Source: Mesoplasma florum L1
GTDB lineage: Bacteria > Bacillota_I > Bacilli_A > Mycoplasmatales > Mycoplasmataceae
NCBI RefSeq assembly: GCF_000008305.1
Contig: NC_006055.1
Coordinates: forward strand, 660,001-692,000
Direction: 5' to 3'
Length of the DNA stretch: 32,000 nucleotides
Position 1 is the stretch's first letter. Each line of letters starts with the position of its first letter. A program made the position numbers and the translations under genes. The notes under the pieces are model-generated. The model had not been told where the DNA came from. It did not search any database and worked only from the letters and a program-made list of their open reading frames with translations. Below, in pieces: positions 1 to 32,000 of the stretch.

Positions 1-457
1 ATTTAGTCTTATCATATTTTGACATTAAGAAAAGAAAAAGTATGTTTCCTAAATATAATAGACACCATGGTAGTAATATAAATCATAATTCGCGTTCAAA
101 TATATCCTTGAATTTTAATTTTTCGCTTGCTTTAAATTTCACTAACTTTATTCTAAAAATAATTTTTCCTACTGTTTTACCATTAAAAAAGTATGGTAGT
201 AAAACAAAGTAGGAAAAATTTCATATTAATGCTGCTGAAAAAATTATAAATAAGAAAATTCAATTACCTTCTTTAGCTTGATCTTTAAAGATAAATCCTA
301 AAATTAAAAATAATAAAGAACTAATAATTAAATCTGTAAGTCTTGCAAAAAATATTTTTCATAAACTTGGTAAATAAAATTCATTTTCCTTTAATGCGTT
401 TTCTTCTACTTTTAATAATTCATAATTTCCATCAACATTTTTATTTACTTCAAACAT
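1..457 (-). CDS. hypothetical integral membrane protein, 3' end cut by the window edge (weak RDD-family resemblance)
   Basis: Minus-strand ATG at 455-457, 6 nt after the stop of the upstream GT gene, with AGGA about 11 nt upstream. Manual translation stays open to position 1 with only TGA codons: MFEVNKNVDGNYELLKVEENALKENEFYLPKLWKIFFARLTDLIISSLLFLILGFIF... It has several hydrophobic helices. It is absent from the ORF track because TGA splits it. Confidence 0.45.
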
Positions 458-463
458 TATCAA

Positions 464-1423
464 TTATCCTAATTTTTTTAGTCGTTCATTAATAAAGCTA
501 TTGAAATTTTCCATTCTTATTGTGAAATCTGGGTTTGCGTTTTCTAAGAAAATTGCATTTTGTGTTGTGAATTCCTTCACTTTTCTGTCAAGTTTTGTAT
601 TAACAAATAAAATTGCTTTTTTATTAATAGCTGGATTCTTGATGCTTTTTGAAAGATTCAAGAAATCATATGCCATACAGTAATTGGCTGCAAAGTTTAA
701 TTCATCTTTAAATTCTTTATATGTTCCAATTCTTCTGTAGTAGTTTAATACGTGAGGTCATTGATTAACTATATCAAAAATTGAGTATTTAGGTACAGAT
801 ACTTTATGTTTAAATAAAACATCTCCTGATAAATAAAAGTTTCTTGAGTGTGCAAGTGCCATAAATAAAAATAACATATCAAATCTAACATTCTTTTTGA
901 AAGTTATTCTAAAATCTTTTATAAATTTACTTCTAAATAATTTACCATAAATTTCTTGTGAAATATAAGCAAATACTTCTTTATTATCTTGTAAATCATA
1001 CAATTTATTTGTTTCTAATAATGGTTGTGTATCACCCTCAAATAAATTTGATTGTTCATACTGAACTTCAATTAAATCTATTTTAGCTTCGTTTGATTCA
1101 ACAATGTTTTGTACTGTCTGTACATAATTTTCATTAATTAAATCCCCTTCTTTTAAAAATGAAACATACTCACCGCGAGCTAACTCTATCCCATTATTTC
1201 AATTTAATGATTCTCCTTGACCTTTTGAATTAAAGATTAGCATAATTTTGTCGTTTTCAATAAACTGATCTCTAACAAAATCTATAGCTTCTTTTTCAAT
1301 GTTTGGTTCGTCAACTACTATGATTAACTCATATGAATCATTAGTTTGTTTTTTTAGTGTATTAATTGTTTTAAATAATTTTTCTTCTCTAGCTTGGCTA
1401 GAAATAATAAATGAAACTAACAT
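464..1423 (-). CDS. glycosyltransferase family 2 (319 aa)
   Basis: Track ORFs 1199-1423, 758-1003 and 464-676 share one frame and are joined by TGA (tca at 1199-1201 and 758-760). Both gaps were translated with no TAA/TAG. The N-terminus SFIISSQAREEKLFKTINTLKKQTNDSYELIIVVDEP and the segment NNGIELARGEYVSFLKEGD are typical of the GT-A/GT2 fold. Confidence 0.8.
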
Positions 1424-1595
1424 TCTTTTACCTCTCTTGAATATAACTATATATATTTTACACTAAAAGGTATTTTTTTGTTATTTATTCCTTTAAGTAG
1501 TTATCGATGAACCTAATTATTTTTTAAAATGATTTTAAGATATAATAATAAATAACGAGAATACAATAAGTTTTTTAACATGAAAGGATGATATT

Positions 1596-2198
1596 ATGAG
1601 TATAAAAAATTATTTATTACAAAATGAAATACCAACTAACGAATGATTAACAAAAGATGATAACAAAGAAGTAATTAGATCTGTTTCTACAAAAGTAGCA
1701 GATGTTAATAACTTATCAAAAGATGAAGAACTAACAATGAAAAAATTAATTGATTTTGTTGTAGCTAGTCAAGACGAAGAATTTAATTATGAAGGTAAAG
1801 AAGACTATTTACGTCCCGCTGTAGGGCTTGCCGCACCTCAAATTGGTGTAAATAAAGATATGTTTTATATTAGATTTAATTTACCAAACAACCAAATAGA
1901 AGAGTATGCAATGATTAACACAGAATACCTGGCAAAATCATCAAGAATGGCAGCATTAGAAGAAGGCGAAGGATGTTTAAGTGTTGATGAAGACAAACAT
2001 GGAATTGTCCCAAGATCTTGAATAATTTCTGTTAAGGGGTTTGACTGATTAAAAAAAGAATGAGTCGAATTAAAACTTAAAGACTATCGCTCTATTGTTT
2101 TTCAACATGAAATGGACCACAATATTGGTAACTTATACTATGACCATATTAATGTTAATGAACCTGAATTTATTGGCGAAGATTGAGTTGTTCTTTAA
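1596..2198 (+). CDS. def: peptide deformylase (200 aa)
   Basis: ATG at 1596 follows AAAGGA and is in frame with track ORF 1737-2021, continuing through TGA codons to TAA at 2196-2198. All three deformylase motifs are present: GLAAPQIG, EGCLSV and HEMDH. Confidence 0.9.
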
Positions 2199-2346
2199 TT
2201 TATGATATTATCAATTTAACAAAAAACAAATTACATATTAAATGTTAAGTCATTATATTTTAATTAATAATCATAAAAATGAAAATTTAATAGTTAAAAC
2301 ATAAGTAATATTTATGTATGTTTATTTTATATAAAATGGAGGAAAA

Positions 2347-4113
2347 ATGGAAAAGGAAAAAATAACTTCTACTAATCAAATTATTGAAAAAGAAGATTTT
2401 GAACCTTTTGTTTTTAAACAAAAAGAAGTTCAAAGAAAATATATTAAAACTGAATCACCAACTAAAGTTTTTGCTTTAGGTGGACTTGAAGAAATTGGTA
2501 AAAATACTTACTGTATAGAACATGAAAACGAAATTATTATGATTGATGCTGGAGTTAAGTTCCCAGATGATTCTATGTTAGGTATTAATGCAGTTATCCC
2601 TGATTATTCATATTTAAAAGAAAATGAATCAAAAATAAAAGCGCTTTTCATAACTCATGGACATGAAGATCACATTGGTGGAATTCACTATTTAGTTAAA
2701 CAAGTTAATATACCTGTTATTTATGCACCTGAATTAGCTGCTGCTTTAATTAGAGATAGATTGAAAGAACATAAATTAACTGACAAAACAATTGTTAAAG
2801 AATACGTTGCTGATGATATATGAGCAACTAAAAATTTACGTGTAAGTTATGCAGCTTTAAACCACTCTATTCCTGATGCTTTTGGTATTTTAGTAGAAAC
2901 ACCAAATGGAAATATTTTTTCAACAGGGGATTATAAATTTGACTGATCACCTTTAGGACACTTTGCTGAATTAAGTAAATTAGCCAGCATGGGTGATAAA
3001 GGAATTGAACTTTTAATGTCTGATTCAACAAATGCTGAAGTTGAAGGTTATACACCTGGTGAAAAAGGAATTATTGAAAATATCGATAAATTGTTCTTAA
3101 AAGCAAAAGGTAGAATTTTTATTACAACTTTTGCTTCTAACGTTCACCGTATTCAACAAATTGTTGAGTTAGCTAACAAATATGATAAAAAAGTTGTTAT
3201 CCTTGGAAGATCAATTGAAAGAATTATTAAAATAATCCGTCAAATGGGTCACTTAAAAATTAATGATAAAATGTTTATTAAAGCAAATGACATTGATAAA
3301 CATCCAGCAAATAAAATAATGATTATTTCTACAGGTAGCCAAGGTGAACCAATGGCAGCTCTTTCAAGAATTGCTACAAATAGACACCAATCTATTTCTA
3401 TTATTCCTGGTGATACAGTTATTTTCTCTTCATCACCAATACCTGGAAATAGAGCTGATGTTGAAATCTTAATTAATAGACTAACTAGAATTGGTGCTAA
3501 TGTTATTGAATCTTCACCAAGCAACAGAATTCATACTTCAGGTCACGCTAGTCAAGAAGAGCAAAAATTATTATTTACATTATTAAGACCAAATTACTTT
3601 ATGCCAATGCATGGTGAGTTCAGAATGTTAAAAAAACATATTGAAACAGCTGAATCTGTTAACCTACAAAAAGGGCATGGATTTGTTATGGCAAATGGTG
3701 ATCAATTAGAATTATTACAAGGTAATGCTCAAATTGGTAAACGTGTTGATGCTGATGCTATTTATGTAGATGGAAAAGATATGACAGCTCATGCTTCAAA
3801 CATAATTAGAGAACGTGACATATTAAGTAAAGACGGTTTAATTTCAGTTGTTGTTTCAATTGATTCTCAAACTAATAAATTATTATGTGCGCCCAGAATT
3901 ATTTCACGTGGAAGTTTTTATGTAAAAGATTCAGGTAATGTAATTAGTGAAGCAATTACAATTGTTACAGAAGCTATAAATGAAGTGCTAAATTCTAATA
4001 AACCTACATTTGGTGCAATAAAAAAAGCGATTAAGCAATCACTTTCTCCATATATATTTAAAACTAAACGTAGAAATCCATTAATCATTCCAGTTATATT
4101 AAACAAAAAATAA
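2347..4113 (+). CDS. rnj: ribonuclease J (metallo-beta-lactamase/beta-CASP, 588 aa)
   Basis: Track ORFs 2347-2823 and 2989-4113 share one frame, and the gap was translated ([44 protein letters not shown]). Contains the HGHEDHIGG zinc motif and a [16 protein letters not shown]-terminal catalytic region. RBS GGAGGA lies upstream. Confidence 0.9.
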
Positions 4114-4137
4114 GAGTTTTTAAACTCTTATTTTTTT
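4112..4137. terminator. bidirectional intrinsic terminator between rnj and the ABC permease
   Basis: Hairpin AAGAGT-TTTTAA-ACTCTT is followed by T7 on the plus strand and by TTTTTTGTTT on the minus strand. It sits between convergent stop codons at 4111-4113 and 4136-4138. Confidence 0.6.
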
Positions 4138-6751
4138 AATAATTAATGTTTGTGATTTTTAACTTTTTAATATTTTTTGAATATTTAATAGAATTCTTTA
4201 AGTCTTTTCGTGTTTTTAAATCTGTTGTTGTTTTTAATGATTTTCTAAATTTAATTATTTCTAATTTTGATTCTTGTCTAACTTGTACAACTCAAGCTTT
4301 TCTTTTTGAAGCAAAATCTTTTTTATTATTCTTGAATTTTAATTCTTCTAATTTGACAATATTATTGTCAGTTATTGAACTATCATATTTTTTTCTAATA
4401 TCATAGAAATCTATATATGCCTTATTTCATGCATCTTTAAATGATAGCTTTTCTTCTTTTTTCATTGCTATTGCATTATTTAATATAGTTTGATTTGTGT
4501 AAGCATATAAAGACATTGATTCTTCATATGATAATTTAGAGTCTATATTTAATTGTTTTTCATTTGATTTAAAAGTTGCAAAGTATCTTTGATTTACAAA
4601 ATTTATTATTGAAGAAATTCAATTTAAATTAGTTCCAAATGAAAGTTTATTTCTTATTGAAGCTGAAATAAATTCAATTAATAGTGTAAATAAAATAATA
4701 CCGAATAATAACGCTCCAAATTCATTAAAATATTGATCAGAAAAATATGAATTTAATAAATATCCCATATTACCAGCTCCGACAGCACCTAACATTGCAA
4801 CTTCTTTAAAGTTTATATCAAATCTATAAATAATATTTGACATCGCTGCTGTTGATGTTTGAGACATTATCCCATATCTTAATTTGGTAAATCAATTAAC
4901 TCCTGTTGCTTCAAGTTGAAAAATTATTTTTTGATTTATATCATCAAATAACTCTCTATTATATTTTGTAAGCATACCTATAGTTCCCATAATAAGCGCT
5001 AATACACCTGTAAAAGGACCCATTCCAACAACAATTACAAATATTAATGCATAAATATAACTTGGGATTGCCCTCATCATTGATGTTAATGCGACAAAAA
5101 TTCTTGCTACATATTTATTAACAATTTTTTCTGATGATAACATACCTAGTACATATGCAATCACTGCACCTATAAAAGTTCCTACAACTGCTATCGATAA
5201 AGTTTCATATAAAAGATACATAACACTATAGGGTGCATTACTGTTTCCACCATTTGCTTTAGAAATGAATAACGATGATCAATTTATTTTTAAAATTTCT
5301 AATAAATTTTTATTTGTTGCTTCAATTAATTCTTTTGATGAAAGTTTAAATTCTAGTAATGTTAATGTGTAAATGAAGAAACCTAAAATTATTGCATATA
5401 AAACTATTCTTTTAATATAATTTTTAGGTTCACTTCTTAAAACTTTCTCAACAGATAGATTTTCAATAAAATTTTTATGAGCATCAGCTCTTTCATTTTT
5501 TATTTCTTCTATTTTTGCATTTTTAATTTCATTAACTTTAAATTTAAATTTTACTTTATTTACTTTATCTATTCTATAACGTAAGCCAGTTTCAAAATCT
5601 TTTGCATACAAGTCAAAACTATTTGGATTTGATTTCTTTAATTTTTTATAAGCTTCGATGTCATTTTCTATTTTAGTACTTAAGTCACTTTTAAAGTTAT
5701 TTATTAATTCTTTTTTTTCCTCTACCAATTTTTTGGTATTTTCTTGGCTTTTAGAATCATTTATTTTTTTATCTATATCTACACAAAGTACATTTTTAAT
5801 ATAAAAATTAATGTCTTTTTGAGATTTTATTTTATTTATTTTTTTATCAAATTTTCTTTGCTCTTTACCATCTATTCTAAAATCTTTATCTTCAATAATG
5901 TAATTTCTAATTAATCATATTGAAAGTTCTAAAAATAGTATAACTGCAACTAATAGAGTTAATAAGAAACCAACTCTATTTCACTCATTATAGTCAACTG
6001 CATTGTTTATCATTTGACCTATTCCCATTCTTGTTACACCCGCAATGATTGAAACGTATCTTATGTTAGTTTCAAGAGAGTAAAACATTATTGAAAGTAC
6101 ATGATGAGATACCTGAGGTCAAACAGCTGCTCTAAATGATACAGATTTATTAGCTCCAGTTGATTGAGAAGCAGTAAATATTTTAATATTTATTTGTTCT
6201 ATTCTTTCATACAATGTTTTACCTGAAATTGAAAATGTAAACATAGTTAATGAAAGTGTTACTGTGAAAGTGGTAGCACCAAAATAATTTACAAGAACTA
6301 ATGCATACACAAATGATGGTATAGTTCTGAATATTGAAAGTATAAGTCTAGCTATAAAATTTACAGATTTATTTTTTACAATATTTGAAGAAGCTAAAAT
6401 AGCTACGGGAATTGCAATTACAACACCAATAACAGTTCCAGCAAATGCCATAACGATAGTGTCTCATATAGAAACAAAAGCGTTATATAAAAATGAGTGC
6501 CCTGTTCCATTTATTGTGCTAAAGTCAGTTCAATCTCATTTAAACATTTCACCTATTCTTTCAAAAAGACTAGGCATATCTCTAAAAAACTCTAATCATT
6601 TTGAATCTAATGTAAAAAATGAGAGTATTACTATAAAAAGCGTAAATAAAGTTATTGATCAAAAGAATATTTTTTTTGGGGATTTTGAATAGTTATCTTT
6701 TATCTTGAATGCTTTTTGATTCAAAATAGAATTTGATAATCTTTTAGTCAT
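4136..6751 (-). CDS. phnE: ABC transporter permease, fused tandem PhnE-type domains with a charged linker and a basic C-terminal tail (871 aa)
   Basis: Track ORFs 6119-6451, 5279-5728, 4892-5221 and 4619-4867 share one frame. I translated all gaps and the regions 6452-6751 and 4136-4618 and found only TGA, no TAA/TAG. ATG at 6749-6751 overlaps the upstream stop (TAATG). There are two hydrophobic permease blocks (AFAGTVIGVVIAIPVAILASSN..., VVGTFIGAVIAYVLGMLSSEK...). The symbol is family-level only; the substrate is uncertain. Confidence 0.8.
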
Positions 6752-7500
6752 TATTTTCCGTAAATTTCTTCTAATTTGGATTCATTTAATTTTTTAGGGT
6801 CCCCATCAAATACTATTTCTCCATCTTTTAATCCTATTATTCGATCACAATATTTTAATGCTAAATCGACATGATGAATATTTATAATAACTGTTATATT
6901 TAATTCCGAGTTAATTTTCTTAAAATCTTCCATAACTCTATTTGCTAATATTGGGTCAAGTGCTGAAACAGGTTCATCTGCTATTATTATTTTAGGATTT
7001 TGATTTATTGTTCTTGCTAAAGCAACACGTTGTTGCTGACCACCAGACAAATTATCAGCCCTAATATATGAAAACTCAAGTAAATTAAGTTTTTCAAGAG
7101 CTGCAAGAGCATTTTGTTTTTCTTCTTTGGTAAAAAAACCTGCCATTGCTCTAAAAAAATTCATTTGAGCAACTCTTGAGTTTAAAACATTTTTTAAAAC
7201 TGTTTGTTTTTCAATGTTGTTATACTCTTGTGACATTAACCCAATGTGTTTTCTTAAATTTCTTAAAGATTTACCTTTAGTTTTATTAATTTCATATTTT
7301 TCATTTTCATTTATATCAATAAAAATTTCTCCAGAGCTAATATTATTTATCTTATTTATGGTTTTCAACAATGTAGTTTTACCAGCTCCTGATAAACCAA
7401 TAACAGCAACAAATTCACCCGCATTAATTTTTAAATTAATGTCTTTTAAAACATGTTTTCCATTTGGTCAAACTTTTTCAACTTTTTTAAATTCTATCAT
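6751..7500 (-). CDS. phnC: ABC transporter ATP-binding protein, PhnC-type (249 aa)
   Basis: The start [45 protein letters not shown] was recovered upstream of track ORF 6751-7371 in the same frame, with one TGA read as W. Contains Walker A [9 protein letters not shown], signature LSGGQQQR and Walker B IIIADEP. Confidence 0.9.
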
Positions 7501-7518
7501 TATATTCACTTAGCAAGC

Positions 7519-7541
7519 AAAATACGCAAAATGCGTATTTT
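7519..7541 (-). terminator. intercistronic 10-bp stem-loop (possible partial terminator or mRNA stabiliser after the binding-protein gene)
   Basis: Perfect inverted repeat AAAATACGCA-AAA-TGCGTATTTT in the 69-nt gap between the binding-protein stop (7570) and the ATPase start (7500). Its U-tract is short. Confidence 0.4.
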
Positions 7542-7569
7542 AACTATCTTTCTATTAAAATTTCTTTTA

Positions 7570-8787
7570 CTAAAGATCTTTTATTAATGCTTCAATTTTT
7601 TCTGCTTCAACACTAGTAACAGTTATTTCTTTATCTAATGCTGTTTCTCATTCAATTGGGGCTTGTTCTCCTTCAGGGCCAATATAATCTGCATGATTGT
7701 AAACATTAAAAATTTCTTTGTTTTCTTCTTTACTAATAAGATCTTTGAATGAATCTCTTAAGTCTTTTATAACTTTATCATCATTCACTCTTTTTCTAGA
7801 ATACATTATTCCGTCATTTATTATTTTGTCAGTCATTCCAATAACACTTGTATTTTTAAAAGCTTTTATTGAAGCTGCTTCATCTTTAATTTCGTATCTA
7901 ATATCACTGAAACCAACAGCAACACTTTCTGAATTAGATACAACTTCTGCAGCACTTGGATAATTCTCTTGTTTTTTTGAGTTTATGTATATGTATTTAA
8001 CTTGTTGATCGTTAAATTTGGCTACATTTTTAAGTCACATCAAAGGATAAATAGTACCTGCACTTGAAGTTTTACTTTTAGAAACAGCAAAATTTACAGT
8101 TCCCTTTGCTTCATCACCTTTTGCATCTGGTAAAATTAATTTTCTCAAAGTTTCTCCATATGAATCATCTTGAATTGAAGAAATATCAATTCCTTGTTTT
8201 TCCAATAATTTATTGTTAACGTATACATATGATCTATAATATGCTGATTTTTCTTTTGTATCTAAATATTTTTCTCTAATTTGTTCTTTTGTAATATTTT
8301 CTTCTTCTGAAATATCCAATAATTCATTATAATTTTTTGCATATTTTAATGAGTCACTTTGTGTTATAGGACCATCTGGCATACCAGCTTCAACACTATA
8401 TGCATCTCTAGAAGATTCAAGAAGAATACCTAGTTTGTCATATGTTCCGTCTTCTTTCAGAGTACCTTTATTTTTATTGTAAGTTCCTACTGGTAAAAAT
8501 GCTAAATCAGCTTTACCAGCAGCCAATGTTGATCCAGCAGCTTCATAATTTGTAGAAGTTGAAATTTTAACTTTTTTAGTAAATGTTTCGCCACGCTCTT
8601 CAGCTCTTGCTTTCATTTCTGCTTGTAGTTTTCCTTCCAATGGTTTAACTGTGTTAATAACTTCAGTTGCATTATTTGATGGAATAAAAATAATGTCAAA
8701 TGTATCTGTTGTTCCACATGAGACAACTGTTGTTGCAGCTGTTCCTGTTAATCCAATTGCGCCAACTATTGCTAATAATTTTTTCAT
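7570..8787 (-). CDS. phnD: ABC transporter substrate-binding lipoprotein, PhnD/p37 family (405 aa)
   Basis: Track ORFs 8035-8787 and 7648-7836 share one frame. The gaps were translated with TGA only, and the gene ends at TAG 7570-7572. It has a signal peptide with a lipobox (MKKLLAIVGAIGLTGTAATTVVSC), RBS AGGGGGA, and PhnD-like segments AAGKADLAFLPVGTY and AVGFSDIRYE. The symbol is family-level only. Confidence 0.8.
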
Positions 8788-8843
8788 ATTTCCCCCTATT
8801 TTGAAAAAACCAACTTAAAGAAAAACTTTAAAAAATAGAAAAA

Positions 8844-8870
8844 AGAGGTTTTTTTTTACAAAAAACCTCT
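8844..8870 (-). terminator. intrinsic terminator forming the riboswitch expression platform
   Basis: Minus-strand RNA AGAGGUUUUUU-GUAA-AAAAAAACCUCU is followed by UUUUUUCUAUUUUU. It lies 4 nt downstream of the aptamer and about 55 nt upstream of the binding-protein start codon. Confidence 0.65.
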
Positions 8871-8874
8871 ACAC

Positions 8875-8937
8875 ACTTATAGTCCCGAGATTGGTCCCGG
8901 GGCGGTTCAGTAGCCCATTATGCTACCCTGTATAAGT
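8875..8937 (-). promoter_or_regulatory. purine-riboswitch-family aptamer, 2'-deoxyguanosine-type variant (Mesoplasma florum MFR-like)
   Basis: A GC-rich island in an AT-rich spacer. The minus-strand RNA ACUUAUA-CAGG-GUAGC-AUAAUGG-GCUAC-UGAACCGC-CCCGGGA-CCAA-UCUCGGG-AC-UAUAAGU folds as a three-way junction with P1 of 7 bp, P2 of 5-6 bp and P3 of 7 bp. The 5' half and the ACUAUAAG 3' junction match my memory of the M. florum type I-A 2'-dG aptamer almost exactly. P3 differs in sequence but keeps its pairing. Confidence 0.7.
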
Positions 8938-8961
8938 TTTTCTTATTAAGTTGTTATTTAC

Positions 8962-8990
8962 ATTTTAAACATATTTTTAAAAACAAACAA
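8962..8990 (-). promoter_or_regulatory. candidate sigma-70-type promoter for the riboswitch/ABC operon
   Basis: On the minus strand: TTGTTT (8985-8990), a 17-nt spacer, then TAAAAT (8962-8967), about 25 nt upstream of the aptamer. AT-rich DNA produces many such matches. Confidence 0.35.
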
Positions 8991-9081
8991 TAGTTTATGA
9001 AAAAAATATTTTTTTCTTACATTATACTTTTACAGGTAAAAATATTATAATTAATCTAACCATAAAAGGAGATTATAAAAT

Positions 9082-10032
9082 ATGGCTATAAATAGAAATT
9101 ATGGGCGAAGCTATATTCCTAGAGGGTTTATAAAATTTGCTCAAATATTAGGTACAGCAGTAACAGCTCTTATTCTAATAATGACAATTTACTTTTTTTC
9201 AAGTAGTGATTTCTTGGGTTCAGGTGATCCAAACACAGTTACATTTAGTTCTTTAATAATTGGTATCGAGATTTACTTCTTGTGAAAATCAATATATTCA
9301 GCATATGTGATAATTAGTTATTTAAATTCTGCTTCAGATGAAGAAGTAATTGCTAATAGATATATACTTGCAATTTTGAGTGTTGGGGTTGGAGGATTAA
9401 TTACACCTTTCATACTAACATCATTACCAAACATTGAAACTCAATCTTCAATGAATCCAAGAGCATTCTTGGCAAAACATTTAGGATTAACAATGTTAAT
9501 CGGTTTTACATTATTTTTAGTATCTTTTGTTTGAATTACTTTATCATCAGGAATAACATTTAATGAACTAATTGATACAAGTACTGATTTTGGATTAATC
9601 GGATTCTTATCTTTAACTTTATCAATTGTTGGTTGATTAATAGGTGTACTTGGATTTGGATTATTTTCAAGAAGCAATTCATCTGATTTAATGAAAGAAA
9701 AGAACTTACAAGGATATATGATGCAAATAGTTGGTGTTATTTTTACAATCATTGCCACTTTAGAATTAGTATTCTTAATTATAATGGCTATCTTTAGATT
9801 AATAGGTGTTATATTCCAATCATTTAGTTATATGAACCGTTACGACGGATTCCTTAAAGTATTCGCAATATTCTTGGCATTTTCTAGAATAGGACTTGAA
9901 ATTTGATATGTTACTTGAGTTGTTTCAATGTATTCAAAAATTATTTCAGGGCTTTGATCAAAAGAACAAGTTATTAAAATTAATAACTTTGAAAAAGTTG
10001 ATGAAGCTAGAGTTCAGGAACAAAAAGCATAA
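9082..10032 (+). CDS. hypothetical polytopic membrane protein (316 aa)
   Basis: Track ORFs 9082-9285, 9307-9534 and 9691-9906 share one frame joined by TGA, and the gene continues to TAA 10030-10032. RBS AAAGGAGA is at about 9065. Hydrophobic helices run throughout. I recognised no family motif. Confidence 0.7.
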
Positions 10033-10059
10033 AAAAACGGATTTAACTCCGTTTTTTTT
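10031..10059. terminator. bidirectional intrinsic terminator
   Basis: AAAAAAACGGA-TTTAAC-TCCGTTTTTTTT lies between convergent stops at 10030-10032 and 10096-10098, with an A-run on one side and a T-run on the other. Confidence 0.6.
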
Positions 10060-10095
10060 ATTATGAAATATTAATCGAATTCTAAAACAAATATG

Positions 10096-10602
10096 TTATT
10101 TTAATTCTTTTTTAGCTTTTTTAAGTGCTGCATCATAAATCATCTTTGCTTCTTCATCAATGTAGTCATTAGCATGTTCTCCATTTTTAACAAAAGATAA
10201 TGCATACGCATAGCCACCAAACCCTGAGACAAAACATAAAACAAAAAATATACCACAAAATACAAGTTCAATAATTCCTTTAGTTTTTTTGGCTTCATCA
10301 ATTATCACATGATTATTTAAATCTTCTCAATCATAGCTTTTAGAAGTAAATAAATCTATCATTCCAACAGACATCAAAATGGAAGCAATAACAACAAAAA
10401 TAAGAGCTAAAATAACTCATGGTAATATTTTTTTATTAACTGTCTTATAACATCCCATATGACTTGTGTATATTCTTCCACTTGTTGACACAAAACCTAA
10501 ATTTGAATTATTAGGAGTATAAATAGCACCAGCTGAACTTTGACCACTTCTGCTTAATTGGTATGGTTTTATTGGTTTTTTACAATAGTTACAATTTTTC
10601 AT
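10096..10602 (-). CDS. hypothetical membrane protein with an N-terminal Cys-rich (zinc-ribbon-like) segment (168 aa)
   Basis: Track ORFs 10417-10602 and 10096-10308 share one frame, and the gap was translated (WVILALIFVVIASILMSVGMIDLFTSKSYDWEDLNNHV). The N-terminus is MKNCNYCKKP...HMGC. Two predicted TM helices are followed by a charged C-terminus. Confidence 0.65.
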
Positions 10603-10667
10603 ATTATCTCCTTTACTTATTATATTTTATAACTTTAAAAATAATATTTTTATATAATATAAATATA

Positions 10668-10780
10668 ACATTTTCGGGGCAAGGCGAAATTCCTTACCGA
10701 TGGTAATAGTCCATGAACCTTAATTGGTTGATTCAGTGAAATTCTGAAACCGACGGTATAGTCCGGATGGTAGAAAATGT
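10668..10780 (+). promoter_or_regulatory. FMN riboswitch (RFN element)
   Basis: UUUUCGGGGCAAGGCGAAAUUCCUUACCGAUGGUAAUAGUCCAUGAACC...GGUUGAUUCAGUGAAAUUCUGAAACCGACGGUAUAGUCCGGAUGGUAGAAAAUG matches the conserved RFN core (GGGGCAGGGUGAAAUUCC, CCGACAGU-UAGUCUGGAUG-GAGAA). The closing P1 helix is CAUUUUC/GAAAAUG. Confidence 0.9.
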
Positions 10781-10826
10781 CAGCTAACAATAAACAATTT
10801 TTTGTTTAATTTTTTGCTGTCCGCCT

Positions 10827-10849
10827 CGCTTTTTTATAAGCGTTTTTTT
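10827..10849 (+). terminator. candidate weak terminator in the FMN riboswitch expression platform
   Basis: CGCTT-TTTTAT-AAGCG is followed by T7, 20 nt upstream of the start codon. The stem is only 5 bp, so the regulatory mechanism is uncertain. Confidence 0.35.
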
Positions 10850-10869
10850 ATACTTGAAAGGAGGATAAT

Positions 10870-11556
10870 ATGGATAAAAAATATAAGTTATGAAATTATA
10901 AATATGATTTTTCAGAAATAAACTTAAAGAATTGAAAAGAAGTATTAAAAGATACTTTTAAACTTAATACTAGAAAAATAGCTTTGCTTTCAATGTTATT
11001 TGCAATTGAAATATTGATGACTATAATTTCTAAAGTTATTATGGGTCTAGCTATTCCAATGATTGTTGGTGTTTACACAATCGAGATTTCTTTCTTTGTC
11101 ATACTAATTATATATTTATGTTCTAACTACATATATGCATCTATATTGTCCATTACTGCGATTTGATTTAGATTATTATTAGGTAGTGAACCTGTAGGTT
11201 TACTTTCAATGATGATTTCAGATACAGCTTTTTTAACAATTTTTGCAGTTTTATTTTTCATCTTAAAAAAATTTATATTTTTAAAGTTTAAATTTAAAAA
11301 TCAAATAAAAATTCTTATTGCTTTAATTTGTTTTGCTGGTTTAATATCTATGATTGGATCAGGTTTTATTTCAATGTTGTGTAATGATAAATTTATTTTT
11401 GAAATGTATTATTTATCTGATGATGGTAGCGGTTATTGAAAAATGCTTTTATGAGTTGGATTTGGTGTAACTTTAGCTAAATATAGTATCAATATTTTGC
11501 TCTTTGCTTCAACGTTAAAGGTTTTATTAATTTTAATTAAACAATCTAGAGTATAA
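10870..11556 (+). CDS. putative riboflavin transporter (RibU-like ECF S-component membrane protein, 228 aa)
   Basis: ATG at 10870 follows AAAGGAGGA. Track ORFs 10984-11166 and 11209-11439 are in frame, and TGA-only gaps were translated to TAA 11554-11556. The protein is hydrophobic throughout. The function is inferred from the FMN riboswitch immediately upstream. Confidence 0.6.
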
Positions 11557-11583
11557 GAAAAACAGACTCATGTCTGTTTTTTA
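11557..11583. terminator. bidirectional intrinsic terminator (transporter / pgk)
   Basis: AAAAACAGAC-TCAT-GTCTGTTTTTT lies between convergent stops at 11554-11556 and 11596-11598. Confidence 0.6.
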
Positions 11584-11595
11584 TATATTAATTAA

Positions 11596-12810
11596 TTATT
11601 TGTTTTGGATTGCAGCAATTCCAGGTAATTCTTTACCTTCCATATATTCTAATGAAGCTCCACCACCTGTAGAAATTCATGAGAATTCATCTTTGAATCC
11701 TAATTTAATTGCAGCTGCAGCTGAGTCTCCTCCACCAATTAAAGTGAAACCTCCATCAGCTTTACGTTTTGCAGCAGCTTCACAAACAGCAACAGTACCA
11801 GCTTTGAAGTTTTCAAATTCACTAACTCCCATTGGTCCATTTCAAACAACAGTTTTTGCGTTTGCTAATTCTTTTTCATACATTTCAATAGTTTTTGGTC
11901 CGATATCTAATCCCATCATTCCTGCTGGAACATTTTCTCCACATAATGTTGGAGCAACATCAGCATATTCAGGAGCACATAAACTATCAACAGGTAACAT
12001 TATTTTTCCATTAGCTTTTTCTAAGTATTCTTTAGCCAATTCAACTTTATCAGCTTCTAATAATGAGTTACCAATTTCTAATCCCATTGCTTTATGGAAT
12101 GTATAAGTCATACCTCCACCAATTAAAATTTTGTCAACTTTAGTTAAAAGGTTATCAATAACACCAATTTTGTCAGAAACTTTTGCTCCTCCTAAAATTG
12201 CAACAAAAGGTCTTTCAGGTGCGTCTATTCCTTTACCTAACATTTCAATTTCATTTTGAACTAAGAAACCTAATGCTGATTCAGAAATGTTTGAAGCTAT
12301 ACCAACGTTTGAAGCATGAGCACGGTGTGCAGTACCAAATGCATCATTAATAAATACATCTCCAAGGCTTGCTCAGTATTTTCCTAATTCTGGATCATTT
12401 TTTGATTCAGCTTTAACTACTTCACCATCTTTTACATCTTCGAAACGAGTGTTTTCAAATAATAAAACTTCTTTTTCATTTAATGCATTAATTGCAGTTT
12501 CTAATTCAGTTCCTCTTGTTTGGTTAACAAAGTTTACTGATTGTGCTAAAACTTCTTCCAATCTTTTTGCTACTGGAGCTAATGATTTAGTTTTTTTGTC
12601 ATCTTCACTTTTAATTCTTGATAAGTGTGAAAATAAGATAACTTTTGCGCCATTTTCAACTAAATATTTAATTGTTGGTAATGCTGCTTGAATACGATTG
12701 TCATCAGTAATAACTCCATCTTTTAATGGAACATTAAAGTCAACACGAACTAAAACTTTTTTTCCTTTTACATTAATATCTTTTAATGTTTTTTTCAAAT
12801 TGTAATTCAT
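11596..12810 (-). CDS. pgk: phosphoglycerate kinase (404 aa)
   Basis: Track ORFs 12373-12810 and 11842-12243 share one frame, and the gaps were translated ([57 protein letters not shown]). Ends at TAA 11596-11598. Confidence 0.95.
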
Positions 12811-12877
12811 TTTATTCTCCTCTTTTTCTTTACAATATATATTTTAACTCTTTTATATAAATTATTAAATTAATAAC

Positions 12878-12900
12878 AAAAAAAATACCCCGAAGGGTAT
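12878..12900 (-). terminator. intrinsic terminator after gap
   Basis: Minus-strand AUACCC-UUCG-GGGUAU followed by U7, 22 nt downstream of the gap stop. Confidence 0.7.
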
Positions 12901-12922
12901 TTAAATTTATTAATTCTAGGAA

Positions 12923-13936
<1,014 letters not shown>

Positions 13937-13989
13937 ATATTTTATCCTCTCTTGTAATATCTATACATTAATAATTTTACACTCTTAAA

Positions 13990-14036
13990 TAAAAAAGAAC
14001 AAATTTTTCAAAAAAAATCTTTGAAAAATTATGTTC
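13990..14036 (-). terminator. long-stem intrinsic terminator overlapping the dnaI stop codon
   Basis: Arms GAACAAATTTTTCAAA and TTTGAAAAATTATGTTC form about 16 bp with one bulge. A U6 tract follows on the minus strand (A-run 13991-13996). Confidence 0.6.
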
Positions 14037-14964
14037 TTTTAGATTGTTTTCCCATTAGTGTTACAAATGTTGTTAAAGTTGTTATTCTTTCTTTTAGTCT
14101 AGCCACTTTCATAACTTCAATTTCTTTATTATTTTTATTTATATTATAAATTTTATCTAGTTCATAAAACGTAAAATTTGATGACATGAAAGTGAGTTTT
14201 TTTCTATTCATTCTGTAATTCAAAATTATATATCATAAATTATCTCTTGTTCAGCTTGAAACCATTTCACCAGCAAAGTCATCTATGAATAAAATGTCAG
14301 CTTTTTTCATTTGATCAATATATGGAATAGAAGAATTAGAGTTTTTACTAAACTGTTCCTTGCATTTTTCTATTATATCTGGTGCTGTGCAAAAGAATAC
14401 TTTGGCATCTCTTTTTGCTGCTTCATTGGCTAATGTTTTTAACATTGTTGTTTTACCAATACCAGGATTACCATGTAAATAAACTCCCTTAATATTTGTT
14501 CGATCAATATTTTTTATGTCTTTAATATAATCAACAACTAATTTTCCCGAATTTTTTATTATCAATTCTCGCTCTTGAATTTCTTCAGCACTAAAGAAGT
14601 TTTCAGTTTTTAAATCTTCTAAATAATTCTTTACTGTCTTAGGAAATGCATCTACACTAAAGTCTTTATAAATATAATTGTTTTTAATTGTTTGATTTTT
14701 ATTTTCATATAGAAAATGAGTACACGGTGAAGAACTTAAATAAAAGTTTGAATTTTTAAAAGTTAAATTCAATTGTCGTCCCCTAATTCTTTGCTTACAT
14801 TCCTTTATTGGACCAGTTGAACATTCTGTATAGTCGGATACAAATTCAAATAAAATAATAAAATTTTGCTTTAAAACTTCATCTGTTATTTCATGAGATT
14901 CATTTTTGCTATTTTCAATTAAATTTGCAATAACTTTATTATCTTTAAAAATTTGAATATCCAT
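14029..14964 (-). CDS. dnaI: primosomal helicase-loader protein DnaI (311 aa)
   Basis: Track ORFs 14251-14964 and 14029-14223 share one frame joined by two TGA codons (FAGEMVSSWTRDNLWYIILNYRMNRKKLTFMSSNFTFYEL). Contains Walker A GNPGIGKTT and Walker B ILFIDDF. It sits directly after a DnaB_2-type gene. Confidence 0.85.
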
Positions 14965-14971
14965 ATTCGAC

Positions 14972-16156
14972 CTACCATTCTATATCTATATTTTGTTCCA
15001 TTACGAATTCTGTTGTTTGCTGGTTAGCATATGTATAATTTTGATCTTCAGTATTTTTATCAGTTTTTTTGCTAACATTTTTTAAATATGTATAAAGTTC
15101 TTTTGTTGTAGAAATTTGTTTGTTTTTTAAAGATTCAACTATTTTTACAACATAGTTATAAATAAATTTTTTATTATTTTTCAAGTATGAATAACTAATC
15201 AAACAGTTTAATATTCCATCAGATAAGTTGTATTTTGTTTTAAGTGAACTAATGATATCAATAACATTTTGATCTGCTTCAACGTCCATACATTTATTAT
15301 AGAATGTAAGTCATTCTGTAGAATTGAAACTGTTAATAATATTTATGTCATCATCTGATAAATCGTTTCCAAAAGTTTTTCTTATAAATTCTTTTGATAT
15401 AGCTTTAAACTCAATATTTAAAGCTATTCAATCAATTTCTTTAATTGACTTTTTATAGTGATTTACTAATAGTTCAGCTATAAATTCTATACTAAATTCT
15501 TTTTTTAGTAGGAGAGCATCTAAATTTGATTTTACGCTTTCATTAAATTCTATTAAAACACCTTTTTTTGTCAAAATGTTATTTAATTCAAATAGGTTAA
15601 GCATTTCATCACAAATATAAACATCTTTTTTTATTGTTTCAACAGCTTGTTCAATATCAATTAAATCTAATTCGTTATCTTCATTGTTTTCAAACATATC
15701 TTCAACTTCATAATCTAGATCATCAATATTAAATTCTTTATTTTTAAATTGTAAATGTGCTAGTTCAAAGTTTTCTTCACCAACTTTTTTTAGCAGTCAT
15801 CCTCTTGTGGCTTGATTCTCAAAGAATTGCTTTGGAGACAACGGTAAGTTTACTACAATTGCCATGTTTCCACTTTTTTTAGATTTAAAACATTTAATCA
15901 ATTTTAGTTTTGAAAGTTTCCCTAAATTTTTCTTTAACTGTTTTTCAGGTGATGCTGTTATTAATGCTATTCTTTCTAAAGTAAAAGGTGACGAATTCAA
16001 TTTTTTACTTCAGTTGCTTTCTAATATTAAAGTATTATATAGTCCAATGGCTGATGAACCTATGATGGGCTGGTATAAATTAAAAAGAACTTCATGATCA
16101 ATTTTTGATAATTCTTTTGATCAGTGAATTAAATACTTACGATTCAAAATGTTCAT
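14972..16156 (-). CDS. dnaB: replication initiation and membrane attachment protein (Bacillus-type DnaB, 394 aa)
   Basis: ATG at 16154-16156 follows AAGGGGG. Track ORFs 15797-16000, 15428-15697 and 14972-15289 are in frame and the gaps were translated. The N-terminus is MNILNRKYLIHWSKELSKIDHEVLFNLYQPIIGSSAIGLYNTL, typical of the DnaB_2/DnaD-like family. The dnaB-dnaI order matches Bacillus. Confidence 0.75.
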
Positions 16157-16260
16157 ACCATACCCCCTTGATACAAATATAAATATAAAATAAAAAAATG
16201 TGAAAAAATTAATAATTTATATAGATTTTTTAATTATTTTTTGTTGTGTTTATAAACATT

Positions 16261-16284
16261 AAAAAAAACCTATGTTAAACATAG
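16261..16284 (-). terminator. candidate intrinsic terminator after fpg
   Basis: Minus-strand CUAUG-UUUAA-CAUAG followed by GUUUUUUUU, about 35 nt after the fpg stop. The stem is short. Confidence 0.45.
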
Positions 16285-16318
16285 ATTTATTTTGTGTTTT
16301 CCACATTTCCACAAAAAG

Positions 16319-17146
16319 CTAGTGTTGACATTTTGCACAAAAGTATGTTCCGCGACCTGCAACTTGTTTTTTTAATATCTTTGTTCCGCAAACAAAGCAT
16401 TTTTCGTCTTTTCTTAAGTGCACTTTTAATTCATGTTGGAATTGACCAGTTTCGCCATCCCCAGATTTATAACTATGAATTGAAGTCCCCTTTAAACTGA
16501 TAGCTTTTTCTAATATTGCATTAGAAAACATGATAATTTTTTTAAGTTCTTCATCTGTTAATGTTTTTGTTATTCTTTCTGGATTAATACCTGCAGCAAA
16601 TAAAATTTCGTTTGCATATATATTACCAATTCCACAAAGAACACTTTGATCTAATATAAAAGCCTTAATTAAGGAATTAGATTTAATTGCTTTTTCTTTT
16701 AGATATTCAAAAGAAGGTTGACTATTTAATGGCTCTGGACCTAATTTATCCATTCCACTTTTTTGTTTATAATTTTTTTTATCTCAAATTTCAATTGTTC
16801 CAAATTTTCTAGAATCATAATATTTTAAATATTCACCATTTGATAGCTCAAATTGCAATCTTAAATGGTTTGCATTATAAATATCTATTTCTTTTTTTGA
16901 AATGCTTCATTTGCCTTCCATTCTCAAATGACTAATAATAATTTGATTTGAAAGTTCAAACATTAAATATTTTCCATAATTTGAAACTTTCAATATTTTT
17001 TGATTTAAAACACTTTTATAAAAGTCTTTAACTTCATTTCTTCAAATCATTTTTTCAAAAAAACATTCTGCTTTTAAAATTGTTGTATTGACTATTCTTT
17101 TATTTAAAAAAACAGCAACCGTTCTAACCTCTGGTAGTTCTGGCAT
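16319..17146 (-). CDS. mutM: formamidopyrimidine-DNA glycosylase (275 aa)
   Basis: The N-terminus MPELPEVRTV was recovered upstream of track ORF 16319-16753 in the same frame, and the whole gap was translated with TGA only. Contains H2TH GIGNIYANEILF and a C-terminal zinc finger CFVCGTKI...GRGTYFCAKCQ. Confidence 0.9.
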
Positions 17147-17163
17147 TTTTCCCACTCCTTAAA

Positions 17164-19851
17164 TTATTTTAACTCAAACCAATTATTACCTTTTGACTTG
17201 TTAACTTCAAGTTTAACTTCTATTGGTTGTTCTTCTTTTTGAACTATTTTTGATAAATCAATAAAAGCATTTTGCATGCATTCTTCAACTATTTTGACTG
17301 CTAGTGATTCTTCGCTTTCAAAAATTTCAAAAATGATTTCATCATGAATTTGTGCAGTCATAAAACTTTTAAGATTATTTTCCCTAAATTCTTTATGTAT
17401 ATTATTCATTGCTACTTTTAATATATCAGCAGCAGTCCCTTGAATTGGCATATTTACAGCTATTCTATTTCCAAAGTTTTTTACCATGAAATTCGAAGAC
17501 GCCAATTCATTAACAATTCTTCTTCTGTTTGCGTAAGTTTCAGCATATCCATTAACAGTTGCTTGATTTATTAAACTATTCTTATATGTCATAAGTTTTG
17601 GAAATGAAAGATAATAATCATCAATAAATCTTTTGGCTTCAGGAATTGATATTTTCAAGTCATTACTTAACCCAAAGTCACTTAGACCATATATAATTCC
17701 AAAGTTAAAGACTTTGGCTATTCTTCTTTGATCACTTGTAATTTCTTCATTTTCTTCTAATTTAAATATTTTTCTAGCTGCTTCAGCATGAACATCTCTA
17801 TCATTCTTAAAAATATTTAATAAAGTATCTTCTTGTCCTAACTGGGCCAAAACTCTAAGTTCAATTTGAGAATAATCAAAACTAAAAAACTTTGTATCAT
17901 TATTAGAAATAAATATTTTACGGGCTTCTCTTTGTAATTCATCCTTAACAGATATATTTTGAATATTCGGTTCAGATGAAGACAATCTTCCTGTATTAGT
18001 AAGCGTTTGATTAAATATAGTGTGAACTTTATTATCATCAAAAATAAATTTTTCAAAACCTCTAAGATATGTTGAATATAGTTTATTTAATTTTCTATGT
18101 TCTAATAATAAATTTATAACTGGGTGTAAATGTATTATTTTTTCTAAAGCTTCTTTATCTGTACTTTGTTTTTTATTTGATGGTAAACCAATTTGATCAA
18201 ATAATAATTCTTTAATTTGTTTTGGCGAACCAAAGTTAAAATTTTCGCTTATTTGATCTTTTAATATAACTTTCATTTTCTCTTCTAATTCTTCAATTAA
18301 AAAAAGTGTCCTTGCTGTTTGCTTATCTAATTCAACTTTATCAATTAAAATACCTTTTTGTTCCATATTAAATAAAACTTCAACCAAAGGAAGCTCGATT
18401 TTTTCGTATAGATTAAATTGGTTATTTTCTTTCAATAAATTTATTATTGGTTTGTGTGTTGAATAAAGTAATTCTAACTTTCCAACAATAAATTTTGCTT
18501 TTGATGCAGTATCTATTTCTTTATTTTGTTTTACACCTTTACCATAGAAAAGTTCGTCTTCCTCAACAAATAATTCTGTTTCTACTATATTAGCTAAATT
18601 TTGAATTCTAGAAGTTACATTAGGATTTAAAACATAAGAAGCAATCATTGCATCATAAGTAAAACTAGAAAACGAAAATTTTATATTATTGTTTCTTAAA
18701 AGAGTTACTGTTTTCTTAATGTCATAAGTATTTTTTTTAAAATTATCATTTAAGAAAAATTGTTCAAGCTCTAAATCATTTATTATGTCATTTAAGTAAA
18801 AGAACCCTTTTTCATTACAAATAGCTAATCCTAATATTTGTCCTTTATGATAATTTTCATCTATTGATTCAATATATAAAAAGTTTGTTTCACAAGAAAA
18901 TTCATTATTTCATTTTTTTAATTGATTAAACTTTATTTCTTCTTTGTTAATTTGTTCATCTTTTCCGTTAATATTGCCAACTCTAGTAGATAATCTTTTT
19001 ACTAATGAATTCATTTCATATTTTTCTAAAAAATTAATAAGTCCATTTAGATTTAAATTTATTGGTTCAAAAACCAAATTTTCTATTTCTACTTCACAAT
19101 TTATTGTTGCTATTTCTTTACATAAAATTGCTGAGTCTTTTCCGTTAATAAGTTTTTCTTGTAATTTACCTGATATAGAATCAATATTTTCATATATTCC
19201 TTCTATAGTTTGGAATTCTTTTAATAATTTAATTGCAGTTTTCTCACCAACACCTTCAACTCCTTTAAGATTATCTGAAGGATCACCCATAAGACCTTTT
19301 AAATCAACAACATTTTTTGGAGCTACTTCTCATTTTTCTAATAATTCTGCTTCTCCAAATAATTCTAGATTTGATGTTCCGGTTTTTGGTAATAATATTT
19401 TTGTTTTATCACTAATCAATTGAAACATATCTTTATCACTAGTTAATATTTCAACTTCAAATTCACTAAAATTATTTTCTATAATTTTTGACATGGTTCC
19501 AATTAAATCATCAGCTTCATAGTTTTCTTTTTCTCATCAAGAAATATTTGATGAATCTAAAAATTCTCTAACAATTTGAAATTGGGGAATTAAGTCTTCA
19601 GGAGTTGCTGATCTTCCTGCTTTATAATTTTCTAACTTATCATGTCTGAAAGTTTTCTTTGATTTATCAAAAGCTACTTTTACATCATAATAGTTTCTAT
19701 CACTTATTAAACTAGTTAGCATATTCGCAAAAGAAAAAATTGCATTTGTTGGTATACCGGTTGTTGTTTTTAAAACTGGTCCTGCGTATGCACTTGCATA
19801 ATATGCTCTAAATAATAATGAGTTTCCATCTACTAATAAAATTTTCTTCAT
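17164..19851 (-). CDS. polA: DNA polymerase I (895 aa; 5' nuclease, vestigial 3'-5' exo and polymerase domains)
   Basis: Track ORFs 19537-19851, 18910-19290 and 17164-18648 share one frame and the gaps were translated. The 5' nuclease N-terminus is MKKILLVDGNSLLFRAYYA. Polymerase motifs are DYSQIELRVLA, RRIAKVFNFGIIYG and QIHDEI. The middle domain FLYIESIDENYHKGQILGLAI resembles the exo-inactive Bst-type domain. Confidence 0.95.
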
Positions 19852-19867
19852 AATTCCCTCTTTTCAA

Positions 19868-22846
19868 TTAAACCGGTTTAACTATAGATTCAAGTATTCC
19901 TGTTATTTTGTTCTTATATTTTTGCGTTCTTATTTTTAAAACGTAATTTTTGTTAGTTACTAAATCATATTGTAAATTTTCAAAGTTTGATGAAAATACT
20001 GTTAAGTCAATTGATTCGGTGTCATCAAAAACAGTTACAAAAGCCATATTTTTTTGATTCTTATCTTTAATAACTCTAATTCCTGAAATTTGACCAATTA
20101 TATTTACGTCATTCATATTTTCAACTAATTTAATAATGTCATTTGGTTTAAAAAACGCATTTTCATTTTTTAATTTTGTTAATGGGTTTGAAGATATGTA
20201 AAAACCAAAAACTTCCTTTTCATAACTTGATTCAACTTCTTCATTTAATTCTTCTTCAAATAAATTTTCTATTTTAGTTTGTTTATCTAATGATATATTT
20301 TCATTGAACGCCATCATAGCACTAAAAATAAAGTCCTTATTAGCTACCATAGTTGATTTATTATAACCAAAACAATCAAAGCTTCCTGCTTTTGCTAATA
20401 AAGTATAATTTGACTCATTTAAACCTTTATTTTTCATATAAAAGAAAAAATTATTTAAGTCATCAAATAAATTTGAGTGTTCTTCATAAACTTTATTTAG
20501 AGTTGCTATAAAATCTCTACCAATACCCTTAATTAAAGTAAGAGGCATGTAAATTCTATTTTCTGAACTTGTGTAATTTAATTTTATTGTGTCTTCAAGT
20601 TTTTTGCTTATTGCAGGCTTCACAGATGGTTTAATAACCTCTATGCCAAATTGTTTTACTTCTTTAATATATCTACTAGTTTTGCTTGGATTACCAACTA
20701 CACCATTTAATAGTGCTGTATAAAATTCAGCTGGATAATGTGCTTTAAATCAAGCCAATCAATAACCAATGTAAGAATATGCTATTGCATGTGATTTGTT
20801 AAAACCATATTTTGCAAATTGTTCAATTCAGTTTCAAATCGCAACAGCTTTTTCATTTGAATAATTATTTGCCATTGCATTATTAATAAATTCATCTTTG
20901 ACTTCCATCATATATTCAATTTGTTTTTTACCCATTGCTCTTCTTACAATATCAGCTTTACCTAATGAAAAATTTCCTACTAATTGTAGTATTTGCATAA
21001 CTTGTTCTTGATATACAATCACACCATAGGTTGGTAATAAGATATTTGCCAGACTTTTATCAATTAAAGACACTCTTCTATTATTCTTGTTGTTTATGTA
21101 ATCTGGTATCATTTCTTGCGGACCAGGTCTGTATAAAGAAGAAGCTGCGGAAATATCATTTATATTATTAACTTTCATATCAATTATTAAATTAGTCATA
21201 CCTTGCGATTCTAGTTGAAATATACCTGTTGTATTTCCTTCTCTAAGAATTTTAAATGTTTTAGCGTCATTTAAATCAATTTTTGAAAGTGTAAAATCTT
21301 CATTGTGATTTTTCTTTACAAGATCTAAAATTTCTTTTAATGTAGTTAAATTTCTTAATCCCAATAAATCCATTTTGATCAAGCCTATATCTTCTAAATA
21401 ATTCATATCAAATTGAGTTTGATATATTCCATTTAATCCTTGTCTGATAGGTAAAACATTTCTCAAATCAGTATCACTTATTATTATACCTGCAGCATGT
21501 GTACCTGTTTGTCTAGGGCAACCTATTAATTTTTCAACAAGTTTAAAGATATTTTTAAATTCAGCTTTTTCACTATATTCTTTTATTAATTTTTGCGTTT
21601 TAAGTATTTCATCAAAACTTAAATAATCATCTGTTAGGGATTTTGTTATAAGATTAACCAAATTCATATCAATTTGATAAATTCTACAAGCATCTCTAAA
21701 AGCTGATTTAAATGCGATTGTTTGATAAGTAACTATTGTTGCAACATTATATTTTCCGTATTTCTCAAATAAATACTCAATAACTTCATCTCTTCTATTA
21801 TCTTGAAAATCTATATCAATATCTGGCATTGTAATACGCTCAGGATTTAAGAATCTTTCAAAAAGTAAATTATATTCAATTGGGTCAATCGTTGTGATTC
21901 TTAATAAAAAGGATACTAAGCTACCTGCTGCACTACCCCTACCAGGGCCAACAATTATGTCATTTCTTCTAGCAAAAGAAACATAGTCATGAACTATCAA
22001 GAAGTAATCTGCAAAACCAGTTTTTTCAATAATGCTTAATTCATGATTTAATCTTTGAATATATTCTTCTTTAATTGGTTCATGTTTAACATTTTTGAAA
22101 TAATGTTGTAATCCTGCTAAACATTTTTGTTTAAGATATGAAAAACTAGGCATATTATCAGGCGCTATAAATTTTGCCATATGTTTCTCATTATCTTCAA
22201 AAATATTAAGATTAACATTATCACTAATATATTTACCTATTTCTTCAGAATTAGGAAAAATTTGAGATATTTCATCTGCATATGGATATGCTTCATTGAT
22301 TTTGTATATCTTATTTGCTTCTGTACTTGTTAAATTGTTTTTTAAAGCAAAAAGACCTTTATAAAGATCTTGTTCATCATCAGAAATATATCTTATAGGG
22401 TTAAAAAATATTTTTTTATCATTTGTATTTATAATTTCTGCATTATTAAAAAATTCATTTTTATTATCAACGTTAGTTATCAAAAAAGAATTATTATCAA
22501 CATATTTTTTTAAAAGATCAAAAATTTCTTCATCATTCAATTTAACATCTTCATTTAAATTCGAAGAAATAATACATGTGTATTTATAAGCTGCTTTATT
22601 TTTTGGAATTAAAGTAATTATTTTTTTATCATTTAATTCAATAGATAATCCAATAATAGGCTTAATGTTTTCTTTTAAGGCTTTTTGAAAAAATTCAGCT
22701 ACCCCATACATAGTTTTATTTTCGCAATAAAATAAATGTTTAAATCCTTCATTTTTCGCAAAAGAAATATAGTCATTAATTTTTATTAATGACTCTTGAA
22801 AATTATAAACACTACGCACATTTATTAGGGGTATGAAATTTGACAT
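19868..22846 (-). CDS. dnaE: DNA polymerase III alpha subunit, DnaE type (992 aa)
   Basis: Track ORFs 20834-22888 and 19868-20623 share one frame, and the gap was translated ([39 protein letters not shown]). I chose ATG 22844-22846 (MSNFIPLINVRSVYNF) because AAGGAGG lies 4 nt upstream and it aligns with the usual PHP-domain N-terminus. Confidence 0.9.
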
Positions 22847-24048
22847 TAATCCTCCTTGTTGATTTCTTCTGTGAAACTCCCATTTCAAAAAACAAATTTT
22901 TGTATTTTATTTTCCATTGTATAATCCAATAGTTCATTTCATAGAATAGCATTTTCTTGCTGTTCAGCCATTCATTTTTTAGGTTTTGTAACTGGTTGTT
23001 TTGGTACAAATAATGAACATGCATCATCAAAAGGCAAAATAGATGTCTCATAAGATTTAATAAATTTAGAAATTAATATAATTTCTTCTTTATCGTATGT
23101 TAGAACTGGTCTTAAAATAGGCAGTTCACTTGTTGAATTTATTACATCTATACTTTGAATTGTTTGAGAAGCAACTTGTCCTAAACTTTCACCTGTTATT
23201 AAGGCTTCTTGCCCATTTTGTTTGGCTAATTTGTTAGCTATACGCATAAACATTCTTCTCATAATTGTTATTTTGTAGCTTTCTTCTGGCATATGTTGTA
23301 GTTCTTGCAATAACATTGAAAAATCACAAACATAAAGATTAAATTTCTTTGAATTATATTTTGAAACAATTTTTGCAAGTTCAAATACTTTATCTAAAGC
23401 TTCTGGAGAAGTATGCGGTGGTGTCATAAAATGGATGAAATCAACATGCATACCTCTTTTCATTGTTAAGAAAGAAGCAACAGGTGAATCTATTCCACCG
23501 CTTAATAATGAAAGTCCTTTGCCACTAACACCTACAGGCAATCCTTTTAATCCTTGTATTCTTTTTGAAAAAATTTGAATACCATCTTTTTTAACAAGCA
23601 CTTCAATTTTCAAATCCGGATTATGAACATCAACAATAAGATTATCCACAGCCTTAAGAACCATTGGAGCTAGTGCTAACTTTAAGTCTGCACTTGTCAT
23701 TGGAAAACTTTTATCTTTTCTTGTAATTTCTAGTTTAAATCTTTTATATTCAGATTTTTTGGCTATCTCAATGATTTTTTCAGCAATTTTATCTAAATCT
23801 TTTTCACATTTTTCAATCACTGATAATGAATATATACCAAAAACTGTTTTTAATTCTTCAAGAACATCTTCTAATATTTCTTCTTCTGCATCAATAACTA
23901 ATGAATTATTATCTTTAATAAATTTAATTTTTGATTGATCAAATTTTTTTAATTTATATTTTATGTTATCCAAAAGTTTGCTAATAAACATATGTTTATT
24001 ATTCCCTTTTAATGTTAACTCACCATATCTTACTAATATACTTTTCAT
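22846..24048 (-). CDS. thiI: tRNA 4-thiouridine synthase / thiamine biosynthesis protein ThiI (400 aa)
   Basis: Contains a THUMP-like N-terminus and a PP-loop SGGIDSPVA. The track ORF ends at a TGA (22972-22974). Read as Trp, the frame continues for 42 more codons (three TGA in total) to TAA 22846-22848, restoring the normal length of about 400 aa and overlapping the dnaE ATG (TAATG). Confidence 0.85.
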
Positions 24049-24065
24049 TTTTCCTAATTTCTATT

Positions 24066-25856
24066 TTAACTAACTGCTATATTTTGAGAATTTAATTTAT
24101 TCAAAATTAAAACATTATCTTTTAAACATTCTGTATAGTTTTCTTGCTTTAACTTTTCTAATGATTTAGCAATATTTTTATCAATTGATTCTATTCCGCC
24201 GAAACGATTTAGGTATGACAAACTGACTTCTGCTAATTTAGCAAGATATATTGTTGAAGCCATATCATTTTTTAAAATTGCGAAACTAACAATTTTTCCG
24301 TCTAAGTACTCAATCATTTCATCAAATACAGGTCTTGATAAAAATGTGTCTGGATATACTCTTACGTTTTTCTCTGATTTTTCTAGTATTTTAAATCCAT
24401 TGTTAATTTGTTCTTGGTATGTTTTTAAAACTGAAATGCTTGGATTTTTAGCAATCATTACTTCCATAACAACTAATACTTTTTTTAAACTTATATTTCT
24501 TGATTGTATTTCATTAATTATTTCTTCTTGTGAAGTCAATTGTGCTCTAATTAATCGTAAATTTTCAAAAGATAAAAATATTTTAGATATTATGTCCATT
24601 AAATTTGAACCCTGTTTTGCATAGTGTAACTTTTGAACAGAAGTTTCGCTTAATGCAAATTCATTTAATAAATTTATGTATCTTTCTTCCTGATCTTTGA
24701 TTGTTTGTTCCACAGAAAAAATTCTTGATTTGATTGAATTTATATTATTGTTTGTACCAAACTTTTTATTTAGATTTCTAATATCCTTAAGAGCAACAAC
24801 TTCATTTGAAATTGAAGAAAATGCATTTTTAATCACTTTTTGACTAGATTCTATGAATTGTTTTATTGATGTTTCATATTTCATATTTATTTCAAATAAA
24901 CATATTTGAGATAAAAGTCTTCTTGAGTTTTCGTATGCTTTTTCAATATTTATAGAATAAATTTCTCTTTTAATTGTTTTAACTCAATTTGCGTAAAATC
25001 CTGAAATTGAATTAAACTGTGATTTTTTGTTATTTTTTTGTAATTCACTTCCTGCTGTACTTTCAAAAATAGAACTTCTAATTTCTTCTAATTTATTTTT
25101 TAATTGATAATCGATAAGATAAACAATTTTTTCAGTATCATCCAAAATTAATATCAACCTTGAAATTATTTCATAAGCATCTTTTAAGTTTGAAATTGCT
25201 TCGTTATATTTTGCATTTTTGATATCTAGACCAGCTGATTCTATGTAAAGATTTAAGTTATTAAAAAAGTTTGAGTTTAAACCATTTGGGCTTCATGTAT
25301 CATTTGTTGAACCATTTCCTGCTTTTATTAATGATTTAATATTGTTTGTTTCTTCTATTACATTTATATATCAGTCTCTTGCAATTTTTTGCATTTCAAG
25401 AATTTGTTCTATGTTATTTATTACGTCAACTGTATCAGCATGTAGTATTTCAGCTCTATAAAAAATTTTTTTAGCTTTTAAGTAGTTTCTAATTGTTGGT
25501 TTAGGGTTATAACTATTTTCATTGAACATCTCTGCTGTTTCAGTAGCTAAAGTAACAAATCTTTCTGCAAAGATATTGTAATAATTCCTTAGCATAATAT
25601 AAAACGTACTTTCTAAATTTCTGTTATCTTTATTTTTAATATATATTCTGTAAATAATTATAATTTTTTTAAGTAAAGGTGAAGAATCAACATATGTTAA
25701 TTTTCTTGAACTTTCATATGTATATTCAACTGTTTTTTTATACAATACAAGGGTAATCAAGGTTGCTAATAAACCTAATATTGAAATCACAACAAACACA
25801 ATACCAACTATTAATAAAGCTGTCGGTTTATTTGATAATGTTGACATTAATATCAT
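24066..25856 (-). CDS. membrane-anchored, mainly helical protein; putative EzrA-like septation-ring regulator (596 aa)
   Basis: Track ORFs 25371-25856 and 24066-24884 share one frame, and the 486-nt gap was fully translated with TGA only. It has a single N-terminal TM helix (ALLIVGIVFVVISILGLLATLITLVL) followed by about 550 aa of helix-prone sequence, with SYLNRFGG near the C-terminus (compare the EzrA QNR patch). Its position next to thiI, with rpsD and tyrS nearby, mirrors ezrA in Bacillus. The functional call is inference. Confidence 0.45.
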
Positions 25857-25914
25857 GAAATCACCACTTTTCTACTATATATAATTATAACAAATATATT
25901 TAACACATTTGTTG

Positions 25915-25943
25915 TTGAAAGTAATCTACTTTATATATATAAT
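25915..25943 (+). promoter_or_regulatory. sigma-70-type promoter of rpsD
   Basis: TTGAAA (25915-25920), a 17-nt spacer, then TATAAT (25938-25943). It lies about 165 nt upstream of the rpsD ATG. Confidence 0.55.
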
Positions 25944-25949
25944 ATTAAA

Positions 25950-26107
25950 GTTATTGTTTATATTCTGCGGATGAATATTTACTAAAAACTGTTTACACAT
26001 GCTTAAAGTAGTAACTCTTGGCAGTAAGAGCGAATCGGTAAACTGGTTAGTAAGGAATTTATCAAAGATTATTTTTAATAACGCTTATTTTAAAAAGGAG
26101 ATAGCGT
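25950..26107 (+). promoter_or_regulatory. structured rpsD 5' leader (candidate S4 autoregulatory element)
   Basis: A leader of about 158 nt containing relatively GC-enriched segments (CTGCGGATG, ACTCTTGGCAGTAAGAGCGAATCGGTAAACTGGTTAG). It has a hairpin CTCTT-GGCAGT-AAGAG, and ACGCT...AGCGT helix arms bracket the AAGGAGA Shine-Dalgarno sequence right at the ATG. Confidence 0.45.
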
Positions 26108-26734
26108 ATGTCAAGATATACAGGATCAACATTTAAAAAAGCAAGAAGATATGGTTTCTCAATTCTTGAGAATGGTAAAGAATTTAGCAAAGGGAAAAAA
26201 AGAGTAACAACTCCAGGTCAACACGGTAAAGACAAAGCTCGTTTAAAAATGAGTGGATATGGTGCTCAATTACAAGAAAAACAAAAAGTTAAATTCATGT
26301 ATGGAATGACTGAAAGACAATTCAGAAACACATTTGCTAAAGCTAAAAAAGTTCACGGTGGAATTTTAGGGACAAACTTCCTAGTATTATTAGAATCAAG
26401 ATTGGACAACATCGTTTTCCGTCTTGGATTTGCAATGACTAGACAAGCTGCTCGTCAATTAGTAAACCACGGACACATTTTAGTAAATGGTAAAAAATTA
26501 GACATTCCTTCATACCAAGTAAAACCAGGTGATTCAATTGAAGTTAAAGAAGCTATGAAGAAAAATGATAAAATTGCTGAAGCATTACAAAATAATGAAT
26601 CAACAGTTGAATTCGTTAAAGTTGATAAAGCTAATTTAAAAGGTCAATTTGTTAGATTACCTGAACGTCAAGAATTAAATCTAGAAATCAACGATGCTTT
26701 AATTGTTGAATGATACAACCGTTTAATTAAATAA
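26108..26734 (+). CDS. rpsD: 30S ribosomal protein S4 (208 aa)
   Basis: Begins [21 protein letters not shown] and contains the S4 RNA-binding domain [44 protein letters not shown]. The track ORF stops at TGA 26711. Read as W, the protein ends EWYNRLIK at TAA 26732-26734. Confidence 0.95.
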
Positions 26735-26746
26735 TTAATTAAACTT

Positions 26747-26778
26747 AAAAACGTCAGCTTTTTGCTGGCGTTTTTTTA
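26747..26778 (+). terminator. intrinsic terminator after rpsD
   Basis: ACGTCAGC-TTTTT-GCTGGCGT (8 bp with one G-U pair) followed by T7. Confidence 0.7.
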
Positions 26779-26984
26779 TTTTACATATTTATATAAAACT
26801 CATCCTAAGATGAGTTAATTTGTTTTGAGAGAAAAAATAAAATGTAAATTTGATAATAAAAGTATATATAAATGAAAAGATTTAAAAACTGCTTTAGCAA
26901 TTTTTATGCGGGGGGATAAATTCTTATCCCCTATTTTTATTATATATATTTTTTTCCAAATGTTAAATGTTTTTTTGGAATTTT

Positions 26985-28226
<1,242 letters not shown>

Positions 28227-28236
28227 AAATTCTCCT

Positions 28237-29292
28237 TTATTTTATTTGTGTTAGACGATCAGAAGCTATGTTTTTTCTACCAAACTTAGCCTGTTCTTTT
28301 CCGTTTATTAAAACTGCATCTCCTGTAAAATTGTTATCTATTTTTGCTAAATATCCACCAACACCATAAATATCAACAGGTGTATTATTATTTTCGAATT
28401 CTTTTATTTTTTCTTCTGTTAAACCTGATGAAACAATTATTTTTACATGTTTATTTCCTGATTCATCCAGTGCTTTTCTAACTTCTTTAATTAAATATTG
28501 ATTTACTCCATATAGATTTGCATTTTCAGGATATTTATTTCTGTTTTCTTCTAAGTACTTATCAATTAAATTACCTGATGTATCAATTCTTATAGCTCAA
28601 AGTTTTTCTTTAAAATGATTTGCAACTTTTACAGAATCTCTTACACAATCATTGTTATAGTCAACAAGAGATAATAAATTACTTTCAGGAAAGTTTCTAT
28701 AAAATGCTTCAGTTGCTTTCAAAATATCACCATCAAAAGCCTGAATAAGCGCATGTGGCATTGTTCCTGATGGTTTTGGCACGCTTGAATCATCAATTAG
28801 TTCAACTGATGCTTCTGTTACAAATAATTTAATTCCTCCTACTCATGAAGAATATCCATCACTAGGTAAAGTCAAATAGGAATCTGCACGATCCATCATA
28901 TTTAAAACTGGTTTACCATTAGCAGCTTTAACAATTTTGCTTGAGTTTGTAGCTATACATGAATTTCTTGCTAAAATTCCGTCAATCATACCTTCTAATC
29001 AACCAAAGCTAGAATAATTACCTTCGATCTTTAAAACCGGTTCATTTGCGTTTATTATGTCTCCATCTTTTAAAGCTCAAATTTTTAAATTTTTATAATC
29101 TTTACATGCAAATTCAAGAAGTTGTATAACTTCATTTATACCTGATAATGTTATATTGTTTTTTCTTTGAAAAAATTGCATAGTAACAATAGAATTTGGA
29201 AATTCGTTATTAATAATTAAACTAGTTTTTTTAAAATAGTCAGCTATATAATATCCGTCTTTTATTTTTTTATCAAAATTTATTTTATTCAT
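28237..29292 (-). CDS. pncB: nicotinate phosphoribosyltransferase (351 aa)
   Basis: Track ORFs 29077-29292 and 28597-28782 share one frame. The gaps and the C-terminus were translated (GTMPHALIQAF, RIDTSGNL, IIVSSGL, VDIYGVGG) to TAA 28237-28239, which overlaps the tyrS Shine-Dalgarno sequence. Confidence 0.8.
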
Positions 29293-29296
29293 AAAA

Positions 29297-29878
29297 TTAA
29301 CCTTTAAACTCGCTACCTAAATTATTGCGATATTTTTCATCTAACTCAATTATGCCTTCAGAATTAAATTTTCCTTCTTCAATATTTAATTCTTTTGCGC
29401 TACATAACATTCCTTCTGAATCATATCCTCTTAACTTACCTTTTTGAATTTGCATTCCATTAGGCATTCAACTTCCATCTGTTGCAACAACTACAAATAT
29501 ACCTTCTCTAGCATTTTTTGCACCACAAACTATTTTTAAAATTTTTGTTTTAATATCAACTTCACAAGCACTCAAGTGTGTGTCAGGGATTGCATCACAT
29601 TTGATAATTTTCCCAATAACAAATTGTTCTAATGGCTCAAGTTTAATAACATCCTTTAACTCAGAATTAATATAAGTTAAAATATCAGAATCATTATAAA
29701 TAAAATTTTTATTAATCTCTAATTTTACTTCAAAGATATTTATCCCTACTAACTCCTCCTCATTTTTTAAAATAACTATATTCCCTTTTTTTTCTGAAGA
29801 TGTAATAGGTTTGTTTTTAAAAGTTAACATTAAACAATTAAACTGTTTATTGTAAAATACTCCAAATTTTGTACTCAT
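29297..29878 (-). CDS. YtpR-like tRNA-binding domain protein (CsaA/EMAP-II-type OB fold, 193 aa)
   Basis: Track ORF 29468-29878 continues through a TGA to TAA 29297-29299. The segment [79 protein letters not shown] is the classic tRNA-binding domain also found at the N-terminus of PheT. Confidence 0.75.
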
Positions 29879-29955
29879 GTGTCTACCTCTATTTTAATAA
29901 TTTTATTAATATTATATAATTAAGTTATTAAAAAAGCACAACAGGAGGTTATATT

Positions 29956-30786
29956 ATGAAAATAGCTATTTTAACTGACTCATCATTTGATGGGAATTTG
30001 AAAAGTTTTAAAGATTTGTATCAAGTACCTTTATTAATTGTTGAAGAAGATGGTACAACACATTTTAGTGATGATAAGTTAGACGATAACTTTTTTTATG
30101 ACTTATTAGAAAAGCAGGCTCTTAAAACTGCACAAACCACACCGGGTGAAATGTTAAAGGTTTGAGATAAACTTTTAACTGAATATGATCAAATAATATT
30201 CTTGCCTTTATCAAAAGGATTAAGTGGTCAATTCAATACTTACAGAATGTTAAGTGAAACTGAAGAAGAGTACAAAGGTAAAGTCTTTGTTTGTGATACT
30301 AACGGAGTAAGTATTATTAATCAAGAATTTGTTAAGAAAGTTGCCTTCTGAATTGCACAAAATAAAAGAGGTTTTGAAATAATGGAATTAGTTTCTAAAG
30401 CAAATGAGGATTTCATTGGATACATAATTCCAAAAACTTTAGATACATTGAAGCGTGGTGGAAGAATTAGCCCTGCTGCAGCTAGTTTAGCAAAAATGTT
30501 AAAAATTGTTCCCATATTAAGATATGATGGAAAAATAGATAAAGAAGCAACTGCAAGAACTTTTAAAAAAGCAGTTAATGAAGCATTGGATTTAATAAAG
30601 AAAAATGCTAAAGGTGTTAAGGTTGTTGATATATCTTATTCAAGAATGCAACCAGAAACATTAGCAGAAGTCATTCAAATAATTGAAGAAAAGGGCTTTC
30701 AAATAAATTTAAAAAGCCAAATAACTAGCGTTATTGCAGCTCATACTGGTAAAGAAACTTTAGCAATTGCTGTATGAAAGAAATAG
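29956..30786 (+). CDS. DegV family fatty-acid-binding protein (276 aa)
   Basis: ATG follows CAGGAGG. Track ORFs 29956-30165 and 30382-30777 share one frame and the gap was translated. DegV hallmarks are present: MKIAILTDSS, TAQTTPGEM, LSKGLSGQFN, LKRGGRIS and AAHTG. Confidence 0.85.
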
Positions 30787-30794
30787 GAGGATTT

Positions 30795-31646
30795 ATGAAA
30801 ATAGTTATTTTATTAGATAGTTCAGGAACTAATCAATCAGAAAAAATAAAAAATAAAAATATTGAGGTTTTACCTTTACACTTTACTTTCCCTAATGGAA
30901 CAGATATGTTAGACACTCCAAAAGAAGTGAAAGAAAAAGGCATTATTAAATTAATTTCAGAGGGTGTTGATATCAAAACAAGTCAAGCTAGTCCAGGTGA
31001 AGTCGAAAACAAATATGACGAACTTTTAAAAACTTATGATCACATTTTTCATATCCCTATAACAGGTAATTTATCAAGTATGCTACAAACAGCAATGATG
31101 GTTTCAAGAGATGATAAATATATTGGAAAAGTTACTGTTTATGAAAATTTAAACATTGCAGCTCAAGCAATAGAACAAACGGCTCTTCATATTTCTAAAT
31201 TGTTAGAAGAAGGTAAAATTAAAACACCTGAAGAAATAACACAAGCAATTAAAGAATATGAAAAAGAAATGTATATTGCAATTCTTCCTGGTGATTTAAA
31301 AAGATTAACAAATGGTGGGAGAGGTAAAAAAGCTGTCACAACTGTCTTAAATATTTTAAAAACTAAAGTATTAATTAAATGAGAAGCTGAACCTAAAAAA
31401 GAAGCTATGGGTAGAACAATCAATTCAATAATGGATAGAATTACTAAAGTATATCATGAGAGCTATTCAAAAGGTTTTGAAATGGTTTTTGTTAGAACAC
31501 CTTTAACTTCTTCAAAAATATATGAAGCTGCTAGAGGAGCTTTAGTTGAAGCTAAAGTTAATTTTTCAGAAGAATTAATACCAAATATTTACACAGCACA
31601 TGCAGGTGTAGACACAATAGGTTTTATTATTACAAAAAAAATATAA
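30795..31646 (+). CDS. DegV family fatty-acid-binding protein, second paralog (283 aa)
   Basis: I chose ATG 30795 (MKIVILLDSSG) because TAGGAGGA lies 4 nt upstream. Track ORFs 30774-31382 and 31407-31646 share one frame joined by TGA. Motifs include TSQASPGE, ITGNLSSM, LTNGGRG and TAHAGVD. Confidence 0.85.
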
Positions 31647-31696
31647 AAAATGAATTGGTGAAAGTTTTTAACTTCATCAATTCATTTTATTTTTTA
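31645..31696. terminator. bidirectional intrinsic terminator (DegV / tRNA-Trp operon)
   Basis: The outer stem AATGAATTG/CAATTCATT (31649-31657 / 31678-31686) encloses an imperfect inner helix. An A-run lies upstream and TTTTATTTTTT downstream. Confidence 0.65.
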
Positions 31697-31698
31697 AT

Positions 31699-31774
31699 TG
31701 GCAGAGGTAACAAGACTCGAACTCGTGACACTCGGTTTTGGAGACCGATGTTCTACCATCTGAACTATACCTCT
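31699..31774 (-). tRNA. trnW: tRNA-Trp (anticodon CCA), CCA end encoded
   Basis: The reverse complement AGAGGTATAGTTCAGATGGTAGAACATCGGTCTCCAAAACCGAGTGTCACGAGTTCGAGTCTTGTTACCTCTGCCA folds into a full cloverleaf, with a 7-bp acceptor stem, the GTTC/GAAC D stem, the TCGGT/ACCGA anticodon stem, loop CTCCAAA and a TTCGAGT T-loop. Confidence 0.95.
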
Positions 31775-31799
31775 AAAAAAGTACTCAATAATGAGCACT
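31775..31799 (-). terminator. attenuator or terminator-like hairpin between the two tRNA-Trp genes
   Basis: Minus-strand GUGCUCA-UUAU-UGAGUAC (7 bp, one G-U pair) followed by U6, placed immediately before the 5' end of tRNA-Trp(CCA). Confidence 0.6.
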
Positions 31800-31815
31800 T
31801 TGTTTTTTTTAAAAT

Positions 31816-31891
31816 TGGCAGGGGCAGCAAGACTCGAACTCGCGACACTCGGTTTTGAAGACCGATGTTCTGCCAACTGAACTATGCCCCT
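31816..31891 (-). tRNA. trnW: tRNA-Trp (anticodon UCA, reads UGA and UGG), CCA end encoded
   Basis: The reverse complement AGGGGCATAGTTCAGTTGGCAGAACATCGGTCTTCAAAACCGAGTGTCGCGAGTTCGAGTCTTGCTGCCCCTGCCA forms a full cloverleaf. The anticodon loop is CTTCAAA with anticodon TCA. Confidence 0.95.
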
Positions 31892-31906
31892 ATTAAACAC
31901 TTAAAT

Positions 31907-31935
31907 ATTATAAATAAAAAAAAGGTTTTTTTCAA
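31907..31935 (-). promoter_or_regulatory. sigma-70-type promoter of the tRNA-Trp operon
   Basis: On the minus strand: TTGAAA (31930-31935), a 17-nt spacer, then TATAAT (31907-31912), about 16 nt upstream of the tRNA 5' end. Confidence 0.6.
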
Positions 31936-32000
31936 TCCTAATATGAAAGCGTTGTTTTATTTTGAGCTACAATTTTCGCAAATCACATGTATCTCTATCT

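What the first reader, a model, noticed from the sequence alone, without database searches (positions are those of the whole stretch)
8844..8990. A 2'-deoxyguanosine-type purine riboswitch variant controls a 'phosphonate-family' ABC transporter
A 63-nt GC-rich island sits in the AT-rich leader of the PhnD/PhnC/PhnE-type operon. On the minus strand it folds as a purine-riboswitch-like three-way junction: P1 ACUUAUA/UAUAAGU, P2 GUAGC/GCUAC with loop AUAAUGG, and P3 CCCGGGA/UCUCGGG with loop CCAA. It is followed 4 nt later by a strong intrinsic terminator, so it looks like an OFF switch.

From memory, the 5' half (CUUAUACAGGGUAGCAUAAUGGGCUACUGA.CC.GCC) and the 3' junction (ACUAUAAG) are nearly identical to the Mesoplasma florum type I-A 2'-dG aptamer. 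P3 has a completely different sequence but keeps a 7-bp stem and a 4-nt loop, which looks like covariation. J2/3 is one nucleotide shorter (UGAACCGC), so ligand specificity could differ.

A guanine- or deoxyguanosine-class sensor makes no sense in front of a phosphonate importer. The transporter more likely imports a purine nucleoside, nucleotide or related compound. The related Mycoplasma p37 system binds thiamine pyrophosphate rather than phosphonate, as I recall.
Basis: partly seen in the sequence, partly recalled or inferred. Interest (0 to 1): 0.7.

Follow-up and report, generated by a model that had tools for sequence, protein, structure and literature searches.

The report
Known 2'-deoxyguanosine riboswitch before a transporter
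This is a real but already catalogued 2'-deoxyguanosine-sensing RNA switch of Mesoplasma florum that shuts off a 'phosphonate-type' importer, and related species keep purine-sensing switches in front of the same importer, so it probably carries a purine compound rather than phosphonate.

Summary
Window 8937-8875 (minus strand) matches Rfam RF01510 (2'-dG-I riboswitch) end to end at 90 bits, against a gathering score of 51. An 11-bp intrinsic terminator follows 4 nt later. The leader precedes an operon of binding lipoprotein, PhnC-like ATPase and fused double PhnE-like permease.

It is not new. The binding protein is 100% identical to a Mesoplasma florum L1 protein, and M. florum is the organism in which this riboswitch class was defined (four copies, Kim 2007). 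This copy is probably the one called I-B, but that label is from memory.

What I add:
- The same transporter is preceded by a 2'-dG-I aptamer in M. grammopterae, M. entomophilum and Williamsoniiplasma somnilux. The P3 stem shows compensatory changes.
- It is preceded by a guanine-type aptamer in M. seiffertii and Spiroplasma floricola, and by a degenerate relative in M. corruscae.
- Four other Spiroplasma/Mycoplasma genomes have no riboswitch there.

The binding protein fails the PhnD models. Its predicted fold is closest to Mycoplasma p37, which binds thiamine pyrophosphate.

My best guess is a (deoxy)nucleotide importer, a function known in Mollicutes but with no gene assigned.

The parts
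8962..8967 (-). Putative -10 box TAAAAT. The predicted transcription start is about A8955, just before ACAACUU.
   Evidence: It matches the M. florum promoter motif TAWAAT, with the start 6-7 nt downstream on a purine (PMC7745072). The box and spacing are conserved in M. entomophilum and W. somnilux leaders. Inferred; no transcription start data were read.
8938..8955 (-). 5' flank of the leader (AACAACUUAAUAAGAAAAA). Together with the P1 5' strand it supplies the 5' strand of the antiterminator and of a long-range helix.
   Evidence: Cotranscriptional folding; duplex energies.
8875..8937 (-). 2'-dG-I riboswitch aptamer, a three-way junction P1/P2/P3.
   Evidence: RF01510 at 90 bits, E 6.6e-19. 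The minimum-free-energy fold equals the consensus structure. 96.4% of cells are paired across 7 homologues, against 31-42% when partners are slid. Three of 7 P3 pairs show compensatory changes.
8902..8909 (-). J2/3 (UGAACCGC). It carries the equivalents of C57 and C58 of I-A, which contact the sugar and the sugar edge of the ligand.
   Evidence: Alignment to the RF01510 consensus and to the I-A orthologue. Residue roles are from PMC6847200.
8844..8870 (-). Intrinsic terminator hairpin (AGAGGUUUUUU / AAAAAACCUCU), followed by a U tract down to about 8830.
   Evidence: Terminator scan: 1 found, 0.2 expected. Energy -11.9 kcal/mol. Present in all orthologous leaders.
8811..8828 (-). Post-terminator strand AAGUUUUUCUUUAAGUUG, complementary to 8953-8934. 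Its role is unknown.
   Evidence: Full-leader minimum-free-energy fold; duplex -15.3 kcal/mol. Predicted in four species.
8791..8797 (-). Shine-Dalgarno sequence AGGGGGA. An upstream U-rich tract (8810-8803) is predicted to pair with it.
   Evidence: Sequence; folds. Inferred.
7570..8787 (-). Substrate-binding lipoprotein, 405 aa, PhnD/p37-like fold.
   Evidence: Read with translation table 4. Pfam PF12974 44 bits, partial. 100% identical to an M. florum L1 lipoprotein. AlphaFold2 pLDDT 86. Best PDB fold match is p37, 3e78.
6751..7509 (-). ABC ATPase, PhnC-type.
   Evidence: TIGR02315 at 339 bits, cut-off 266.
4136..6751 (-). Fused double permease, 871 aa, PhnE-type.
   Evidence: TIGR01097 at 361 bits in two stretches; PF00528 in two stretches.

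Best explanation
This is a known copy of the Mesoplasma florum 2'-deoxyguanosine class I riboswitch. It is a paralogue of the well-studied I-A switch of the ribonucleotide reductase operon. It acts as a transcription-termination OFF switch on a three-gene ABC importer.

Proposed mechanism:
1. Transcription starts at about 8955.
2. When 2'-dG, or a very close guanine deoxynucleoside derivative, is bound in the junction, P1 is held closed. The hairpin at 8870-8844 then forms and RNA polymerase stops in the U tract.
3. Without ligand, the 5' flank plus the P1 5' strand (GAAAAACUUAUACA) pairs with the terminator's 5' arm (UGUAGAGGUUUUUU). This 13-bp antiterminator encloses P2 and P3, as the P0/AT helix does in I-A, and the operon is transcribed.

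The importer is mislabelled as a phosphonate system. Its binding protein belongs to the PhnD/p37 fold and keeps what looks like a phosphoryl-binding motif. Its expression is tied to guanine or deoxyguanosine sensing in many relatives. It therefore most likely imports a phosphorylated purine compound such as dGMP or other (deoxy)nucleoside monophosphates, and is feedback-repressed together with ribonucleotide reductase when deoxynucleosides are plentiful.

What is shown: family membership, structure, terminator, and conservation of the riboswitch-transporter link.
What is inferred: the transcription start, the antiterminator, the ligand of this copy, and the transporter's substrate.

The confidence of 0.85 applies to the riboswitch identity and OFF-switch design. 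The nucleotide-importer part alone deserves about 0.35.
For: - Family membership: RF01510 at 90 bits, full length. The structure equals the minimum-free-energy fold.
- Covariation in P3 and P2 across 7 homologues.
- Terminator.
- An antiterminator is predicted at transcript lengths 109-115 nt in this leader, and also in M. entomophilum and M. corruscae. It has the same design as the experimentally dissected I-A switch (PMC12268651).
- Source organism: the binding protein is 100% identical to an M. florum L1 protein. All four known 2'-dG-I examples are from M. florum (PMC5473149).
- Ligand-shell residues equivalent to C31/C58/C80 are kept (roles from PMC6847200).
- The link to the transporter is conserved:
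  - RF01510 hits of 80-91 bits sit before the orthologous operon in three M. florum strains, M. grammopterae, M. entomophilum and W. somnilux.
  - RF00167 (guanine type) at 52 bits in M. seiffertii.
  - A guanine-type aptamer at 42 bits, E 7e-6, in S. floricola.
  - A degenerate relative in M. corruscae.
- Gene neighbours of the operon are guaA/guaB (L013), permeases of the BPD_transp_2 family, which includes the ribonucleoside (Rns-type) ABC importers (L014), and pyrimidine-nucleoside phosphorylase (L019).
- The binding protein fails the PhnD models. Its fold is nearest to p37, and the same fold list includes XAC2383 bound to ATP.
- Y103, Y184 and T240-S241 are invariant across the family, and two of these motifs align to PtxB.
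- Uptake of deoxynucleoside monophosphates by M. mycoides is documented, with no gene assigned (PMC6609329).
Against: - No binding or termination assay for this copy could be read. Kim 2007 is not in the library, so the I-B label and its measured ligand rest on memory.
- J2/3 is one nucleotide shorter than in I-A, and its fourth position varies (A/U/C) among orthologues. That could change sugar recognition.
- The ATPase and permease pass NCBI's PhnC and PhnE equivalog cut-offs.
- No pocket-level model of the binding protein with a ligand was made.
- Four orthologous operons (S. tabanidicola, S. helicoides, M. capricolum, L021) have no riboswitch.
- The antiterminator is less clear in W. somnilux.
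Confidence: 0.85

Rival explanations
1. The aptamer is a 2'-dG-I relative with a shifted specificity, for example guanosine, dGMP or another guanine derivative. The cause would be its shorter J2/3 and the A in place of a C in the stack that forms the sugar pocket.
For: J2/3 is UGAACCGC here and UGACCCCGC in the I-A orthologue. This position varies among orthologues (A, U, C). In 2'-dG riboswitches J2/3 shapes the deoxyribose pocket (PMC6847200). Guanine-type aptamers control the same transporter elsewhere.
Against: The first-shell residues equivalent to C31, C58 and C80, and C57, are unchanged. The 8-nt J2/3 is the Rfam consensus for the class. The literature counts all four M. florum copies as 2'-dG-I (PMC5473149).
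Confidence: 0.12
2. The operon is a genuine phosphonate, phosphite or phosphate importer, as annotated. The riboswitch merely couples phosphorus supply to the demand for DNA precursors.
For: PhnC equivalog at 339 bits and PhnE equivalog at 361 bits, both above cut-off. PtxB, PhnD and HtxB are among the top fold matches. Anion-binding-like motifs are conserved.
Against: The binding protein, which sets specificity, is far below the PhnD-family cut-offs (47 against 112 bits; no PhnD equivalog hit) and is about 100 residues larger. No phosphonate catabolism genes are in the 32-kb window. Repression of phosphorus import by guanine or 2'-dG has no known rationale or precedent, as far as I know. Its closest structural relative, p37, binds an organic pyrophosphate ester rather than phosphonate (PMC6609329).
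Confidence: 0.2
3. The operon is the M. florum thiamine or thiamine-pyrophosphate importer, an orthologue of p37/Cypl/MG289.
For: The best PDB fold match is p37 3e78 (E 7.6e-12, TM 0.60-0.65), and MG289 3myu is also high. A p37-like system is taken to import ThDP in JCVI-syn3A (PMC6609329).
Against: Only 10-14% identity to p37 and MG289. Regulation is by purine-clan aptamers in seven species and never by a TPP riboswitch. The mycoides group has two distinct 'phn' lineages, and this one is the vertically inherited Entomoplasmatales type, not the Mycoplasmatales (p37) type (PMC6117150).
Confidence: 0.06
4. The transporter takes up unphosphorylated purine nucleosides or bases (2'-dG, guanosine, guanine), like the targets of classical guanine riboswitches.
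For: Guanine-type and 2'-dG-type aptamers control it. In W. somnilux it lies next to permeases of the BPD_transp_2 family, which includes the ribonucleoside (Rns-type) ABC importers.
Against: The PhnD/p37 fold family binds phosphorus oxyanions or phosphate esters in every liganded match listed. The motif equivalent to the PhnD anion site is invariant (the assignment is inferred). Mollicutes already have a nucleoside ABC importer, RnsABCD (PMC6609329).
Confidence: 0.15

Closest known systems
M. florum type I-A 2'-dG riboswitch (mfl / dGsw) of the nrdF-nrdI-nrdE operon; Rfam RF01510
   Same: Same organism and same Rfam family. The two are identical through P1 5', J1/2, P2, L2 and J3/1. The first-shell cytosines are the same, P3 is 7 bp with a 4-nt L3, and both are terminator OFF switches. 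In both, the antiterminator is built from the 5' flank plus the P1 5' strand. The leaders are visibly homologous: 82% identity over 84 nt to the M. grammopterae I-A leader.
   Different: The P3 sequence is entirely different. J2/3 is one nucleotide shorter. The terminator is a different hairpin, placed directly after the aptamer. The strand that serves as antiterminator and terminator arm in I-A (AAGUUUCUUUUUAUGUC) here lies after the terminator. The controlled genes are an ABC importer rather than ribonucleotide reductase.
Guanine riboswitches controlling purine importers (e.g. B. subtilis xpt-pbuX; RF00167)
   Same: Same fold clan (CL00123). Same logic: an end product represses its own uptake or salvage through a terminator. 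Guanine-type members control the orthologous transporter in M. seiffertii and S. floricola.
   Different: C replaces U at the position equivalent to 51, J2/3 is reorganised, and the L2 and L3 loops are shortened. The ligand is a deoxynucleoside, not a base.
Mycoplasma hyorhinis p37 / M. genitalium MG289 (Cypl) extracytoplasmic thiamine(-PP) binding lipoproteins with their ABC partners
   Same: Mollicute lipoprotein with a PhnD-like fold that is larger than canonical PhnD. It is encoded with a PhnC-like ATPase and a PhnE-like permease. This is a precedent for the 'phosphonate' annotation being wrong.
   Different: Only 10-14% identity. It belongs to a different lineage (Entomoplasmatales type, PMC6117150). 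Its regulation points to purines, not thiamine.
E. coli PhnCDE / P. stutzeri PtxABC phosphonate and phosphite importers
   Same: The ATPase and permease pass the PhnC and PhnE equivalog models. The binding protein shares the fold and probably the oxyanion-binding motifs.
   Different: The binding protein fails the family cut-offs. The permease is a fused duplicate of 871 aa. No phosphonate catabolism genes are present. The operon is under riboswitch control by 2'-dG or guanine.

Membership tests
2'-dG-I riboswitch (Rfam RF01510) | Covariance-model score at or above the curated gathering score, over the full model | tested here: met
   90.0 bits against 51; model positions 1-63 of 63, no indels, E 6.6e-19.
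2'-dG-I riboswitch (Rfam RF01510) | Purine-type three-way junction (P1, P2, P3) supported by covariation | tested here: met
   The minimum-free-energy fold equals the consensus. 96.4% of cells are paired, against 31-42% in slid controls. Four pairs show changes on both sides, three of them in P3.
2'-dG-I riboswitch (Rfam RF01510) | Shortened loops L2 (7 nt, ...UGG) and L3 (4 nt, CC..) able to form the two G-C loop-loop pairs | tested here: met
   L2 is AUAAUGG and L3 is CCAA. The loop-loop pairing itself is inferred from I-A structures (PMC6847200).
2'-dG-I riboswitch (Rfam RF01510) | First-shell nucleotides C31, C58 and C80 (I-A numbering), plus C57 | tested here: met
   Present as the C after P1 (8930), the CC before GC in J2/3 (8905-8904) and the C of GACU (8882), by alignment to the consensus and the I-A orthologue. 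Roles are from PMC6847200.
2'-dG-I riboswitch (Rfam RF01510) | Selective binding of 2'-deoxyguanosine over guanine and guanosine | not testable with these tools
   Needs in-line probing or ITC. The original report (Kim 2007) is not held in the library.
2'-dG-I riboswitch (Rfam RF01510) | Expression platform: intrinsic terminator with a mutually exclusive antiterminator | tested here: met
   Terminator at 8870-8844. A predicted 13-bp antiterminator uses the P1 5' strand and the terminator 5' arm. This is prediction only.
PhnCDE phosphonate ABC transporter | PhnC ATPase and PhnE permease equivalogs | tested here: met
   TIGR02315 at 339 bits (cut-off 266); TIGR01097 at 361 bits (cut-off 217).
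PhnCDE phosphonate ABC transporter | PhnD-family substrate-binding protein above the family cut-off | tested here: not met
   TIGR01098 at 47 bits against a cut-off of 112. No hit to the PhnD equivalog TIGR03431. Only a partial PF12974 match covering residues 237-369. The profile against PDB gives PtxB at E 0.035 only.
PhnCDE phosphonate ABC transporter | Genomic association with phosphonate or phosphite utilisation genes | tested here: not met
   None in the 32-kb window or in the flanks of 11 orthologous loci. The whole genome was not searched.
p37/Cypl thiamine-pyrophosphate binding lipoproteins | Sequence-level homology to p37 or MG289 | tested here: not met
   No PDB sequence hit to 3e78 or 3myu at E up to 10 with the single sequence or the profile. 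The similarity is fold-level only: E 7.6e-12, 14% identity.
p37/Cypl thiamine-pyrophosphate binding lipoproteins | Thiamine-linked regulation or context | tested here: not met
   No TPP riboswitch in any of 12 loci; purine-clan aptamers instead.

The most novel reading that the evidence does not exclude
The riboswitch-controlled PhnC/PhnE/p37-like system is the long-sought Mollicute importer of intact (deoxy)nucleoside monophosphates. That activity was shown physiologically in M. mycoides in 1984 and has had no gene assigned. Under this reading, M. florum runs a small 2'-dG regulon that shuts off both de novo synthesis (ribonucleotide reductase) and import of DNA precursors. As a side issue, the degenerate M. 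corruscae aptamer could be a further specificity variant of the class.
Probability: 0.3. Interest if true: 0.6.

Novelty: already known. Interest (0 to 1): 0.3.

Why it matters
The RNA itself adds nothing new. It is a founding member of a catalogued riboswitch class, found in its type organism.

The value lies in what the riboswitch says about its cargo. A transporter family annotated as 'phosphonate ABC transporter' across Entomoplasmatales and the mycoides group sits behind purine-clan aptamers in seven of the eleven species examined: 2'-dG-type in four, guanine-type in two and a degenerate relative in one.

That gives a concrete, cheaply testable candidate for the unidentified nucleotide uptake system of Mollicutes. 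This is a gap noted in the JCVI-syn3A metabolic reconstruction (PMC6609329). It also warns against trusting the phosphonate label.

The results also show that the 2'-dG-I class is not confined to M. florum, as reviews state.

Tried and rejected
- The exact 63-mer was absent from the species-representative genome collection. M. florum appears to be missing or withheld there, since even the I-A sequence was not found in it.
- The degenerate core pattern found only M. grammopterae plus two chance hits in genomes (L003, L004) and one in metagenomes (L017). None of these chance hits has any Rfam signal.
- The primary papers (Kim 2007; Pikovskaya 2011; Edwards and Batey 2009; Weinberg 2017) are not held. 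The 'I-B' label, its measured affinity and what the authors said about the downstream genes could therefore not be checked.
- Literature searches linking M. florum, riboswitch and phosphonate or ABC transporter found nothing relevant.
I went through the homology search instead.
- Sequence searches of the binding protein against PDB found nothing usable. Only the fold search was informative.
- I considered that the hairpin might be the 3' terminator of a neighbouring gene. I rejected this because the upstream gene (9082-10032) is divergent, and the U tract exists only on the minus strand.
- I considered a non-functional relic. I rejected this because the aptamer is conserved, with compensatory changes, across species whose binding proteins are only 46-73% identical.

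Full report
**1. What is in the sequence**

On the minus strand, 8937-8875 reads ACUUAUACAGGGUAGCAUAAUGGGCUACUGAACCGCCCCGGGACCAAUCUCGGGACUAUAAGU.
- A scan of the whole window against Rfam 15 gives a full-length match to RF01510 (2dG-I riboswitch aptamer, M. florum): 90.0 bits, gathering score 51, E = 6.6e-19, no indels.
- Four nucleotides downstream lies the only terminator-like site in 8600-9200. It is an 11-bp hairpin at 8870-8844 followed by a U tract, where shuffles give 0.2 sites. Its energy is -11.9 kcal/mol.

**2. Source organism and genes**

The window has 26.6% G+C, and its genes are intact only when UGA is read as Trp.

Downstream of the leader, on the minus strand, lie three genes:
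- A 405-aa lipoprotein (8787-7570).
- A 252-aa ATPase (7509-6751).
- An 871-aa fused double permease (6751-4136).

The ATPase and permease pass NCBI's PhnC and PhnE equivalog cut-offs, at 339 and 361 bits. The lipoprotein does not pass the binding-protein models. It scores 47 bits on TIGR01098 against a cut-off of 112, does not hit the PhnD equivalog, and has only a partial Pfam PF12974 match.

The lipoprotein is 100% identical to 'unknown lipoprotein [Mesoplasma florum L1]'. The leader is identical in an M. florum genome, L005. The window is therefore M. florum itself. A review states that only four 2'-dG-I riboswitches are known, all in M. florum (PMC5473149). This RNA is one of them. I believe it is the one called I-B by Kim et al. 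2007, but that paper is not in the library, so the label is from memory.

**3. Relation to I-A**

The pattern scan of species-representative genomes found two copies in M. grammopterae.
- L001 lies upstream of three genes that, from their sizes and order (340, 151 and 726 aa), I take to be nrdF-nrdI-nrdE. This is the I-A orthologue.
- L002 is syntenic with the window, at 96.3% identity over 8 kb.

The two aptamer types are identical through P1 5', J1/2, P2, L2 and J3/1. They differ completely in the P3 sequence but keep 7 bp and a 4-nt loop. They also differ by one nucleotide in J2/3: UGAACCGC here, UGACCCCGC in I-A. The Rfam consensus has the 8-nt form, so I-A is the copy with the insertion.

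The residues that contact the ligand in the I-A structures are C31, C58 and C80, plus C57 (PMC6847200). All are present here. There is thus no positive sign of a changed ligand, although J2/3 shapes the sugar pocket and only an assay can settle the point.

**4. Mechanism**

The M. florum promoter motif is TAWAAT, with the start 6-7 nt downstream on a purine (PMC7745072). TAAAAT at 8967-8962 fits and predicts a start near A8955. The same spacing is seen in W. somnilux.

I folded transcripts of increasing length.
- The aptamer forms first.
- At 109-115 nt a 13-bp helix forms between GAAAAACUU-A-UACA (5' flank, P1 5' strand and J1/2) and UGUA-G-AGGUUUUUU (linker and terminator 5' arm).
- Once the 3' arm is made, the terminator wins.
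- The same antiterminator is predicted for M. entomophilum and M. corruscae, and less clearly for W. somnilux.

This is the design shown experimentally for I-A, where the 5' nucleotides including the P1 5' strand pair with an 'AT strand' unless 2'-dG locks P1 (PMC12268651). An OFF switch is therefore the best reading. It remains a prediction for this copy.

**5. Comparative evidence on the transporter**

I fetched the operons of the binding protein's homologues and scanned their leaders.

| Leader | Species (locus) | Evidence |
|---|---|---|
| RF01510, 80-91 bits, same position | Three M. florum strains, M. grammopterae, M. entomophilum, Williamsoniiplasma somnilux | |
| RF00167, 52 bits; J2/3 GUCUCUAC and J3/1 C retained, so guanine type | M. 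seiffertii, between two tandem binding-protein genes | |
| Similar short-loop guanine-type aptamer, 42 bits to RF01510, E 7e-6 | S. floricola | |
| Degenerate relative, 26.8 bits, E 0.12, still followed by a terminator | M. corruscae | |

Across seven aptamers, 96.4% of cells pair, against 31-42% when partners are slid, and three of seven P3 pairs show compensatory changes.

Genes next to the operon also point to nucleotide metabolism:
- guaA and guaB in M. corruscae.
- Permeases of the BPD_transp_2 family, which includes the ribonucleoside (Rns-type) ABC importers, in W. somnilux.
- Pyrimidine-nucleoside phosphorylase in S. helicoides.

No phosphonate utilisation gene appears in the window or in any flank.

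**6. The binding protein**

An AlphaFold2 model built on 24 homologues has mean pLDDT 86.
- Foldseek against PDB puts M. hyorhinis p37 first (3e78, E 7.6e-12). It is followed by PtxB, MG289, PhnD and others, including XAC2383 bound to ATP.
- p37 and MG289 are thiamine or thiamine-pyrophosphate binding lipoproteins (cited in PMC6609329).
- Residues invariant across the family include Y103, Y183-Y184-R185 and T240-S241.
- The FLPvgtY and YRS motifs align with PtxB.
- From memory, these correspond to the Tyr/Tyr/Ser-Thr-Ser oxyanion site of PhnD.

I infer that the ligand carries a phosphoryl group. Combined with the purine-linked regulation, a purine (deoxy)nucleotide is the most economical guess.

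M. mycoides takes up deoxynucleoside monophosphates through a system distinct from the nucleoside importer, and no gene has been assigned (PMC6609329). The mycoides group retains a vertically inherited Entomoplasmatales-type 'phn' system alongside a horizontally acquired Mycoplasma-type one (PMC6117150).

**7. Verdict**

However, the element is already catalogued, so novelty is 'already known'.

What remains open and testable is the transporter's substrate. The conserved riboswitch control makes the phosphonate annotation doubtful and a nucleotide importer plausible, at about 0.3-0.35.

My confidence is about 0.97 that this is a 2'-dG-I family riboswitch and about 0.85 that it is a terminator OFF switch. 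Interest is 0.3.

Noticed in passing
window 8953-8934 with 8828-8811 (minus strand): A near-perfect long-range helix (CAACUUAAUAAGAAAAACUU / AAGUUUUUCUUUAAGUUG, -15.3 kcal/mol) brackets the aptamer and terminator. It joins the predicted 5' end of the mRNA to the region just before the ribosome-binding site. It is predicted in M. entomophilum, W. somnilux and M. corruscae as well. In the nrd (I-A) leader the homologous 3' strand is the antiterminator and terminator arm, so the platform seems to have been rewired. Its function here is unknown; it could stabilise the 5' end or affect translation.
   Followed up: partly
window 8810-8803 and 8797-8791 (minus strand): A U-rich tract (GUUUUUUC) directly upstream of the Shine-Dalgarno sequence (AGGGGGA) is predicted to pair with it. 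Equivalent hairpins are predicted in the three other species' leaders. This may be a second, translational layer of control.
   Followed up: no
L013:2367-2425 (Mesoplasma corruscae): A diverged 2'-dG-I-like aptamer sits before the orthologous transporter: 26.8 bits, E 0.12. J2/3 is cut to about 5 nt, and the GG/CC loop-loop pairs are lost (L2 UAAAUGA, L3 CUAA). P1-P3 and a terminator are kept. The operon is divergent from guaA-guaB. It is either a decaying switch or a new specificity variant.
   Followed up: partly
L012:2324-2418 (M. seiffertii); L020:2294-2355 (Spiroplasma floricola): Guanine-type purine aptamers with the short M. florum-style loops control the same transporter family. In M. 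seiffertii the aptamer sits between two tandem binding-protein paralogues. The S. floricola RNA falls below the gathering scores and so would be missed by routine annotation.
   Followed up: partly
L011:2350-2412, L014:2352-2414, L001:4732-4795, L002:7912-7973: The 2'-dG-I class is not restricted to M. florum, as reviews say. Clear members (80-91 bits) occur in M. entomophilum, Williamsoniiplasma somnilux and M. grammopterae.
   Followed up: yes
window 10666-10782 (+) and 10870-11556 (+): An FMN riboswitch (119 bits) lies upstream of a 228-aa membrane protein with a weak ECF S-component match, probably a riboflavin transporter. The arrangement is conserved in M. florum strains and M. entomophilum.
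   Followed up: partly
window 31702-31774 and 31819-31891 (minus strand): Two tRNA genes (66-67 bits).
   Followed up: no
window 8944-8940 with 8936-8932 (minus strand): The 5' flank contains AUAAG, which mimics the P1 3' strand. It can form a small hairpin with the P1 5' strand (CUUAU) as soon as that strand is transcribed. The I-A leader has an equivalent. It may set the kinetic window for ligand sensing.
   Followed up: no
window 9082-10032 (+) and 10096-10602 (-): Two membrane proteins (316 and 168 aa) with no Pfam match lie between the two riboswitch-controlled units. They are conserved in the M. florum strains and, for the 316-aa protein, in M. entomophilum.
   Followed up: no
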